From: a phage
Sequence record: PZ179882.1
Length of the DNA: 64,000 nt
Strand: one strand, 5' to 3'
The position numbers were made by a program, and so were the translations under genes. The notes beneath the pieces were generated by a model. It was not told the origin of the DNA and ran no database searches. It worked only from the letters and a program-made list of their open reading frames with translations. Below are positions 1 through 64,000 of the stretch, one piece after another; position 1 is the first letter of the stretch; every line of letters begins with the position of its first letter.

Positions 1-795
1 CGACATATCTGGTTTAGAGATGATAGCGATGCAGAAAAGGCTGTTATCTGGGCTACAGATGAGGGTATTTTACATATTCGCAATAATCATGGGGGTTCAT
101 TTAGTCATCACTTCCAGGGTGCAATGATTAAAGCGGGAGAGCGTGTTCCATATAATGGTGAATACGCTCTTATCCGTGGTGATATTTCAGGTGGTGCATG
201 GGTAGACTGGCGAGAGCGTCCGGCTGGATTGTTGGTAGACTGTCAGGACTCACGAAATCAAGCATATAACATTTGGAAAGCTACTCATTGGGGCGAACAG
301 CACCTTGCGGCGATGGGTGTTCATGCTGACGGTGGTAATCCTCGTGTTGTATTGCATGTGGGTGGGAATGATTATGCATTTGCATTTAACGGTGATTTTA
401 CTGCTGGTGCTGCTGTATATTGTAACGACGTTTATATTCGTTCTGACCGTCGTCTGAAAATTAATGTTGAAGACTACGAAGAGAATGCGGTGGATAAGGT
501 AAATAAACTCAAAGTTAAAACCTATGATAAAGTTAAATCTCTTTCTGACCGCGAAGTTATCGGCCATGAGATTGGTATTATCGCACAGGATTTGCAAGAA
601 GTATTACCGGAAGCTGTTAGCACTTCTAGTGTCGGATCTCAGGATAACCCAGAAGAAATTTTAACAATTTCAAACTCTGCTGTGAACGCGCTTTTAATTA
701 AGGCCATTCAGGAAATGAGCGAAGAAATTAAAGAATTGAAAACGCCTCTCTTTACTAAAATTGCTCGCAAAATTAGTAAATATTTTAAATTCTAA
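1..795 (+). CDS. 37: Long tail fibre distal subunit gp37, C-terminal part (5' end outside window)
   Basis: Frame 1 is open from nt 1 to stop at 795 (track ORF 124..795 is an internal Met). Position immediately upstream of gene 38 and t. Contains SDRRLK motif (Ser codon 442-444) typical of autoproteolytic intramolecular-chaperone C-termini of fibre proteins. Confidence 0.7.
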   Translation, partial: RHIWFRDDSDAEKAVIWATDEGILHIRNNHGGSFSHHFQGAMIKAGERVPYNGEYALIRGDISGGAWVDWRERPAGLLVDCQDSRNQAYNIWKATHWGEQHLAAMGVHADGGNPRVVLHVGGNDYAFAFNGDFTAGAAVYCNDVYIRSDRRLKINVEDYEENAVDKVNKLKVKTYDKVKSLSDREVIGHEIGIIAQDLQEVLPEAVSTSSVGSQDNPEEILTISNSAVNALLIKAIQEMSEEIKELKTPLFTKIARKISKYFKF

Positions 796-831
796 CAACA
801 AGGGGGAAATGCCCCCTTTGGAGTATAAATT

Positions 832-1614
832 ATGGCAGTAGTTGGAGTTCCTGGCTGGATTGGAAGTTCAGCCGTAAATGAAACGGGCCAGCGCTGGATG
901 AGTCAAGCGGCTGGTCAATTAAGATTAGGTGTTCCTTGCTGGATGAGTCAATTTGCAGGTCGCTCAAGAGAAATTATTCATACACTTGGAGCAGATCATA
1001 ACTTCAATGGTCAATGGTTCCGAGATAGGTGTTTTGAGGCAGGTAGTACACCTATAGTGTTTAATATCACTGGAGATTTAGTATCATATTCTAAAGATGT
1101 TCCTTTATTCTTCATGTACGGAGATACACCGAATGAATATGTTCAACTGAATATACATGGTGTAACGATGTATGGCCGTGGCGGGAATGGCGGTAGCAAT
1201 AGTCCTGGCTCAGCTGGGGGTCATTGTATTCAAAATGATATTGGTGGGAGACTAAGAATTAATAATGGCGGAGCTATTGCTGGCGGTGGCGGTGGCGGTG
1301 GCGGCGGATATTATTCTCCTTTTTCACAAATGAGATTGACCTTTGGCGGTGGCGGCGGTCGTCCGTTTGGCGCTCCGGGCGGATCTATTGATATGCAATC
1401 AGGAGCAACTGCTGGTACTATTTCTGCGCCTGGCGCAGGGTCTGTGAACGGTATCTACAACGGCGGGTCTGGTGGTGAAGTTGGCTCCGCAGGAGGTAGA
1501 TGTAATATTCGTGGTCAAGGATATGAATACGATGGCGGAGCTGCTGGTTATGCCGTCATAGGGTCTACACCGACATGGCAAAACGTTGGAGCAATATATG
1601 GTCCAAGAGTATAA
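832..1614 (+). CDS. 38: T2-type receptor-recognising adhesin gp38 with glycine-rich motifs
   Basis: 260 aa. N-terminus [37 protein letters not shown] matches remembered conserved gp37-binding domain of T2/K3-type gp38. Poly-Gly islands flank variable segments. ATG at 832 with GGAG Shine-Dalgarno. Confidence 0.8.
1282..1308 (+). repeat. (GGN)9 codon repeat encoding poly-Gly in gp38
   Basis: ggcggtggcggtggcggtggcggcgga; a second shorter GGN run at about 1341-1357. Confidence 0.8.
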
Positions 1615-1644
1615 TGTGAATAAATATCCTTAAAAGGAGGGTCT

Positions 1645-2301
1645 ATGGCAGCACCTAGAATATCATTTTCGCCCTCTGATATTCTGTTTGGTGTTCTAGA
1701 TCGCTTGTTCAAAGATAATGCTACCGGGGAAGTTCTTGCTTCCAGGGTAGCTGTCGTAATTCTTTTGTTTATAATGGCGATTGTTTGGTATAGGGGAGAT
1801 AGTTTCTTTGAGTACTATAAGCAATCAAAGTATGAAACATACAGTGAAATTATTGAAAAGGAAAGAAATGCACGCTTTGAATCTGTCGCCCTGGAACAAC
1901 TCCAGATAGTTCATATATCATCTGAGGCAGACTTTAGTGCGGTGTATTCTTTCCGCCCTAAAAACTTAAACTATTTTGTTGATATTATAGCATATGAAGG
2001 AAAATTACCTTCAACAATAAGTGAAAAAACACTTGGAGGATATCCTGTTGATAAAACTATGGATGAATATGCAGTTCATTTAAATGGACGTCATTATTAT
2101 TCCAACTCAAAATTTGCTTTTTTACCAACTAAAAAGCCTACTCCCGAAATAAACTACATGTACAGTTGTCCATATTTCAATTTGGATAATATCTATGCTG
2201 GAACAATAACCATGTACTGGTATAGAAATGATCATATAAGTAATGACCGCCTTGAATCAATATGTTCTCAGGCGGCCAGAATATTAGGAAGGGCTAAATA
2301 A
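1645..2301 (+). CDS. t: Holin T (lysis inhibition-sensitive holin)
   Basis: 218 aa, one N-proximal TM segment and large C-terminal periplasmic domain; matches remembered T4 holin length and sequence; SD AAGGAGG upstream. Confidence 0.9.
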   Translation: MAAPRISFSPSDILFGVLDRLFKDNATGEVLASRVAVVILLFIMAIVWYRGDSFFEYYKQSKYETYSEIIEKERNARFESVALEQLQIVHISSEADFSAVYSFRPKNLNYFVDIIAYEGKLPSTISEKTLGGYPVDKTMDEYAVHLNGRHYYSNSKFAFLPTKKPTPEINYMYSCPYFNLDNIYAGTITMYWYRNDHISNDRLESICSQAARILGRAK

Positions 2302-2574
2302 TTATTTGTTTGTATACATCTCTAGATATCGATATACACCCTCAAAACCCTCGTTGAATTCGTCGATGAGGGTTTTCTTATCTTCTTGGGTTAATTCAGA
2401 AACAATTTTACGGAATGAATTCTGATTTAACTTTCTACCTTCATGCGTTACTCCAATCTCATTCAGAAATGCAATAAAATTAGCACGATTCTCAACAATA
2501 TCTTCTCTGGAAAATTTAATCAAAATAGACGCAACAGTAATAATTTCACGAACTGTATCAATGTTTTTATTCAT
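2302..2574 (-). CDS. asiA: Anti-sigma70 protein AsiA
   Basis: 90 aa, MNKNIDTVREIITVASILIKFSREDIVENRANFIAFLNEIG matches remembered T4 AsiA; ATG verified at 2572-2574. Confidence 0.9.
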   Translation of the reverse strand: MNKNIDTVREIITVASILIKFSREDIVENRANFIAFLNEIGVTHEGRKLNQNSFRKIVSELTQEDKKTLIDEFNEGFEGVYRYLEMYTNK

Positions 2575-2735
2575 TAACTATACCACTCAATTAGTTGACT
2601 TTATTATAATATCATCAGACGTTTGATTTGTAAACTGGTCTGTATTATTTTCTTCAAAAATTTTTTCTACGAATTCCTTGAACGACTCGCGTTCCTGAGC
2701 TACATTATGCTCGATTACCTTTTCAAGATTATGAC

Positions 2736-3014
2736 TCATTCGAAATAATCTTCAATTTCGTAATCATGGACGTAAAACATTATAGTTTTTAATACATCAT
2801 CAATACTTTTTCCTGGAGCTGGAATTACATAAAAATATCCCGCCTTTGAGTTATCTTTATAAGTTCCAACCAAGAAATCATTATTCTCGAGATGTAGTTC
2901 TTCAACTAATTCATTAACAATTGAGTGGTATAAATTTGGTAGAAGCTTATATAGCTTTTCTAGAATATCAATTTTGATTGTATATTGAACCACAGATTGA
3001 GAATCAATAATCAT
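2736..3014 (-). CDS. arn: Arn-like anti-restriction (McrBC inhibitor) protein
   Basis: 92 aa acidic protein immediately downstream of motA-side cluster and upstream of asiA, same size and position as T4 arn; sequence not independently recalled. Confidence 0.55.
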   Translation of the reverse strand: MIIDSQSVVQYTIKIDILEKLYKLLPNLYHSIVNELVEELHLENNDFLVGTYKDNSKAGYFYVIPAPGKSIDDVLKTIMFYVHDYEIEDYFE

Positions 3015-3119
3015 AGACCTTCCCCTTATGTTTCTGTTTGCGATTAGATTCTTTAAACGCTTTCTTCTTATCCTTATGGACAGAAGCTTTATTAAAATTA
3101 TGTTTTGCGACTAAATTGT

Positions 3120-3317
3120 TCATAGTGCTGAATTACCCTCTCTCAAACATTTGCATGTGAATGAAAACTTTTTAGCTACACCACATTCAAATATATGTTC
3201 TCTTAAATCACGTGTGTCAGTATATCCCATCTCAACAATAAAATGCCGTATTAGATTTTTATCTTTATCATTGAGAGAGTTAAAATAATCAGATTTTGAA
3301 TTAATTTCCCTGGCCAA
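3120..3317 (-). CDS. Hypothetical protein (arn.x/motA.1-like), 65 aa
   Basis: ORF track; tightly packed between arn and motA; contains CxxC-like FTCKC. Confidence 0.4.
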   Translation of the reverse strand: MAREINSKSDYFNSLNDKDKNLIRHFIVEMGYTDTRDLREHIFECGVAKKFSFTCKCLREGNSAL

Positions 3318-3597
3318 ATTGAATCACCTTCAGTTGACGTTTTAGTTCTTTTATCATTTCTTCGTTCATCGCAATATAAAGATCGCGTAAAGCGGGTTTT
3401 AACATTCCATTTACTGGAGAACTAAATGGACATACATAATCTTTTCCTACGAGCTTTTTAGTTAATTCCATGTCACAAAACTGAAATGCTGGTTCATTGG
3501 CATAAATTCCCCAATTAGTTGACATCATTTTATTGGCATATTCCAATGCTTGGATTTGATTAGTAATTCCATCAATTTGAAACTTTTTAATATTCAT
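3301..3597 (-). CDS. Hypothetical protein, 98 aa
   Basis: ORF track; co-oriented, start overlaps stop of upstream gene. Confidence 0.45.
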   Translation of the reverse strand: MNIKKFQIDGITNQIQALEYANKMMSTNWGIYANEPAFQFCDMELTKKLVGKDYVCPFSSPVNGMLKPALRDLYIAMNEEMIKELKRQLKVIQFGQGN

Positions 3598-4058
3598 TAG
3601 TAAAGGTCCTCAGAGTAAAGTTCTTTTTCACTACCACCGCGTTCAATACGTACTTGTCCAGCGTAAGTTGCAATAATCATTGCTTCTTCACGTGTCCAAT
3701 AATTACTATATTGGTCAATAAACCCTTGATCATCATCACAAACTTGCTGAGTAACTAATTGAGGTTTAACTACATCTAAAACTTCTGCCATATCTTTAGA
3801 ATAATGACGAGCACCCGGAATAATAAGAGTTCGTCCATCTTTTAATCTAAAACGGTTGGCTGCGCAAACAATCCGTCGTTGGTACTTTTGGTTTTCATCC
3901 CAGTATGCAGACTGCCAACAGATTTCCGGAACTTCTTTTAAAATATCTTCTTCTGTGCATTTATAACCATGTGCTTTAAATTTTTGAACAAGACTTTCTG
4001 GAGTTTCACGAGATAAAGGAACATTCAGCATTTTTAAACGATTAATAAATGGGTTCAT
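3597..4058 (-). CDS. Hypothetical protein, 153 aa
   Basis: ORF track; ATGA-type stop/start coupling with neighbours. Confidence 0.5.
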
Positions 4059-4384
4059 TTAAACCATCCTTTAATACGCTGCCACAAAGTTTTCTGTTGA
4101 GCTTTGTTAACACCAATTGAGCGAATAACTGGTTGAGATTCCTGGAATTCTTTATAATCAGCAAGGTAAATTTCGTAAGCTGAATCCGTAAAGGAACTTA
4201 TCGCTGCCATGAAATTATTGCGAATACCTACTGGAGCATCTTTACTTTCACGAATAATCATGTATTTGCCAGTCTTAATCTTTACAATAGTTCCAAGATA
4301 AGCCCCATGGTACCAGATGTCCCATCCCTCTTGAGTAGGTTCTGCGCAACGACGAAGTTCATTGACAATTTCTAACTTGTTCAT
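4055..4384 (-). CDS. Hypothetical protein, 109 aa
   Basis: ORF track; co-oriented in arn-motA interval. Confidence 0.5.
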
Positions 4385-4394
4385 TATTTATTCC

Positions 4395-5030
4395 TCACAG
4401 TTCAGATGCTACGGTGATTACAGCTTCAATGTTTTCTGCTGAACGTTTAATGTCAAGATACACATTACCGTTTTTAGCGATTTTACATGACATTCCGATA
4501 TCAGTAAATTTCTGAATATGATGTTCCATCATTTTGTATCCAAAAATTCGCATATTTCCATTATTGTTAATTTCAAAATTACGAATTCCGTGAGTGCGTT
4601 TTTCTAAAATAGCAAGATAGTTACTGCGGTAAGTTTCAACCTTTTTGAGAACAAATCCATTTTCATCTAAAAGTTTTAGCATGTGGTCTTTATCTTCTTC
4701 CATATCGGAAGTAATCTCACGAGCTTTACGAGTTGCTCGTTTTTTCAGCAGTTCAGGAGCGTTTTCCTGTGCGTATAAAGTTGCTGCATTTGAAATAATA
4801 TCCTGAGCTTCACCAGTAATGATTAATCCATCACCAGATTTCTCCACCAGGCCTTTTTTAATCAATACCCCAATATTACTATTAACTACTGCATTACCTA
4901 AATCTGGATGCACCTCACGAACTTCTGCAGCTGTAATGAAATCTTTCTTAGCAATGGTAATTAAAATCGCAGCAGTTTTTTCATTCAGAACATCGTTAGA
5001 AGCTTTGATGATGTAAGTTACTTTAGACAT
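4395..5030 (-). CDS. motA: Middle-transcription activator MotA
   Basis: 211 aa; MSKVTYIIKASNDVLNEKTAAILITIAKKDF matches remembered T4 MotA; ATG verified 5028-5030; early promoter upstream. Confidence 0.9.
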   Translation of the reverse strand: MSKVTYIIKASNDVLNEKTAAILITIAKKDFITAAEVREVHPDLGNAVVNSNIGVLIKKGLVEKSGDGLIITGEAQDIISNAATLYAQENAPELLKKRATRKAREITSDMEEDKDHMLKLLDENGFVLKKVETYRSNYLAILEKRTHGIRNFEINNNGNMRIFGYKMMEHHIQKFTDIGMSCKIAKNGNVYLDIKRSAENIEAVITVASEL

Positions 5031-5067
5031 TTTAATCTCCGTTTCAGTTCATTTATTTGATAGGTCT

Positions 5068-5096
5068 ATAGTATCATGTTTAAAGCAGAAGTAAAC
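5068..5096 (-). promoter_or_regulatory. Early (sigma70-type) promoter upstream of motA
   Basis: Minus strand reads GTTTAC (5096-5091), 17-nt spacer, TGaTACTAT (5076-5068). Confidence 0.55.
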
Positions 5097-5135
5097 ACTT
5101 TTTTGCACTCTTTTTCAAGAGCTCTAATAAAGTAC

Positions 5136-5363
5136 TTACTTAATGTTCAGATTACGAACTTCGATTTCGTCTTCATGGGCAAAATCAAACTGTTTGAATT
5201 CTGTGTCACCTTTAAATTTAAAAATCATTGTGAAGAAAGTCAGAACACCAGGTTTTTCTTCACGAACTCCACAGATATCATATTCAATACCATCTACAAC
5301 CAGTTTGTTAGCAGTCAGAGCATTTTTAGCTTTAACGATTTCGTTTTCGATTTTAAATTTCAT
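5136..5363 (-). CDS. Hypothetical protein, 75 aa
   Basis: ORF track; ATG at 5361-5363; preceded by early promoter (5413-5442) and terminator hairpin. Confidence 0.5.
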   Translation of the reverse strand: MKFKIENEIVKAKNALTANKLVVDGIEYDICGVREEKPGVLTFFTMIFKFKGDTEFKQFDFAHEDEIEVRNLNIK

Positions 5364-5412
5364 TTTTTGTATCTCCGGGTTGTTTGTTTCAGTTCATTTA
5401 TTTGATAGTTGT

Positions 5413-5442
5413 ATAGTACCACAGTATGCTTTGGTTGTAAAC
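5413..5442 (-). promoter_or_regulatory. Early promoter
   Basis: GTTTAC (5442-5437), 18-nt spacer, TGgTACTAT; just downstream of terminator hairpin; near-identical flanks to promoter at 62464-62493. Confidence 0.55.
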
Positions 5443-5463
5443 CGTTTTGTGAAAAAATTTTTG

Positions 5464-5493
5464 AAATAAAAAAGGGAGAGCCGAGGCTCTCCC
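5464..5493 (-). terminator. Rho-independent terminator
   Basis: Hairpin gggagagc-cgag-gctctccc followed on the minus strand by UUUUUUAUUU. Confidence 0.6.
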
Positions 5494-5498
5494 TAAAA

Positions 5499-5648
5499 TT
5501 ACTGCATGACTGTGATAACTGTCATGATAACACGTTGAATTCCGAACGCAAGAAGACCTCCTGCTACGGCAGGAACAACACCTAAACCCGCCAGTAAAAT
5601 TCCACCAGATACTAATGCAGCGCTTGTGATACCAATGAATGGACTCAT
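5499..5648 (-). CDS. Small hydrophobic membrane peptide (49 aa), not in ORF track
   Basis: Hand translation: MSPFIGITSAALVSGGILLAGLGVVPAVAGGLLAFGIQRVIMTVITVMQ; ATG 5646-5648 overlaps gene 52 stop (ATGA); ends just before terminator hairpin. Confidence 0.4.
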   Translation of the reverse strand: MSPFIGITSAALVSGGILLAGLGVVPAVAGGLLAFGIQRVIMTVITVMQ

Positions 5649-6973
5649 TTGATTTCCTCTAAATCTTTGGTGTATTCTGTAACTACATCAGTAGTTTTCC
5701 AATATTCGTTTTCTTCTTTTTTGGCTTTAGCTTCTTCAGCAAGTTTCTTTGCTTCGTCGGAAGTCATATGAAAAATGTTCATTCCAACTAGTTTATCAAC
5801 ATAAGAAGAATACATATCAATTTTAGAAAGTTCTTCGGTCAGTTCTTTGCGAGTTTTACCTTGTACAACAATTTCACCTGAAATTACTTTCTTAATGAAA
5901 TGTGCCTTGGCAAAAGCTAAACGAAATGCTGATTCAGTTTCTTTGATTTTGTTATCAATTCGTTTTTGGACATAAGTTTTACGAACTTCAACGAAGTCTT
6001 TGATTAAATCAACTACATTATCGTAAACTTGCAGCTTTCCTTTCTCATTAATGACGGTAATATTCTGGGAACGACGCTCAATCAACCCGAAGTCTTTCAT
6101 AATTTTTGCATGGCGTTCTTCTTCATTATCGCTCAAAGAGTATTCTTTTCGGAATTTAACTTTGAAGCCAAAGCCATGCTCACCACAAGCATCATCCCAT
6201 GTAATGAAGCCTTTATCTTCAAGCGGGTCTAAGATTTTACTCACATAAGTTTCACGATCATACTTATATGGAATCTCAGTGATATGCATTTGAGTTCGTG
6301 AAGTAAACTTATATGTTCCACGAATTTCATATTGCCCATCAATTTCAACGACTTCACCACGAAATTCTGGGAATTCTACCTTCGGTTTAGTTACTTTCTT
6401 TCCTTGAAGAGCTTGCAGTACAGCTTTCTTGACAGAAGAAACACTATGAGGAAGAATGTAAGTTGCATAACCAGTTGCAATACCGGAAACGCCATTAAGA
6501 AGAACAGTAGGAATAATAGGCAAATAGAAAGCAGGCGGAATGTGTTCTTTATCTTGATGTACTGGAGCATATTCAGTATCTTTATATACGTTATAGAAAT
6601 TTTTACTTACACGAGCAAAAATATAACGACTTGCTGCTGCCTTTTGGACAGTACGAGAACCAAAGTTTCCTTGACCGTCTAACAGAGGAAAGTTATTATT
6701 CCAAGTGTTAGCCATCAAAGCACCTGCGTCTTGCGCAGAGTTTTCACCGTGATGATATCCAAGGTCCGCTACACCGCCTGCGATAGAAGCGAGTTTGTGA
6801 AACTTATCTTTATTTCCTCGTGCCAAATCAAGAGCTCGAGCAATAACAAATCGTTGAACTGGCTTAAATCCGTCAATCATATTTGGAATGGCACGATTTT
6901 CAACCGTGTACATAGCATAAGCCAATGCTTCATTATCAATGATACTTTTTAAATCACGATTATTCAGTTGCAT
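5645..6973 (-). CDS. 52: DNA topoisomerase II medium subunit gp52 (GyrA-like)
   Basis: 442 aa, same length as T4 gp52; type II topoisomerase cleavage-domain motifs; ATG verified 6971-6973. Confidence 0.92.
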   Translation of the reverse strand: MQLNNRDLKSIIDNEALAYAMYTVENRAIPNMIDGFKPVQRFVIARALDLARGNKDKFHKLASIAGGVADLGYHHGENSAQDAGALMANTWNNNFPLLDGQGNFGSRTVQKAAASRYIFARVSKNFYNVYKDTEYAPVHQDKEHIPPAFYLPIIPTVLLNGVSGIATGYATYILPHSVSSVKKAVLQALQGKKVTKPKVEFPEFRGEVVEIDGQYEIRGTYKFTSRTQMHITEIPYKYDRETYVSKILDPLEDKGFITWDDACGEHGFGFKVKFRKEYSLSDNEEERHAKIMKDFGLIERRSQNITVINEKGKLQVYDNVVDLIKDFVEVRKTYVQKRIDNKIKETESAFRLAFAKAHFIKKVISGEIVVQGKTRKELTEELSKIDMYSSYVDKLVGMNIFHMTSDEAKKLAEEAKAKKEENEYWKTTDVVTEYTKDLEEIK

Positions 6974-7110
6974 AAATTTACCATACTAGTGAATGTAGTG
7001 CCATAATAACATCAGAAATGAAAAGCACGACTTGAATTAATCCGAACATTACTCCATAATATAGCGCTACCAATAAAGTAGCAAGGGCTAATGAATAGCC
7101 CAAGATTTTC

Positions 7111-7269
7111 TTAATCATTGGTAGATAACAACACAAATGTTAAATATGCACACATACCCTGGGCTAAAGCTTGTGAAAACACACTGCTAGCATCAATACA
7201 GATAGTTAAAACACATGCTACTATCCAACAAATAAATGAAATAACTCCTAATAGTTTCGCAATATTCAT
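7111..7269 (-). CDS. ac: Small membrane protein, Ac-like (acridine sensitivity)
   Basis: Hand-translated 52-aa hydrophobic ORF MNIAKLLGVISFICWIVACVLTICIDASSVFSQALAQGMCAYLTFVLLSTND between 52 and stp, as T4 ac; call by position, size and hydrophobicity. Confidence 0.55.
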   Translation of the reverse strand: MNIAKLLGVISFICWIVACVLTICIDASSVFSQALAQGMCAYLTFVLLSTND

Positions 7270-7276
7270 ATTTTCC

Positions 7277-7357
7277 TCACTGGCGTCCGAAGACGCCTTT
7301 AGTTTTAAGATTGTTACGATAGAACTGCATTACATGTTCGTTATGGAAATTACTCAT
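7277..7357 (-). CDS. stp: Stp peptide (suppressor of three-prime phosphatase; modulates host EcoprrI/PrrC)
   Basis: Hand-translated 26 codons [26 protein letters not shown], matches remembered T4 Stp; start ATG 7355-7357 overlaps ndd stop; not in ORF track (below size cut-off). Confidence 0.75.
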
Positions 7358-7812
7358 TAATATGCCTGCAAAACAAATTTAAAGTTATCAGCCAACATAC
7401 GATTCATTTCTTCAAGCGTTTGATACTCAGAATGATGATTACGAGTAAACGCTAAAGCTAACTGACCTTTTCCAAATCCCGTCGTCAGAGGTTTCATCTT
7501 AGAAGCAGGTAGATAAAATACCGTGTATGGAACATTGTTATTTGCAATAGTACGCGCAAGCTGAGATCGACGCTGGCGAATATGACTTAGAACTGCACTG
7601 AATCCTTGCTTAGAACGCTGATTACCTACATAAAATCGTGCAGATACACACGGACTATCAAATGGACCACCAAATTTGCTCACTAAAAAGTAAAATCCAG
7701 GTTTAGATAAAATATCTTTATGCGGAGTTCCCAAAAACCACTCACCGCCCTTGATTGTACCAATAACAGTAGCGCCTGCGTTGTTCAGATCAGTAACAGT
7801 CATGTATTTCAT
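7357..7812 (-). CDS. ndd: Nucleoid disruption protein Ndd
   Basis: Track ORF 7357..7866 trimmed to ATG at 7810-7812 ([26 protein letters not shown], 151 aa as T4 Ndd); GAGGA SD upstream. Confidence 0.85.
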
Positions 7813-7870
7813 ATTAATTTCCTCTAAATTATTTTCTACTCCATGGCCGCATGAATACGCGGCCATTAAA

Positions 7871-8086
7871 TTAATCGTCGCAGTCGACGCTCAATTCCCA
7901 AAACTCTTCTACAGTATAAGTTTCAGTATCATTTTCAATACAGAAACGTTCATTACTGTTATTTGCTAAAGTAGCATTAACTGTCGGTTTCTCGTTAGTG
8001 CTCTTAAGAGGTGAAATACGAATTAACTGATCACCGTTATCTAAACAAAAAATTTCACCAACTTTTACATCTTTAAAACTTTTCAT
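7871..8086 (-). CDS. Hypothetical protein (ndd.x-like), 71 aa
   Basis: ORF track; in ndd-denB hyperplastic interval. Confidence 0.5.
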
Positions 8087-8201
8087 AATTCACCTCAAGG
8101 AGTATAAAATCCAAACGCAGTTGTTGACCATCCCATCCAATATGGGAAATTTGCACCAATGTAAAACATAAGAATATAAAACCAAATGCTTAGTAAATTC
8201 A

Positions 8202-8420
8202 TCATTTTACACCATTCCAAATTGTTTCAACCACAGATTTTAAACCATTTTGATGAATATCAATTCCGACTACTGTCATCAAATAGATTCCAACTACAAC
8301 TGAACCTAAGGCAAAAATCAGCATGAAAATGAATAAAGCCGGAAAAATATTATCGAAAAACCACTCAATAAATGTAAAAGCACTGCGTTTACGCTTCATA
8401 TTTTCCTCACATAAATCCAA
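8202..8420 (-). CDS. Hypothetical membrane protein, 72 aa
   Basis: ORF track; strongly hydrophobic central segment. Confidence 0.45.
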   Translation of the reverse strand: MDLCEENMKRKRSAFTFIEWFFDNIFPALFIFMLIFALGSVVVGIYLMTVVGIDIHQNGLKSVVETIWNGVK

Positions 8421-8520
8421 AGTAAACGTTTAATACATCAATCATTAAAACGATTGGGAATATACTCAAAACTATTAGTATTATAACTACATTCCATATA
8501 GCTTTAACAATCTTTTTCAT
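8407..8520 (-). CDS. Small membrane peptide (~37 aa)
   Basis: Track ORF 8407..8655 would run through the promoter at 8549-8578; internal ATG 8518-8520 (MKKIVKAIWNVVIILIVLSIFPIVLMIDVLNVYFGFM) lies just downstream of predicted transcription start. Confidence 0.35.
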   Translation of the reverse strand: MKKIVKAIWNVVIILIVLSIFPIVLMIDVLNVYFGFM

Positions 8521-8523
8521 TTT

Positions 8524-8578
8524 CTGTTCTTCCGTAGTTGATAGTTGTATAGTACCACGGAAGAACAGTCTTGTAAAC
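8524..8578 (-). promoter_or_regulatory. Early promoter with 11-bp inverted repeat straddling the -10
   Basis: GTTTAC 8578-8573, TGgTACTAT 8557-8549; IR arms ctgttcttccg (8524-8534) and cggaagaacag (8558-8568). Confidence 0.55.
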
Positions 8579-8763
8579 AACTTTTTTAAAAATATTCGTA
8601 ATAAATGTGAATACCAACTACTACCGCTGAAACCTGTGCAACCCACCACGCACAAGCAATAAGTACAGAATTCAAAATTTTCATAATAACCTCATCACAA
8701 AAGTAAATGTTAAACAAATTACTGGAATACTAATTAACCAAACAAAACACCACCATAATGAAC

Positions 8764-9027
8764 TCATAGTTCAATCTCAATGATTTCAAGATTATTTTCT
8801 TTAATAGCTTTCTTTAAATCATCGTAAATAAGAACTTCCCAAGAATTGTTTAAATCACCATTCAACAAACGCTCTTGTTGCAATTTATCAGTAAGATATG
8901 GTTGGTCTGATTCATATTTAGACAATCCCAATGAAATAAATGATGTTGCATCGTCAATTTCAGAATATTGTACATGAACAAATTCACCTGTGATTTTATG
9001 TTTAACATAAAAGAATTTAAATTTCAT
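8764..9027 (-). CDS. Hypothetical protein, 87 aa
   Basis: ORF track; ATG 9025-9027 downstream of early promoter 9055-9084. Confidence 0.5.
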   Translation of the reverse strand: MKFKFFYVKHKITGEFVHVQYSEIDDATSFISLGLSKYESDQPYLTDKLQQERLLNGDLNNSWEVLIYDDLKKAIKENNLEIIEIEL

Positions 9028-9054
9028 TTTTGTTCCTCTGTAGTTGATAGTTGT

Positions 9055-9084
9055 ATAGTACCACGGTCCTTGTAGTATGTAAAC
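9055..9084 (-). promoter_or_regulatory. Early promoter
   Basis: GTTTAC 9084-9079, 18-nt spacer, TGgTACTAT 9063-9055. Confidence 0.5.
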
Positions 9085-9100
9085 TAGTTTATGAAATTTT

Positions 9101-9658
9101 TTAGATGGAAAGATACCATCCGTTGTAGTTGCTTTTTCGCACTACCTTACGAAGGTCTTCTCTATCACCAATGAACTTCGGAGTGTACTGGATGACACCT
9201 GGATGAATTTCTTTAGTGTTGAATATAATTATACAGTCCGCGACTTGATGATTCAGAATGGGCCCTAGATTTATTCCAGAACCATATGGATACTCTCCGC
9301 TGCATCCTGTTGTTACCGAAATCCAACGTGAGTCAGTTTGATGGGTTTTGACTTCTACGCGAAGTCCGCAGTATCTTGGGTGCGCCAATACATCCCATGC
9401 ATATGTATACGGGTCATTAACATCCTCTTGGCCTTTGTTAACATACCCGCTCAGCCAATCTGCTACAAAAAACTCTGCATACACAGCGATACGGCATCTT
9501 TCGATGACTTCTGCTTTATCCTGATTAGGATTTTGTTTTAAAGAGTATCTTGCTGTATCAGCAATTTTGACCTTCATTTCACTAGTCAAATCATTGTTCG
9601 ATAGGGTAAATGTCGGAATCTGAAATAGTCTCTGTAAACCTGGATTCGTTTTCTGCAT
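9101..9658 (-). CDS. denB: Endonuclease IV DenB (cytosine-DNA specific)
   Basis: 185 aa, same length and position (adjacent to rIIB) as T4 denB; sequence recognised. Confidence 0.85.
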   Translation of the reverse strand: MQKTNPGLQRLFQIPTFTLSNNDLTSEMKVKIADTARYSLKQNPNQDKAEVIERCRIAVYAEFFVADWLSGYVNKGQEDVNDPYTYAWDVLAHPRYCGLRVEVKTHQTDSRWISVTTGCSGEYPYGSGINLGPILNHQVADCIIIFNTKEIHPGVIQYTPKFIGDREDLRKVVRKSNYNGWYLSI

Positions 9659-9744
9659 TAAACTTTCCTTTTACGTCGGAATCACTGATATTCATATAAT
9701 AAATCATAGTTTCTCTTAAAACAAAAGGGCCGAAGCCCTTTACT

Positions 9745-9939
9745 TTATTTGAATTGTGCAATTCTTTTTTCTAAACAATCTGCATAAGATTTCATTGAGA
9801 TGAACTGTGAAAGCAGTAATTCTTGCTCAACTGCATTAACCGTTGAAAACTTTTCACTTTCTAAAAATTTGCTCAATGCATTAATTTTGAGCATTAATTG
9901 ATCGTATTCTTCTTTTACTCGTGCTTGATAACCTAACAT
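9745..9939 (-). CDS. Hypothetical protein, 64 aa, coiled-coil-like
   Basis: ORF track; between rIIB and denB, flanked by GC hairpins. Confidence 0.5.
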   Translation of the reverse strand: MLGYQARVKEEYDQLMLKINALSKFLESEKFSTVNAVEQELLLSQFISMKSYADCLEKRIAQFK

Positions 9940-9953
9940 AATTTTCCTTAGTT

Positions 9954-9969
9954 AAGGGCCGAAGCCCTT
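9954..9969 (-). other. Intercistronic C(UUCG)G-type hairpin overlapping rIIB stop
   Basis: aagggc-cgaa-gccctt on + strand, i.e. UUCG tetraloop on the mRNA. Confidence 0.5.
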
Positions 9970-10906
9970 ATTTGAATTGTTCAGTAACGTCTTCAACTAC
10001 TTCGTATTGACAGGTACGCATTTTAGCATCGTTGTAATCAATCGGAATTGATACTACATCGCGAGGATGAACTTTAACTTTTACAACTCGGCTGGTTGAA
10101 CTGCCAAAGTGACGAATATAAGATTTAGAACACACATGCAGACCACGAGAACAAGTTTGTGTATCATCGTCATTCACACGAGTGCGTGGCATTTTAACTA
10201 CTTTACCAGGACTGTTATCAAAAGTATTTGAATGACAGTCAAAGTAATTACTGCGAACTACTTTCCAAGCATAGAAGTAACCATCTTCTGTAATTTCAAT
10301 ATCGTTTGCTACCAAGAAATCAAAGAGTCGAGATACCGCTTTTTGGCTCGGGTTTTCCAACAGATTTTCCAAGAACGGAAAATAAAATTCAAAGTTTTCG
10401 CCTTTTTCCATCGAATCGAGAATACGATCAACTAAACCAGACCGCAATTCAATGTTTTGATAGAACAAGCTTCCACCTTCAATTCGAACATCACCCGAAA
10501 TATATTTTTCAACAGCGCGACGAACGTTAATTTTTTGTGCCGCTTCTTCCAATTTATCTGCAACAAGCAGGTTAAGAATTTCCTGGAAGTTTGAATGAGT
10601 ATTAGGAGTTGCGTTATAAGTTACGCCGTCAACAGTAATTGAAATGAATTTTTTAGATGCATTCCAAATAATGTCAGATTTAGCAACTGGAGCAATAACT
10701 ACATCGCTATTAACTTTAACTGTAATATCACCGCTAATAGTAACTTTAGAGCGTTTAGCTTCTTCAGCATTTTTCAAAACACGACGGATTGTGTCAACCG
10801 ATACACCTTGCCAATCAGCCAATTCCTGTTGGGTGTAATTACCACTTGAATACAGCTTAACAATTTCAGCTTGTTCGTTTTTGGTCAGGCATTTAATATT
10901 GTACAT
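9968..10906 (-). CDS. rIIB: rIIB protein
   Basis: 312 aa; MYNIKCLTKNEQAEIVKLYSSGNYTQQELADWQGVS matches remembered T4 rIIB; ATG verified 10904-10906. Confidence 0.92.
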   Translation of the reverse strand: MYNIKCLTKNEQAEIVKLYSSGNYTQQELADWQGVSVDTIRRVLKNAEEAKRSKVTISGDITVKVNSDVVIAPVAKSDIIWNASKKFISITVDGVTYNATPNTHSNFQEILNLLVADKLEEAAQKINVRRAVEKYISGDVRIEGGSLFYQNIELRSGLVDRILDSMEKGENFEFYFPFLENLLENPSQKAVSRLFDFLVANDIEITEDGYFYAWKVVRSNYFDCHSNTFDNSPGKVVKMPRTRVNDDDTQTCSRGLHVCSKSYIRHFGSSTSRVVKVKVHPRDVVSIPIDYNDAKMRTCQYEVVEDVTEQFK

Positions 10907-10917
10907 AATTTTCCTTA

Positions 10918-13095
10918 TTAGGCCGCAAGGGCCTTCATAGTTTTAGCGATTTGAGAAACTTCATCATCACTTAAAGAGTTGCGATAACCGATGAAGTCGG
11001 AAACAATACGGAATTTCTTGGTAAACTCAGCAACCATTTTATCACTGTTTTTTGAAGCATTATTTGATAATACATCAAAAAGATTAGTTACTGTCCAGAT
11101 GTCATGACCGATGGTATCTTTTCCACCATTAAAATATACACCGCGCAATGAACTAACTATATTAGCGAGTCGTGTATATTCTTCAGAAACTTCATCTGTA
11201 CTGAAGTACTTCATCATAAAATCTAGTTCAGGATACTTGATAATTTTATCAATATATCGTTGAGCTGAACTTGAATAACCTACGTACTTATCATAATCTA
11301 CATCATCAAAAGCATCTACATATAAATCACGCAGAGTTTCAAAAATACATTGGCACTGACCGAGTTCTTTTACCTTTTTCTGCAAAAGCGGACGAATAAC
11401 ATAAAATTCATTAATGCCAATAATATTAGCCATACGAGTCAAAATATTCGTAGATGGATGACAAAGCGATGTAGTACCATCCATAGAGAAAATATCAGAA
11501 CGATGCATGTATGCTACATAACCAGTAATTTCATCTGCTTCTGACGTAAGTGTAAACAGTTCCTCTTTTTCCCAACGCCCGTCTTTAATTTCAAACTTAA
11601 ATGCAGTAGCAGTTTTAGGACGAGGAGCTGTACTTTTTACTGCCTTTGGAATATAACTTTTAACTAAAGCTTCAATTTCTGACAAATAATGAATGTTAAC
11701 TTCATCACTTTCAAACATTGCCATAATATCAGGGAGTAAATCAATTTGTGATTCTACTTCCGGATTAATAAACAGAAGGCGTTCGTTGTGATGAATATTC
11801 AAAGTGTTATTAAATTCATTATCATCTAACGCACGTGCTAATCCACGGACAATATTAACACGATTTTTAATATTATCAATAACGATATTAATTTTTGTTG
11901 TATTAATACCAAACAGACGATAACTTGATGCAACGGCTGAAGTTTCATGGCTTTGCTTAATGCGCTTCAGTCGAGGGTCAAGATTTACTTCATACACAAC
12001 TCCTGCATTGCATAACTTACTATCAGGTTCAAACATACTCTGCATCTTCTTATATGACAGATTTTTAGTCGTGAATTTGACTGAATTGCTAATCATATAA
12101 TCTCGAGCAGAATATCCCATCTTCATCAATTCACGGTATGTATGACGAGGAGATGTAGATTCTTTAAATCGTTTTACATCTTCATTAAATGCCTTCTCAC
12201 TGAGCTCTTTAACACGCTCAATAATATTTTTACGAGTACGATCATCTAGTGAAAGAGCCTCGCGAGATGGAGCAATATCAAGTGAACCCATTGGAAACTT
12301 AATGTAATTCACTTCATTGCGAATGCTTAGCCAGTTACGGTCTCTAATAACACCATCGATAGGATAAACAATACCGCCATAGATAGCATATAATCCACCA
12401 CGATCAGGCCAGTATCTTTCTGGATTTACACCGTAATAGTCATCAAAATCCGGAAAATAATCAATTTCGCGGTCAAGACCATTAACGATAGCCAAATCTT
12501 TGAATGGTCGCATGATATAAGAAACTTCATAAGCAAAGTTTCTAAAATCTTTTTCTTCAACTGGAACTACGATTTCAATGCCAGTTTTATCGTCTGGACC
12601 CATTTCTTTTACGAATGTAGGTTTAATCTGTGGACCATCACCATCCATGTAAGCTACATAACCACGAATTTCACCTTTATGATATGAAGTAATACTAAAT
12701 GTATCAGTATAACTAAACGGAGATTTAGAACCTAAACCAAATCCGCCAATGAAATCGTTGGATTCAGCCTTAGATGAACTGAAGTATGAATTATACAACC
12801 CAGGAGAATTATCATCACCCTGAATATCAAAATCACTCATACCTGGACCAAAATCTCGGCAAACAAATCGCGGATCTAAACGCCCAGGAACTTGTATGAT
12901 AAATTTTTCAGGATTTCCATTAAGAGCATGGGCATCAATCATGTTGGTAATCAATTCACGAACCACTGCGCGAATCTTGTTTGTATACAAATCAGATGAC
13001 AGAATTTTAAATACTTTAGGAGACGCTGTGATGCTAAATGCTTTTGATTTAGAACCATTGCCAAGAATTGTTTCTTTTTCAGTGGTGATAATCAT
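10918..13095 (-). CDS. rIIA: rIIA protein
   Basis: 725 aa, identical length to T4 rIIA, ATPase-like N-terminal region; ATG verified 13093-13095. Confidence 0.92.
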
Positions 13096-13105
13096 AATTT
13101 CCTCA

Positions 13106-13309
13106 TTAATTCATATTACGCTTAATAACTTCAGCAACTTCTAGTAATTCATCTTTAGTTGCAGTGTCGGATTGAATTTTATCTCTAATATCTTTAAAGC
13201 GGTTTTTAAATTCTTCGGCTTCTCCCATATCGAAAAAGCGTTGAATGATTCTATATTCTCGATGAACTGCTTTATCAAAAAGTTCTAAATTTACTTTATA
13301 TGATTTCAT
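13106..13309 (-). CDS. Hypothetical protein (rIIA.1-like), 67 aa
   Basis: ORF track; ATG verified 13307-13309; downstream of promoter cassette 13335-13364. Confidence 0.5.
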
Positions 13310-13334
13310 TTCAATATCCTCATTTGCCCAATTA

Positions 13335-13364
13335 ATTATACCACATCCTTGTGGTAAAGTAAAC
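13335..13364 (-). promoter_or_regulatory. Early promoter cassette with spacer hairpin, fused to gene 39 stop codon
   Basis: 30-mer attataccacatccttgtggtaaagtaaac: minus strand TAG-overlapping GTTTAC, hairpin ccacaAGGAtgtgg in spacer, TGgTATAAT. Identical copy at 56871-56900. Confidence 0.6.
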
Positions 13365-15181
13365 TACTGGCTCATCCATTCTTTACGAAGGTCAGCATTA
13401 TCTCCCATGAGCATTTCAAAAAGCTCTTTCCAGTTCTCAGGAAGTTTAACAACATCATATACTGGATTTTGAATCATCTCACGATATTCAGATTTTTCCA
13501 AAGAGCCAAGTCCTTTAATATAACGGATGCTATGTTTAGGTAGAGCATCTTTAGCACTCTCATATTCAGCGACTGTATAAAACCATTCTTGTTTTTTACC
13601 AATCTGTGCGATGATTACAGGAGTTTTGACAAAGCGAATTCGTCCTTGCTCAAACAGTTCTGGCCAATTACTAAAAAATCCAAGCAGAGAAGGATAAATG
13701 CTTCCTAGACCATCATGGTCAGCATCAGTCATAATAGCAATATTATGATAATTCAAGTTTTCAGCTTTTTCACCGAGAACTAATCCAGTGATTGCGCAAA
13801 TATCAAACAGTTCTTTGTTTTTAAGCATGTCAGCATATGACATACCCCAACTGTTGAGAACTTTACCACGTAATGGATAACCACCGTGAAGTTCTTTATC
13901 ACGAACATCAATAAGATATCCGATAGCCGAATCACCCTCAGTCAAGAAAAGAGTAGTATCAGCATCTTTACCACAAAGATTCGCTTTAATATGTTTATGA
14001 ACCTTAGCTTTAGAAGCCTTTTTAGCTGCTTTAGTTTCTGCTGCTTTTTCTGCCGCTAATTTACGAGCCAAAGCAGCTTCAATAATCGGCATTAGAATTG
14101 CTTCATTATTTAGAATAGCACGTGAAATCTTTTTAGCATCAAGTTGAATATGACTACGGATTTCACCAAATGGAGAAGTCAAACGCTCTTTAGTTTGAGA
14201 ATCAAATCGCATGTTTTTCATATCACGGACAAACATAACGATAGTCAAACATTCTTTAACGCGTGCTTTAGTCACATCAATTTTGAACTTACGTTTGATT
14301 TGTGGAATAAGGTCTTCACAAATATCATCCATAACACAGTCAATGTGATGGCCACCATTCTTAGTGTGAATGTTATTCACATAAGTTAATTGACGAAAAC
14401 CATCCGGTGAACGACCAACCGCAATAGAGCAATTTTCTTGTTCTTGAACGATAGCATGCTCATCATATTGGCGTGCATATTTCTTAAAATTGCCCTGAAC
14501 CTTTTTACCATTAAAGGTAAATTGAATATCAGGATAAACTACTGCAAGTGTCTGGAGACGATCTAGTGTAATGTCAAGATAAACTTGGGACAGCTCATTA
14601 GTTTCAAATGACATAAAATCAGGAATGAAAGTAACACGAGTTCCTTTCCATTTTCCTGGAATAGTTTCCCATGATTTATTTTCCATGCCATTTGAACAAC
14701 GAACTACAATATTATTTTGACCATCACCAGTTTCACCGACAAACATCACAGAAAAAATGTTTGTCAAACTAGAACCAACACCATTCATACCGCCAGTGAC
14801 GCGTTCTTTATCATCACCAAAGTTACCACCTGCTTTTGGAATAGTCCATGCAGCAACAGGACCAGGAATTTCTTCACCAGTAGGTGTTTTAACCATCGCC
14901 TGTGGAATACCGCGACCGTTATCTTCAACTGTTACTTGATTGTTTTTAATAGTAACATTAATTTTATTTGCGAATTTAAACTTAGTACGAATACCTTCAT
15001 CTACTGAGTTATCGATAATTTCATCAATAAGCTTAACAAGACCAGGTACATACTGAACACTTTCCCATTTACCAAACAGAAAGCGCTCATGCATTTCATT
15101 AGCGGAAGAGCCAATGTACATGCCGCTACGCTTTTTGATATGTTCAATATCGCTCAGAATTTTAATTTCATTCTTAATCAT
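13364..15181 (-). CDS. 39: DNA topoisomerase II large subunit gp39 (GyrB-like, ATPase plus TOPRIM in one ORF)
   Basis: Track ORF starts at GTG 15182-15184; ATG at 15179-15181 gives MIKNEIKILSDIEHIKKRSGMYIGSS as in T4 gp39. One continuous 605-codon frame including the TOPRIM motif IMTDADHDG that T4 encodes in separate gene 60. Confidence 0.92.
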   Translation of the reverse strand: MIKNEIKILSDIEHIKKRSGMYIGSSANEMHERFLFGKWESVQYVPGLVKLIDEIIDNSVDEGIRTKFKFANKINVTIKNNQVTVEDNGRGIPQAMVKTPTGEEIPGPVAAWTIPKAGGNFGDDKERVTGGMNGVGSSLTNIFSVMFVGETGDGQNNIVVRCSNGMENKSWETIPGKWKGTRVTFIPDFMSFETNELSQVYLDITLDRLQTLAVVYPDIQFTFNGKKVQGNFKKYARQYDEHAIVQEQENCSIAVGRSPDGFRQLTYVNNIHTKNGGHHIDCVMDDICEDLIPQIKRKFKIDVTKARVKECLTIVMFVRDMKNMRFDSQTKERLTSPFGEIRSHIQLDAKKISRAILNNEAILMPIIEAALARKLAAEKAAETKAAKKASKAKVHKHIKANLCGKDADTTLFLTEGDSAIGYLIDVRDKELHGGYPLRGKVLNSWGMSYADMLKNKELFDICAITGLVLGEKAENLNYHNIAIMTDADHDGLGSIYPSLLGFFSNWPELFEQGRIRFVKTPVIIAQIGKKQEWFYTVAEYESAKDALPKHSIRYIKGLGSLEKSEYREMIQNPVYDVVKLPENWKELFEMLMGDNADLRKEWMSQ

Positions 15182-15208
15182 CACTTATCCTCGTTTGGTT
15201 TCGGGAAT

Positions 15209-15233
15209 ATTATACTCCGGTAATCATAAAGCT
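15209..15233 (-). promoter_or_regulatory. Putative MotA-dependent middle promoter upstream of gene 39
   Basis: Minus strand aGCTTTA (MotA-box-like) 12 nt upstream of TATAAT (15214-15209). Confidence 0.35.
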
Positions 15234-15250
15234 AAAGGCCCGAAGGCCTT

Positions 15251-15511
15251 TTATTTAAAACGAATAGTTGAATCCTTAAAGAACAGCCCAGAACATACTG
15301 TTCCTTCTACTTTCTGCCCAGTAGGTCCAATAGCACGAAATCCAGTATGTTGGAAATCATTTTCAGAACAACCGAACCAATTATATCCAGTGATTTCAAT
15401 ATTAGTAAAACCACTTGAAGACAAAACTTTGGTTGCATTATCAGCATCAGTACATCCTACTAAAGACACTGCTAATACTAATGCTGCAATAGAACGATTA
15501 ATATATTTCAT
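15251..15511 (-). CDS. Putative lipoprotein, 86 aa
   Basis: Signal peptide with lipobox LVGC (MKYINRSIAALVLAVSLVGCTD); ATG verified 15509-15511. Confidence 0.5.
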   Translation of the reverse strand: MKYINRSIAALVLAVSLVGCTDADNATKVLSSSGFTNIEITGYNWFGCSENDFQHTGFRAIGPTGQKVEGTVCSGLFFKDSTIRFK

Positions 15512-15513
15512 AA

Positions 15514-15690
15514 TTACCCTTTAAGCAAGTCGTAAAATCCACCATTCACATGCTTAGGGGCAGAGACTAACCGAATAGCAATCCGATGACAATCAGGACA
15601 TACATCAGTATCTCTTTCAGAAATTTTCTTGATTTTTTCGTATTCTTTTGCGCAGTCTTTGGATTGACATTTATAATCATAAAGCGGCAT
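15514..15690 (-). CDS. Zinc-ribbon protein (FmdB-like CxxC...CxxC), 58 aa, not in ORF track
   Basis: Hand translation MPLYDYKCQSKDCAKEYEKIKKISERDTDVCPDCHRIAIRLVSAPKHVNGGFYDLLKG; ATG 15688-15690. Confidence 0.45.
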   Translation of the reverse strand: MPLYDYKCQSKDCAKEYEKIKKISERDTDVCPDCHRIAIRLVSAPKHVNGGFYDLLKG

Positions 15691-15692
15691 AA

Positions 15693-16118
15693 TTATTCCT
15701 TAAAGTGAGCTTTCAACATCTGATACAAGGACCATGCTTGTTCATTATTTTCAATAGTAACTTTCATTACCGGGAATTCTGTGAAATCTTCTATTTGTTC
15801 TTGCTCTTTCTCTTCCTGCTCTTGCTCTTCAGCTGCCTGGTATGGATTTTCAACTTCATCAAAGAATTCAGCTTCGCTAGTAGAAAGCCAAATAAAATCT
15901 TCATCCAAAATATCTTTACCGGAGGATAATGCCAATCTTCCAGTAGATGTCACAATTTTAGTAGGACGACCAAGATAGTCAATATCTATAACTTTAAAAG
16001 GTTCCATACCTAAACGTCGTGCATAAATTCCGTTTTCAGTATGATATTTAATAAATTTTTCTTGAGCTTGTTTATTTTTAAATTGATACCATTTATTAAC
16101 TTCAAATTTAATAGCCAT
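15693..16118 (-). CDS. goF: goF-like protein (141 aa, acidic Glu/Gln-rich segment)
   Basis: Same size and position (downstream of 39) as T4 goF; assignment by synteny only. Confidence 0.45.
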
Positions 16119-16333
16119 TAATAAATTTCCTTCCAGTAAGTTGTGCCGTCTTCAGTAATTTCACGAAATACACCGTAAATTGGCTGTTTATCACCGACTT
16201 TCTCATACACATAAACAGAAGTCAAGTGAGTAAACTTGCTAGTATGTTCCTTTTGAACTACTACCAAATTTGGATCAAATAATACATCTTCAAATTCATC
16301 ATTAGTGCAATTCTGAACAATTTTACGTTTCAT
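16118..16333 (-). CDS. cef: cef-like small protein, 71 aa
   Basis: Position and size as T4 cef; synteny-only assignment. Confidence 0.4.
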
Positions 16334-16432
16334 TACAATTTCCTCATTAATTGAACATTGGAGCGATGCGTTTCAGAAGAGTATCAGCACCTTTAACGAA
16401 TTATCCATTTTATTCTCCAAGTTGTTTTCTGT

Positions 16433-16475
16433 ATCAGTAGTTGATATTGATATAGTACCATAATCAACTACTGAT
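16433..16475 (-). promoter_or_regulatory. Extended -10 promoter-like element inside a 13-bp perfect inverted repeat
   Basis: TGgTACTAT (16460-16452); IR arms atcagtagttgat (16433-16445) / atcaactactgat (16463-16475); no canonical -35. Confidence 0.4.
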
Positions 16476-16504
16476 GTATATAGTTTTATGAAAAATTTTA
16501 AACT

Positions 16505-17002
16505 TTATGCACAGCGAGCTTTGCTATAGTGTTTAATCCAACTTTCAGGAATGACTTTGTATGTTCCTAAAAATACCGCGTTGTACAACTTAACGCCATC
16601 TTCTACCCACTGATCGGTAATGTATGCGCACATAGCACGAGTACGGTGTTTTTGAACAACCCCTTCCTCATCTTCAGTAAATTCGAATTCATAAGGAGCA
16701 ATGAACTTAATAGCTTGACCGAGTTTCCACTTAAAGTCTACACCTACATGCGAAGTATCAATCGTTTCAATTCCTTTAGCAGGAACAGCTTTCAAAAACG
16801 CAGGCTCAAGAAATTTCCATCGAACATAACCAAACTGAGGTTTAGACTTTCCATCTTTAGGAATGATACGCACTTTTACTTCAGAATCTTCATCTTTAAC
16901 GCCGTGTTTAAGCTGAATGCTTACAATTTCGACCAATTTTCCTGCTGCTTTAGAACGGGATTTATCAGATACACGAGCAATTTCACCAATATTAATAATC
17001 AT
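16505..17002 (-). CDS. motB: motB-like protein, 165 aa
   Basis: Position and size similar to T4 motB; shares C-terminal motif TDQW(V/I)EDGV with the next ORF (paralog). Confidence 0.45.
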   Translation of the reverse strand: MIINIGEIARVSDKSRSKAAGKLVEIVSIQLKHGVKDEDSEVKVRIIPKDGKSKPQFGYVRWKFLEPAFLKAVPAKGIETIDTSHVGVDFKWKLGQAIKFIAPYEFEFTEDEEGVVQKHRTRAMCAYITDQWVEDGVKLYNAVFLGTYKVIPESWIKHYSKARCA

Positions 17003-17046
17003 AGTTATCTCTCACTTGTTAAAAAGATTTTATACTCCACGGAACC

Positions 17047-17076
17047 ATTATACTCTGGTCCCAAGAGTTTGTAAAC
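17047..17076 (-). promoter_or_regulatory. Early promoter between motB paralogs
   Basis: GTTTAC 17076-17071, 18-nt spacer, TATAAT 17052-17047. Confidence 0.5.
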
Positions 17077-17078
17077 TA

Positions 17079-17624
17079 TTAATTTAAAATAGCTACCACC
17101 GCACTACGAGGTACTACACTAAAATCTCCTGCATGGACAACGTTCAGAAGCTCAACACCATCTTCAATCCACTGGTCTGTTACCCAACCACAGATAGGAT
17201 TATCAAAAGGACGACGGATAGACACAGCAGCACACAACAGGTCTGTAGGGTCTTGTTCTTCAACTTCTTGGAACAGGATGAACTCATCTTCATAAACCAG
17301 GTTTTTCTTTATTTTGTTATTATCTAACCGGCGACCGTGGATGACGTAAGATTTGTCAAACCACTCACTTTTGGCAAATTCTTCAACAATAAATTCGCCT
17401 TCGCCAAAAACATCAGTCAGAGTTTTATGACCAGAAATCAAGGCATTAGTTTTAATTTTAGGTTCAACCAGTTTGTAGGTTTTGCCGATTTCAATAGCGG
17501 TAGTCATAGTAGGTTCCTTAATTTCCAGTGGTTTAACAGGGCATACATAAGTGCTTACAACATCAAAATCAATCAGTTTAGCTACCGGATTTGGTGTGTA
17601 TTCAGGATTATAATTAAATTTCAT
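17079..17624 (-). CDS. motB paralog, 181 aa
   Basis: C-terminal CGWVTDQWIEDGVELLNVV aligns with CAYITDQWVEDGVKLYNAV of the 165-aa neighbour. Confidence 0.5.
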   Translation of the reverse strand: MKFNYNPEYTPNPVAKLIDFDVVSTYVCPVKPLEIKEPTMTTAIEIGKTYKLVEPKIKTNALISGHKTLTDVFGEGEFIVEEFAKSEWFDKSYVIHGRRLDNNKIKKNLVYEDEFILFQEVEEQDPTDLLCAAVSIRRPFDNPICGWVTDQWIEDGVELLNVVHAGDFSVVPRSAVVAILN

Positions 17625-17626
17625 AA

Positions 17627-18127
17627 TTATCTCATTTCAATAAAATCTACGAGTTCAGCATGCGATTTGCGGAACATTACTTGGTGCCTGCCAATGATAA
17701 CTTGATCATCTGGAACTTCGTATACAGCGAGATAAAATCCTTTAGAAGATAATTCTTCCCGCTCTTCTCGTGTGAACCATCTCATCATATCATATTCACT
17801 AGCGAAAGCAAAATGATAAAGAGCTATAAACCATCCTGGAATATGATATTCTACTCCAACATAATCTTTCTTGAACTTAGTATTAATTACTATATTAGCG
17901 TTTTTAACTAATAGTTTATCTTCGTGTGGTAAAGGAATTCTTTTATTATTATCGCTATGATGCATAAAATTAGGTCTGTCATAACCTACGTGTAATAGCC
18001 ACTCTTCGCTCCATGAATCTATTATACTCCTGTACGGCGTTATTTGAACACAAAGATTTCGACGTATTGTTATAGCATCTTCACAATCAAGAATACTAAA
18101 CGATGATTCAACACGATAAATTTTCAT
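17627..18127 (-). CDS. Hypothetical protein, 166 aa
   Basis: Track ORF 17627..18166 begins at TTG; ATG 18125-18127 with GAGGA SD is downstream of promoter 18155-18184. Confidence 0.5.
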   Translation of the reverse strand: MKIYRVESSFSILDCEDAITIRRNLCVQITPYRSIIDSWSEEWLLHVGYDRPNFMHHSDNNKRIPLPHEDKLLVKNANIVINTKFKKDYVGVEYHIPGWFIALYHFAFASEYDMMRWFTREEREELSSKGFYLAVYEVPDDQVIIGRHQVMFRKSHAELVDFIEMR

Positions 18128-18154
18128 TTTATTATCCTCAGTAGCTATGGTGTT

Positions 18155-18184
18155 ATAATACCACAACTAACCGAGGAAGTAAAT
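18155..18184 (-). promoter_or_regulatory. Early promoter downstream of dexA
   Basis: ATTTAC 18184-18179, 18-nt spacer, TGgTATTAT 18163-18155. Confidence 0.45.
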
Positions 18185-18190
18185 AACTTT

Positions 18191-18874
18191 TTATCGTTTT
18201 GTTGGAAGAGATAGAGGATCGCACTCTTCCTCTGACGGAGCGTCTTCAAGACCCATAGCATATCGCAAAGCATACTTCATCATCAGGATGTCTTTCGCAC
18301 AGTCATGAATAGAATCATGTGCAACGAATCCATCTAAAGTTCCCTTTGGAAGAGGACACGTGGTCATATCACGAACAAGAAGAAGTGCTTCAATTCTGGT
18401 ACGAATATCACGCTGATTCCAGAATTTACATGGTTCTAACTTAAATGTGTCAAGCTCATTCTCAGAAACACCATTAAGACGTTGAATATCGCGAATGAGA
18501 TCGACTAAAATGGGAAAATCAAACGACATTCCACGGCACCAGCCTTGAGATTTCCAAGGATCGATATTATGTGCATTGATGTAATCATTAAATTTTGCAA
18601 TACCATCGATGGTGCTTACATCTTCATCTGATGGTGCAATATTTTTTCGAGCTTCAGGAGACTGATTTTTCCACCATTCGATAGTGCTTTTAGTAAAAAG
18701 ACGATGTCCTTTTTGACTTTTTAAATCAAATTTGATTTTAATGCCGCGTGAAACTAATTCATCAAATGATTCAACTACTTCTGGGTTAGGGTCAAAAGCA
18801 ATTACAGCTAAATCAATAACAGCTGCTTTTTCACCACTTCCCATTGTTTCAAAATCTATAATAAAATCAAACAT
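18191..18874 (-). CDS. dexA: Exonuclease A DexA (DnaQ-like 3'-5' exonuclease)
   Basis: 227 aa; MFDFIIDFETMGSGEKAAVIDLAV exonuclease Exo I motif; matches remembered T4 DexA; ATG verified. Confidence 0.85.
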   Translation of the reverse strand: MFDFIIDFETMGSGEKAAVIDLAVIAFDPNPEVVESFDELVSRGIKIKFDLKSQKGHRLFTKSTIEWWKNQSPEARKNIAPSDEDVSTIDGIAKFNDYINAHNIDPWKSQGWCRGMSFDFPILVDLIRDIQRLNGVSENELDTFKLEPCKFWNQRDIRTRIEALLLVRDMTTCPLPKGTLDGFVAHDSIHDCAKDILMMKYALRYAMGLEDAPSEEECDPLSLPTKR

Positions 18875-19149
18875 TAAATTTTCCTTGCTAAATCGCGAAT
18901 TTGACCTACAGTATAATCTTGGATATAAACTTTATTAATAGGCTCATCAATAAATTTTGCCATAGATTCAATATCTTTTTGTATCTCTTCAAGACTGTAT
19001 ACTATCTTTGAAGCTTTTTCGCGAATAGTAACATTATCAGGTCCTGAATTTTCTTGAATGACAGCTTTAACATTTGCCATAAGAGATTTAAACTGATGCA
19101 AACTTAATTCAATCATTAATAACCGCCTTATAAAGATGGCTAATTTCAC
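18874..19149 (-). CDS. Hypothetical protein, 91 aa
   Basis: ORF track; paralogous to next ORF (SLEEIQKDIESMAKF...YIQDYTVGQIRDL vs QLEEIERDLIALEFF...ISDYILGEISHL). Confidence 0.45.
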   Translation of the reverse strand: MKLAIFIRRLLMIELSLHQFKSLMANVKAVIQENSGPDNVTIREKASKIVYSLEEIQKDIESMAKFIDEPINKVYIQDYTVGQIRDLARKI

Positions 19150-19369
19150 CTAAAATATAATCACTAATTGTAACAGTTTTCACTTCACCGCAAAAGAATT
19201 CTAACGCAATCAAATCTCGTTCAATTTCTTCCAATTGAAGCATTAACTTGCCTGATTCAATTTTTACATTTCTGCGATTTTTACTATAAGCTATTTCATA
19301 TATTTCGCTCACTTTATCTTGGAGCAGATAAAACTGGTCTTTAGTTATTTCCACGAATAGCTTCCTCAA
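19109..19369 (-). CDS. Hypothetical protein, 86 aa (paralog of 18874..19149)
   Basis: ORF track; shared motif with neighbour; immediately downstream of dda. Confidence 0.45.
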   Translation of the reverse strand: MRKLFVEITKDQFYLLQDKVSEIYEIAYSKNRRNVKIESGKLMLQLEEIERDLIALEFFCGEVKTVTISDYILGEISHLYKAVIND

Positions 19370-19375
19370 ATTTAA

Positions 19376-20695
19376 TCATACATAAAACACATCATAACGA
19401 CCACGTGTTACACCAACATAAAGAAGCTGCTGAGCTAGTTCAACATCTGCATAATGAATACAAGGAGTATAAATGAATGCACGGTCTACAGACATACCCT
19501 GAGCTTTGTGGAATGTTGATGCAGGAAGTGCTTTCACTTTACTGAACTGTGATTTAGCATCCCAAAAATCACTCCATGGAGCTTTTCCACCTTTATTCCA
19601 ATTTTTGTACGTTTCTGCCGTTTTACCTAAAAATAGGTTAAACTTATACAGCTCTTCATCAGATGAAATTATTTTAATCTTTTCACGATAATATTCATCA
19701 TCGCCGTAAGTTTCTACTGTTAAATCCCAATGACGAATTAGATATTCTCCAGGAACACCACGAGCTTTAACAAATGTTGATGTATATTCTGCTTCTATAA
19801 TACGAACTAACTGTCCGTTATTAAAAATAATTTCTGACACAGGCTTTCCATCAATTTTATATGTTTTAATTAATGGTTCCTGCATTACAATAATTTCACC
19901 GACAATAAAATCTTTATCAGTTTCAAAAATCTTTTTACGAATAATGCTATTTAACTTATCAACAGATTTATTCGTAAATGCCATTACACGATTTTCAAAC
20001 AAATCATCTAGTGATTTTACGATTGAAAAATAATTTACCATAAAATCGCGTAAAGCGGTATCACCAGTAAATCCACGTACTCCATGTCCGTCAACAATTT
20101 TATCATAAATCCACTTACCGTTGCGAACATCAGTAGCTACATCAATAATAGGAGCATTACTGCGTTTAACTTCAGTGAGTTCACATTGATAAAAATCTTT
20201 GTGCGTAAAGAATGGACTGATATAAGCAGTGTTTTCTCCTGGGTCAACAGGTCTAATTTGCTTATTATCGCCTATTCCAATTATAGTACACCAAGGTGGA
20301 ATAGTTGAAAGCAGAATTTTAAATAGCTTTCTATCATACATTGATACTTCGTCGCAGATTAATACTCTGCATTTAGCTAAATCCGGTACTTCTTTTTGTT
20401 CAAAAAGAACGTTTTCTTCGTATGTTACTGGGTTAATTTTAAGAATACTGTGAATAGTACTCGCTTCTTTCCCTGATAGTTTTGAAAGAATCTTTTTAGC
20501 TGCATGTGTAGGAGCTGCTAAAATAATTCCAGTTTCGCCCGTAGATATTAAAGCTTCAATGATGAACTTAGTAAGAGTAGTCTTACCAGTACCAGCAGGT
20601 CCATTAATAGTTACATGGTGTTTCTTTTCTTTGATAGCCCTCATAACGATGTTAAAGGCATTTTTCTGGCCTTCGGTCAAATCATCAAATGTCAT
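19376..20695 (-). CDS. dda: Dda DNA helicase (SF1B)
   Basis: 439 aa; Walker A GPAGTGKT; MTFDDLTEGQKNAFNIVMRAIKEKKHHVTINGPAGTGKTTL matches remembered T4 Dda; ATG verified 20693-20695. Confidence 0.92.
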   Translation of the reverse strand: MTFDDLTEGQKNAFNIVMRAIKEKKHHVTINGPAGTGKTTLTKFIIEALISTGETGIILAAPTHAAKKILSKLSGKEASTIHSILKINPVTYEENVLFEQKEVPDLAKCRVLICDEVSMYDRKLFKILLSTIPPWCTIIGIGDNKQIRPVDPGENTAYISPFFTHKDFYQCELTEVKRSNAPIIDVATDVRNGKWIYDKIVDGHGVRGFTGDTALRDFMVNYFSIVKSLDDLFENRVMAFTNKSVDKLNSIIRKKIFETDKDFIVGEIIVMQEPLIKTYKIDGKPVSEIIFNNGQLVRIIEAEYTSTFVKARGVPGEYLIRHWDLTVETYGDDEYYREKIKIISSDEELYKFNLFLGKTAETYKNWNKGGKAPWSDFWDAKSQFSKVKALPASTFHKAQGMSVDRAFIYTPCIHYADVELAQQLLYVGVTRGRYDVFYV

Positions 20696-21003
20696 CGTAA
20701 ATTCCCTGCAATTGGTATACTAACAATACGCCCAGTATCTAAAATTCGCCGATATAATCTTTGTGTGTCTACATCAGGCTTAACGCGTTTAACTTCTATT
20801 TTATTAAACCAAAACTTGCGTGGAGTCTCAACTAATCTCGGAATTCCCATACCTAAAGCTAGTTGATACTGCTCTTTAAGAGTTGTAAATACTTTATCAG
20901 CAATCTCCCTTTCAAAAAATACAGCAGGACGATGTTCATCAAGAGGAACAGGCACCGCAAATCCATCTTTATCTCTATATACTATCGCATATACATAAAA
21001 CAT
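20692..21003 (-). CDS. Hypothetical protein, 103 aa
   Basis: ORF track; ATGA overlap with dda start. Confidence 0.5.
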   Translation of the reverse strand: MFYVYAIVYRDKDGFAVPVPLDEHRPAVFFEREIADKVFTTLKEQYQLALGMGIPRLVETPRKFWFNKIEVKRVKPDVDTQRLYRRILDTGRIVSIPIAGNLR

Positions 21004-21004
21004 A

Positions 21005-21751
21005 TTATCCTCGGATAAGTTTAAAAATTGAACAATTTAGCGGGTATCCTCTTTTCAGTTTAAGTTTATCAATAAAAGACAAGTTTTGATACCGCTCTAC
21101 ACCTTGAATAATTTTATCACACATATCATATTGCATTTCTGCTTCTGACAACTTTTTCACGGTTTTCCAATCTGAGCCTTTAAGAAGAACGTTCAATTTA
21201 ACAACTTCAGCGCCTTCTGCTATACGAGAACCATCAATACGAGCTTTAAGTGCTATAATCGTTAGCTTAACGTCAGAAGTTTGTTTTGATTTAGAAAGCT
21301 GAGAAATATGCTCAATTCGGTTTTCACGTTTTTTCTGTATAGCTTTAATTTGATTAAAAGTCTTTTTGATTTTAGCCCATTTCTTTTCATCTAAATTTAG
21401 TTTATGAACTTTTTTCGCAGATGAACGACCAATTCGCAAAGCAAATAAATCACGCTTTTCAATCAACTCTTCTAAAGTATAATCAGAACGAAATGTATTA
21501 TACTTTTTCTTTACTGCAATAACATTCCCTTTAATGTATCCAACGTTATTGTCAAAACGTTCTAATGATAATTTCTCTCCTTCAATACGATTATCAAAAG
21601 GTTCTCCTGAGTAAGCGCAAACTTTCTGATCTAAAATGTTCTTAATGTAATTGAAGTCTAAGTTAAAATCTTTAGAACGTCTTTTAGCTGATGCCTGAGT
21701 GTGCTCTAAACGACGTGTAATTTTACGAATTTGATTTTTAGACAGTTTCAT
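21005..21751 (-). CDS. srd: srd-like basic protein, 248 aa
   Basis: Lys/Arg-rich; position between dda and modA and size as T4 srd; synteny-only. Confidence 0.4.
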   Translation of the reverse strand: MKLSKNQIRKITRRLEHTQASAKRRSKDFNLDFNYIKNILDQKVCAYSGEPFDNRIEGEKLSLERFDNNVGYIKGNVIAVKKKYNTFRSDYTLEELIEKRDLFALRIGRSSAKKVHKLNLDEKKWAKIKKTFNQIKAIQKKRENRIEHISQLSKSKQTSDVKLTIIALKARIDGSRIAEGAEVVKLNVLLKGSDWKTVKKLSEAEMQYDMCDKIIQGVERYQNLSFIDKLKLKRGYPLNCSIFKLIRG

Positions 21752-21781
21752 ATTTTTCTCACGGACGGGTTAACTACTTAT

Positions 21782-21811
21782 ACTATAACATTTTTACTTC
21801 AGCTTGTAAAC
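21782..21811 (-). promoter_or_regulatory. Early promoter upstream of srd-like gene
   Basis: GTTTAC 21811-21806, 18-nt spacer, TGtTATAGT. Confidence 0.5.
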
Positions 21812-21825
21812 AACTTTATGAAAAA

Positions 21826-21850
21826 TGCTTTAAAACTTTCATGGTATAAT
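21826..21850 (+). promoter_or_regulatory. Plus-strand promoter-like element (MotA box plus extended -10), antisense to modA
   Basis: aTGCTTTA at 21825-21832, 12-nt spacer, TGgTATAAT at 21842-21850 on the + strand. Confidence 0.3.
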
Positions 21851-21867
21851 GAATCTAAGTCCTTCCA

Positions 21868-22470
21868 TTATAGATTAAATCCTTCAAAATCAAGAGTATA
21901 GATAGTGTATGTTGAATACTTTTTATACTCGTATCTATCCGCAATTCTAAATACACTTCCAGCTGGTATCATTACTTCTTGTTCATCTGAAACTAATTCC
22001 ATATTACGATAACGATGGCTATCTGGAAACTTAAAACTCGGACTATATTCTTTACAACGTAGAGCTTTTATAGCATACTCCTGGAAATTAAATACCATAG
22101 GAGCTTTGAATTCAAAAATAACTTGTGTGTTGTATTCTAATCCAGAAGCAAAATGTAGAGCTATATTTTTATCATATGAAGCTGATACTACTTTATCAAA
22201 TGTAATAATATCAATTCCTTGATTTAACACTTGCTTAGTCTCAACTGGAACACCTCTCCAAAGAGGTTTATCGTTTGGAACCAAACGAGATTTGATTATT
22301 TCATTTAACCAAGAGTGGTCGTCTGGCTTATTAGTAATACAATGAATTAAAAGTTCAATTTCGGATAAATTAAATCCTTCAGAAAGTAATTCTTCACGAA
22401 TAGAAGCACGCACCGATGCATCCATTGATTTGATTTTAAAATCTTTTAATTGCATTGCTGAATATTTCAT
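21868..22470 (-). CDS. modA: ADP-ribosyltransferase ModA
   Basis: 200 aa, size and position of T4 ModA; paralogous to adjacent ModB; ATG verified 22468-22470. Confidence 0.8.
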   Translation of the reverse strand: MKYSAMQLKDFKIKSMDASVRASIREELLSEGFNLSEIELLIHCITNKPDDHSWLNEIIKSRLVPNDKPLWRGVPVETKQVLNQGIDIITFDKVVSASYDKNIALHFASGLEYNTQVIFEFKAPMVFNFQEYAIKALRCKEYSPSFKFPDSHRYRNMELVSDEQEVMIPAGSVFRIADRYEYKKYSTYTIYTLDFEGFNL

Positions 22471-23090
22471 TCAACTACCTCAATATCATACACTTTAAAT
22501 GTTCCAAATGAATCGTGTAATTTTTCTTTTGAAATAGAAGTTATTTTATACTTTCCAATTGGAATCATCCATTCTTGTTCACGCACAATCATCATTAAGT
22601 TATCAGTACGTTCTGAATCTAATCCATCAGTATCTTCATATGTATACTTAAACTCAGTGTTAGGAGAAGAAAGTATAATATCGCTAATATGGTCAGAATA
22701 ATTAAAAGCTTTATCAGTTTTTAAGCGAAATATTATTTCAGTGAAATACTCAACATAAGAAAAACCGCATGCTGTGTGCAAACTAGTAGTAAATGAATCT
22801 ACTCTGTTCGTTGAAAACACTTCTCCGACTTGTAAATCTTTAATGAGCTCTTTTGTCGATTTTGATATACCACGATATAACTGATAAGGTGATTCAGTTA
22901 AATGCTTTTTAATGATTTTATTCAACTGCCGATGAAGAGCTTCATTCTTTTTGGCTTCCATACATTGCCAAAGAATTGACTGTTCAAAGTCAGTAAATTT
23001 TTCACAGACCTTTTTATACATATCATATTGAAAATCAACGCTTTCAGCTTTTATAGATAACTGTTCAACATCTGCAAGATTAATAATCAT
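22467..23090 (-). CDS. modB: ADP-ribosyltransferase ModB
   Basis: 207 aa, size and position of T4 ModB; stop overlaps modA start (ATGA). Confidence 0.8.
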   Translation of the reverse strand: MIINLADVEQLSIKAESVDFQYDMYKKVCEKFTDFEQSILWQCMEAKKNEALHRQLNKIIKKHLTESPYQLYRGISKSTKELIKDLQVGEVFSTNRVDSFTTSLHTACGFSYVEYFTEIIFRLKTDKAFNYSDHISDIILSSPNTEFKYTYEDTDGLDSERTDNLMMIVREQEWMIPIGKYKITSISKEKLHDSFGTFKVYDIEVVE

Positions 23091-23157
23091 GATAGCCTCC
23101 GTATACTTCAGAAGCTATCATATCATCGTTAGAAAGGAAAGTAAACAACTTTTTGAA

Positions 23158-23340
23158 TTATTTTGCCCAGGGAGCCCAAGGCGGAGGGTCAAGATGGTAT
23201 GAAGCTAGTTCTTCTAGAAGAGCATCTGGGGCTTCAATTCCATAATTCTGTAATACTATACGGTACTCTTTCTTATAATCACTAGAATCATTCTGGTTAT
23301 TCGTAGAATGATTATCTTCTAACATCTCAAATAAATCCAT
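23158..23340 (-). CDS. Hypothetical acidic protein, 60 aa
   Basis: ORF track. Confidence 0.4.
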   Translation of the reverse strand: MDLFEMLEDNHSTNNQNDSSDYKKEYRIVLQNYGIEAPDALLEELASYHLDPPPWAPWAK

Positions 23341-23348
23341 ATTAATTC

Positions 23349-23831
23349 CTAGCGATAAAAACCAAAATAACGATTAGCTTCAATAATTTTTCTTTCTTCT
23401 TCGGACATTCTCCAGCGTAGTCCAACATCAAAATGAGCCCAGACCATCTTAACAAATGCATTTATATCTTTAATATCTTCAATAATGAATGTTTTACTTT
23501 TAGAAGGTTGACCTGCTAAATTAAGTGCTAATTTAACGTTATCATCTTCAAACAGGCTAAAAAGACCATATTCATGAGCTCTTTTATAGCCTTTGATAGT
23601 TAAAGCTTCAGAAGAAGAAAATGGTGAATCAGTATTCTGCAAAATATCTTCAGTATGCTTTATAATTAGAATAACATTTTCTGGATATTTTCTTTCTTTT
23701 ATATCTTTAATTAAAATATCCGGATTTTCTGCTAAAGGAATAATTAATGAGCACTTTTTATCAAGTGTATTTACTGATTTACCTTCTTTAGACATAAATT
23801 CTATTGAATAATGTTTTGCTACTTCAATCAT
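23349..23831 (-). CDS. Hypothetical protein, 160 aa
   Basis: ORF track; modB-soc interval (T4 mrh region). Confidence 0.45.
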
Positions 23832-23984
23832 ATGATTTCCTCTTGCCTACTAATGGACCGTCAGGAATTTTGTTTTCCTGGATATATTTCTCATTTTCTT
23901 CCATCATTTTACTGCCAATTTTAAGAAGCAAATCCAATGCTTCATTTGCTTTAGCCTTAGCCTCTTCTAGCATCATATCTTTGT

Positions 23985-24188
23985 TCATGATTTATCCCCA
24001 TAGATGTCTCTCATCAATTTAAGCGCTGAGCGTTCTAATTTCTTTTCTTTCTCAACGCTAATCATTGATTTCATCCATTCTTCTGATTCGTTCTGCATTT
24101 CTTTATTTGCTTGTTCAACCCAACCATCATCAATGTACATTGAGTTTGGTCTACTGAACCATTCAAACATTTTCTTCAGAACTTTCAT
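23985..24188 (-). CDS. Hypothetical protein, 67 aa
   Basis: ORF track. Confidence 0.4.
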
Positions 24189-24660
24189 TTATTTTACCTA
24201 AAACAACAGTAGGAGCATCATCAAATTTATGAATTTTTAGCAAATTTGGATTTAAATTATTCCATAAAGAGGTAATAAAATATGATAGCGCATTTTTTTC
24301 CGTAATTATAAATTTATTTCCCTTATCTATTTTCCAGTCATATATTGAATCATATGAATATAATGGCAACGGTTTATTGTTATAATATGCTTCAGCAACA
24401 TCAATATAGTTAGATTTAGTAAATGCCTGAATTGACATAAATGGAGAATTTCGTACAGTTTCAATAATTCCGATCTTTTTAAGTTTTATTTCAACATCTT
24501 CTGGAACTGGCATTGAAATAAAATCTTCTACTAGATACATGTTATTATCATATCTTTTATCAATCATTACTGCTACTGTAATTGGAACGTCTTTAGCAAA
24601 CGACATACTATTACTGCTAATATACATTTCAAACAAAATCGCTTCCATAATTTTCCTCAA
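24163..24660 (-). CDS. Hypothetical protein, 165 aa
   Basis: ORF track. Confidence 0.5.
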
Positions 24661-24998
24661 TCACAAGATGTAGATGAACAACTAGAATCACAAGAACTTC
24701 CACATGAATCTCCCGCCCATACATGAACAGGAACATTAGTATCATATGAATCAGAACTAGACTGTGTATTCTGTGTGTTAGATGATGTAGTAGGTGTTGA
24801 CCAGCGCCAAGGATTTTTATAATATTCTTGGGCTTCTTCATAAGTCATAGTAACTGCTTCTACTGTTCCATCTCCCATATAAACATATTCAACTACAGTT
24901 AAAGGGAGGTAGTCATTTGAAATAGGAACTACACCTTCTCCGGGAGTTGTAGAGAAAAAATCCGTAAAGAAACTTTTAAACCAATTAAAGATAAACAT
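24657..24998 (-). CDS. Hypothetical protein with Cys/Ser-rich C-terminal tail, 113 aa
   Basis: ORF track; C-terminus [18 protein letters not shown] (five Cys at 4-residue spacing). Confidence 0.5.
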
Positions 24999-25204
24999 TA
25001 CAAAAAGCCTCTTTTGAATTCAACTTGCTTCTCGCCATAATCATAACGAATCTCTGCATTAAATTCGACAGAACCATCTGCGTACATCATAAATGAATGC
25101 ACAACAACTTCTGTAGACCATGGCTGTAGTTCATATTTCTTCATTACATACCGTGAAATGATAATATCTAAATCTTCATTTGGTTTAATCCAGCGATTTA
25201 ACAT
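24998..25204 (-). CDS. Hypothetical protein, 68 aa
   Basis: ORF track. Confidence 0.45.
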   Translation of the reverse strand: MLNRWIKPNEDLDIIISRYVMKKYELQPWSTEVVVHSFMMYADGSVEFNAEIRYDYGEKQVEFKRGFL

Positions 25205-25269
25205 AGTGCTCTCCTCTATAAGATAATTCTATTATACCATACTCATTGTGGAAAGTAAACCGGTAAAAT

Positions 25270-25294
25270 GAAAAAAGGACTCCCGAAGGAGTCC
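25270..25294 (-). terminator. Rho-independent terminator downstream of soc
   Basis: Hairpin ggactcc-cgaa-ggagtcc; minus-strand U6 tract. Confidence 0.6.
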
Positions 25295-25302
25295 TTTAAT
25301 TA

Positions 25303-25539
25303 TTAACCATCTATTGCTGTAGGTGTGAACATTGCAGCATTCTTAGTTTTCCAATCAGCTGCATCAGAAACTACAGTAGAATATGCTGCCTTTTCTGACG
25401 GAAAGATTTGATAATGAGAATCTGCGATACGATGCTCGTTAGAATAAATTTCAAACGGAACAGAAACTTCCATACCTTTAACTTCTTTGCCTTCACCCGC
25501 TGGATGAGTAAAGGTCTTGATATTAACGAAACCACCCAT
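25303..25539 (-). CDS. soc: Small outer capsid protein Soc
   Basis: 78 aa; VNIKTF...HYQIFPSEKAAYSTV matches remembered T4 Soc core; terminator hairpin downstream. Confidence 0.8.
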   Translation of the reverse strand: MGGFVNIKTFTHPAGEGKEVKGMEVSVPFEIYSNEHRIADSHYQIFPSEKAAYSTVVSDAADWKTKNAAMFTPTAIDG

Positions 25540-25747
25540 AATAAACTCCTTTATTGTTTAATTACAGGTGTATTTATATCAATCTTCAATGAAAACTTGT
25601 GCTAGGAATTCGTGTTCATCATGATTTGTTTATATAAAGCCATTATAGCATTTATATTAGAGCTATCTACTTTAAGTTGATAAGCATACCACTCGTGTAA
25701 ATTAATTAAAGCTTTTTGACGTCTAATAAGTTCTTCTTTGGATATTT

Positions 25748-25951
25748 TCATTTTGAATGCTCTATAATTAATTTTAAGGCTTCTTCACTGACAAAAATTT
25801 CATCAGGACCTTCTTCTACAACCCAATCAACCACACGAAGCTGATTAGATAAGAGCTCACATACGAGCTCTTTGTCATAATTTTTAAATAGCTGGTCAAT
25901 ACGTTTCTTACGGGCTTTCTTAAGCTGGCGTTTATTTAAACGAGTCATCAA
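25748..25951 (-). CDS. Hypothetical basic protein, 67 aa
   Basis: ORF track; start overlaps 56 stop. Confidence 0.45.
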   Translation of the reverse strand: MMTRLNKRQLKKARKKRIDQLFKNYDKELVCELLSNQLRVVDWVVEEGPDEIFVSEEALKLIIEHSK

Positions 25952-26466
25952 TAACCTCGGTCTTGACGAGCGAAGTTTTCAGCATTTTTCAGATAATAAA
26001 GTTTAAAGATTTCTTCAGCCGTAAGACCGAGACCTTGGAACATATTAAGAACGAAATGAAGAATATCAATCATTTCAAATTTAATTTCCAACTGGTCTTG
26101 TGGAGACAAATCAGTAATTAGAGTTTCACGGCGTTCACCGTGTTGAGCTTTCCAAGGCTTCCATACAGCAGATGCATCTTTTTCACCATTGCTCATACCG
26201 CCAAGAGATGTCAGAAGTTCACGGAATTCATCGTCAATATAATCTTTCTGATTACGTAGCCAATCAACAACTTCACCTGCAGTAGCCAAATCATCAGGAT
26301 GACGGTTATATTCAGGTTTATCTTTAGCTAAACGAACCTGTAAAGATTTCTGCATATCAAGCATAACCTGCAGCGGGTCTTTTTCATCACCGAGAATATC
26401 CCAGTATTCGTTTTGAGCTTTATCAGCGCCTTCAATCAGTTGTGAACATTCATTAAAGTAAGCCAT
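25948..26466 (-). CDS. 56: dCTP pyrophosphatase gp56 (MazG-like)
   Basis: Track ORF begins at GTG 26557-26559; ATG at 26464-26466 gives 172 aa starting MAYFNECSQLIEG, close to T4 gp56 length (171). Confidence 0.85.
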   Translation of the reverse strand: MAYFNECSQLIEGADKAQNEYWDILGDEKDPLQVMLDMQKSLQVRLAKDKPEYNRHPDDLATAGEVVDWLRNQKDYIDDEFRELLTSLGGMSNGEKDASAVWKPWKAQHGERRETLITDLSPQDQLEIKFEMIDILHFVLNMFQGLGLTAEEIFKLYYLKNAENFARQDRGY

Positions 26467-26537
26467 TATTTTTCCTTTCAATTCATGGATTAGTAGATTA
26501 ATTATACAATAAATATATAAAGCAATAAGGAGGACAT

Positions 26538-26738
26538 ATGGTACAAAAATTAATGGCACTTGTTAATGCCATCAAAGGTAATAAGAAACGTATAGCTTTT
26601 ACTATTTCTGCTATGGTAGGAATTTTACTCTGGAACTTTATTTTATCACCAATTGCAATTGCGCATGGTGTTAATATTCCAGTAGTTACTCTTGATACAT
26701 TCGTAGATCTAGCATTTGCTTTAGTTGGGTTAATTTAA
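26538..26738 (+). CDS. Hypothetical small membrane protein, 66 aa, on opposite strand
   Basis: ATG 26538 preceded by TAAGGAGG at 26526-26533; two hydrophobic segments; lies in the 56-61 intergenic interval. Confidence 0.4.
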   Translation: MVQKLMALVNAIKGNKKRIAFTISAMVGILLWNFILSPIAIAHGVNIPVVTLDTFVDLAFALVGLI

Positions 26739-27763
26739 ATCTTGGCATATTTAGATAACCGCATTTTAGCCATTAACCCCTGGGCAATATTATTTTTCAT
26801 ATATTCCATAATTTGTTCAGGGGTTGCACCTTCCTTTCTAATCATATCATTAACATCTTTTGATTTCCAGGGAGATTTATCCCAAAACATAACCCTTTCT
26901 CCTGCATCAACTAATTTAGTCATTCGCTTGATAGTGTCAGGGTGACGAGGTTCATTATCTAAAACCCACACTCGTCTATCTTTAAATGGAACAACTTCTA
27001 GGTCTAATTGACCACCCGTAATAGCTATACCATTTTCAATAAAAAGTGAATCTATAGGTCCTTCTAGAACATATACATCGCCATCTTTAACTCGTTCGAC
27101 TCCATATATTTTTGTTGCCTCAGGATAAGCTTTGATGGTGATATATTTTTGAGGAGCATCTTTCTTTAATGCGCGTCCTTGAAAAGACTCAGCTTTTCCA
27201 TTAGCATTATAAATTGGAATAACAAGACGAGGCTCAGGTATTTCCTTTTTATATGTTCCTGGTGCTATGCTATTAACTAATTTAGGCCATTCAGTTGTAA
27301 ACCAAAGATATTTCCATTTATCCTTTGGAATGCAGCGAGCTTTTACGTATTTTATAATTGGATGGTCTTCCGCCAGTTTATCTAATCTAATGCATGACGG
27401 AAGAGATTTAATTATTTTCTTCTCAGGTTGTTTAGGAAGTTCTTTAGGTTTTTCTACTGGACGACTTTTACCTTTTTCTTTTCTTATTTCAAAGATATAC
27501 TCACGATATAAATCAGGTTCAAACTCCTTTAAATATATTCCTATTGGTGCATGATAGTTACAGTTATAACAGTGAATATTTCCTTCATTATTATCACCAT
27601 AATACCATCCACGGGCTTTATTTTGGTCGGTTTTTGAATCTCCACAAACAGGACATCTAAACCGTAATTTAAAAGTTGAACTATTATTTACTTGTGCGAA
27701 TTTAGGTAAATGAGCTAGCGCACGATATGCAAACTCATTATCAATCCAAGGTATTGATGACAT
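26735..27763 (-). CDS. 61: DNA primase gp61
   Basis: 342 aa as T4 gp61; N-terminal zinc finger CPVCGDS...CYNC; ATG verified 27761-27763. Confidence 0.92.
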   Translation of the reverse strand: MSSIPWIDNEFAYRALAHLPKFAQVNNSSTFKLRFRCPVCGDSKTDQNKARGWYYGDNNEGNIHCYNCNYHAPIGIYLKEFEPDLYREYIFEIRKEKGKSRPVEKPKELPKQPEKKIIKSLPSCIRLDKLAEDHPIIKYVKARCIPKDKWKYLWFTTEWPKLVNSIAPGTYKKEIPEPRLVIPIYNANGKAESFQGRALKKDAPQKYITIKAYPEATKIYGVERVKDGDVYVLEGPIDSLFIENGIAITGGQLDLEVVPFKDRRVWVLDNEPRHPDTIKRMTKLVDAGERVMFWDKSPWKSKDVNDMIRKEGATPEQIMEYMKNNIAQGLMAKMRLSKYAKI

Positions 27764-27765
27764 TT

Positions 27766-27930
27766 TTACTCTTCTTTTTCTTTAGATTCCTCTTTTTTCT
27801 TTTTAGGAATCTGTTCAGGACCTTTATTTACTACAGCGCCTGACGTTGTTCCAGTGGAGATATTTTCAGGATTACCACCTGAATCTCCAGCTACCATATC
27901 TTCTTTAATAAATTCTTTATATGTTTTCAT
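27766..27930 (-). CDS. Small hydrophilic protein, 54 aa, not in ORF track
   Basis: Hand translation MKTYKEFIKEDMVAGDSGGNPENISTGTTSGAVVNKGPEQIPKKKKEESKEKEE; ATG 27928-27930 with GAGG SD; stop abuts gene 61 start. Confidence 0.35.
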   Translation of the reverse strand: MKTYKEFIKEDMVAGDSGGNPENISTGTTSGAVVNKGPEQIPKKKKEESKEKEE

Positions 27931-27931
27931 A

Positions 27932-28288
27932 TTAACCTCTATTCATAAAAGCATTAAAAATTTGGTCATCAATCGATGGAATAGCAACCTTTTCGGCATC
28001 ATTTAGCAAATCATTAATTTCATCAGATAGCATAACGCATGTACCTTTATTTCCTGTAATTGTTACTGCGCAATTACGAACGTTTTCTTTATCAAATTTT
28101 AGGTTAATATTTTCGTAGTGAAAATCCTTTAATGCCGAATATATCTTTAAAATGAAATTGTCTTTTACTACAATAAAACCGACTTCACTGTTAAAACGCG
28201 GCTCATGAAAACTGTAATAAACCTTTTCATCTATAAAATCGTATGAAATTTTTTCCATTTTTAAATATGGAAATTCAGAACTATACAT
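27932..28288 (-). CDS. Hypothetical protein (61.1-like), 118 aa
   Basis: ORF track. Confidence 0.5.
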   Translation of the reverse strand: MYSSEFPYLKMEKISYDFIDEKVYYSFHEPRFNSEVGFIVVKDNFILKIYSALKDFHYENINLKFDKENVRNCAVTITGNKGTCVMLSDEINDLLNDAEKVAIPSIDDQIFNAFMNRG

Positions 28289-28300
28289 ATTAACCTCTAA

Positions 28301-28594
28301 TTATTCACCTACCACTTCAGCGATGATATTTTTATTATTGAAGTTTTTATCACAATACAGAACGTAATTATACTGCATTACACCACCAGACTTAAGCTGT
28401 TTTTGTACTTCAGCTTTCATTTCAGGGCGATCACGCTCAACGATATTCATAATATCTGCTTCAATCTGAGTTTCAACCTCAGTCTGATCTGCGGTCATAG
28501 ACCATTCACACAAATCTTTATCATAACCTGCCATAGCAGGCTGAGCAGCACAAGAAGCCAAAGCAAAAATTGCAGCAAAAACAAATTTTTTCAT
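28301..28594 (-). CDS. sp: Spackle periplasmic protein Sp (superinfection exclusion)
   Basis: 97 aa with cleavable signal peptide MKKFVFAAIFALASCAAQPAMA; matches remembered T4 Sp size and sequence. Confidence 0.7.
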   Translation of the reverse strand: MKKFVFAAIFALASCAAQPAMAGYDKDLCEWSMTADQTEVETQIEADIMNIVERDRPEMKAEVQKQLKSGGVMQYNYVLYCDKNFNNKNIIAEVVGE

Positions 28595-28651
28595 GATAAT
28601 CTCCTCAGTAGTTTATGTTTATATAATATCTCAATTTCCAACAAAAGTAAA

Positions 28652-28906
28652 CTATTTTATTTCCTCAAGTTCGTTAATCAATAAAAGTTCTCTGACGCTA
28701 AAAACAAAGAAAAATGTGTTCCCATCAACCAGAGCATGACCGCTAATAGAACACCCTCTGCGGAATTTAGAAACTTCACAATCTAGAACTGTAAAGGGTT
28801 TTAATCCTATGACTTTAGCTGTGCGTCTATTCAGTTCACAACCACTTGCGAATTTTTCCAAATCTTCTTCTGATTTAAACTGATATTCTCTATTAACTAG
28901 CATCAT
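28652..28906 (-). CDS. Hypothetical protein, 84 aa
   Basis: ORF track; downstream of promoter 28938-28967. Confidence 0.5.
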   Translation of the reverse strand: MMLVNREYQFKSEEDLEKFASGCELNRRTAKVIGLKPFTVLDCEVSKFRRGCSISGHALVDGNTFFFVFSVRELLLINELEEIK

Positions 28907-28924
28907 TTTCTTTTCTCCGCGATT

Positions 28925-28967
28925 AGCTGATAGAATTACTATAACACAACTCTATCAGCTTGTAAAC
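28925..28967 (-). promoter_or_regulatory. Early promoter with 10-bp inverted repeat straddling the -10
   Basis: GTTTAC 28967-28962, TATAGT 28943-28938; IR agctgataga (28925-28934) / tctatcagct (28951-28960). Confidence 0.55.
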
Positions 28968-28969
28968 TA

Positions 28970-29212
28970 CTATTTTACTAGCATCAATAACTGTTTCTCT
29001 AACTTGACGATTTTACGAAAGTATCTTTTGCATTGGCGAATCTGTCGCTTCGTAGGGCGCACAGCAAACTTAATAAATTCCACTCGACCAAATGGAGGAC
29101 TTTCTTCTGCTGGAATATCTAACACCAATTCCCACGTATCTGCAACAAGTGCTTTGAATTGAGTATTTTTCCTGACATTATACGGAGTAGGTTTAAATAA
29201 AACAATATGCAT
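28970..29212 (-). CDS. Hypothetical protein, ~80 aa
   Basis: Track ORF 28970..29254 trimmed to ATG 29210-29212 (GAGGA SD) so that it abuts the dmd stop instead of overlapping dmd by 40 nt. Confidence 0.45.
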   Translation of the reverse strand: MHIVLFKPTPYNVRKNTQFKALVADTWELVLDIPAEESPPFGRVEFIKFAVRPTKRQIRQCKRYFRKIVKLEKQLLMLVK

Positions 29213-29213
29213 A

Positions 29214-29396
29214 TTATCCTCGGCAATCCACTTCACATACTTTCTTGTCATCAATGAAAGCTTTAACTAATGCTTTATTAACTTCAGCATATTGAGTAGT
29301 AGCCCATTGAACGTCATCTTTCATCATTGTGATTTCTTTAGTAAACATGCTTTCATTCTTAAACCACCCCATAAAAACTACCTTTACCAATTCCAT
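29214..29396 (-). CDS. dmd: Dmd, antitoxin against host RnlA/LsoA RNases
   Basis: 60 aa, MELVKVVFMGWFKNESMFTKEI matches remembered T4 Dmd (gene 61.5), adjacent to gene 41; own early promoter upstream. Confidence 0.75.
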   Translation of the reverse strand: MELVKVVFMGWFKNESMFTKEITMMKDDVQWATTQYAEVNKALVKAFIDDKKVCEVDCRG

Positions 29397-29416
29397 AACA
29401 ATCTCCTCATTTAACC

Positions 29417-29455
29417 GACAAGACTACTATACCATAGTCTTGTCAGCTTGTAAAC
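29417..29455 (-). promoter_or_regulatory. Early promoter of dmd with 10-bp inverted repeat; -35 fused to gene 41 stop
   Basis: GTTTAC 29455-29450 (C shared with TAG stop of 41), TGgTATAGT 29434-29426; IR gacaagacta (29417-29426) / tagtcttgtc (29435-29444). Confidence 0.55.
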
Positions 29456-30882
29456 TAAAATTTTAATTCATTCGCTAAAGCATCTAACTGGGCTCGGGCT
29501 GATTCGTTTCTTTGATAGCGATTCTGCTCAGCCTGAATCTGCTGTGAACCTGCTACTTCGTTCACTTCAGTTGGAGTAGAATCTTGTTCAATTTCTACCC
29601 ATTTCTGATTTCCTTTTTGAACACCCATCAAAAACTTATTCCATTTATTCTTATCACCATATCGTGATTTGATTTGCTTAATTAGTTGTTGTTCAGCAGT
29701 TGCTAACTCCTCGGTTTCAATGACCGCAAGCATAAAATCGGCTGTTGCTGGAAGACCGGCAGATTCTGCAATATCGCTCATGTTAACATCAGAAGAATCC
29801 CAAGCTTGTTTACCAACCTGTGCTGCGGTCCAAAGAACAGTTTCAGTTTCAACAGCCAGAGCACGCAATTCCTCTGCGATGGCTTTAACAGTTGTGTAAC
29901 TATTTTCTGAATACACTCTGATACGGCAAGATTTACAAATACCAAGATAGTCGACAATAATGATTGTTGGAACAAAATTCTTCTTGAGCTTTAATTCGTT
30001 TAAAAGAGATCGAAATGTATTAGCGTCTGCTCCACCAGTAGGATATTGCTTAACGATTAAACGACCGAGAGTAGATTTCTCACGCCATTTTTCCATTTTT
30101 CCTTTATACTCAGCATAAGAAATATGCCCATCATCAATGTCATCAAGAGAAACATCAAGCATATTAGCGTCAATACGTTTAGCACAGACTTCTTCTGCCA
30201 TTTCCATGGAAATGTAAAGAACATTATGTCCGAGCTGCAAATAATCTGCTGCCAATGAACAAAGTCCTAATGATTTACCAACGTTAACACCAGCCATTAA
30301 AACGTTCAGTGTTCCTGTCTCAGCTCCGCCTTTAGTAATTTTATTTAGAATTTTGAGTTTAAATGGAACCTTACGAGCTTTATTCATATAAGATAGCCAG
30401 CGTGCTTCGTAGTCATCCATCCAATCATGACCAACGTAGTTATCAAATGAAATTGATAATGCTTGGCGCATGATGTCAGGAATAGCACCTACATCTGGCA
30501 TTTTCTTATTTCGTTTTTCCGGAGGAAGCTCAGCATTAGTTTGAATTTCGATTATTTTAGACGTAGCATTAAACATCGCCCTTTGTTGAACATATTTTTC
30601 TGTTTCTTTTACTAACCAACTGTGGTCTTCTGGAGAATCGGCTAGTTTTGAAATAAGTGTTTTTACACCAGAATATTCTGTTTCAGTAAATGAACTATTT
30701 TCTAATGCAACATTTAACGCATTAATAGATGGAACGCTATGGTACTCATTAACATGAGATTTAATTAATTTGAACGTATTTTTAGCTGGACCACTTTCAA
30801 AATATTCTGAATCCATATATGGCCAAACTTTTGAAAAATAAGCTTGATCAAATATGAGATGAGAAAGAATAATTTCTACCAC
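29455..30882 (-). CDS. 41: Replicative DNA helicase gp41 (DnaB-like)
   Basis: 475 aa as T4 gp41; MVEIILSHLIFDQAYFSKVWPYMDSEYF recognised; initiates at GTG 30880-30882 with AAGGAG SD. Confidence 0.92.
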   Translation of the reverse strand: MVEIILSHLIFDQAYFSKVWPYMDSEYFESGPAKNTFKLIKSHVNEYHSVPSINALNVALENSSFTETEYSGVKTLISKLADSPEDHSWLVKETEKYVQQRAMFNATSKIIEIQTNAELPPEKRNKKMPDVGAIPDIMRQALSISFDNYVGHDWMDDYEARWLSYMNKARKVPFKLKILNKITKGGAETGTLNVLMAGVNVGKSLGLCSLAADYLQLGHNVLYISMEMAEEVCAKRIDANMLDVSLDDIDDGHISYAEYKGKMEKWREKSTLGRLIVKQYPTGGADANTFRSLLNELKLKKNFVPTIIIVDYLGICKSCRIRVYSENSYTTVKAIAEELRALAVETETVLWTAAQVGKQAWDSSDVNMSDIAESAGLPATADFMLAVIETEELATAEQQLIKQIKSRYGDKNKWNKFLMGVQKGNQKWVEIEQDSTPTEVNEVAGSQQIQAEQNRYQRNESARAQLDALANELKF

Positions 30883-30891
30883 ACTTACTCC

Positions 30892-31254
30892 TTAAAAGAA
30901 TTTAAATTTTTTCTTTGACCTTTTATTAAATGCATCTTGTAGTTGCATTGTAATACATTTTTCTACATGAGGAGCTAACTCAGCTTTTCTTTCTTGGTCA
31001 AGAACAGCAAAGTCCATTACAACCTTTCCATCAACCCAATCTAATTTTGTCACATACACAATGTGTGTAGAACCATCTTCTAGTTTAATGACAATCTCCT
31101 GGATAACATTTTCCATGGCAGATTTAATTATCTTAAGAGACTCATTAAAAAGACGTTCTTTTCTTTCTTCTTCCCCCTCCGAAGAGGGGGATTCGTCGAT
31201 AATTTCTAGATCTAAATCTAAATCATCTTTATTCATTAAATTCTTCCATATCAC
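30892..31254 (-). CDS. 40: gp40 head-vertex assembly chaperone-like protein
   Basis: Position between 41 and uvsX; 120 aa from GTG (ATG alternative at 31236); acidic N-terminus. Confidence 0.6.
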   Translation of the reverse strand: MIWKNLMNKDDLDLDLEIIDESPSSEGEEERKERLFNESLKIIKSAMENVIQEIVIKLEDGSTHIVYVTKLDWVDGKVVMDFAVLDQERKAELAPHVEKCITMQLQDAFNKRSKKKFKFF

Positions 31255-32410
31255 TTAACTGTTCGAGGTCAGTTTCTAAATCAGCAGCTGATTTACTTTT
31301 ACTTTCTGGAGATTTAAATTTTTCAACCTTTGAGTTAATCAATTCATCAACTTCAGCTTCAACAATTTCATTACTATCAATAGCACCTAACTGATAAGCA
31401 CGTTTAATAGCATCTCGGAATGGTTGATGCTTAAATAAAGGACCCCAGAATGTAGTGCAGTTGGTATCTTTTGCACGCCAAGATTTTTCTTCGCGAATCA
31501 TCTCACCGGTTTCTTCATCAAGAAATTCACGGGCATACCAGCCATTTTTAGGTTTTACTACAAATCCTAATTCTAGAGCCATATCTAACAATCCAGAATA
31601 AGGATCGATACCACCGTCAAATTTAACATCAATAAAGAATTTACTTTTTTCTTTAACGGTACGAGATTTTTCTACATTTAGAACAAATTGATACCCTTGA
31701 AGATCAGAACCATCTTTAATCTGACGTTTACCGATAATGAATACAGTATCAGCCGAATACATTACGCCTGTACCACCTGTCATCACGGTTTTACTAAACA
31801 TTTCAATTGTTTCAATTGTATGGTTAACCGCAACACACGGAATATTTTTAATGCTAAAATAAGGAGTAACGATACGGAATAATGACTTCAGTGATTTAGC
31901 ACGAGTCATATCTGCAACAGATTTTTCATTCAAGGCATCTTCCGTTTCTTTCTTAGAAGCCATATTACCGATTGAGTCGATGAATACAATAACCTTTTCG
32001 CCACGCTCAATAGCTTCAAGCTGATTCACCATATCAATTTTTAGCTGTTCAACTGACTGAATTGGCGTATGAATTACTCGTTCCGGGTCAACTCCCATGG
32101 ATCGCAAATAAGCTGGAGTAATACCAAATTCGCTATCATAGAATAGACAAACCGCGTCAGGATATTTGTTCAAATATGCCGCAACCATAGTCAAAGACAT
32201 ATTTGATTTAAAGTGTTTAGAAGGCCCTGCGAAAATAGTTAAACCAGACTGCATACCGCCATCAATCGCACCAGAAATAGCAATATTAAGCATTGGAATT
32301 TTTGTACGAATTACATCCTTTTCATTAAAGAATTTAGATGTAGTCAGTTCAGCAGTCATTTTAGAAGTGGAAGCTTTAATCAAACGGGATTTTAAATCTG
32401 CAATAGACAT
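31229..32410 (-). CDS. uvsX: UvsX recombinase (RecA-like)
   Basis: 393 aa; LKSRLIKASTSK...IPMLNIAISGA...CLFYDSEFGITPAYLRSMGVDPERVIHTP closely matches remembered T4 UvsX but with substitutions. Confidence 0.92.
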   Translation of the reverse strand: MSIADLKSRLIKASTSKMTAELTTSKFFNEKDVIRTKIPMLNIAISGAIDGGMQSGLTIFAGPSKHFKSNMSLTMVAAYLNKYPDAVCLFYDSEFGITPAYLRSMGVDPERVIHTPIQSVEQLKIDMVNQLEAIERGEKVIVFIDSIGNMASKKETEDALNEKSVADMTRAKSLKSLFRIVTPYFSIKNIPCVAVNHTIETIEMFSKTVMTGGTGVMYSADTVFIIGKRQIKDGSDLQGYQFVLNVEKSRTVKEKSKFFIDVKFDGGIDPYSGLLDMALELGFVVKPKNGWYAREFLDEETGEMIREEKSWRAKDTNCTTFWGPLFKHQPFRDAIKRAYQLGAIDSNEIVEAEVDELINSKVEKFKSPESKSKSAADLETDLEQLSDMEEFNE

Positions 32411-32487
32411 TCATTTTTTCCATAGGCATCATTATATTTTCCTCACTGGTTAAAGATAGAGTAATTATAACACAATAAATTTAGGCA

Positions 32488-33336
32488 TTAATCAACTGCT
32501 ATTGGATGAATAGCATTAAACTTATGAAATGCTTCTGATTTTTCTTTACGCGAAACACACATGCGAAGAACCTTTAATGGCTCGTCTTCTTCACCCAACG
32601 ATTTTCGTTTTTCAATATTCGATGTTTTCCAACGAGCTTGCTCTGGAAACTCTCTATTGATTTGCTCAAGCGCTCTATTATGTTTAGAATTACTACGAAT
32701 TGAACTACACCCGCCAGGAGCTTGTGCTTTTCCAGATACAACTAGATATTTGAACAAGGCCAAATGCGGATAACCTTGATTAATTAAATTGAGAAATGCA
32801 TACATATCTTCGCATAAATCAATTTTTCCATACCCAATTTGTTCTGTCGTAAGTTTTCCGAGGTCATACCATGTATTCGTGAATCCATATGAATTTTCAC
32901 GATAATTACCCCAAGATGAAGTAATTTTAAAAATTGGTAGACGAGCATGACCGTGATAATACCCGCAATCCATGGCATCTTCAACATATTGAATCAATTC
33001 ATAGAACTGTTCACGAGTTAATTGATTAATTTTATCTACGCGCCGTTTATCGTCTCTCTTTCGTATTGAACTCATACGGATAGTAGTATCATCGTCAATC
33101 ATCCAGATTCGTTGACCTGCATACATATCAGTAATTGCTTTACGAGTACCGGCAATTCCGTTTACATCATCAGGAATAGTTATAATTTTAGCTCTAGACC
33201 CATAGGCATCATAATAAGCTTTTTCTTCATGTTCACGCACTACAATATGGGGTTCATAATCAGTCGGAAACATATCAAGGGCAGAAACTGCCCCGACACG
33301 CTGATAACTTGGAATTACGAATTGAATCATTTCCAC
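32488..33336 (-). CDS. Glycosyltransferase (GT-A-like, DxD motif) at the beta-gt locus; candidate hmC-glucosyl transferase of T2/T6 type
   Basis: 282 aa; motif RIWMIDDDT; lies between uvsX and 42 where T4 has beta-gt, but does not resemble remembered T4 beta-gt. Confidence 0.55.
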   Translation of the reverse strand: MEMIQFVIPSYQRVGAVSALDMFPTDYEPHIVVREHEEKAYYDAYGSRAKIITIPDDVNGIAGTRKAITDMYAGQRIWMIDDDTTIRMSSIRKRDDKRRVDKINQLTREQFYELIQYVEDAMDCGYYHGHARLPIFKITSSWGNYRENSYGFTNTWYDLGKLTTEQIGYGKIDLCEDMYAFLNLINQGYPHLALFKYLVVSGKAQAPGGCSSIRSNSKHNRALEQINREFPEQARWKTSNIEKRKSLGEEDEPLKVLRMCVSRKEKSEAFHKFNAIHPIAVD

Positions 33337-34067
33337 TCACCTTTATAGTCTTTTTTCACAATATGAGTTTCGCCAGTATTCCACCAATGATCAACCAAGT
33401 AAAAATGACGAGAATATACATGAAGACTTCCGACATTCCATATAATAGAACCTGCTTTATACTGACGAGTTGAATCGCCTGCATTCAAATCAGATACTAA
33501 TTTATCTAATACGTATTTTTGCCATGCATAATCATTACGGAATCCGAAGACCACGTCATTTGAGCGCATGCTTACTACTGCATTGACTTTCTTATCACGA
33601 ATCAGGTACTGTACTGTATTAGTACACATGAAATCTGACATACCATCTTTATTGTAATCAAATTGCATGGATGGACGAGTATAAATCATGATACCACGTC
33701 GAGAATCAGGATTTTGACCAAGTTCAGCTAAACACATATCATACTGGGCATAGTTATCTTCTGACCAGATGGCCCAACCATAATTCGAGTTAATTTCGCC
33801 TTTAGAAGATGCTACCTGCTGCCAAATCTTTGGTGTTTCACCTGGAATATCTTTAACAAACAAACTCTTAGATTTATACCATTCAAGTTCACGCTGAATG
33901 TATTCATCATTAAGAGCGCCAAAAATAAACGGTTCATCTGCTACAAATGATGCGCCAATAATTTCAATAGTTTTAACACCAGTTTTATCAATTACGAAAT
34001 CTTTTTCCTTTAATGCAGTTCCCAAATAAAAACGGATTTCTTCAACTGTCATAGAGTCACTAATCAT
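33327..34067 (-). CDS. 42: dCMP hydroxymethylase gp42
   Basis: 246 aa; MISDSMTVEEIR and thymidylate-synthase-like fold motifs match remembered T4 gp42. Confidence 0.92.
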   Translation of the reverse strand: MISDSMTVEEIRFYLGTALKEKDFVIDKTGVKTIEIIGASFVADEPFIFGALNDEYIQRELEWYKSKSLFVKDIPGETPKIWQQVASSKGEINSNYGWAIWSEDNYAQYDMCLAELGQNPDSRRGIMIYTRPSMQFDYNKDGMSDFMCTNTVQYLIRDKKVNAVVSMRSNDVVFGFRNDYAWQKYVLDKLVSDLNAGDSTRQYKAGSIIWNVGSLHVYSRHFYLVDHWWNTGETHIVKKDYKGEWK

Positions 34068-34220
34068 TTAAACCTCAATTGATACATTCATATTTAACTT
34101 GTAACAGTAATAAACCCCAACCTAAAATAATAGTTGGAATCATAAGAGGAACCGTTACACTATAGTATATACTTATTATAATCATCAAGATTAAAAGCAA
34201 TGCTGTTATAATTTTGCTTT

Positions 34221-34472
34221 TCATTCCTTCTCTCTGATGATAATTACCTGATTTGGCTGCGCAGACTTTTTAGTTTCACCTGCAATTGACCAAATAAATG
34301 TAATAAACCAACCAATAATTGACCAGTTAAACAGCAAAGATGTGAAAAAGATTCCTACTGTCGATTTTGACCCACGCATCAAAGCAATAAACCATGGAAG
34401 CATGTATATAATAATAGCCAACACACCTGAAACTAAAACCATAAAAATTGAACCTGCTACTAAAGTTTCCAT
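34221..34472 (-). CDS. imm: Immunity protein Imm (superinfection exclusion, inner membrane)
   Basis: 83 aa, two TM segments, position between 42 and 43 as in T4. Confidence 0.75.
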   Translation of the reverse strand: METLVAGSIFMVLVSGVLAIIIYMLPWFIALMRGSKSTVGIFFTSLLFNWSIIGWFITFIWSIAGETKKSAQPNQVIIIREKE

Positions 34473-34479
34473 ATTTTCC

Positions 34480-34860
34480 TCACTTAGTCAAATTTTTTAC
34501 ACATGAATTATAAGAATTCACTACATACTCCATCGGAGCATTTTTACCAGTACGCCATTGGTAATTATTGGCCCAATTAGCCCAAAGCTCGGCGCAGTAG
34601 TTTTCAATTTTTTCTTCGCGTGTAATTACATCCGAATTACGATATGCTTGAGCAGATTCATCTGGACGAATAGCTTCGTCAAAATTCGCCTGCATTTGTT
34701 CGACTGTTTGCTTTGGAGCTTCTTTATAACACTTGACATTAGGATTATAAAATTTGCTTGAACAGTTTACAATTTTTCCTGCATCAGACTGATTTACTAC
34801 CGGTCCTTGAGCTACACAACCAGTAAGACCTAATGCAATAACCAAAATAGCGATTTTCAT
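34480..34860 (-). CDS. Putative lipoprotein, 126 aa
   Basis: Signal peptide plus lipobox LTGC (MKIAILVIALGLTGCVAQG). Confidence 0.5.
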   Translation of the reverse strand: MKIAILVIALGLTGCVAQGPVVNQSDAGKIVNCSSKFYNPNVKCYKEAPKQTVEQMQANFDEAIRPDESAQAYRNSDVITREEKIENYCAELWANWANNYQWRTGKNAPMEYVVNSYNSCVKNLTK

Positions 34861-34870
34861 AATAATTTCC

Positions 34871-35107
34871 TCAAATGCAAGTAGTAATTACTCCAGTAGT
34901 GCTTATGCAGGTATTACCCATTTGCACACCTAAAGATCCATTTGTATTCACATGAAGATTATCATCAATTTTAACTGATATTTTACCATTAGTGTGAATA
35001 ATAGTATTAGATTCAATCACAGGTTGAGTATCATTTTCAACACTAACAAATGGAACTGCTGCTAATGCAACTAAACAAACTGCTAAGCAACCCATAACAA
35101 TTTTCAT
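34871..35107 (-). CDS. Putative secreted/membrane protein, ~78 aa
   Basis: Track ORF starts at TTG; ATG 35105-35107 (MKIVMGCLAVCLVALAAVPF) with GGAG SD, downstream of promoter 35142-35171. Confidence 0.45.
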   Translation of the reverse strand: MKIVMGCLAVCLVALAAVPFVSVENDTQPVIESNTIIHTNGKISVKIDDNLHVNTNGSLGVQMGNTCISTTGVITTCI

Positions 35108-35141
35108 TTTATTCTCCAAATCCGTATTAGTTGATAGTTGT

Positions 35142-35171
35142 ATAGTACCATGGAAGAACAGTCTTGTAAAC
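35142..35171 (-). promoter_or_regulatory. Early promoter downstream of gene 43 terminator
   Basis: GTTTAC 35171-35166, 18-nt spacer, TGgTACTAT 35150-35142. Confidence 0.55.
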
Positions 35172-35251
35172 AGTTTTGTGAAAATTTTTTAGGGAATTCT
35201 AAAGGTCCAGAATCATCTGTTTTTCATAAGTATAGATTTATATTACTTGTA

Positions 35252-35274
35252 TGAAAAAGGGACCCGGAGGTCCC
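35252..35274 (-). terminator. Rho-independent terminator downstream of gene 43
   Basis: Hairpin gggacc-cgga-ggtccc followed on minus strand by UUUUUC. Confidence 0.6.
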
Positions 35275-35287
35275 TAGATTTATTCTA

Positions 35288-37984
35288 TCAGCCAAACAGG
35301 AAGTCTAACGAAGCTTTTTCTTCATAGTCCATGCCAGCCGATTCACACATACCCGCAAGCGGTTTAACAAACGATTTTTGGAACAAAGTTGAGTGGTCAA
35401 TCCAAGATAGCACATCAGAACGAATTTCTTTTGGAAGTTCTGTACCCGATGGCCAAGCAATGCACTTGTCACCAAATGGATTTCCTTCACGTAATGGAAG
35501 AACCATTACTTTATTTCCATCCAAAATTGGAGCTACACCCAGACCACTAACAGCTCGACGATAAGTTAGCACACCGCGAATATGGAACGGGCATTTAAAT
35601 CCTGGCCAACCTTTATCATCATATTTAGCTATATCGTTCGCAGTTTTTACTTCAGCAATAACTTTATAGTCAAGTTGACGATATTCTTTCTCGAAGTTCT
35701 TGTAATATTCTTGGACAGACTCTTCACCTTCCTGAAGAATACGACGAATACTTTCTTCGAGAGCTTCTTGCACTGCTTTTGGTGTTGAACTCTGCTGAGT
35801 TTCCATACCCATGATTTTTAGATGCGGTTCAGCAAATCGTTTATCTTCCATATCATAAACGTTCAGAGCATAACGCTTTTTCGCTTTCCAAAATCCACCA
35901 ACACCCTTTGAACCAAGTGGAGGGCAAGAAATAGCTTCACGGTCCATATGCATCAGATGCTCGCGGTTATTCATATAATCACATAACTCACGATATGCAA
36001 CATCAATCATAGGTTCCATCTTTTTCTTACCGAACTGATTCATGAATTCAACTAAATCGTTCTGCTCTTTGAATCGGTCAAGACCAACTTTTTCAATAAC
36101 TTTATCTACACAAACATATACCGAATCAGTATCACCTGCTGCAATGAAATCTTCGCCATTAGTTCCGCATACTTTATTCAGATATTCATTAATTTTACGA
36201 GCAATCCACTGAATACCAACTTGGCCGAAAATTGTGATAGCAGTAGCATTTCGCAAATCATAGTAACGGAAATGAATATTACCAAGAGCACCATAAAGAC
36301 TGTTAATAAGAATTTTACGGTTCAGCTGATTTGTATTAGCAAGTGTAGCTGCTTTTTCACATTCTTCAATCAAACTATTGAGAACAGATTCAGTATAATT
36401 CGATAGTTCATTTAAGAAATCATCACTGAACTTAACATATCGTTCAACTTCAGGTTTAGTTGAACAAGACCCTGCGCCTTTCATAATAATCTTTTTAATA
36501 GCTTCGGCATTCATTTCTTCAGCGAACATTTTCTTTTTCCAGTCTTTACGCTGGAAAAATACTTTAGCGATTTCCTTTGGAATGATACCTTCTTGATGCT
36601 TATCATACATCCATCCATTCGGAGAACAAGAATATTCATCACTCGGTTTAGGAGCTGTTCCTGCGATATATTCATGAATTGGATGAACTTTAAACTGACC
36701 ACGAATAGTCTCAGGACTAATGTTAACCTGACGAATAATGCTCGGATACAGAGACGTCAAGTCAAAACTCATAATATATCGACGAGCAATTGGTTTAGGT
36801 TCAAATACAAATGCACCTGGAAAACTCTGTTTAACGTGCGAACCTTGTTGAGGAATAACCTTATGTTCACCTTTCAATGAGTTAAAAATAATAGCATCCC
36901 AAGTTTTAATAGGACTCATTACACCGGAAAAAGGCATTTTAGCATAATAAGACATACTTAAAACTAGATCGATAAACCCGCGAATTTTATCAATTGCTTG
37001 AACTGATTCTACGTCAATGATGTTATAACTAATGTATCGTTGATGATTAGTCTCACGAAGTTTATTAATAGGACCGTCGTATGGTAATTTACCTTTTTTG
37101 GTTTCATGTTGAGCAACTGATTCCAAAGAGAATGATGGCAAATTAGTAAATGCGAATTTTTTGTACAAATCTAAATAATCAAGAATAGATACGCCATCAA
37201 TAGAATAAATTTCTTTGCTACCGTACATATTTTGAATTAGTTTAGATTTTACTCGACCGATTGGGGAGAAGCGTTTCATACTACGTTCACCGAGAACCAT
37301 TTTAACACGATTCATGATATACGGAACGTCAAATCCCTCAATATTCCAACCGGTAAAAATAGCAGGTCGTTTCTGTTCCCAGAGATTAATATATTCCATG
37401 AGCATATCACGCTCATTATCAAATGGCATATAAATTACTCGGTCAAGAATTTCTTGAGGAACTTCATCACCACCTTCACAGTCAAGCTTAGCAGCTAACT
37501 TTGCATCCCATTTTGATACTGAACCGTACATTGAATTCAAAAGGTCGAAAACATAAAAACGATCATCAATTGAATCGTAATGAGTGATAGCATCAATTTC
37601 ATATTCAGCTTTCATTGGGTCAGGAAATTTATCACCAGTAACCTCAATGTCACAGTTAGCTACACGAACAAATTTTCGGTCATAAACAATTTCTGAACCA
37701 TACGTATCACTGATATAAGCGAGTTTAAAATCGTTCATACCGAGAGCTTCGAGACCGATGTCTTCCATTCGCTTCATCCAATCTCGAGCATCTTTCATTG
37801 ATGGAAATTTTTGAGGAGCGCAGTTTTTACCGTAGATGTCTTTGTATTTTGACTCTTCCTTACAATGCCTAAACATAGTTGGAAGATATTCTACTTCACG
37901 AGTACGTTCCTTTCCGTTTTCATCAATATAACGTTCAACAATATTATTTCCGACTGTTTCGATAGAGATATAAAATTCTTTCAT
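35288..37984 (-). CDS. 43: DNA polymerase gp43 (family B)
   Basis: 898 aa as T4 gp43; exonuclease and polymerase motifs; ATG verified 37982-37984; terminator downstream. Confidence 0.95.
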   Translation of the reverse strand: MKEFYISIETVGNNIVERYIDENGKERTREVEYLPTMFRHCKEESKYKDIYGKNCAPQKFPSMKDARDWMKRMEDIGLEALGMNDFKLAYISDTYGSEIVYDRKFVRVANCDIEVTGDKFPDPMKAEYEIDAITHYDSIDDRFYVFDLLNSMYGSVSKWDAKLAAKLDCEGGDEVPQEILDRVIYMPFDNERDMLMEYINLWEQKRPAIFTGWNIEGFDVPYIMNRVKMVLGERSMKRFSPIGRVKSKLIQNMYGSKEIYSIDGVSILDYLDLYKKFAFTNLPSFSLESVAQHETKKGKLPYDGPINKLRETNHQRYISYNIIDVESVQAIDKIRGFIDLVLSMSYYAKMPFSGVMSPIKTWDAIIFNSLKGEHKVIPQQGSHVKQSFPGAFVFEPKPIARRYIMSFDLTSLYPSIIRQVNISPETIRGQFKVHPIHEYIAGTAPKPSDEYSCSPNGWMYDKHQEGIIPKEIAKVFFQRKDWKKKMFAEEMNAEAIKKIIMKGAGSCSTKPEVERYVKFSDDFLNELSNYTESVLNSLIEECEKAATLANTNQLNRKILINSLYGALGNIHFRYYDLRNATAITIFGQVGIQWIARKINEYLNKVCGTNGEDFIAAGDTDSVYVCVDKVIEKVGLDRFKEQNDLVEFMNQFGKKKMEPMIDVAYRELCDYMNNREHLMHMDREAISCPPLGSKGVGGFWKAKKRYALNVYDMEDKRFAEPHLKIMGMETQQSSTPKAVQEALEESIRRILQEGEESVQEYYKNFEKEYRQLDYKVIAEVKTANDIAKYDDKGWPGFKCPFHIRGVLTYRRAVSGLGVAPILDGNKVMVLPLREGNPFGDKCIAWPSGTELPKEIRSDVLSWIDHSTLFQKSFVKPLAGMCESAGMDYEEKASLDFLFG

Positions 37985-38025
37985 AGATATTCCTTAGTTT
38001 ATAGCCCGAGTTATTAGGCTCTTGA
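37985..38025 (-). promoter_or_regulatory. Gene 43 translational operator (autoregulatory hairpin plus SD)
   Basis: Minus strand AGAGCCUAAUAACUCGGGCUAUAAACUAAGGAAUAUCUAUG: 5-bp stem/8-nt loop hairpin (38003-38020) next to SD, as remembered for the T4 gp43 operator. Confidence 0.55.
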
Positions 38026-38042
38026 TATATTATACTCCAAAT

Positions 38043-38060
38043 AAGGGGCCGAAGCCCCTT
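38043..38060 (-). other. Intercistronic C(UUCG)G-type hairpin between regA and 43
   Basis: aaggggc-cgaa-gcccctt. Confidence 0.5.
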
Positions 38061-38062
38061 GC

Positions 38063-38431
38063 TTAATTACCAATCGTATATTTGGGAACGAGTTTCCATT
38101 CATGTTTTTGTTTAAAAGAAATAACTCGGAAGTTATTAGTTAAATCTTTCATAAAAGTTCTTTGACCAGGAACGATTTCAATCAGTCCCCAATCTTCTAA
38201 CAGCCATGCAATCGAATCACGACGAACTTCATCTTCTTCTGTCATTTCAACTTGACGGCCATCCATACGAAGCATTTCTTTAAAATGAACGATATAGTAT
38301 AGTCCTTTTTTCTGGAGAATATGACAGGATTGATACAGAACTTTATCTTTATTATTAGCAATTCCCATGCGAGTCAAGGTTTCTTTAACTTTCAGAAAAT
38401 CTTCAGGTTTTTTAAGAGTAATTTCAATCAT
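38063..38431 (-). CDS. regA: Translational repressor RegA
   Basis: 122 aa as T4 RegA; MIEITLKKPEDFLKVKETLTRMGIANNKDK recognised. Confidence 0.88.
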   Translation of the reverse strand: MIEITLKKPEDFLKVKETLTRMGIANNKDKVLYQSCHILQKKGLYYIVHFKEMLRMDGRQVEMTEEDEVRRDSIAWLLEDWGLIEIVPGQRTFMKDLTNNFRVISFKQKHEWKLVPKYTIGN

Positions 38432-38432
38432 T

Positions 38433-38996
38433 TTACCATTCCAATGCTAGTTTTTTGAGTTGTTTCTGTTCTTTTACGTTCTTAGTCACTTCTTTCAAAA
38501 AATCATCCGTGACTAAACCTTTTAGTTCTTTTAATACTAAAGGAAGTTTTCCATTTTTAGTAAGAATTGATTTATAGTTAATTGCATCATTTGTATTAAC
38601 TTGATACCGCTTAGCAAGTAACTTAATAATCAATACTTCAGTAGAATCTTCAACCAGTTTTGCCCATTTACCATATCTTTTACCCCGAGGAACAGCAGCC
38701 ATCAGATAATTAAAATGGGCTTCATCGCTTAAACCTGATCCAATTAAATTCATAGCATATACAGCTGGCATGCACTCAGGAAATTGTGATAATGCATTCT
38801 CAACCATGTATTTTGAATAATCTTTTTGAGCAATAGAGCATTTAGTTTTATTATTAATAGCTCCAATTATTTCAAAAAACTCATTTTCAGCTTTTTCTTT
38901 AAAAGAATCAGCAGCGGATTGGACAGCTGTCCAATCTTTTGAATACCAAGCAACTTGATGCTCGTTTAATTGAATATCATCTTCAAATAAGCTCAT
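38433..38996 (-). CDS. 62: Clamp-loader subunit gp62
   Basis: Track ORF trimmed to ATG 38994-38996 giving 187 aa [22 protein letters not shown] as in T4 gp62. Confidence 0.85.
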
Positions 38997-38997
38997 A

Positions 38998-39957
38998 TCA
39001 CTTCCACTGCATTTCACATGCCAATTGAATGAAAAGATATGCTAAATGTAATTCAGTATTAGCCGCAATTCCATGATACTGGTTATTTTCACCAACAATT
39101 TCATACATACGAATAATACTTTGCGGAGTTACGCGTGTATAGATTTCTTCGGCAAGTTTACCTACGAACCACGAATAATCAGCTGCATATTTTGGTGCTA
39201 AAGCTCTGAGCTGTTTAACATCTTTATTTTTGAGAGACTCAAGAACATCATCAATAGCACCACGATCGTTAGTAACCAGTGATAAAATACCAGCATCCAA
39301 AACACCTTTAGATGAATAACTATCGAGCTCGCCAATAGTTTTACGAAAATCAGGAAAATTCTTTTTAACCAAAGCTGCTACAACTTTCATATCAGCTATA
39401 GCAATTCCTTCACGCTTGCAGATTTCAGTCAATCGACGAATCATCTGCTTCATCATTTCAATTTTATCTTCATCGGTCGGTTGACCGAACGTAATAACTC
39501 GGCAGCGTGACTGAAGCGGTTTAATAATACCATCAATATTGTTAGCAGTAATAATAATACTACAGTTTGAACTATAAGCTTCCATAAAGGAACGAAGATG
39601 TCGCTGAGACTCTGCTAATCCTGAACGGTCAAATTCATCAATGACGATTACTTTTTGACGACCATCAAATGAAGCGGCGCTGGCAAAATTAGTCAAAGGA
39701 CCGCGAACGAAATCAATTTTACAATCTGATCCATTCACAAACATCATATCAGCATTTACATCATGACACAATGCTTTTGCTACAGTTGTTTTACCTGTTC
39801 CTGGAGAAGGAGAATGAAGAATAATATGTGGAATCTTACCTTTACTTGTAATAGATTTAAAGGTTTCTTTATCAAAGGCGGGAAGAATACATTCATCGAT
39901 AGTAGATGGACGATATTTCTGTTCAAGAATGTGTTCTTTTTCATTTACAGTAATCAT
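38998..39957 (-). CDS. 44: Clamp-loader ATPase gp44
   Basis: Track ORF trimmed to ATG 39955-39957 giving 319 aa [22 protein letters not shown] as in T4 gp44; Walker [11 protein letters not shown]. Confidence 0.9.
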
Positions 39958-39991
39958 AATTTCCTCATTCAAGTTTTAGTGTAAATTATAA

Positions 39992-40005
39992 AGGGCCGAA
40001 GCCCT
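39992..40005 (-). other. Intercistronic C(UUCG)G-type hairpin between 45 and 44
   Basis: agggc-cgaa-gccct. Confidence 0.5.
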
Positions 40006-40008
40006 CTA

Positions 40009-40695
40009 TTAAAAGTCGTGGGTAGAATCGGCTTCAAGAGCTACTACATAATTCGCGTGTTCACCTTCAAATTTAGCAGCACCTTGTTTACCTTTTGCCC
40101 AGAGCAGAAGTTTATAATTTCCTGGTTGCATTTTCATATTTGCCATATTGATAATGAAATTAAATGTATTTTCACCATCATAATCACCAAGAGTCAAAGA
40201 ATATTTAACACGGGTCAAAGCAGAATCTTCTACTTTATTAAAACCGTTAATTACGATTTTACCTTCTTTTACTGTGATAGCAATTGTATCAATCTGCAGA
40301 CCACGAGATACACGCAACAGTTGTTGAAGGTCTTCAGCTTTAATTTCAGTAACAACAGATGCTACCGGGAATGGAATTGGTTTATTAGGAGCAACTACTG
40401 TACTCGGATCGGCTGCTGGCCAAAAAATTGTTGAGCGGGCATCAGCAATTTTAATATTTCCATCTTCTGACTGGGAAATTTCTGCATCATCATTAACTAG
40501 AGACAGAATACCGAGAAAACCGTTCAAATCGTAAATTGCTACATCAAAATCAATAACGTCAGAAATATTTGCTTCCGCATAAGTTGTACCATTAACTGCG
40601 CGAGTCATAATAAATTGACCGGATTTAAGCATAATACCAGAGTTAATAGTAGCGAAATTTTTAAGCAGAGCAGTAGTATCTTTAGACAGTTTCAT
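40009..40695 (-). CDS. 45: Sliding clamp gp45
   Basis: 228 aa; MKLSKDTTALLKNFATINSGIMLKSGQFIMTRAVNGTTYAEANISD matches remembered T4 gp45. Confidence 0.92.
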   Translation of the reverse strand: MKLSKDTTALLKNFATINSGIMLKSGQFIMTRAVNGTTYAEANISDVIDFDVAIYDLNGFLGILSLVNDDAEISQSEDGNIKIADARSTIFWPAADPSTVVAPNKPIPFPVASVVTEIKAEDLQQLLRVSRGLQIDTIAITVKEGKIVINGFNKVEDSALTRVKYSLTLGDYDGENTFNFIINMANMKMQPGNYKLLLWAKGKQGAAKFEGEHANYVVALEADSTHDF

Positions 40696-40750
40696 GTAAT
40701 TTCCTTCAATTCAAATGAGATTTAATTTTATAACTAATTTAATAAAGCAA

Positions 40751-41140
40751 TTAACGATTAAAATCAGCTGCGATTGTTTCGGCAACAATTTGAGCGGCAA
40801 CAATCAGACGTTCATCTGCATTGCCACAATATTCATCTTCAAGGCGTTCACCACATGAAGTCATAATAAATTTAGCACCAGCGTTTAGGGATTCTGTAGT
40901 ATGTTTGCGCATTAGTTCAATCCATTTATTACTTACTTCACGATCGATAGCTTCATAATACGCATGACGAGCAGGTGCAGATTTAATTTTATTCTGAATA
41001 ACTTCCATCGCGTTATCAGAAAGAGACAAAACCCATGCTCGACGAATTTTATTTTGGTTTTGCGGATTTGATTCAGAACGCACGTGTTTTGGCTGAATAT
41101 CTTTTACATCAACAGTATAATTCACAGTAATTTTAGTCAT
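40751..41140 (-). CDS. rpbA: RNA polymerase binding protein RpbA
   Basis: 129 aa, position downstream of 46 and upstream of 45 as T4 rpbA. Confidence 0.7.
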
Positions 41141-41149
41141 AATACACCT

Positions 41150-41338
41150 TTAGTCATAATAATCAGTAACAGTCCAAGCTTCATTCCTGTTGGACATTAT
41201 TTTCGTATATTCTGATTTAAATGCATTCTTAAGCATAGATTCAGTAACTATATGCTCTTCATTAGAAAAATTATTTCTCAGAATATATCGTTTTATTTCA
41301 GGAATAGTTAATAGATGCTGTCCAGTTGAATATTCCAT
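41150..41338 (-). CDS. Hypothetical protein, 62 aa
   Basis: ORF track. Confidence 0.45.
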   Translation of the reverse strand: MEYSTGQHLLTIPEIKRYILRNNFSNEEHIVTESMLKNAFKSEYTKIMSNRNEAWTVTDYYD

Positions 41339-41393
41339 GTTTTTCCTCCATAGAGATTATACTCTAATAAATTAAAGCATAATCTCTTATAAA

Positions 41394-43076
41394 TTAAACC
41401 ATTACAGTAAATCGACCGACTTTCTTCATTTGAAGATGCTGACCATATTCTTGCGGGTCATGGTCTTTATGCGAAATTATAAAAACATTAGTATTTTTCA
41501 TTGAATTTATAATATTAGCTACGCCTTTAATACCTTCGGCATCAAATGACCCATCAAATACTTCATCAAGAATTAATGTACTAATACTAACACCAGATAC
41601 GATAGAAGCAATATCACGCCAAGTAAATAAAAGAGCAATATCGATTCGTGCTTTTTCACCTTCACTAAATGAAGCATAACTAAAATCTTCACGACCACGG
41701 GATTTAATCGTCTCATTAAATTCTTCATCTAATGTAAACACATAATCCGCTTCCATTATTTTAAGATAATGGTTAATCTGCTTATTAAATAATGGAATGT
41801 ACTTTTTAATAATAGCGCCTTTAATACCAGAATCTTTGAGCATATCAGTCAAAATTCCTCTATGGTATTTTTCCATTACTAAATTAGTTTTTGTCTTAAC
41901 AATTTTATCAAGTTCTTCTTGAAGCAGTGCTATTTCATCAGCATGGTCAATAAACTCGGATGATGCTTTTTCTATAGCCGCTTTAACTTTTTTAGCTTTA
42001 TCTACCGTCGTAATTAAGGATTGCTTTTTATTGCGAATATCATTTGCTAACGTCTGCTGGGTTTTAATATTATCTCGGTATTCATCAACAAGAACTTTTA
42101 AATTATCACGATGTGTTGAAAGCTGTTCAAACGAATGTGTACATTCAGAAACTTTATCTTTAATTTTAGAAACAACTTTATCACCGGAACTTAATTGTGA
42201 CAAACAGGTTGGACATAATCCACCTTCGTGATACATATTAATGACTTTATTATACGAGTCAATTTTTGATTTAATTAAAAATGCTTCTTGACCGATTTTA
42301 TTAAATGCATCAGTCGGGTCTTCATCCAAAACAATATTAACTAATCTTTCATTAGCTTCTTCTATTTCCGATTTTAGCGTTCTAGCTTCTTTTGCCAAAT
42401 CGTCATACATATTCTGCAGACGAGTAAGGTTTTCACCAGACAATTTTTTCTGGCGTTCAACGTTATCATTATATATTTTAATTTGTTGGATAATACTATC
42501 TTTTTTAACATCAAGCACTTGGTTTTGTGAATTTAATTCACGTATTAGTGCTTTATTAAGCTTATCCATTTCAGCTAATGTTCCTACTTCGAGCAGGTCT
42601 TCGACAAGTTTTCTTCTTGCAGGAGTGGATAGGCCCATAAAAGGGGTATATCCAGCCGTGCCGAGTACGACGATCTGTTTGAAACTGGCGTATGACATTC
42701 CGATAAGCTGTTCAAATTCTGCTTGGAAATCTTTACTGCTGGCAGATTCATTAAGACGTGTACCGTTAACGGTGATTTCGAAAACATTTGGTTTTTGTCC
42801 TCTTTTGATATAGTACTTTTTCTCATCATATTCCATCCACAGTTCAACTAAAAGTTCTTTCTTATTTGTGCTGTTTATTAATTGACCTTTCTTTACATCA
42901 CGAAATGGCTTGCCAAAAAGCCCAAATGTGATGGCTTCTAACATAGTAGACTTACCACCACCATTTCGCCCAGTAATAAGAGTTTTTTGAACCTTATCTA
43001 ATTGAATGTCAATAGGATTTCCACCTACTGACATTATATTTTGATACCTAACTCGGTTTAGTTTAAAATTCTTCAC
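41394..43076 (-). CDS. 46: Recombination endonuclease subunit gp46 (Rad50/SbcC-like ATPase)
   Basis: 560 aa as T4 gp46; Walker A GRNGGGKST, coiled-coil middle, CPTC zinc hook; initiates at GTG. Confidence 0.92.
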   Translation of the reverse strand: MKNFKLNRVRYQNIMSVGGNPIDIQLDKVQKTLITGRNGGGKSTMLEAITFGLFGKPFRDVKKGQLINSTNKKELLVELWMEYDEKKYYIKRGQKPNVFEITVNGTRLNESASSKDFQAEFEQLIGMSYASFKQIVVLGTAGYTPFMGLSTPARRKLVEDLLEVGTLAEMDKLNKALIRELNSQNQVLDVKKDSIIQQIKIYNDNVERQKKLSGENLTRLQNMYDDLAKEARTLKSEIEEANERLVNIVLDEDPTDAFNKIGQEAFLIKSKIDSYNKVINMYHEGGLCPTCLSQLSSGDKVVSKIKDKVSECTHSFEQLSTHRDNLKVLVDEYRDNIKTQQTLANDIRNKKQSLITTVDKAKKVKAAIEKASSEFIDHADEIALLQEELDKIVKTKTNLVMEKYHRGILTDMLKDSGIKGAIIKKYIPLFNKQINHYLKIMEADYVFTLDEEFNETIKSRGREDFSYASFSEGEKARIDIALLFTWRDIASIVSGVSISTLILDEVFDGSFDAEGIKGVANIINSMKNTNVFIISHKDHDPQEYGQHLQMKKVGRFTVMV

Positions 43077-43336
43077 AAAAGATTCCTTTTAATGTATCTT
43101 TTAGACCATTCTATCATATCATCATAATCTAAAAAGTATTCATCAAATTCAGCCATGCAAACAACACCTTGCGCTGCTTTTGATGTGATATAAATTATTC
43201 CAACATATCTAGAATCTTCTTCGGTGTAATCAATATTTGCTATGAATTCATCGTTAATGTCAAATGTCGAAAACTTCACAGTATGCATCCTTAATACAAG
43301 ATACAGCCATATCTTGTAATGATTTAGGTGTGTCAT
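43073..43336 (-). CDS. Hypothetical protein (46.1-like); start uncertain
   Basis: ORF track; overlaps next ORF by 77 nt, internal ATG at 43286-43288 is an alternative start. Confidence 0.4.
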   Translation of the reverse strand: MTHLNHYKIWLYLVLRMHTVKFSTFDINDEFIANIDYTEEDSRYVGIIYITSKAAQGVVCMAEFDEYFLDYDDMIEWSKRYIKRNLL

Positions 43337-43523
43337 TATCTAAAATGTTGAAGTTAAAAGATACAGCCCAGTCAGTGCAGACTGTAACCTTTTTAATACA
43401 ATTATCTTCAACCTCTAGCGGTTCAAACCAATATTCAATAATTTCTTTATGCCCAATATCATCTTTTACTTCGCATTCAAAATGCTGACTCATCATAACA
43501 TTTTTAAATTCATCAAAAGTCAT
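43260..43523 (-). CDS. Hypothetical protein (46.2-like), 87 aa
   Basis: ORF track; ATGA coupling with gene 47. Confidence 0.45.
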   Translation of the reverse strand: MTFDEFKNVMMSQHFECEVKDDIGHKEIIEYWFEPLEVEDNCIKKVTVCTDWAVSFNFNILDNDTPKSLQDMAVSCIKDAYCEVFDI

Positions 43524-44539
43524 TGTGTTGCCTCTACATATAACTGATTTGCATATTGAATAAGTGCTTCACGGTCAGAATCAGTGATGTCTGGAATTGC
43601 ATTAATGTATTCTTCCATCAACGTCTGAAGAGATTGAACTTCAACTTCTTCACTGTCATCTGACTCGACAGAGTTATCAATCTTTGACACAACTCGTAAT
43701 GAATGCACAACTTTTTCTAGTTCAGATTCGAACTTCGTTAGATTTTTGTCTACTTCAGTTACTATAACACGTACTGATAGATTTGTAAAATCTTTATAGT
43801 CAATTTTTCCTTTAAATGGATAATGAATTCTACGATGCCAGGTAGTGTTGTTTGGAATAAATTCCATTCGTTCTGTTTCTGTATCAAACATCCAGAACCC
43901 ACGAGGGTCATTCTCGTCACCTGCAGTTAGTGTCCATGGTGTCCCAATATATCTGACGTTAGCAGCCTCAGAGATAGTATGGAAGTGACCAGACCACACC
44001 TCTTTATAAGTCTTAAGGAAATCAGGTTCAAGACCGTGAGATTTCATTCCTTTATAAAAATAAAATCCATTCAGCTCCCAGTGACCGACACAAAAAGAAG
44101 CAGATGAAGTTTTGATGTGTTCAAGAATTTCACCAGTATTTTCTTCACACATCCAAGGAATTAAATCAATCAAACATCCGTCAAAATCTACTGTAGTAGG
44201 CTTATCATATACTTTAACATTAGGATATTTAGCCAAAAGTTCAGTAGAAGCATTTGGAGTTAAAGTATTTTTAAAGTGCATATCATGGTTTCCTACAACA
44301 GTATGTAGGGTAATACCAGCATCATCAAGCATTTGAACTATTTCACGAGCGAACTCCATAGTTTTATGTGTGATTGCTTTTCGCACATCAAAAATATCGC
44401 CATATTGAATCCATGTAGTAATTCCATTTTTCTTAGAATATTCTATTGCTTGTTTAATTCCATCCAACTGAATGGATTGAACCCACTCATCATCGGCTTT
44501 AACACCTAAATGCCAATCACCTAAATTTAAAATTTTCAT
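43520..44539 (-). CDS. 47: Recombination endonuclease subunit gp47 (Mre11/SbcD-like)
   Basis: 339 aa as T4 gp47; phosphoesterase motifs GDWH, GNHD; ATG verified. Confidence 0.92.
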   Translation of the reverse strand: MKILNLGDWHLGVKADDEWVQSIQLDGIKQAIEYSKKNGITTWIQYGDIFDVRKAITHKTMEFAREIVQMLDDAGITLHTVVGNHDMHFKNTLTPNASTELLAKYPNVKVYDKPTTVDFDGCLIDLIPWMCEENTGEILEHIKTSSASFCVGHWELNGFYFYKGMKSHGLEPDFLKTYKEVWSGHFHTISEAANVRYIGTPWTLTAGDENDPRGFWMFDTETERMEFIPNNTTWHRRIHYPFKGKIDYKDFTNLSVRVIVTEVDKNLTKFESELEKVVHSLRVVSKIDNSVESDDSEEVEVQSLQTLMEEYINAIPDITDSDREALIQYANQLYVEATQ

Positions 44540-44676
44540 ATATCAAGAACCGTCATTGAAATGCAAAATAAAATTATTGAAATAAATCCATCTGGAGTAC
44601 TAAAGAATCCAATCCAACATGCTCTAGTGAATAGATAAAACGCTAGAAAAAGTATCACATATCCAAGAAATATCAT
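44536..44676 (-). CDS. Small hydrophobic membrane peptide (46 aa), not in ORF track
   Basis: Hand translation MIFLGYVILFLAFYLFTRACWIGFFSTPDGFISIILFCISMTVLDI; stop TGA overlaps gene 47 ATG (ATGA). Confidence 0.4.
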   Translation of the reverse strand: MIFLGYVILFLAFYLFTRACWIGFFSTPDGFISIILFCISMTVLDI

Positions 44677-44699
44677 TATATCAAACTCCGTATAAAGCT

Positions 44700-44717
44700 A
44701 AAGGGCCGAAGCCCTTT
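44700..44717 (-). other. C(UUCG)G-type hairpin at alpha-gt stop
   Basis: aaagggc-cgaa-gcccttt. Confidence 0.5.
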
Positions 44718-45918
44718 ATTTTGTAATAATGTCAAACTGTTCTTTAAAGCAGAAGCTTGAATCTTGATGCTGATACAAAAATTCATAAGCTTTTTCGCGT
44801 TCGCGATCATAAAGAGCTCGGTCAGATGACAGTTCTTTAATACGTTCAAATGTTGATTCCATGTCATTTTCATCAAACCAAACGATACCGCTATCGTGTG
44901 AAATTAATGGAGTATTATCAACACGGAATTTTAAATTTTCGCCAGTAGATTTCCAAAATACTGGAATTGTTCCACATGCACCAAGCTCGAGATGAGTGTA
45001 TTCTAAAGAACGCTGTAGATATTTTTTGTCCAACTTACTCAGCTGATAACCAAATCCGGATTTACTCATGCGTTCAAGCATTTCGCTATTTACATAACGG
45101 TCGAGAATTTGCGTTGGCAAATTAGGAGCAATTTTAATTTGGTCTACTTGATGAAGACGATAATACTCGTATGGAATTCCTTTTTCTTTAATAGGAATGA
45201 ATGCTGGAGAACGTTCCAGACCTTCCATAATAGTACTTAGTCCTGCAGGTTTAAGATGTTTTTCATGAAAATCAAACATCTGATAAAAGCCTTTCCATGT
45301 AGTAGTACGACCAATCCAACGGTTGATATTCATGTTAATTTCAGAAACATCTTTCCAGTAGGTTGATCGAACCTTCGCAATATCCATAGGAGGCTGAAAG
45401 TTATATACGGTCGGTGCTTCTTCAATATCATCAAACAGAGAAACAGTTTCCGGATACCATTCTTTCATCAAAACTTTATTAAAGTCACCATTATCAGAAT
45501 GGCTAAAAATAACATCAGCTCGACGAACAGTTTCTTCTAATCCCAAATTTCGACGCAAAGAAAGAGAAGAATGGTCATGCTGATAAACTACAACACGAAC
45601 CGAAGGTTTAATGTTATCAATAATTTTTTTATAGTTATTAATGGTGTCTTCTTCTACTGAAGTAGCAGGAACTGAATTGATAATTAAAATATCGCAATCA
45701 TTTACCAGTTTAAGTGTTTTATCGTATTCTTTTGCCAATAAAACCGGAATTGAAAATGACTTATAATCATGTGCGCAATTACGAGTAAATGATTTATCTT
45801 TAGCATAAACCAAAGTTACTTCATGACCATTTTTAATAAACCAATCACGTTGCTCAAGAGAAAATTTAGTTACACCGCAACCTTCAAGACCTCGAGCCAT
45901 AAAAATACATACTTTCAT
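44716..45918 (-). CDS. agt: DNA alpha-glucosyltransferase
   Basis: 400 aa; ICIFMARGLEGCGVTKFSLEQRDWFIKNGHEVTLVYAKDKSFTR and C-terminus ...SSFCFKEQFDIITK match remembered T4 alpha-gt. Confidence 0.92.
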   Translation of the reverse strand: MKVCIFMARGLEGCGVTKFSLEQRDWFIKNGHEVTLVYAKDKSFTRNCAHDYKSFSIPVLLAKEYDKTLKLVNDCDILIINSVPATSVEEDTINNYKKIIDNIKPSVRVVVYQHDHSSLSLRRNLGLEETVRRADVIFSHSDNGDFNKVLMKEWYPETVSLFDDIEEAPTVYNFQPPMDIAKVRSTYWKDVSEINMNINRWIGRTTTWKGFYQMFDFHEKHLKPAGLSTIMEGLERSPAFIPIKEKGIPYEYYRLHQVDQIKIAPNLPTQILDRYVNSEMLERMSKSGFGYQLSKLDKKYLQRSLEYTHLELGACGTIPVFWKSTGENLKFRVDNTPLISHDSGIVWFDENDMESTFERIKELSSDRALYDREREKAYEFLYQHQDSSFCFKEQFDIITK

Positions 45919-46161
45919 TTAATATCCTCATTGTTTTGGTTTATTTTACCAAAAATTTATAAAGCAATATAGGAGCCGAAGCTCCTATCCGCATAATACG
46001 CCATACAGAGGCTCATTAGAGCTTCTAAATTTTATACGCTTATATGTTATAGTTCCTTCTGCTTTAGCTTTATCATGAGACTCTTTAAAGTGTCTCATCA
46101 TTTCTACTTTAGAGGAACGAATTTTATTATAATCTATTTCAGAAGTCTGGGTGTTCATCTT

Positions 46162-46368
46162 TCACAGTTGCCACCATTTTTTGACTTGATAAGAATCAAC
46201 CCACACTTTCATATTAGGGTCTGCTCTTACAATAGGAGGATTAACTTCTTTGATTGAACTATCATGGTATTCTTTTTCAGAAATTTTCACGCAAAGATGA
46301 CCATTCAAAGATTCAGTAAATCCTGCATTAATTTTAAGACGCTTGAATTTTACGTGTGTAAGCATCAA
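46162..46368 (-). CDS. Hypothetical protein, 68 aa
   Basis: ORF track. Confidence 0.4.
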   Translation of the reverse strand: MMLTHVKFKRLKINAGFTESLNGHLCVKISEKEYHDSSIKEVNPPIVRADPNMKVWVDSYQVKKWWQL

Positions 46369-46651
46369 TCATATCCTCAATCTGCGATCTAGTAGTCTTC
46401 CAAAGAATACTAATGAGTTCATCGTTATATGGCTGTTTTAGAATATCCCGACTTTTCTTGATAGCATATTCGTATTGAGCAAAATTATTGTTTTCAGCTG
46501 CAATCTGAGCGTGTTTATAAAGACGGTTCAGTTCGCGTTTATTTTTAGACAATAACTTATTTGCTTTTCTTTCTGCTTCAAGACGGTTCTTTTCTTCAAT
46601 AGAAGAAATAAGCTTTTCCACTTCATCATTAATTTCGGGTTTATCAGTCAT
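46334..46651 (-). CDS. Hypothetical protein, 105 aa
   Basis: ORF track. Confidence 0.5.
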   Translation of the reverse strand: MTDKPEINDEVEKLISSIEEKNRLEAERKANKLLSKNKRELNRLYKHAQIAAENNNFAQYEYAIKKSRDILKQPYNDELISILWKTTRSQIEDMIDAYTRKIQAS

Positions 46652-46652
46652 A

Positions 46653-46871
46653 TTATTTCTCTAATATAAAATAAAAATCATCATCTGTTAAATGATACCG
46701 ATAGTTTAATTCTACACCATTAGATTTAAAAGCGGTATCATACGGATTTTCTGGATCAATATCAATGTCAAGAGCTAAAACTTCCCTGAGATACATTTTA
46801 AGTAAATAGGGAATAGCTTCAACTTCAGGTATTTCTTCCAAGAATCCGGAGAGGTTAATCGTTAGCCTCAT
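46653..46871 (-). CDS. Hypothetical protein, 72 aa
   Basis: ORF track. Confidence 0.5.
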
Positions 46872-47412
46872 ATAAAAAATCCAAACTAGGAGAATCGTCT
46901 ACAACACTTTTCTTTTCAGCCCCCGGTGTTCTATAGGTTGATTCTTCGTAATGCGTCATTTTATCGTAGATGTCTTGAATAAAAGTTTCATCTACTAACG
47001 CAACCATATCGTCGTCACGACTGTCATAGACATTGTGAACGAAGTAACTGTATTTCTTTGCAACTTCCTTACGTTCTTTTTTAATACGTTGGACGAATGC
47101 ATTAAAACAAGCTTGAGTTATATATGCATGCGGGTTTTTATATTTCGTTTCATCAAAATTATGAAGCCCCTTAATAGAAGCTTCTATACCATCTGCAATC
47201 ATTTCTTGTTTCCAAGACTGGGTGTATCCTGAAAAGTTGAAACGTTTAGATAAGCCTTCTGCAATAAGCATAATGGCTAATCCGATGGTATCATTCTGAC
47301 GAACTACTTTATTTGGGTCTTTATTATTTGCTAATTCTGTTTTCCAATCAATAATAGCTTGTAAAAGCTCTTTATTGTTTACGTAATTATATTTAGGCTT
47401 AGTTTCTGACAT
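46855..47412 (-). CDS. 55: Late-transcription sigma factor gp55
   Basis: Track ORF begins at GTG; ATG 47410-47412 gives 185 aa [23 protein letters not shown] as in T4 gp55. Confidence 0.9.
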
Positions 47413-47490
47413 TTTCACCTCTTAGCTCAATTCATAGATCTATTATATCATAATATTTGAAGATCTATCTTAAAGCATAGAGGATATCAG

Positions 47491-47760
47491 TTATCTAAGT
47501 AAACAGTATGCTTGGAACACTTTCTCCATCATCTTTTTAAATTCATGAATATCTATGTAATGACTAGTTAAATCAGCATGATATAAAAAGTCTAAAAACT
47601 TTTCATGTGTGCTAACATATTCACTTTCATTTAATTCAGAAACATGGCTTTCCCAATATCCAACACCAGTCTTATTTGGGAAAAATGAAATTTTCATATA
47701 TTGGTCAACATAGAAAATTCCATAATTTTCAATAGTAATAGAAATATTAATAAATTTCAT
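47491..47760 (-). CDS. Hypothetical protein, 89 aa
   Basis: ORF track. Confidence 0.5.
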   Translation of the reverse strand: MKFINISITIENYGIFYVDQYMKISFFPNKTGVGYWESHVSELNESEYVSTHEKFLDFLYHADLTSHYIDIHEFKKMMEKVFQAYCLLR

Positions 47761-47972
47761 ACATTCATCAACTTAGCCGCTTCAAGAGCTGCATCTAGTG
47801 AATCAAATTGGTCAACGTATTCAATCAATTCGCCATAATTAGCGTATAACCACCATTGGCTAAATTCATACTCAAGGATGAATCCATTTCCTTCAATTTG
47901 AGTTAAACCAATGCCATTTGTATTTACTTCATATCCAGCAAGACGCAAATCGTTAATAAGAGCTTCGTTCAT
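47757..47972 (-). CDS. Hypothetical protein, 71 aa
   Basis: ORF track; ATGA coupling. Confidence 0.5.
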   Translation of the reverse strand: MNEALINDLRLAGYEVNTNGIGLTQIEGNGFILEYEFSQWWLYANYGELIEYVDQFDSLDAALEAAKLMNV

Positions 47973-47974
47973 AA

Positions 47975-48301
47975 TTATACCTTAGTAATTTTCAGGTCTG
48001 CAAATTTTTTCTTACGTTGATTTTTCATGCGACGAATAGTTTTATCGGAAATTTCATGCTTTTGATAAGCTTTAGATTCTACACCAAAAGCTTTAACATC
48101 AAATTCTGACAAGATATATTGAACCAACAATTCACGGACAGTATTGCGTCCAATCTTCTGATCATTCTGTTTCATCATCTGATGAAGCTCTTTTTCCCAT
48201 TTATCCAAAATTTGAGGAGTTACAATATCGCCTTTTTCTAGCAAAGAAACTACTTTATCATATGCGTAAGAATTGATGGCGTTTTTAATTTGAATAGTCA
48301 T
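47975..48301 (-). CDS. Hypothetical protein, 108 aa
   Basis: ORF track. Confidence 0.5.
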   Translation of the reverse strand: MTIQIKNAINSYAYDKVVSLLEKGDIVTPQILDKWEKELHQMMKQNDQKIGRNTVRELLVQYILSEFDVKAFGVESKAYQKHEISDKTIRRMKNQRKKKFADLKITKV

Positions 48302-48353
48302 ACATTATCCTCAATTACGTTAAAATTTTATTATCCAAAAAGGGCCGAAGCCC

Positions 48354-48554
48354 TTAGCTAAACTTTTTGGCACCCTTCCAGCCTTCGTACATCATTGCGG
48401 CTGATATTAATATTGCCCCTGAACAGCTTGAATATTTGTGATTCCAAAACCAGTTCAGAAAAACTTCGTCATCAATACCTTGGGCTATCATATTTTCAAA
48501 GAACTGACGACGAGCTTCGGCAATTCGTTGTGATAATTTAGATTCAGGATTCAT
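48354..48554 (-). CDS. Hypothetical protein, 66 aa
   Basis: ORF track; preceded by GGGCC hairpin. Confidence 0.5.
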   Translation of the reverse strand: MNPESKLSQRIAEARRQFFENMIAQGIDDEVFLNWFWNHKYSSCSGAILISAAMMYEGWKGAKKFS

Positions 48555-48770
48555 TTAAATTTTCCAGTTACCATTTTCATCAATGAATTTAATCCAGTCA
48601 TTTACTGACCACTTGGTCGTATCGCCTTTTGGAGCAACATTTAAAGTGTATAATCCTTGTTTAAAAAGCATTCGTTTGATATTCATATTTTCCTCAGCTG
48701 TAACGATAGCACTCGTTTGATTTACGCTTAGCAACTCGTTGAGAAGTATTGTAATCAAAATCATCGTCAA
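48555..48770 (-). CDS. Hypothetical protein; start uncertain (internal ATG at 48684-48686 possible)
   Basis: ORF track; overlaps next ORF in another frame. Confidence 0.4.
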   Translation of the reverse strand: MTMILITILLNELLSVNQTSAIVTAEENMNIKRMLFKQGLYTLNVAPKGDTTKWSVNDWIKFIDENGNWKI

Positions 48771-48987
48771 TGTAAACTGATTTTTTCAACTTTCTTACTT
48801 CACCACGTAATTGACGATTTAACTCATCTTTAACTTCTGAATCAATGCCTTTCATTCTACGCCATTTATCAGAGCGAAAAATGTTTTCAACCATATCTTT
48901 ATGACTTACACCATCAGGAGCTTTACGCTTTCCGAAATAGTCATAATCACGTACTTTTAAATCTTTACGACGATACGTTTTACCCAT
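48694..48987 (-). CDS. Hypothetical basic protein, ~97 aa
   Basis: Track ORF 48694..49032 begins at GTG and overlaps the 60-aa ORF; internal ATG 48985-48987. Confidence 0.4.
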   Translation of the reverse strand: MGKTYRRKDLKVRDYDYFGKRKAPDGVSHKDMVENIFRSDKWRRMKGIDSEVKDELNRQLRGEVRKLKKSVYIDDDFDYNTSQRVAKRKSNECYRYS

Positions 48988-49162
48988 GGAGTTTAATTTC
49001 CTTAGCAACTGAACTAAATACAGCACGGTCACAAATCATCTGTTTATGTAACTTAAGTATAAGATAATAAACTTCAAAACCGTTTACATAAGTAACACGA
49101 ACAACATTACCATTAATAAAATAATATTGTCCCTTTTTAATTTCTTTATCAACCACAACCAT
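48980..49162 (-). CDS. Hypothetical protein, 60 aa
   Basis: ORF track; ATG verified 49160-49162 with GAGGA SD. Confidence 0.5.
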   Translation of the reverse strand: MVVVDKEIKKGQYYFINGNVVRVTYVNGFEVYYLILKLHKQMICDRAVFSSVAKEIKLHG

Positions 49163-49320
49163 ATCAAATCCTCAAAGGCAATTCATATGTTAATAATACC
49201 ACAGTTTGAACTTCTTGTAAACAACTTTGTGAAAATTATTTTAGGGAATGATAAGAAGGGAACGATAGCTTAGAATGGTAATATACAGAATGTGAGAAAG
49301 AAGGACCCAGAGGGCCCGTC

Positions 49321-49629
49321 TTAGTCTTCTATGATATCTCTATCATATCCAAGTGAAATGAGAGTTTCTTTGAAATGTTTAATGTTCTTTTGTCTAGAAT
49401 CATTAATGAAAATGACTGGATAACGAATGTTAAGAGATGTGAATCCAGCGCGTTTAGCAAGAGATACAATCAGTGGACGATCATACTCAATCTTACCGTT
49501 ATTTGTAAGAACTTTATAGAAAGTAAAAGGAGCATTGAGCTCCTTTAGAAGTTTTGTAACTGATTGACATCCAGGACAACGACCTACTTCATCTGGAATT
49601 CCATAGACTTCAATCTTATTTTGTTTCAC
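49321..49629 (-). CDS. nrdH: Glutaredoxin-like protein NrdH
   Basis: 102 aa with CPGC redox motif; position upstream of nrdG/nrdD. Confidence 0.8.
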   Translation of the reverse strand: MKQNKIEVYGIPDEVGRCPGCQSVTKLLKELNAPFTFYKVLTNNGKIEYDRPLIVSLAKRAGFTSLNIRYPVIFINDSRQKNIKHFKETLISLGYDRDIIED

Positions 49630-49631
49630 AA

Positions 49632-49844
49632 CTATTCCTTACTGAGAGCAGCATTCAGCTTATTAGTAATTTTATCCAGACGCTCATTGAACTCACTAGA
49701 AGATAGTCCTTTTTCTGGAGAAATCAAACTAATCACGAAAAATATAGCAATAAAAGGAATAAGGAAAATAGCTCCAACTGCCATAAACAAAAAGAATGTT
49801 ACGGTTGTAAGAAAATCAGCTAAACCTTTACGAAATTTATACAT
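49632..49844 (-). CDS. Hypothetical membrane protein, 70 aa
   Basis: ORF track; single long hydrophobic segment. Confidence 0.5.
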   Translation of the reverse strand: MYKFRKGLADFLTTVTFFLFMAVGAIFLIPFIAIFFVISLISPEKGLSSSEFNERLDKITNKLNAALSKE

Positions 49845-49958
49845 ATTTACCCTTAATTGATTAACAAAGCATTGATAAGCACTAAACTATATTGCGAATA
49901 AAATTCTGGACCAAAATGAAAAATCATATCATTTATAGTGTCCATAATATAATTCAAT

Positions 49959-50429
49959 TTAATCATGTTTCCACACCCCATCGGTATTTGACCAAAGTCG
50001 CTGATTATCTGATCCTCGCCACAGCTTTTTGGTCGGAAGATTTTTCTCATACTTCCCATCAATAATAACATCAACATATTTAAGCATTTCTAGTTGTTTA
50101 ATATCTTCAAATTTATATCCTGTCCACAACCAAATGCTTTTATTGGGATAAAGATTTTTTACTGTTTGAACAATGCAATGAACAACATCTCGGTTATCAG
50201 GATAGAGAGGGTCTCCTCCAGTTATAGTTAATCCTTCTATATAATCATTATTCAAACATTCAATTAATTGTTCTAGTGTTTCACCAGTGAATGGAACGCC
50301 ATTTCTAGCGTTCCATGTTGATTTATTATAACACCCTTCACATTTATGCAAACAACCTGTAACGAAAAGAACGACCCTGCATCCAGGGCCATTCACAAAA
50401 TCGCAAGGATAAAATCTATCATAATTCAT
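49959..50429 (-). CDS. nrdG: Anaerobic ribonucleotide reductase activating protein NrdG (radical SAM)
   Basis: 156 aa; CxxxCxxC cluster (CLHKCEGC); ATG verified. Confidence 0.88.
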   Translation of the reverse strand: MNYDRFYPCDFVNGPGCRVVLFVTGCLHKCEGCYNKSTWNARNGVPFTGETLEQLIECLNNDYIEGLTITGGDPLYPDNRDVVHCIVQTVKNLYPNKSIWLWTGYKFEDIKQLEMLKYVDVIIDGKYEKNLPTKKLWRGSDNQRLWSNTDGVWKHD

Positions 50430-52243
50430 TGGTGTTTAACCCTATGCATGATTTCTTTATTTTTTCCAAGATTAAATCCGCGCTCGTTCGGATTTCCCAA
50501 ATAGCCACATGTTCTTCTTATTGTGTTCATCTTTTTAGGATCAGTTTCTCCACAAATAGAACAAACAAATCCGTTTTCAGTAGGAGTCATTTCATGGGTA
50601 CTTCCACACGTAAAACATTTATCTACTGGCATATTAACACCAAAATAATCTAAATGTTGTGCAGCATAATCCCATACAGCCTCAAGACCTTTTAGATTAT
50701 TTTTCATATCAGGAAGTTCAACATAAGAAATGTGACCGCCTGTCGCGATGAAATGATATGGGGCTTCGCGAGAAATCTTTTCAAACGGAGTAATATTTTC
50801 TTCTACTGAAACATGGAAACTGTTAGTGTACCAGCCTTTATCGGTAACATCTTTTACACTTCCATATTTTTCGGTATCAAGTTTACAGAAGCGATAGCAC
50901 AGGTTTTCAGCAGGAGTAGAATACAAGCTAAAAGCAAAACCAGTTCTTTCAGTCCACTGCTTAAGATGAGCATTCATTTTAGTTAAAATTTCTTGTCCAA
51001 TATCACGACCGACAAGAATATTCAATTCGTGAATACCAATGTATCCTAAGGACACTGAACTTCTACCGTTTTTAAATAACTCAATTATATCGTCATCGGG
51101 TTTAAGACGAACCCCGAATGCACCTTCTTGATAAAGAATAGGAGCAACAGTAGCTTTAACTCCTTTTAAGGAACTAATTCTACACATCAATGCTTCAAAA
51201 CATAAATTCATTCGCTCATTGAACAATTCAGTAAATTTCTGTTCATTGAACTGTGTTCCAATATAAGAATCTAACGCAATACGAGGAAGATTCAGTGTTA
51301 CAACACCAAGATTATTACGTCCATCAAGAATTTCATTACCAGTCGAATCTTTCCATACGCCCAAGAAACTACGGCAACCCATTGGAGAAACAGGAATAGA
51401 TGAACCAGTGATAGCTTTATTGTTCTTAGCTGAAATAATATCAGGATACATTCTTTTGCTTGCACACTCTAGAGCAAGCTGCTTAATATCATAGTTCGGA
51501 TCGTCTTTATAAAGATTAACACCCTCTTCAACGAACATAACAAGTTTAGGGAAAATAGGAGTTATCCCATCACGACCGAGACCTTTAATACGATTTTTCA
51601 GAATTGCTTTCTGAATCATTCGTTCAGTCCAGTCAGTTCCAGTACCAAATGTAATTGTTACAAAAGGCGTTTGTCCATTTGAACTAAAGAGAGTATTTAC
51701 TTCATATTCATAAGCTTGGAACGCATCGTATACGTCTTTTTCTGTTTTAGATTGGGCATAATTCAATGCATCAGCGATTTGCCATTTTTCTGCGTCCTCA
51801 ATATGTTTTGCATAGGTGCGTTTAACATAAGGAGAAAGTACTTTGTCTACATTCGCAAAAGTCGTTCCGCCGTATTGATGGGAAGCAACTTGCGCAGTAA
51901 TTTGCGCCATAATTGCAGTAGCAACGCCAATTGATTTAGGAGTTTCAATCTGTGCATTACCAAGCTTAAATCCGTTTTCAAGCATTCCTTTTAAATCTAC
52001 TAAACAGCAATTAGTAAATGGAAGAGCAGGGGAATAATCAATATCGTGGAAATGGATAATTCCGCTTTCATGCGCTTTCATAATAAAAGACGGGACCATA
52101 TTTTTGGCAATGTGTTTAGACACAATACCAGCCATAAGGTCCCGTTGAGTTGGAAAAACACGAGAATCTTTATTAGCATTCTCGTTTAAAAGGTCTTTAT
52201 TAGTTTTATGAATCAATCCTTCAATTTCTTTTTCAATTGTCAT
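50426..52243 (-). CDS. nrdD: Anaerobic ribonucleoside-triphosphate reductase NrdD (uninterrupted)
   Basis: 605 aa in one frame; C-terminal glycyl-radical motif RRTCGYLG and Zn ribbon CFTCGS...CSIC. Confidence 0.92.
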   Translation of the reverse strand: MTIEKEIEGLIHKTNKDLLNENANKDSRVFPTQRDLMAGIVSKHIAKNMVPSFIMKAHESGIIHFHDIDYSPALPFTNCCLVDLKGMLENGFKLGNAQIETPKSIGVATAIMAQITAQVASHQYGGTTFANVDKVLSPYVKRTYAKHIEDAEKWQIADALNYAQSKTEKDVYDAFQAYEYEVNTLFSSNGQTPFVTITFGTGTDWTERMIQKAILKNRIKGLGRDGITPIFPKLVMFVEEGVNLYKDDPNYDIKQLALECASKRMYPDIISAKNNKAITGSSIPVSPMGCRSFLGVWKDSTGNEILDGRNNLGVVTLNLPRIALDSYIGTQFNEQKFTELFNERMNLCFEALMCRISSLKGVKATVAPILYQEGAFGVRLKPDDDIIELFKNGRSSVSLGYIGIHELNILVGRDIGQEILTKMNAHLKQWTERTGFAFSLYSTPAENLCYRFCKLDTEKYGSVKDVTDKGWYTNSFHVSVEENITPFEKISREAPYHFIATGGHISYVELPDMKNNLKGLEAVWDYAAQHLDYFGVNMPVDKCFTCGSTHEMTPTENGFVCSICGETDPKKMNTIRRTCGYLGNPNERGFNLGKNKEIMHRVKHQ

Positions 52244-52713
52244 TTTAAACTCTTTCTAAGCTGCTTCTTAAATGAAGCTATTAACTGTGTTTTAGTATCA
52301 GATTCATTATATTCAAATCCTCTTTGAAGCATCTCGGCCATCATTTCCTCTTTTCCTAAACGAGAAAATTCCTTTGATTTATCTCCAACAAAGTTAGGGT
52401 GAATATTATTTTGGGTGTAATCGGATTTTAAATAAGTAAGTAAATTTTCTAACCATTCAAGATAATCAACACCTTGTCCCTTTAAGCCAGAACGATTAAA
52501 TTTATGCTTCATTTGACCTTCTGCGGCATTGCAGAGATTACAAAGCAATCCACGTATCTTTCCTGCTTTTGGTCCATTTAATTCATGGTCATGATCAAGA
52601 TGATTAGCTTGAACATCAGGATTTAGTTCTCGTTGGCAAATTAAGCATTTACCGTTTTGTGCATTATAAAATTTTTGTTTTTCTTCTTTGTATAATTTGC
52701 CAGTCAATAACAT
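52240..52713 (-). CDS. 49: Endonuclease VII gp49 (Holliday junction resolvase)
   Basis: 157 aa; MLLTGKLYKEEKQKFYNAQNGKCLICQRELNPDVQANHLDHDHELNG matches remembered T4 endo VII. Confidence 0.92.
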   Translation of the reverse strand: MLLTGKLYKEEKQKFYNAQNGKCLICQRELNPDVQANHLDHDHELNGPKAGKIRGLLCNLCNAAEGQMKHKFNRSGLKGQGVDYLEWLENLLTYLKSDYTQNNIHPNFVGDKSKEFSRLGKEEMMAEMLQRGFEYNESDTKTQLIASFKKQLRKSLK

Positions 52714-52755
52714 AATAAAACCCTTACCTTAAATAGATAAGGGTATTTATTATTT

Positions 52756-52932
52756 TTAAGTATTGTAAAACATTCGATGCAATCGTTTATACTGTCGAAT
52801 CATCTTTTTAGTAGGACGAGAATAGGTTCCTACGCAAGTGGTCATATGAGGGTCCGTAGAATGTCCTTTAATAAAAAGTTTCCAAACCTTACCGCCATTT
52901 AACTTTTCAGTATAAACCAATTCGGTTTTCAT
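52756..52932 (-). CDS. Small ORF (58 aa) whose C-terminus duplicates the pin C-terminus; not in ORF track
   Basis: Hand translation MKTELVYTEKLNGGKVWKLFIKGHSTDPHMTTCVGTYSRPTKKMIRQYKRLHRMFYNT; last 16 codons lie in repeat 52758-52801. Confidence 0.35.
   Translation of the reverse strand: MKTELVYTEKLNGGKVWKLFIKGHSTDPHMTTCVGTYSRPTKKMIRQYKRLHRMFYNT
52758..52801. repeat. Repeat R1 (copy of pin 3' coding end)
   Basis: 44 bp, about 5 mismatches versus 52972-53015. Confidence 0.7.
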
Positions 52933-52969
52933 TAAAATGTCCTGTCAGAAAAAGAATTTTGAGTTTTTT

Positions 52970-53455
52970 TCAAGTATTATAAAACATTTGATGCAATCGC
53001 TTATATTGCCGAATCTTTTGGTCAGAAAAAGAAATTTGAGTTTCAAGCCATTCAATGTACTCTGCGGCAGCTTGCATCAGGTTACCTTCATAGCCATCGT
53101 TATTTTCTTGCGCAGCTAATTTAGCTAATGCGTATGAAATACGTTCACCTTGAAAAGAGGCTTCAGGCTTCTGAACATCTTGGCTAGTTCTCTCTACAAC
53201 TTCTTCAATTTCGCCATTTTCGACTGATTCAGTATTCCACAAGCACCAATACGTAATTGGCTTATCGTAGATGTTAATAATCTTTCCGTCGGAAAGTTCA
53301 ATTTCAATAATTCCAGTATCAGGTTCTATATCATCTTCACATTCTTTTGCAAGTTCACGAACTTTAAAGACAGTACCTGCACTAAGTTCCGGCCAGTAAT
53401 TACACAGCCCTATATCAACACGATTAATTCTAAACCACTTATCTACTGTAATCAT
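52970..53455 (-). CDS. pin: Pin (inhibitor of host Lon protease)-like protein
   Basis: Track ORF starts at TTG; ATG 53453-53455 gives 161 aa, the size I recall for T4 PinA; position after gene 49. Confidence 0.6.
   Translation of the reverse strand: MITVDKWFRINRVDIGLCNYWPELSAGTVFKVRELAKECEDDIEPDTGIIEIELSDGKIINIYDKPITYWCLWNTESVENGEIEEVVERTSQDVQKPEASFQGERISYALAKLAAQENNDGYEGNLMQAAAEYIEWLETQISFSDQKIRQYKRLHQMFYNT
52972..53015. repeat. Repeat R2 (pin 3' coding end)
   Basis: 44 bp; adjacent 20-bp element gtcagaaaaagaa(a/t)tttgag also duplicated (52944-52963 and 53021-53040). Confidence 0.7.
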
Positions 53456-53577
53456 GTCCCATCTCCATATCAATTAAGTCATTTATCGTTGGTTCATTAT
53501 ATACTGTTTCTTCATCAGTGTAAACCGGTTCTTCCGGCTCTGGCTCTACAGTTTCCCATCTAGCCGCCCACCAAGGT

Positions 53578-53748
53578 TTAACCCCGAAGCTTATTAAGTT
53601 CTTCATAATCAATCCAGGATTCTAATCCTGATGGCAAATCAGATTCAATTTCCCAAAGAAGCTCTTCAATTTTCTGAAGACGATCTAGTTCTTCGGCTGG
53701 AATAGTAACCATTGACGGAGCTCGTGATACATTAATATCGTAAATCAT
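53578..53748 (-). CDS. Small acidic protein, 56 aa, not in ORF track
   Basis: Hand translation MIYDINVSRAPSMVTIPAEELDRLQKIEELLWEIESDLPSGLESWIDYEELNKLRG; abuts neighbouring genes. Confidence 0.35.
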   Translation of the reverse strand: MIYDINVSRAPSMVTIPAEELDRLQKIEELLWEIESDLPSGLESWIDYEELNKLRG

Positions 53749-53750
53749 AT

Positions 53751-53966
53751 TTACCCCAATTTAACCATACAATCGCCGTATTTCCACTTAGAAATAGACT
53801 TTTCACCATTAGAATAATAAACTTCGAGTTTAGCACGATTATTTTTAATTTGAATAACCTTGGCTGTCATCAAAGTTCCATACCCATAATAAACTGCAAC
53901 TTCATCACCTACATATACCGCGCTTCCGCGGTAATCATGAATATAGTCAGTTCCTTCGAGCATCAT
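53751..53966 (-). CDS. Hypothetical protein, 71 aa
   Basis: ORF track; ATGA coupling with nrdC. Confidence 0.5.
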   Translation of the reverse strand: MMLEGTDYIHDYRGSAVYVGDEVAVYYGYGTLMTAKVIQIKNNRAKLEVYYSNGEKSISKWKYGDCMVKLG

Positions 53967-54226
53967 TTAAAATATTCTCGCAGTTGGTCAAATCCACCAA
54001 TATGACTTCCATCAGGAGCAAATACCTGGGGCATTGTCAAGCCGATTTGAGTATCACGACCTAGTTTAGTCAGAAGCTCAGCAATTTTCTCATCATCAAA
54101 AACACCTTTTTCCGGCATAATGTTGATAAATTCAAACGGCTGTTTCTTCACGGTCAAAAGACGTTTTGCATTATCGCAATACACACATTTATGAATGTTG
54201 CTATCATAACCATATACTTTAAACAT
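53963..54226 (-). CDS. nrdC: Thioredoxin/glutaredoxin NrdC
   Basis: 87 aa; MFKVYGYDSNIHKCVYCDNAKRLL with CVYC redox motif matches remembered T4 NrdC. Confidence 0.88.
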   Translation of the reverse strand: MFKVYGYDSNIHKCVYCDNAKRLLTVKKQPFEFINIMPEKGVFDDEKIAELLTKLGRDTQIGLTMPQVFAPDGSHIGGFDQLREYFK

Positions 54227-54227
54227 A

Positions 54228-54470
54228 TTATTCCTTAATTCCTAGTACTTGTTTAAAAGTCTCGTCGTAATCAAGACTTTGGCCCGTTTGTTCTTTATGT
54301 TTGTATATAATATCACTTACTTCTGATAGCATATTTTTATATGAACGAGTTAAAGCAGATTTAAGCACGCTGTATCTATCAGGAAATTTACCATGTTCAT
54401 TATAATAAGCTATTGCTAATTCACGGACTGCCTTTTCAGCAGCCTCCATATATTCTTTACGCTTGGTCAT
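54228..54470 (-). CDS. Hypothetical protein (nrdC.1-like), 80 aa
   Basis: ORF track. Confidence 0.5.
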
Positions 54471-54472
54471 TT

Positions 54473-54862
54473 TTAATCCAAAATATTATTAGGCATTGGT
54501 TGAACACTCACAAGTTCTTTAAAGAACTCAGTAGAGTCAGGCAATTTAACCATTTCCGGAGCATGCTTACTGAATTTATGTTTACATTGACGGCATTTAT
54601 ATTCAAGCTCTGGTTTACGCCAGTTAATCAATTGAACTTGTTCAGTACCGCATTCAGGGCAATTAGGAACGTTTTTAGAAGCTCTTTCACGTCGTTCAAC
54701 CATAGCCATAATAGCATCCCATGCTGGAGGTTTAAAATCTAAATCGTCGCAGCCGTGAATCTTTCCACGCATTTCTAGATCGTCTTCTTCACCAGCCATA
54801 ATAATTTTAATTAAACTGGAATTACTTGAAGCTGCAATGTCTTCTAATAAACGCTTTTTCAT
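54473..54862 (-). CDS. Zinc-ribbon protein, 129 aa
   Basis: CPECGTEQ...CRQCKHKF four-Cys motif. Confidence 0.5.
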
Positions 54863-55788
54863 TTCAATACCTCAATAGCATTACGTAAACCATTTGCTTT
54901 GGCGGTTAAAGCCTTAAGAACTTTAGTATGATCTTCAATCTGTTTTTCAACTTCAATTAAGCGTGTATTAAGATATTCGCGTTCTTCGCTCAGATTATCA
55001 GCCTTTTCTGCTTTAGGTTCTTTTACAACTGGCTTATACGTATTAGGGTTCTTCAATTTAATTAGAATGCGTGAACTGTATAACATTGAACCATTATCTT
55101 CGGTTTCATCATACATTTCCACTACGTCCATCATCTCCACCATCGTGCAGAGTTTATAAGACAACGAACGAATAGTTTTGTTGTGCTTATTAATTTCTCT
55201 AGCTGTCATGGTGCCGAGATTACGTGAGTAATAATAAGGAACCTGGATATTAATTAATACTGATGAACCACCTGGCTTGTGTGTTACTTCATCAGCAATA
55301 ACCCAGTCCTTAACATGAACTGTATTTGTACGGTCATCGCCCGCGGTAAATAGTTTACGAGCATGCTTAAAAAGCATATTCACTTGGTCATTGAATTGAC
55401 AGGCGAATTTATCAGCAAATTTAGTTTCAGGAATGGTAGATAACCAATCAGCCAAATGGGTCTTTTTAACATCGTTAACAATAGTAAATTCAACCAAATC
55501 GGTTATAGATGTCGCAGATTTAATGAAGCTCGGCTTCATAAAGTTTTTAATGTTATCACTAGCTACAGTAGAAGATAACAGACGAGAACGTTTAAACCAT
55601 TGAAGCAAATTGCCTAACGAATGAGAATAAGCGTTTTGAGTATCTTTACAGATATGATTTTCCTGGCCAACATATTGAAGGAAATCACGAAGAATATTAT
55701 TGATTACTGCTCTGTGCCCGATCTGATAATTACGATGTTTAGTAATAAGACTGTCAAAATAATCAATATAATGTTTACGAGTTTTCAT
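54859..55788 (-). CDS. Member A of four-gene paralog array, C-terminal coiled coil (309 aa)
   Basis: Shares SRLLS and LF+xxRKL/ASRL-type motifs with the three following ORFs; C-terminal heptad-like segment. Confidence 0.55.
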   Translation of the reverse strand: MKTRKHYIDYFDSLITKHRNYQIGHRAVINNILRDFLQYVGQENHICKDTQNAYSHSLGNLLQWFKRSRLLSSTVASDNIKNFMKPSFIKSATSITDLVEFTIVNDVKKTHLADWLSTIPETKFADKFACQFNDQVNMLFKHARKLFTAGDDRTNTVHVKDWVIADEVTHKPGGSSVLINIQVPYYYSRNLGTMTAREINKHNKTIRSLSYKLCTMVEMMDVVEMYDETEDNGSMLYSSRILIKLKNPNTYKPVVKEPKAEKADNLSEEREYLNTRLIEVEKQIEDHTKVLKALTAKANGLRNAIEVLK

Positions 55789-55840
55789 GTTCTTCTCACT
55801 TGGTTAATGATTTATACTCCGAGCCATCCTTGGCTTTAAA

Positions 55841-56842
55841 TTACTTAATTAACTGTAAAGCTTGTTCAAGACGATCCAGGCGATTAACAGATTCTTCCCA
55901 AATCCTTTTAGCCTGCTCATATTCTTTCTGCGCTTTATTAGAAATTTCTAGAGCTTCTTTATAAGCTTTTTCTAGTGCAATAACTTCTGGACGAATTTCT
56001 ACCGGTTCAGGCGAATCATCAAGACATTCCATTAGTTCCTCAAGGGTAGTTTCTTCTTTAGGAGTATTCACAATTTCATCACATTTTTGTTGGTAAATTT
56101 CTTTATCAGTCGGTAAATAAGCACATTTCACTTCACGAAGACTAACTACAATTTTATATCCTTCCCAACCGCATATACTCTTAAAAGGATACGTATGAAT
56201 ATTTTCTACTGTTTCCATACAAAGTAATGCAGTCTCTAATTGACGAGTTATATCACTAGCAATTGAGAAAAATTTATTAATGTTCTTTTGATTAGCTTCT
56301 GGCGTAAAAAATCCATAATTCACAAAAATAGCTGCTTTATTTTTATCAAGTTCATATTCTTTTATGATAATCATATCAGAAGCCCAAGGATGAATTTGAC
56401 GATAATCACCATAGCATAATTTAGAAGCTGATTTTAGAATTTGCTTTTTGAAAAGTCTGAAATTACTAATCCAACGACGAGTAAAAATATTCTCAGGGTC
56501 TTCTTTAATATTAAGATGATAAGAATTAACATCACCGAACCAATTATATCCTACTACATCTTTAGTTCGTTTAATTTCTTTCCCAAATTTACCAAGAATA
56601 TCCTGATTAACTAAATATGAAAGAAGACGAGAACCTTTAAAGGTTTCCTTAATATCACTTTTATCTTCGCGACTAGAAATTTTATGAACTTCATGAATAA
56701 ATTTGCTGGAAGAAACAATGCTTACATCAATATTATTGAGCCATTGATTGATAATGGAAATAACGTTATTCTGACTAGACATAGGTTTAACTTTATCATC
56801 AATAACACTATTGAATGATTTGATATATTCGTTACGAGTCAT
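55841..56842 (-). CDS. Member B of paralog array (333 aa)
   Basis: Track ORF start falls inside promoter -10 at 56871; ATG 56840-56842 with GAGGAG SD; motif FRLFKKQILKSASKL aligns with member C. Confidence 0.55.
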   Translation of the reverse strand: MTRNEYIKSFNSVIDDKVKPMSSQNNVISIINQWLNNIDVSIVSSSKFIHEVHKISSREDKSDIKETFKGSRLLSYLVNQDILGKFGKEIKRTKDVVGYNWFGDVNSYHLNIKEDPENIFTRRWISNFRLFKKQILKSASKLCYGDYRQIHPWASDMIIIKEYELDKNKAAIFVNYGFFTPEANQKNINKFFSIASDITRQLETALLCMETVENIHTYPFKSICGWEGYKIVVSLREVKCAYLPTDKEIYQQKCDEIVNTPKEETTLEELMECLDDSPEPVEIRPEVIALEKAYKEALEISNKAQKEYEQAKRIWEESVNRLDRLEQALQLIK

Positions 56843-56870
56843 ATTAATCTCCTCAGTAGAAAGTAAGAAC

Positions 56871-56900
56871 ATTATACCACATCCTTGTGGTAAAGTAAAC
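56871..56900 (-). promoter_or_regulatory. Early promoter cassette (identical twin of 13335-13364) inside paralog array
   Basis: Same 30-mer; -35 overlaps TAG stop of paralog C; drives paralog B. Confidence 0.6.
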
Positions 56901-57922
56901 TAGTTCAGTGCATTTAGTGCATTGTTCAGTTTAGAACGTTGCTTCGTGAGATTTTTGACTTTTTCTTGAGCTTTTTCTAGCGTCTTTTCAGCTTCTAGCA
57001 CTTCATTAGTTGCTTTAACGAGTTCATCATCTACTGCCTTGATAGACTTCTCAATCGCATCTGCATGCCATTTTTCAACAGGTTTAAGACTCGGATTTTC
57101 AATAGGAAGAAAATTCACTTTATTGAATTTCCATGCATCTTTATTACCTGAACTATACATCCAAAATTTAGGATCGTTTGATGAGTAATTGGATAAATTT
57201 AAGTTATCTTGCACTTCCTGCTTTTTCTCTTGTGTGACTTCGTCCTTTCTCAAAAAATCGTATTTAAATGAAACGATCATATCAAGTTCATATGTTGTTG
57301 TATGTTCCCAATTTCGCTCAAAATGAGGTAAAATCTTAGACTGAACAGCGGCAACAACATCCATATACTTAAATGCTTCTGTCAACTGTGATTTAAGGCA
57401 TTCACAAATTGAAAGAGAATTTTTTGTATTAGGTTTAAAGCTAATTCGTGCAGTTCTATTATTTTCTTTTAATGGTCTTACTTCCATCTGAAGAGTATAA
57501 CCATCAAATTTCAGGTTCTTTAAGTTAATGTCAGAACCTTTTAATCGACTAGCCGTCGACAAAATTTGCTTTAATTGTCTACGGAACAGAGCAATAAATC
57601 TCCATTCAATACGATAATGATTTGGATTGAAAAATCCAGATGATAAATCGACCTTACTTTGACCAACGCCTTGAACAAATAGAGGATTTTTATAATCAAT
57701 AGTTTTACAGAAATCGGTGAGCAGCTCACGAGCCGTCATTTGTGTAATATACCCTGCTTTACTAAAATTACGCACCCATTCACTGCTATTCGTATACTTA
57801 AAGTGATGAATAACACGATTAACTTTATCAGGGTCTAAATTATTTTCACACAAAAATGTCATAACATCACGAGTATAACTGGCATTACGAACTATATCTT
57901 CAATTTGAGAACGAGTTTTCAT
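56900..57922 (-). CDS. Member C of paralog array (340 aa)
   Basis: Motif ALFRRQLKQILSTASRLKG; C-terminal coiled coil; stop codon fused to promoter -35. Confidence 0.55.
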   Translation of the reverse strand: MKTRSQIEDIVRNASYTRDVMTFLCENNLDPDKVNRVIHHFKYTNSSEWVRNFSKAGYITQMTARELLTDFCKTIDYKNPLFVQGVGQSKVDLSSGFFNPNHYRIEWRFIALFRRQLKQILSTASRLKGSDINLKNLKFDGYTLQMEVRPLKENNRTARISFKPNTKNSLSICECLKSQLTEAFKYMDVVAAVQSKILPHFERNWEHTTTYELDMIVSFKYDFLRKDEVTQEKKQEVQDNLNLSNYSSNDPKFWMYSSGNKDAWKFNKVNFLPIENPSLKPVEKWHADAIEKSIKAVDDELVKATNEVLEAEKTLEKAQEKVKNLTKQRSKLNNALNALN

Positions 57923-57930
57923 GGTATTCC

Positions 57931-58818
57931 TTAAGATTTAAGTAAATCAACAATTTTAATTAACTTTTCACGCTCAGATTTAGCTTTACTACTCAATCCA
58001 GATAGTCTGAAAATTTCATCATCATATTGCTGAATAGAAATATTTAGCTCTTCAATCTGCTTATTAAAATAAGCAATTTGTTCAGAATGTTTTTCATTAC
58101 TGCGAACTGGTACAGGTTTTGTAGGTAATTTAGTTGAACTGGATTCATCTGGGCGATAAATTAAAATGCAATTTGAACCAATCGGACATTTAGCACCAGA
58201 CACATATTCTAATGTTCCGGCTTCTTTTAAAACTTCAAAAGCTAAACAGAGATGATGCCCCATATTAACATAATCTGTAGAGCGAGCTCTGATGTAATAA
58301 TCATCTCCACGAGTACTAAATTTAAAGCATTTAAGGTCTTCTGTATTATTGGTCTTAAAAATCATTTGTTTATCTAGACCTTTAGCTAATCGAGCGCCTA
58401 ATGCTAATAATCGTCGTTGATTTTCCCACAAATCCGCAATCATTTGGTCAAATGATAATTTCGGCATTAGTCGACCATAAAGGTCATATCCTTTATTATA
58501 ATTGCGAAGGATTTCACTCGCATTAATACGAGACAACGCTCCAATTTTATTAAGGGCTTTCATGATGCGATTAGATAAACCCATTCCAGATCCGTTTGTT
58601 CGTTGCAAATGTTTATCTAATCCAAACCCAATATCAACTTTAAATTTATCTAAAATTTCAGCATGAACATCTCTGTCAATAACATTCAAATCCAAAGTTG
58701 GGTTAAATCTATGAAAAAATTTATCTGGCTCTCCACGACGAAGTACAGTCCATTCATTTAATTTTTTATTAACTAAAGATTTAATTACTGCATTGACATT
58801 ATTAATTACTACTGACAT
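57931..58818 (-). CDS. Member D of paralog array (~295 aa)
   Basis: Track start is TTG; ATG 58816-58818 with GAGGA SD; motif WENQRRLLALGARLAKG; C-terminal coiled coil. Confidence 0.55.
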   Translation of the reverse strand: MSVVINNVNAVIKSLVNKKLNEWTVLRRGEPDKFFHRFNPTLDLNVIDRDVHAEILDKFKVDIGFGLDKHLQRTNGSGMGLSNRIMKALNKIGALSRINASEILRNYNKGYDLYGRLMPKLSFDQMIADLWENQRRLLALGARLAKGLDKQMIFKTNNTEDLKCFKFSTRGDDYYIRARSTDYVNMGHHLCLAFEVLKEAGTLEYVSGAKCPIGSNCILIYRPDESSSTKLPTKPVPVRSNEKHSEQIAYFNKQIEELNISIQQYDDEIFRLSGLSSKAKSEREKLIKIVDLLKS

Positions 58819-58829
58819 ATTTTCCTCAC

Positions 58830-59234
58830 TCAATTTTCAATTTTACTAAATATACAGAATAAGATGGAACAGACTATATAAGCACCACACACAGATTGAA
58901 CTAATACCATTCCAAAGAACCAAACAATATTATCAAACAATGTCTGTTTTACGTCGAAAGGACGTAAACTTACAGTAATATTATCACCTTTTTCTATTGA
59001 AGAATACATCTCTGGGGAAATATATTCACTAAATCTATAACCGTCTTTGAGTTCATATACGGCAATAAACGATAAACTAGACCCTTTTCCTTGTGTTCCT
59101 GTAATGGTATTAACTACAGTAACATCATAATCTTTATAATGCATATAATCATTAATTGCGTAATAACCATATGCAACTACTATACATAAACAACATATCA
59201 ATAAATTCAATCTTTTAATTATCAACCGTTTCAT
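58830..59234 (-). CDS. Hypothetical membrane protein, 134 aa (N- and C-terminal TM segments)
   Basis: ORF track; ATG verified. Confidence 0.5.
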   Translation of the reverse strand: MKRLIIKRLNLLICCLCIVVAYGYYAINDYMHYKDYDVTVVNTITGTQGKGSSLSFIAVYELKDGYRFSEYISPEMYSSIEKGDNITVSLRPFDVKQTLFDNIVWFFGMVLVQSVCGAYIVCSILFCIFSKIEN

Positions 59235-59289
59235 AATAATCTCAATTAAAAGGGCTTAGAACCATTATACCATCCTTGGTATAAAGCGG

Positions 59290-59817
59290 TTATGCGAGTA
59301 CCGTCTTTAACCGTTCTTCAAACTTCCGAAGAGTATTTTGGCGTTCAGCTCTTTGCTTTTTGTAAGTTTCAATACGCTCTGAAATGAGAGAGTATCGTTC
59401 ATTTACTGATTCTTTCATAAAATCAGGAATTTCACGAGAAGCTTTAATCTCGTCAAATTTATCAATAACAGCTTGCTCTTCAGCAATTAAGTTATCATAC
59501 ATTAAAATATCTTTCTTGATGAACTCAATATCTTCTTGAGTTACACGAGACATTTTAGATGCTTTATCCTTTTTGTACTGTTCGTTAGTATCACGAGACC
59601 AGTGTAATGTACGATTTTTATTCGTATTCTTGTAAATTTCTACAATACCGATCTCATCAATAATAACGATCCAATTCCAACGGGATTTGTAAATTTGTCC
59701 TCCATCAACAGTGATTTCACCTCCGATTGAGATGTCGTTAAAGAACTTGCTTTGCGCTTCAGATTTAAATTTGCCATCGTTGTAATTTACTAAGTTGAAA
59801 ATATCTTTAGCGTTCAT
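59290..59817 (-). CDS. Hypothetical protein, 175 aa
   Basis: ORF track; ATG verified; GGAGG SD lies inside inverted repeat of promoter 59846-59875. Confidence 0.55.
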   Translation of the reverse strand: MNAKDIFNLVNYNDGKFKSEAQSKFFNDISIGGEITVDGGQIYKSRWNWIVIIDEIGIVEIYKNTNKNRTLHWSRDTNEQYKKDKASKMSRVTQEDIEFIKKDILMYDNLIAEEQAVIDKFDEIKASREIPDFMKESVNERYSLISERIETYKKQRAERQNTLRKFEERLKTVLA

Positions 59818-59820
59818 TTT

Positions 59821-59875
59821 CTGTTCCTCCGTAGTTGATAGGGTAATAATACCACAGAGGAACAGTCTTGTAAAC
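59821..59875 (-). promoter_or_regulatory. Early promoter with 9-bp inverted repeat straddling the -10
   Basis: GTTTAC 59875-59870, TGgTATTAT 59854-59846; IR ctgttcctc (59821-59829) / gaggaacag (59857-59865); the transcribed arm contains the GGAGG SD of the 175-aa gene. Confidence 0.55.
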
Positions 59876-59877
59876 CA

Positions 59878-60192
59878 CTAAAAGAAACTTCTTTCACAAT
59901 TTTTTCCACTGAACCATGCACTTACCGCTTTCTTGGTCTCAGGAGCAGTGTTATCCATAAACCATTCAAAGGCAGCCTTTTTATGATTCTGGAGGGCTTC
60001 TCGGGCTTTAATCTGCTCACGGTCTATTAACACTAACATATGAGCCTTTCTTGTCACCATGGACTTCTTATGATTTTTTGAATACTCCCAGTCATTTGTC
60101 CATCGCATTGTCGTTGCGAATTGAAATACTGCTTCTTTAATTTTAGTTTCGTAAATTTCACGAGCCTTTGAGTATAACATCACTACCTCCAT
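59878..60192 (-). CDS. Hypothetical protein, 104 aa
   Basis: ORF track; ATG verified. Confidence 0.5.
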   Translation of the reverse strand: MEVVMLYSKAREIYETKIKEAVFQFATTMRWTNDWEYSKNHKKSMVTRKAHMLVLIDREQIKAREALQNHKKAAFEWFMDNTAPETKKAVSAWFSGKNCERSFF

Positions 60193-60262
60193 TCACCAGT
60201 TTAATTCTAGTCATCTTTTTAATGGCAGTCCATATAATCTATTTCTGAACTGTCTTTTTGTC

Positions 60263-60982
60263 TTAGGATTCTTCTAAATGTCTTTTCTGAAAAGTTGATA
60301 CCATACTACGATACGGTTCATTTGGATACCCGTGTTTTATAGCTTCCTTTGTAAATTTTCTCCATCCATATTTAGTTTCTTTCCAAAGCTCGAATAATTC
60401 ATCTTCATATTGCCATATAGTTAAATGAGAACGCTTTGCAGCTTTAATTCCATTAATATGCTTTTCTTTTACTACAGGATTACTTAGTTTCTTTTTAATA
60501 ATATTACTAACTTTTCTAACAAAAACTGGGTCCTTATATCGTTGCGAAGTTTTTATTGAAGTGTTTAATTTAGCTTCCGGTGTGGATGTGACCTCTTTCA
60601 TCTTTTTCTTCATATGCTGTATATGATTAGGATTTTTCCATAAATTTATAGAATGCTTTTTGCATTTTATCCTAGTTTCATCTGCAACCTTTCCTCCTTC
60701 ACCTCCGTATGACAGGTTAACACAGTTTTTTCCATATTTCAATTTACCTGCCATGATATATAATATTTCAGCTTGTACCATTTTATCATAATTATCAAAA
60801 ACTTCTAAAACCGTTTTTGTTAATATGTGGTCATTTGACACTTTTACACGTTCTATATAATTTCCACTACCAACATACGAATCATTGATGTTATTAGTTA
60901 TATGTCGACCATAATAGTATTTCTTAATACCTGTCTTTAAATTTAATATTTCAGTTTTATAGATAGTAAAATATTTTTTCAT
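60263..60982 (-). CDS. Basic 239-aa protein, possible degenerate GIY-YIG/Seg-like homing endonuclease
   Basis: N-terminus TIYKTEILNLKTGIKKYYYGRH...YVGSG loosely resembles GIY...YIG; C-terminal Lys-rich repeats (KLSNPVVKEKHINGIKAAKRS) resemble NUMOD-type DNA-binding modules. Weak, motif-level only. Confidence 0.45.
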   Translation of the reverse strand: MKKYFTIYKTEILNLKTGIKKYYYGRHITNNINDSYVGSGNYIERVKVSNDHILTKTVLEVFDNYDKMVQAEILYIMAGKLKYGKNCVNLSYGGEGGKVADETRIKCKKHSINLWKNPNHIQHMKKKMKEVTSTPEAKLNTSIKTSQRYKDPVFVRKVSNIIKKKLSNPVVKEKHINGIKAAKRSHLTIWQYEDELFELWKETKYGWRKFTKEAIKHGYPNEPYRSMVSTFQKRHLEES

Positions 60983-61947
60983 TTTAATAATACCGTTTCA
61001 GCAATTTCTTCCCAACCGTTTTTGTCGGTCATAATAAAGTCAGCAAGATAAAGAGCAGTACGCAGTGAAACATTGCGTAAACGATTAACATTAACTTTCA
61101 TCCATGATAATGCTTTATAAGTTTCTTCATCAGAAAGACCGCGCTTTTGCATCATGTCGGTTGAAAGAATAACATCTTCAACCCTGACCATAATTTCTTC
61201 ATTAGTGTGAACACCCAAATCTAAATAAACTGAGCGGGACACTAATGCTTGTAAATGTGGAGCAAGTTTAGTACCACGGTCTAATTCGCGGTCAATATCA
61301 ACGTTTGTGATAAAAACAATCGTTCCTTTAAATTCAAACTCACGCTCAATGCCTTTTTCTTCTAAGTAAGAAGATGCAGTGCTCCAGCAGACTTTACGGG
61401 TCTCTCCAGTGTCCAGAGCAGCTTTTAGAAGATTAAGAATGTCCATATCAGAGAAAACATCCACATCATCAATCAAAAGGACAGAATTCTCTTCACGATT
61501 ATTCCAAAGCTGCTCATAAAGACCAATACCAGAGATTTTACCATTAATGCTTTTATATTCAATGTATCCATTATCATTTGCTTTATTTAAAGCTTTATCT
61601 AAAGAATACGTTTTACCAATACCTGCTGCGCCAGAGATAATTAATGAACGAATATTTCCATTAATAATACCATTCGTCATCATTCCCATAACATTAAATC
61701 TTTTATTAATGCGGGTTTTCATATCTTCATATGATTCTTTAACTTCTTCAACTTTTACACCATCATATGAAATATCTGATTTGTAAACCCAAACACCGCG
61801 ACGTTTACCGTCAATTTCAACAAAAACTTTACCATCTCCTTGTGCATCTACCGGAGCATTATCTGGGAACCATTCGCCTAAGAGCTCAAAAGTTCCAGAG
61901 ATTTCTTTACCGAAGTAGATACCCTTATTGATAGTTACAGTTTTCAT
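60979..61947 (-). CDS. P-loop NTPase (Walker A GAAGIGKT, Walker B LLIDDVD)
   Basis: Track ORF begins at GTG; ATG 61945-61947 with GGAG SD downstream of promoter 61984-62013. Confidence 0.6.
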   Translation of the reverse strand: MKTVTINKGIYFGKEISGTFELLGEWFPDNAPVDAQGDGKVFVEIDGKRRGVWVYKSDISYDGVKVEEVKESYEDMKTRINKRFNVMGMMTNGIINGNIRSLIISGAAGIGKTYSLDKALNKANDNGYIEYKSINGKISGIGLYEQLWNNREENSVLLIDDVDVFSDMDILNLLKAALDTGETRKVCWSTASSYLEEKGIEREFEFKGTIVFITNVDIDRELDRGTKLAPHLQALVSRSVYLDLGVHTNEEIMVRVEDVILSTDMMQKRGLSDEETYKALSWMKVNVNRLRNVSLRTALYLADFIMTDKNGWEEIAETVLLK

Positions 61948-61983
61948 TTTATTCTCCAATTTCACATTTGTTTTGATAGGGTA

Positions 61984-62013
61984 ATAGTATCACACTACTA
62001 CCCTGCTGTAAAC
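61984..62013 (-). promoter_or_regulatory. Early promoter upstream of P-loop NTPase gene
   Basis: GTTTAC 62013-62008, 18-nt spacer, TGaTACTAT 61992-61984. Confidence 0.5.
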
Positions 62014-62016
62014 AAT

Positions 62017-62280
62017 TTATTTTAATGTTTGCCAAATTTTTACTGCTTCGCGACGAGATACTTCTACAGCTCCAAGTTCTACAGCTTTTTGGCGTCGCCG
62101 AGCGTGTAAGTCATAATGTTTAATGCGTTTATCTTGAAACCAAGAACGTTTCATTCCTATTGCTTCTGCCATTTCGTGAAGCTCTTCAATATCTCCATCA
62201 GTGAACATATGACAATTTTTAGTTGGATGACCGCGAAGTTTCCATCCATGATTCATTAAAACATCTACGTAAACTGTCAT
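62017..62280 (-). CDS. DUF4031-like small protein, 87 aa
   Basis: MTVYVDVLMNHGW...GHPTKNCHMFTDGD...HYDLHARRRQKAVELGA pattern as I recall for DUF4031; unverified. Confidence 0.5.
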   Translation of the reverse strand: MTVYVDVLMNHGWKLRGHPTKNCHMFTDGDIEELHEMAEAIGMKRSWFQDKRIKHYDLHARRRQKAVELGAVEVSRREAVKIWQTLK

Positions 62281-62426
62281 TGATTCTTCTCCAAATAAGT
62301 TTCGATAATTTTCTGGGCAAGATAAACCGCGTTATCTTCAGTTGCGTCTTCTAAGAAACTTTCAAAACACTCTGAAATTTCTTCTGTATCAATCAACTTT
62401 TTTACTTCAATTGGTGTAATTTTCAT
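62277..62426 (-). CDS. Hypothetical acidic protein, ~49 aa
   Basis: Track ORF 62277..62495 would run through promoter 62464-62493; internal ATG 62424-62426. Confidence 0.4.
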   Translation of the reverse strand: MKITPIEVKKLIDTEEISECFESFLEDATEDNAVYLAQKIIETYLEKNQ

Positions 62427-62463
62427 TTTGTTTTTCCGTTTAAGTGTTTGTTTTGATAGTTGT

Positions 62464-62493
62464 ATAGTACCATAAAGCTTTATGCTTGTAAAC
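62464..62493 (-). promoter_or_regulatory. Early promoter following terminator
   Basis: GTTTAC 62493-62488, 18-nt spacer, TGgTACTAT 62472-62464. Confidence 0.55.
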
Positions 62494-62513
62494 AATTTTG
62501 TGAAAAATTTTTG

Positions 62514-62541
62514 AAATAAAAAAGGGAGCCCGAAGGCTCCC
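62514..62541 (-). terminator. Rho-independent terminator downstream of nucleotidyltransferase gene
   Basis: Hairpin gggagcc-cgaa-ggctccc plus U-tract. Confidence 0.6.
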
Positions 62542-62543
62542 TA

Positions 62544-63557
62544 TCATTTATAATAACTTCGGTGGTTTTCAAGATAAACCCTCTCAAGGAAGTCATCCCA
62601 AAAACCCATGTCTACTTTTTGCTGCATACCGTTCTTAGAAGCTTCAGTAGATGCTGCTTCTACTTGATCGACCACATCTTCCAAAAACTCTTGAACCGTT
62701 TTAAATGGATGTTTACCCAACTTCACGTCGAGAATAAATGGAGCATCTTGGAGTGGATAAACCAAGTCACCAGTTTTGTAAATTTCCAATAGTTGGAGTC
62801 CACCACGGCAAGCATGACTCAGAGCTTTCCAGTCAATACCTTCATTGGCTTCGGCCTTACGAGCACGTTCACCGTATTCAGCATCTAATTTGTTCAGTGA
62901 CTGCTTAAGCTCAATAAGAGAAAGCGTTGTCTGATATTTACGACCCAACACTGTGTAGAACGTCTGTGGGCCTGTTTTCTCATGATTATGGAACACCCAT
63001 TCACAGAATTCGTTTTCTGGAAGACGATGCTTAATATCTTCAACTTTAGTACGACGCTGCTTAATAGAACCATCTTCTTGGTAATCAACCCATTTCTCAG
63101 GGATTTGATTAACTACTTTCAATACATCACGTAATGCAGCCAAACGAGAACCCTTAACGCCGTATTTAGAAGCTTGCTTACGGACATATCCTAAATAGGA
63201 TTTCATGTTAGTCGTATAAAAACGAGAACGGTTGTCTTGAATAAACTTCCACACATCAGGCAAATCAGATTTAACCACTAACTCAGGTGGAGTGTGAAGC
63301 ATATCTAACGCTACAGTTTCACCATCTGCTGCTAATTTAAAGAAATATTTAAGACTATACAATTCGTGGTCAATATCATCTTTAGTGTTTTTAGATGATG
63401 TGTTGTTAGTGTTTTTACTCATATGCTCTTTAACATTTCCGATAAGAATATCACGAGCAGGAGGAACAAAGATTTCTTTAAAATCTACATCAGATTCTGG
63501 GGTAGAAGTTCCATAAAGATGACTACCAAAATAGCTTTTCATTACTGTTTTCATCAT
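62544..63557 (-). CDS. Predicted nucleotidyltransferase (Pol-beta-like GS...DxD), 337 aa
   Basis: N-terminal GSHLYGTSTPESDVDF; followed by terminator hairpin 62514-62541. Confidence 0.6.
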   Translation of the reverse strand: MMKTVMKSYFGSHLYGTSTPESDVDFKEIFVPPARDILIGNVKEHMSKNTNNTSSKNTKDDIDHELYSLKYFFKLAADGETVALDMLHTPPELVVKSDLPDVWKFIQDNRSRFYTTNMKSYLGYVRKQASKYGVKGSRLAALRDVLKVVNQIPEKWVDYQEDGSIKQRRTKVEDIKHRLPENEFCEWVFHNHEKTGPQTFYTVLGRKYQTTLSLIELKQSLNKLDAEYGERARKAEANEGIDWKALSHACRGGLQLLEIYKTGDLVYPLQDAPFILDVKLGKHPFKTVQEFLEDVVDQVEAASTEASKNGMQQKVDMGFWDDFLERVYLENHRSYYK

Positions 63558-64000
63558 TCAGCCTTATATTCAATAACAGGACATACTTTAGCTTTACGAG
63601 CTTTTAAAAATTCAACGATAACCGATTTCTTGGGTTGAATAGGAGGTAAACCTTTATACGCCCTATCAATATTTTCTACGTGTAAAGCATAATCCTTTTT
63701 CCATTTATAATCTTTATATTTTTCACGCAGTTGTGCAGGAATAACAAATGAACCGATAATAAGTAAAACAACCAAAAGTGCAAGTATAAATGCCGATGGA
63801 AGAAGAGTCCATAAACTACCAAAAATAAGCCATTTCTGTATGATTTCTGCACAGATAATAGTTAGACCTGCGAGTATAGTACATCCGAAAAAAGAAACGA
63901 AAAATGTAGGGATAACAATAGACCAAAAGTATGCACACAGTGTCTTAGGTCGTTTCCATTCGTCGTTAAACAGTTTGAATAATTTATAGTGCCAAGAGTT
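63554..64000 (-). CDS. Multi-TM membrane protein, 3' part (5' end beyond window)
   Basis: Minus-strand frame of track ORF 63554..63775 (TTG start) stays open through nt 64000 with several hydrophobic segments. Confidence 0.45.
   Translation of the reverse strand, partial: NSWHYKLFKLFNDEWKRPKTLCAYFWSIVIPTFFVSFFGCTILAGLTIICAEIIQKWLIFGSLWTLLPSAFILALLVVLLIIGSFVIPAQLREKYKDYKWKKDYALHVENIDRAYKGLPPIQPKKSVIVEFLKARKAKVCPVIEYKAE

Follow-up and report, generated by a model that had tools for sequence, protein, structure and literature searches.

The window, by which we mean the 64,000-nt stretch of phage DNA analyzed here, is part of a Tequatrovirus (T4-like) genome, and the region between its pin gene and gene 49 represents one of four alleles of this interval. 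Very probably, the 58-codon open reading frame (ORF) found there is an ancient gene of the DUF7279 family whose C-terminal tail is its own, the copy of this tail at the end of pin was gained through a 137-nt deletion, and the short repeat that precedes the small gene (R2) is a relic of the original end of pin. The features of the region are as follows, with S denoting the two tail copies and R the two copies of the short repeat.

50426-52243, minus strand: nrdD, uninterrupted
52240-52713, minus strand: gene 49 (endonuclease VII)
52717-52747, minus strand: hairpin separating the stop of DUF7279 from the start of gene 49 (inverted repeat, terminator-like match)
52756-52932, minus strand: DUF7279 gene, 58 codons, pI 10.2 (PF23945, phrog_3272, syntenic orthologues)
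52756-52803, minus strand: S2, the probable native tail, DUF7279 codons 44-58 (MIRQYKRLHRMFYNT) plus TAA stop; forms the C-terminal helix of the structure model
52933-52966, minus strand: R2 and spacer, probable non-coding relic of the original 3′ end of pin (AAACTCAAAATTCTTTTTCTGAC AGGACATTTTA, then ATG)
52964-52970, minus strand: poly-A run, the new junction where S1 ends and R2 begins; the coding strand has 7 A, counting the final base of the pin TGA
52970-53017, minus strand: S1, the probable captured tail, pin codons 147-161 (KIRQYKRLHQMFYNT) plus TGA stop, from DUF7279 codons 44-58
52970-53455, minus strand: pin (PinA, inhibitor of the host Lon protease), 161-codon fused form, counted from the ATG (PF10465, phrog_2167)
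53017-53018, minus strand: probable junction of the 137-nt in-frame deletion, pin codon 146/DUF7279 codon 44, placed by alignments with ancestral-type phages
53021-53043, minus strand: R1, native pin codons ..ETQISFSD, probable source sequence of the R2 relic
53496-53524, minus strand: early-promoter-like site upstream of pin (TTTACA-17-TATAAT, 11/12, consensus match only)
53963-54226, minus strand: nrdC, with three small ORFs between pin and nrdC

Direct repeats between gene 49 and pin

Along the plus strand, the interval reads tail copy S2, ORF body, R2, tail copy S1 and R1. The original prediction described a 44-bp segment of the pin end (52972-53015) that recurs at 52758-52801 with about five mismatches, and a 20-bp element duplicated at 52944-52963 and 53021-53040. 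Both repeats are confirmed and prove to be somewhat longer: the first differs at 5 of 44 positions and extends to 52 nt (52750-52801 versus 52964-53015, 45/52 identical), while the second extends to 23 nt (52944-52966 versus 53021-53043, 22/23 identical). As had also been noted, the copy at 52758-52801 forms the end of a 58-codon ORF (52756-52932, minus strand), and the other copy is the end of pin.

The 52-nt pair is unique in the 64-kb window when scanned for at least 45/52 matches at offsets of 30-1000. The best pair in block-shuffled windows (n = 20) has 35/52 matches, and the binomial expectation for such a repeat arising by chance is ~5e-11 over the window. Both S and R occur here in two copies with the same order and orientation, and both are single-copy in ancestral-type, T4-type and clean-deletion genomes. 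The arrangement is thus a segmental (partial tandem) duplication, in the sense of same-orientation direct repeats that exceed chance and are absent from sister genomes. Two antisense ORFs on the plus strand (52777-52902 and 52937-53119) were considered as genes and rejected, having no family match and overlapping conserved genes.

R2 and its spacer together span 34 nt, made up of the 23-nt repeat copy and 11 nt of spacer in which the former TAA stop remains. The former TAATG overlap of stop and start is preserved as well, and the element aligns position by position with the tail-less pin ends of JE01, KIT03, HMD-9, ESh34 and KNP1 (...ACTCAAATTTCTTTTTCTGACCGAGCATTTTAATG).

The DUF7279 family and the tail of Pin

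The 58-codon ORF matches the Pfam family PF23945 (DUF7279) with 62.7 bits (cut-off 24.5; 3e-17) and phrog_3272 over its full length (3.4e-34). Residues 7-56 of the ORF align to the entire DUF7279 profile (positions 1-53 of 53), and the family profile therefore includes the tail that had been described as pin-like. The slot between pin and gene 49 holds DUF7279 orthologues in three genera, Tequatrovirus (IME537, KIT03, JE01, HMD-9, ESh34 and KNP1), Mosigvirus and Dhakavirus, and the gene is named RB69ORF087c in the annotation of the Mosigvirus phage SA35RD. The orthologues of SA35RD and AV117 have 59 aa and the C-terminus ...RPTKRMIRQYKRFHRDFYNVY, and those of the Dhakavirus phages JS10 and dhabil end in ...RPTKKMIRQFKRLHRSFYSTFEK. 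Mosigvirus also has a second, more divergent paralogue directly upstream of pin, and the motif RPTK..IR..KR.HR.FY is present in this paralogue as well as in the Mosigvirus and Dhakavirus orthologues. Tequatrovirus phages with a tail-less pin likewise carry DUF7279 in the slot, which in a more distant lineage is occupied by an unrelated 94-aa ORF. Judging from this synteny, DUF7279 appears to be the ancestral occupant of the pin-gene 49 slot. A de novo origin of the ORF was rejected, since both other genera and phages lacking the duplication have orthologues, with 45-80% identity to the ORF.

When compared to six ancestral-type orthologues, DUF7279 has a dN/dS of 0.10-0.23, and the pin core gives similar values (0.09-0.34). 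The small gene thus evolves under purifying selection, as a protein-coding gene, and this conservation suggests that the 58-codon ORF is translated. The family is very small: a word-index protein search gives 10 matches and a full HMM search 9, four of which are long repetitive proteins (493-1089 aa) with E-values of 1e-6 to 1e-3. Neither search yielded distant relatives that hint at a function, and the exhaustive profile search found almost no members outside the T4-like phages Tequatrovirus, Mosigvirus and Dhakavirus. The structure model of DUF7279 (pLDDT 82, from a shallow alignment) consists of three beta-strands and a C-terminal helix formed by residues 42-56; the captured tail therefore essentially corresponds to this helix. 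A Foldseek search of the model against the PDB returned nothing below E = 0.27.

On the side of Pin, the window protein matches PF10465 (Inhibitor_I24) over residues 4-141 with 157.9 bits (cut-off 27; 1.8e-46), and phrog_2167 covers residues 1-146, while the last 15 aa match positions 44-58 of phrog_3272. The C-terminal 15 residues of Pin thus lie outside the family core, since the PF10465 and phrog_2167 profiles stop at 141-146. In an alignment of 24 Pins that includes the window, the tail is present in 7 rows, a native end in 16 and a different short fusion in one; the 161-aa tailed form occurs only in a subset of Tequatrovirus. The 148-aa Pins of Tequatrovirus end in ...WLETQISFSDRAF (..FSDRAF, with one ending in RAL), those of Mosigvirus have 136-137 aa with an earlier stop at ...EYLERRLS, and three distant Pins (~44% identity) end in FSSKSF, FNAKSF and FSDRGF. 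That pin is the recipient of the tail follows from the family membership of the ORF, its conserved slot, the purifying selection on it, the ends of the Pin profiles and the native ...FSDRAF end. The structure model of Pin is poor overall, with a mean pLDDT of 64 and values below 50 in the tail, and because of this low confidence we draw no conclusion on how the tail packs.

The window pin is a 161-aa orthologue of T4 Pin with the same fused C-terminus. Standard T4 PinA (UniProt P07068), an inhibitor of the E. coli Lon protease, is thus very probably itself a chimera, with residues 147-161 outside the Pin family core; it differs from the window in having no small gene downstream, whereas the window keeps both the gene and the relic. 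According to literature cited in PMC8835725, T4 PinA inhibits the Lon protease. The form of PinA used in Lon biochemistry carries the captured tail, which matters for structure-function work on PinA and Lon.

The two tails differ in how they vary among phages. The DUF7279 tail is invariant at the protein level in 11 of 11 copies from ancestral- and window-type phages, with only synonymous differences (CGA/CGG, CAA/CAG, AAG/AAA and a TGA/TAA stop), while the pin-borne tail shows amino-acid changes (M/K, R/Q, H/N, R to Q and Y/F). Between S1 and S2 in the window there are four synonymous and two non-synonymous changes (8.3 synonymous and 36.7 non-synonymous sites), and with the ancestral sequence as the reference for polarity, the pin copy is the one that carries both amino-acid changes (M to K and R to Q). 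This pattern fits a tail that would serve a function in DUF7279 but would be a tolerated addition, under relaxed constraint, when carried by Pin.

Allele types and the order of events

DNA alignments resolve four allele types side by side in Tequatrovirus, which we call ancestral, fused, fused plus intact, and clean deletion. The ancestral allele reads ...ACTCAAATTTCTTTTTCTGACCGAGCATTTTAATGAAAAC..., with the TAA of pin overlapping the ATG of DUF7279 (TAATG), and its small gene encodes the C-terminal helix ...RPTKKMIRQYKRLHRMFYNT. The fused allele (T4, RB14, REP2 and fPS-65) reads ...TCTGACC(G/A)A|A(T/A)GATTC... and lacks 137 nt, namely GCATTTTA and DUF7279 codons 1-43; DUF7279 codon 44 thus follows pin codon 146 in the same reading frame, and T4, which is of this type, has no DUF7279 gene. 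The fused plus intact allele, here called the window type, is found in the window, JB75, U115, FN, L14 and S2_01. It consists of a fused pin that stops with TGA, 5-11 consecutive A (7 in the window, 6 in JB75 and S2_01, 5 in U115 and FN, 11 in L14), the sequence AAACTCAAAATTCTTTTTCTGAC(AGGA/AAGG/AGGG)CATTTTAATG, which is a copy of the original last codons of pin with the old stop/start overlap kept, and an intact DUF7279 gene ending in TAA. Finally, the clean-deletion allele (N2 and ime09) reads ...GACCGAGCATTTTAATACTTGA, where the whole small gene has been lost between TTTTAAT and TTTTACAAT and pin retains its native end. The window has 77 extra bases relative to the ancestral arrangement and 214 relative to T4, and the alignments of the four alleles make R2 the probable relic of the pin 3′ end and S1 the derived copy.

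An IMG/VR scan with Pin returned only six loci, too few for a census, and to estimate how frequent the alleles are we turned to BLAST summaries and spread samples (60 rows) of the phage collection, which fall short of a full census. The fused pin tail is found in ~413 records at 90% identity or above, and the window-type layout in ~112-117 records; the window-type ORF body is present at 99% protein identity or above in 112 records, and 11 of the 60 rows in the even-step sample contain the full window layout in one piece. The ancestral type accounts for ~75-80 Tequatrovirus records and the clean-deletion type for ~65-75, while tail-less Pins make up about a quarter of the Tequatrovirus records.

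The order that we consider likely is from the ancestral to the fused and then, by re-acquisition, to the window type. At the outset, a Pin of 137-148 aa (ending in ...ETQISFSDRAF in Tequatrovirus) would have led through a TAATG overlap into DUF7279, followed by the gene 49 hairpin; some Tequatrovirus phages still have this arrangement, and Mosigvirus and Dhakavirus have it in varied form. A 137-nt deletion would then have removed the last two codons of pin, its stop and DUF7279 codons 1-43, giving the 161-aa Pin of T4, T2, T6 and RB14 without a DUF7279 gene. Because no microhomology is visible at the 137-nt junction, this deletion would have been an illegitimate event. In the third step, an unequal exchange in an A-rich stretch between a fused and an ancestral-type genome may have connected the 3′ terminus of the fused pin with the sequence shortly before the final codons of a tail-less pin, and the product would comprise the fused pin (R1 and S1), the poly-A, the 34-nt relic and an intact DUF7279 gene (body and S2). 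Both presumed partners carry CTTGAAA (ACTTGAAAAT after the tail and GGCTTGAAACTC in pin), and this shared motif suggests a crossover mechanism, although a crossover there would leave 3 A rather than the 5-11 seen, which makes an exact reconstruction of the junction impossible. None of the six ancestral-type phages examined has the exact window-type body (H24, S25, H29 and the TAA stop), and the donor of this body is thus unsampled.

With its two tail copies, the window-type allele is unstable, and recombination between S1 and S2 would remove the small gene again, as seen in fPS-65. This phage lacks the small gene and has a pin tail that is an S1/S2 chimera: it begins like S1 (AAG ATT CGG CAA TAT AAG) and ends like the S2 of window-type phages (CAT CGA ATG ... 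TAC AAT ACT TAA AAATAAT). Within the phage collection, the exact chimera is found only in fPS-65, with two more records one mismatch off. Most fused-only phages differ from the window-type S2 in ending the tail with TGA rather than TAA (CAA...TGA), and the sequence beyond it is the ancestral flank AAAATAAT.

Our population analysis, which covers 18 aligned sequences, bears on the order as well. The small-gene block is 100% identical at the nucleotide level in 5 of 5 window-type phages whose pin cores differ with a pS of 0.07-0.22. The most divergent pair should show ~8 synonymous differences in the ORF, yet it has none. The block therefore appears to behave as a recently spread unit, unlike the fused tails, which are diverse. 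We favor re-acquisition as the last step because of this contrast, and because the fused-only phages keep TGA and the ancestral flank.

The opposite order, in which a tandem duplication of the pin 3′ end and DUF7279 followed by the 137-nt deletion gave the window type, and recombination between S1 and S2 then gave the T4 types, strikes us as rather unlikely. It has in its favor that fPS-65 demonstrates the conversion of window type to fused-only, that both allele types share the position of the deletion junction, and that a tandem duplication with subsequent loss of the first body would yield the same layout. This order, however, requires three events rather than two, and T4, T6, RB14 and RB27 carry CAA...TGA followed by AAAATAAT, which would call for a crossover within the last 4-5 bases of the repeat or for an older S2 with TGA. 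Also at odds with it are the zero diversity of the window-type small-gene block against the diverse fused tails, and the near absence of full duplicates: the body occurs twice in only one record (326 records, 327 places), and no full tandem duplicate is confirmed.

Another explanation concerns why the two tails remain alike, namely that selection for a shared function (e.g., a helix binding the same target) or gene conversion maintains them, and that the fusion is adaptive. Fusions of Pin and DUF7279-family proteins have at least three separate origins, no allele is commoner than the fused form, and no fused pin with a truncated tail is seen. In addition to the main fusion, a Mosigvirus-like contig has ...LERR joined to FHRDFYNVY through a deletion at an ACGTTT microhomology, and in two metagenome assemblies, a 1-nt deletion fuses the upstream paralogue to the N-terminus of Pin, giving a 191-aa protein. 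We nevertheless regard an adaptive fusion as doubtful: it is the pin-borne tail that gains amino-acid changes while the DUF7279 tail does not, Pins lacking the tail are frequent in nature (about a quarter of the Tequatrovirus records), a random deletion has a one-in-three chance of being in frame, and the tail has a pLDDT below 50 in the Pin model, itself poor overall.

The natural fusions, the adjacency and the coupling of the two genes raise the possibility that Pin and DUF7279 work together. Speculatively, DUF7279 could be a functional partner that binds Pin or Lon through its C-terminal helix, with the T4 fusion supplying this helix in cis, a proposal to which we give little weight. The features behind it are conserved adjacency, stop/start coupling, Mosigvirus paralogues that flank pin, three independent fusions and complementary charge, DUF7279 being very basic (pI 10.2) and Pin acidic (pI about 4.2-4.3). 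If true, Lon inhibition in ancestral T-even phages would have been a two-protein system, and T4 PinA a natural single-chain version of it. In any case, an uncharacterized family is now linked to pin, which is a reason to look for an interaction.

It is highly improbable that the ORF arose anew, with a pin-like C-terminus, from a duplicated pin 3′ end, or that a foreign module was inserted between short homologies. Seen against T4 alone, the window does resemble an insertion of 214 bp between 52-nt direct repeats. However, three genera have orthologues of the ORF at the equivalent position, and their 45-80% identity argues against recent transfers from a window-type phage; the ORF belongs to its own Pfam family that includes the tail and is under purifying selection, a tail-less Pin is the family norm, and R2 aligns with the tail-less pin end including the stop/start overlap. 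The proposed duplication scar is therefore real as a partial duplication (77 extra bases relative to the ancestral arrangement, 214 relative to T4) but did not create the ORF, and the direction of the tail transfer is reversed, with pin as the recipient. As for the proposed module, the repeats do recombine (fPS-65) and the block behaves like a recently spread unit, but R2 is a relic of the pin end rather than an insertion site. The contrary possibility, an ancient independent gene with no relationship to pin at the DNA level, holds as to the age of the gene, while the DNA-level relationship exists and runs in the opposite direction. The suggested comparison of the pin-gene 49 interval across T-even genomes thus bears out duplication and recombination, but with the ORF as an older gene present in three genera.

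Known systems and expression context

The window feature is a product of ordinary illegitimate and homologous recombination in T-even phages and involves no new mechanism. Deletions and tandem duplications between short direct repeats are known in T4 from the classic studies of the rII region. The losses at TTTTAAT/TTTTACAAT (N2 and ime09) and at ACGTTT (Mosigvirus-like contig) and the exchange between the 52-nt tail copies (fPS-65) resemble these events, whereas the 137-nt founding deletion is without microhomology, and the alleles are natural polymorphisms in many isolates rather than laboratory mutants. The fusions are also like Rosetta-stone fusions in that adjacent, translationally coupled genes have been fused in some lineages in three independent ways, but the main Pin fusion retains only the last 15 codons of its partner. 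Our literature search found no paper describing the polymorphism of the pin-gene 49 interval. The sequenced isolates provide a natural series, from the ancestral state through fusion and re-acquisition with a relic to renewed loss via the resulting repeats, that shows how T-even phages gain and lose small genes.

The interval resembles mobile cassettes and homing-endonuclease insertions in that a small early gene near nrdD, with conserved genes on either side, is found in some phages and missing from others, and related phages have homing endonucleases in the nrdD region, close to the pin-gene 49 interval. Arbiol et al. reportedly described mobile promoter-stem-loop cassettes of T4-type phages in 2010. 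Unlike these, the ORF is not flanked by a promoter-like site or a stem-loop pair, and its flanking repeats are coding sequence. We rejected a cassette of this kind, as 52750-52970 contains no promoter- or terminator-like site except the gene 49 hairpin, and likewise a homing-endonuclease insertion, as the block contains no endonuclease gene and no further ORF with a family match.

The early-promoter-like site at 53496-53524 probably drives a transcript of pin and DUF7279. In ancestral alleles, the small gene is probably coupled translationally to pin via TAATG, whereas in window-type alleles the pin stop lies ~40 nt upstream of the DUF7279 start. The window ORF thus has the same size and position as DUF7279 genes elsewhere but is preceded by the relic and apparently uncoupled from the pin stop, and it may instead use an AGG-containing Shine-Dalgarno sequence that arose inside the relic. 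In the window, AGGA (52939-52942) is found 7 nt before the DUF7279 start, and in different phages CCGAGC has changed to CAGGAC, CAAGGC or CAGGGC, each of which creates an AGG ~7 nt before the ATG. These parallel changes suggest selection for an independent ribosome-binding site.

Downstream, the hairpin at 52717-52747 has an RNA folding energy of -18.2 kcal/mol (z = -3.8). It contains the late-promoter-like TAATAAATA and pairs with the region where gene 49 starts. Barth et al. are said to have assigned it a role in the regulation of T4 gene 49 in 1988. The hairpin is intact in every allele type and conserved in 18 of the 18 aligned phages.

Poly-A length and other Pin-DUF7279 fusions

The S1/R2 junction, at which the DUF7279-derived tail captured on the window pin meets the relic of the original 3' end of the gene, is a poly-A run (window 52964-52970) that varies from 5 to 11 A across the window and the phages sharing its fused pin and intact DUF7279 (JB75, U115, FN, L14 and S2_01). 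Alleles that differ in the length of this run are near-identical elsewhere, and the variation is probably the result of replication slippage. Fusions of Pin to DUF7279 family members are also found in other loci.

Fused genes and the paralogue upstream of pin
L028 (Logan SRR20302901), 1501-1926: Pin joined to the 9 final codons of the DUF7279 gene downstream of it (...LERR followed by FHRDFYNVY)
L004 (SA35RD), 606-776, and L028, 1329-1499: second DUF7279 paralogue, 56 aa (...RPTKRQLRKAKRSHRNFYREY), directly upstream of pin
L031 and L032 (ENA assemblies ERZ15185091 and ERZ28615551), 1201-1776: upstream DUF7279 paralogue fused to Pin

The Mosigvirus-like L028 fusion arose independently, when a deletion took place between one ACGTTT motif and another. 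Because the second paralogue lies directly upstream, the Mosigvirus pin has a DUF7279 family member on either side. In L031 and L032, the loss of 1 nt (TATTGATATG to TATGATATG) joins the upstream paralogue to Pin in frame, giving a 191-aa product that is present in two separate metagenome assemblies, with a coverage of ~0.7 in one, so the deletion may be a sequencing error.

The pin region in other lineages

L003 (JS10, Dhakavirus), 729-1204: two pin-like ORFs, order swapped
L009 (dhabil), 728-901: 57-aa Pin C-terminal piece beside DUF7279
L029 (more distant T4-like lineage), 1946-2230: unrelated 94-aa ORF in the pin-gene 49 slot

JS10 pin is broken in two, with a 57-aa ORF similar to the C-terminal part of Pin (...AAADYIHWLEAQLRFSDEAF) ahead of a 100-aa ORF similar to the N-terminal part (WPEL..., FWCFW); dhabil retains only the former, adjoining DUF7279. 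Pin of the L029 lineage is ~44% identical, and a ...ETWCLITEY... stretch in the 94-aa ORF bears a faint likeness to YWCLWNTE of Pin.

Flanking genes

Window 50426-52243: nrdD, 605 codons, uninterrupted
Window 53578-53748, minus strand: 56-aa ORF matching phrog_3402 (2.6e-40)

Unlike the window nrdD, that of T4 carries an I-TevII-bearing intron, and that of JB75 is split, with a homing endonuclease gene at the matching place. Double-strand breaks by such endonucleases during mixed infections could promote the rearrangements in the neighbouring pin region. Between pin and nrdC, the window encodes ORFs of 57, 56 and 71 aa, whereas T4 has 49.1, 49.2 and 49.3 (51, 106 and 102 aa). The family phrog_3402 is annotated as 'antitoxin from a toxin-antitoxin system', and the ORF that matches it also resembles the T7 gp5.9 RecBCD-inhibitor Pfam family weakly (20.2 bits, under the 24.5 cut-off).

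Follow-up and report, generated by a model that had tools for sequence, protein, structure and literature searches.

Between nrdC.10 and nrdC.9, which follow one another directly in bacteriophage T4, the phage sequence PZ179882.1 carries an additional open reading frame. The question raised by this locus is what the additional gene encodes and how it came to lie there. The stretch of DNA analysed here, referred to as the window, is 64,000 nucleotides long and belongs to the genome of a Tequatrovirus (T4-like phage); its region 59200-62300 is matched by 731 T4-like phage records, the best of which is 98.4% identical. A preliminary description of the window had read the gene as homing-endonuclease-like. 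This reading has been borne out by a match to PHROG 314, by similarity to the T4 proteins SegA-F, by relatives that match Pfam families and by a profile alignment with I-TevI, and we consider it very probable that the gene encodes a free-standing homing endonuclease of the T4 Seg (GIY-YIG) family. The gene and its immediate surroundings comprise the following features:

60263..60982, minus strand: predicted Seg-type gene for a free-standing homing endonuclease of the GIY-YIG family, 239 aa and a stop codon, from the open reading frame, PHROG 314 and orthologues
60979..61965, minus strand: nrdC.10, AAA-type ATPase-like, upstream of the endonuclease gene, which its 3′ end abuts
60193..60262, minus strand: ancestral intergenic spacer between nrdC.10 and nrdC.9, 70 nt, with the same sequence in T4 and outside the mobile cassette

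The reading frame is intact, begins with ATG and has no long rival, and its 239-aa product is basic as originally described (pI 9.78, with 38 Lys and 9 Arg). Its start overlaps the TGA stop codon of nrdC.10 in the tetranucleotide ATGA, and nrdC.9 (59878..60192) lies downstream after 70 nt. This downstream gap, also pointed out in the preliminary description, corresponds to 60193..60262 and is not an insertion mark, since T4 has the same spacer sequence. The GC content of the gene and its cassette is 29%, versus 35-39% in the neighbouring genes.

Family membership can be read from several independent comparisons. PHROG 314, annotated 'homing endonuclease', is matched over the whole length of the protein (E 1.8e-30). 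Similarity to the characterised Seg proteins of T4 was found by BLASTP and phmmer for SegB, SegF, SegE, SegA, SegC and SegD, at 22-33% identity and with E-values of 1e-11 to 7e-6 that are pairwise or refer to a tiny database. An exhaustive HMMER search of a library of 1.84 billion proteins returned 1447 relatives, where a word-indexed protein search gave 2 matches only. In an alignment of the protein with 68 relatives, Pfam family PF19835 (SegE_GIY-YIG) is matched by 25 of the 69 sequences, PF01541 by 20 and NUMOD3 by 23. The protein itself behaves differently: the search against PF01541 and NUMOD profiles that the preliminary description had proposed was negative for it at E-values up to 10, and neither the whole protein nor any of three sub-domains gave a direct match to PF01541, PF19835 or PF07460 within that limit, so that PF01541 does not come near its threshold. 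An NCBIfam scan of the protein and a phmmer search against PDB sequences likewise gave no match, and Foldseek found no GIY-YIG structure in the PDB. The matches in BFVD are Seg-like endonucleases. We regard the assignment to the Seg family as secure on sequence grounds despite the negative Pfam result, because PHROG 314, the T4 Seg proteins, the Pfam matches of the relatives and the I-TevI profile all point the same way.

Two other identities were considered for the gene. An HNH (Mob-type) endonuclease was rejected, as neither Pfam nor PHROG returned an HNH family and the structural matches of the protein point to GIY-YIG rather than HNH. An intron-encoded origin was also rejected: Rfam detects no RNA family anywhere in the 64,000-nt window, and therefore no group I intron. 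The gene lies between other genes, with no intron or intein, and is present or absent at a fixed site, as expected of the Seg type.

The predicted protein is modular, with three domains that can be delimited as follows:

60692..60982, minus strand: GIY-YIG catalytic domain, residues 1-97, from predicted structure and conserved residues
60413..60688, minus strand: Lys-rich helical repeat region, residues 99-190, a predicted degenerate NUMOD3-like DNA-binding linker
60266..60406, minus strand: C-terminal three-helix domain, residues 193-239, common to T4 SegA and SegF

Structure was predicted with alignment-based AlphaFold, since single-sequence AlphaFold reached a pLDDT of only 42. The predicted N-terminal domain consists of two beta strands (residues 4-14 and 20-29), a helix (41-48), a further strand (52-62) and a second helix (65-86), which is the beta-beta-alpha-beta-alpha fold of the GIY-YIG superfamily. 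The counterpart of the GIY...YIG signature is T6-I7-Y8 ... Y23-Y24-G25. The loose resemblance originally noticed by eye at the N-terminus is thus real: across the protein and its 68 relatives Y8 and Y23, the two tyrosines of the motif, are nearly invariant and G25 is invariant. The same alignment shows Y36, G38, G40, E72 and N89 as further invariant positions, with H27, D34, S39, G93 and G94 near-invariant. Compared with I-TevI by hhalign, the family profile gives a probability of 76% (E 2.2e-5) and pairs Y8 with Y6, Y23 with Y17, E72 with E75 and N89 with N90, so that E72 and N89 occupy the places of the catalytic Glu and the downstream Asn; searched against the PDB, the profile yields a marginal match to I-TevI only (E 0.068).

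One catalytic element of I-TevI has no counterpart. I-TevI has an essential arginine, R27, on its first helix. No Arg of our protein can be aligned with it; residues 30-40 form a loop, and the region contains H27 and the motif D34-x-Y36-x-G-S-G, which T4 SegA-E have as well. R26 is present in the protein, yet it is not conserved in the family. The counterpart of R27 is missing because the helix that bears it is replaced by the H27/DxYxGSG loop. Its absence is probably a family trait and may not signal inactivity, since the active T4 Seg enzymes also lack R27.

The preliminary description had further likened the Lys-rich C-terminal repeats to NUMOD-type DNA-binding modules, and support for this is indirect. 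Five helices are predicted in the Lys-rich region (101-116, 118-132, 135-149, 152-166 and 169-190), and residues from about 100 to 190 form four or five helical units of some 17 residues each, with the pattern xxP(E)xxxKxSxxxKxx. In full-length homologues NUMOD3 is matched, with E-values as low as 1e-21 for the whole protein, by stretches whose counterpart here is residues 99-173. The repeats of the protein itself, however, stay below significance for NUMOD3 (PF07460) in a Pfam search up to E 10, so the likeness is carried by helical architecture and homologues and not by a direct match. The C-terminal three-helix domain is probably a helix-turn-helix DNA-binding module.

The closest characterised systems are the T4 Seg enzymes. 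They share with our protein the N-terminal pattern Y...YxGxH...DxYxGSG...E...N..GGxGG and, in the case of SegA and SegF, the same modular plan with a Lys-rich helical middle and a C-terminal three-helix domain; they too stand alone between conserved genes and occur only sporadically in related phages. Unlike them, the protein described here carries 2-3 extra residues between strands one and two and falls below the Pfam thresholds for SegE_GIY-YIG and NUMOD3; the sequence identity is limited to the 22-33% given above, and the insertion site, nrdC.10/nrdC.9, is a different one. I-TevI is more distant (~16-18% identity; catalytic domain PDB 1LN0): it is encoded in the T4 td intron, whereas the gene here is not in an intron, and our protein has neither the R27-bearing helix nor a zinc finger. 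RB32ORF093c, which T6 has as the 'putative site-specific intron-like DNA endonuclease' AXN58132.1, occupies this very position and is the gene described here. The genes of T6, RB14 and RB51 are 98.7-99.6% identical to ours, and the RB32ORF093c/T6 copies differ from it by few substitutions, for example T55, which is S in the other sampled copies.

How the gene is set into the locus becomes apparent from a comparison of phages with and without it. In T4, nrdC.9 (53946..54248) comes immediately after nrdC.10 (54343..55320) and no other gene intervenes; the site is also empty in T2 and occupied in T6, which agrees with the earlier suggestion of a gene that is extra relative to T4. The reading as a homing-endonuclease-like gene was to be abandoned if the protein had no profile match and T4 had an orthologue at this position. 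The first is true of the protein, but T4 has no orthologue here, and the rule is therefore not triggered. The junctions define two further features:

60267..60999, no strand: whole cassette missing from T4 and T2, 733 bp replacing about 34-38 bp of the empty allele, from BLAST breaks and junction alignments
60979..60999, minus strand: recoded 3′ end of nrdC.10, with 12 of 21 nt differing between carriers and empty genomes

In the BLAST comparison with T4, homology stops at window position 60266 (T4 54334) and restarts at window position 61000 (T4 54373), with 38 bp of T4 replaced. Junction alignments are identical to the base across nine carriers, and likewise across ten non-carriers. The empty allele reads ...GAAGAAATYGCT|GAGGTTACTCTTCTGAAATAATTCATAAGAGGMCTT|CTAWGACAAAAAGG and the occupied allele reads ...GAAGAAATYGCT|GAAACGGTATTATTAAAATG...gene...GAAGAATC|CTAAGACAAAAAGG, the left break lying 21 nt before the end of nrdC.10. 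Carriers end nrdC.10 with GAA ACG GTA TTA TTA AAA TGA (ETVLLK*), empty genomes with GAG GTT ACT CTT CTG AAA TAA (EVTLLK*). The encoded tail is thus almost the same, although 12 of 21 nt differ in the recoded stretch; in the flanks around it, differences amount to only some 1-3%. It is likely, judging from the sequence comparison, that the recoded end of nrdC.10 marks the target or immunity site of the enzyme.

The empty site of T4 is itself atypical. At NC_000866 54335..54372, opposite window positions 60979..60999, it reads GCTACGGGTTAC..., versus GCTGAGGTTAC... in other empty phages, and this variant frameshifts the tail of nrdC.10 exactly at the homology break (ATGYSSEI* versus AEVTLLK*). 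An in-frame intermediate, GCTACGGTTAC, occurs on an IMG/VR contig, and the shared ACGG is also present in the occupied allele. The variant could be resistant to cleavage or could be the footprint of a past occupancy.

A second genus of phages has a related gene at the same address. Klebsiella phage Nispero encodes a full-length homologue of 46% identity (vB_KaeM_Nispero gp68; L006 3501..4217) directly downstream of an nrdC.10 orthologue (74% aa identity). The setting differs in that the genus (Jiaodavirus) and the downstream neighbours are others, and in that the Jiaodavirus homologue starts 8 nt after the nrdC.10 stop, whereas the gene here overlaps it. In Jiaodavirus the homologue is sporadic, with at least 80% of its region covered in 7 of 207 matching records; most of the Jiaodavirus matches listed extend over the flanks only. 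Compared with the empty Jiaodavirus Roth04 (L024 about 1075..1130), the break begins in the last few codons of nrdC.10. At the stop of nrdC.10, ...GCTGARGTWAC....CTGAAATAATT is common to the empty alleles of the two genera, and neither occupied allele has it. The replaced segment of the empty Jiaodavirus allele also holds a GGGAGGAGAAATCCTCCC hairpin.

Distribution was assessed in GenBank phage records, IMG/VR scans having given 4 loci and 1 locus. Copies of at least 90% identity are present in 67 GenBank phage records, including T6, RB14, RB51, RB6 and RB7, with carriers also among Shigella, Yersinia and Salmonella phages. The nrdC.10-nrdC.9 junction is uninterrupted in 434 of the 503 records with the locus, T4 and T2 among them. 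The cassette is thus confined to a minority of otherwise near-identical phages and always sits at the same point, in the last codons of nrdC.10. Over 900 bp to the left and to the right, carriers and non-carriers are separated by no fixed SNP, and divergence between the two groups equals the diversity within them right up to the junction. The cassette therefore occurs on many flank haplotypes, a pattern that would be compatible with repeated transfer or recombination. A carrier-specific flank haplotype, as left by a co-conversion tract, was not found within the same 900 bp on either side.

Some copies appear to be decaying. Frameshifts occur in RB10 (L021 1401..2127; +7 bp in the GGEGG codons) and in G157lw (L022 1401..2119; -1 bp), and BFVD entries include split or truncated copies in RB3 (96+159 aa) and AR1 (165 aa). 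The existence of frameshifted copies indicates that the gene is dispensable. Such decayed copies would fit a homing cycle in its phase of decay, although some may be sequencing errors. The seven sampled intact copies are at most a few residues apart.

The gene has few signals of its own for expression. Neither a promoter nor a Shine-Dalgarno sequence of the endonuclease gene was found, there is no T4 late promoter (TATAAATA) near it, and a hairpin in the RNA that would mask the start codon is not significant (z -0.8). One feature lies further upstream:

61984..62012, minus strand: early-type promoter-like site upstream of nrdC.10, TTTACA-17-TG-TACTAT, a consensus match only

This site is the only candidate signal for transcribing the endonuclease gene. 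With no own or late promoter and no Shine-Dalgarno sequence, read-through and coupling are the likeliest route of expression: the gene would probably be read through from the early transcript of nrdC.10, with translation coupled at the ATGA overlap and a low level of expression.

A mechanism for the spread of the cassette can be proposed by analogy with SegB, SegE, SegF and SegG. These enzymes cleave site-specifically, leaving overhangs that are mostly 2-nt 3′ ones, at a degenerate, asymmetric site of 27 bp; they act on DNA containing glucosyl-hmC and are inherited at near 100% with co-conversion of the flanks (PMC2330249, from which cleavage by SegB and SegE and their inheritance are taken). 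During mixed infection with a cassette-less (T2-like) phage, the target bound by the enzyme described here would be long and asymmetric, roughly GCTGAGGTTACTCTTCTGAAATAATT at the 3′ end of nrdC.10, and a double-strand break would be made at or near this end in the empty allele. Recombinational repair of the broken genome, with that of the carrier as template, would then bring in a copy of the cassette. The carrier itself would be protected because the cassette overwrites the site, swapping the target for the recoded end of nrdC.10, while the C-terminal peptide of nrdC.10 is kept.

Other readings of the locus have to be weighed against such an active homing endonuclease. The gene might be a relic of the Seg family that no longer cuts DNA, persisting by drift or hitch-hiking or serving in DNA binding or regulation only; I-TevI also represses its own promoter. 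The lack of a direct Pfam GIY-YIG match, of an R27 equivalent, of expression signals belonging to the gene and of a co-conversion signature in the flanks would all fit a relic, as would the frameshifted copies in several lineages, which show that loss is tolerated. Yet the copy in the window is full length and retains every residue that is invariant in the 68 relatives, including the equivalents of the catalytic Glu and Asn; the near-identity of the seven sampled intact copies also speaks against a relic, SegA-F of T4 are active enzymes with the same R27-less architecture, and selection by an active enzyme would yield just such a precisely recoded junction. We therefore consider a relic unlikely. 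That the reading frame encodes an unrelated basic protein resembling GIY-YIG enzymes by chance is barely conceivable: it could draw on the negative Pfam, NCBIfam, PDB-sequence and Foldseek PDB searches only, and it is contradicted by PHROG 314, the T4 Seg similarity, the Pfam matches of relatives, the I-TevI alignment and the structural matches. An identity other than a nuclease is effectively excluded.

A reading that shares the nuclease but shifts its purpose is that the enzyme is kept mainly for the benefit of the phage, either by excluding nrdC-region markers of co-infecting relatives or by making breaks that drive the segmental amplification of anti-defence genes nearby. Precedents exist for both, since T4 excludes markers of T2 by means of SegF and SegG (cited in PMC2330249) and SegB of T6 promotes amplification of loci that include gp49.1-nrdC.1, the same gene block (PMC13096335), and the lineage is tied to nrdC.10 in two phage genera. 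The sequence does not, however, set this reading apart from plain selfish homing, and the absence of the gene from ~85% of relatives together with its repeated decay argues against a strong benefit. We regard this reading as improbable. A more specific version, drawn by analogy, holds that the nrdC.10-associated Seg lineage is SegB-like, its breaks excluding the nrdC-block alleles of rivals or amplifying the gp49-nrdC anti-defence genes. If such a benefit existed it would explain the same address in two genera, but we give the proposal very little weight. Selfish homing by an active Seg-type endonuclease remains our preferred account.

The gene is not new as such. In RB14, RB51 and T6 GenBank labels it RB32ORF093c, 'similar to seg putative site-specific intron-like DNA endonuclease', and many newer genomes call it 'homing endonuclease'; with T6 and some 65 further phages already annotated for it, the finding is an ordinary one. 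A literature search for RB32ORF093c, for a homing endonuclease at nrdC.9/nrdC.10 and for seg names beyond segH found no study of the gene, and it is missing from a 2010 review of mobile elements in T4. What the present analysis adds are the exact borders of the cassette and, as a probable interpretation, the recoded end of nrdC.10 as target or immunity site, together with a distribution that is sporadic and marked by decay, and an address that is conserved in Jiaodavirus. For the Seg-like enzyme of T6 and RB32 this amounts to a predicted target in T2-like phages, some 25-35 bp at the very end of nrdC.10. Should the prediction hold, this would be one more T-even homing endonuclease to shape marker exclusion in crosses of T2, T4 and T6. 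The case also illustrates that a degenerate GIY-YIG gene can be recognised by eye from sequence where Pfam fails. Beyond tidy annotation its importance is small, and a specialist would be unsurprised.

Several neighbouring features were observed in passing. A second insertion relative to T4 occupies window positions 61960..62452, between nrdC.10 and nrdC.11, and replaces 11 bp of T4. Of its genes, 62017..62280 and 62277..62495 on the minus strand, one encodes a DUF4031 protein (PF13223, E 1e-21) and one is a reading frame of 72 aa. Among 540 matching phage records, 137 cover the second insertion to at least 80%, Enterobacter phage CC31 being one of them, and it varies independently of the endonuclease cassette. 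Elsewhere in the window (49959..52243), nrdG abuts an uninterrupted nrdD of 605 aa, and hence this phage is without mobC and without an nrdD intron and I-TevII, whereas T4 carries both mobC and a group I intron in nrdD with I-TevII. Finally, a strong, bidirectional terminator-like hairpin, AGGGAGCC-TTCG-GGCTCCCT followed by a T run, lies just downstream of nrdC.11 at 62523..62542, and after it comes another early-type promoter-like site, TTTACA-17-TACTAT, at 62464..62492.
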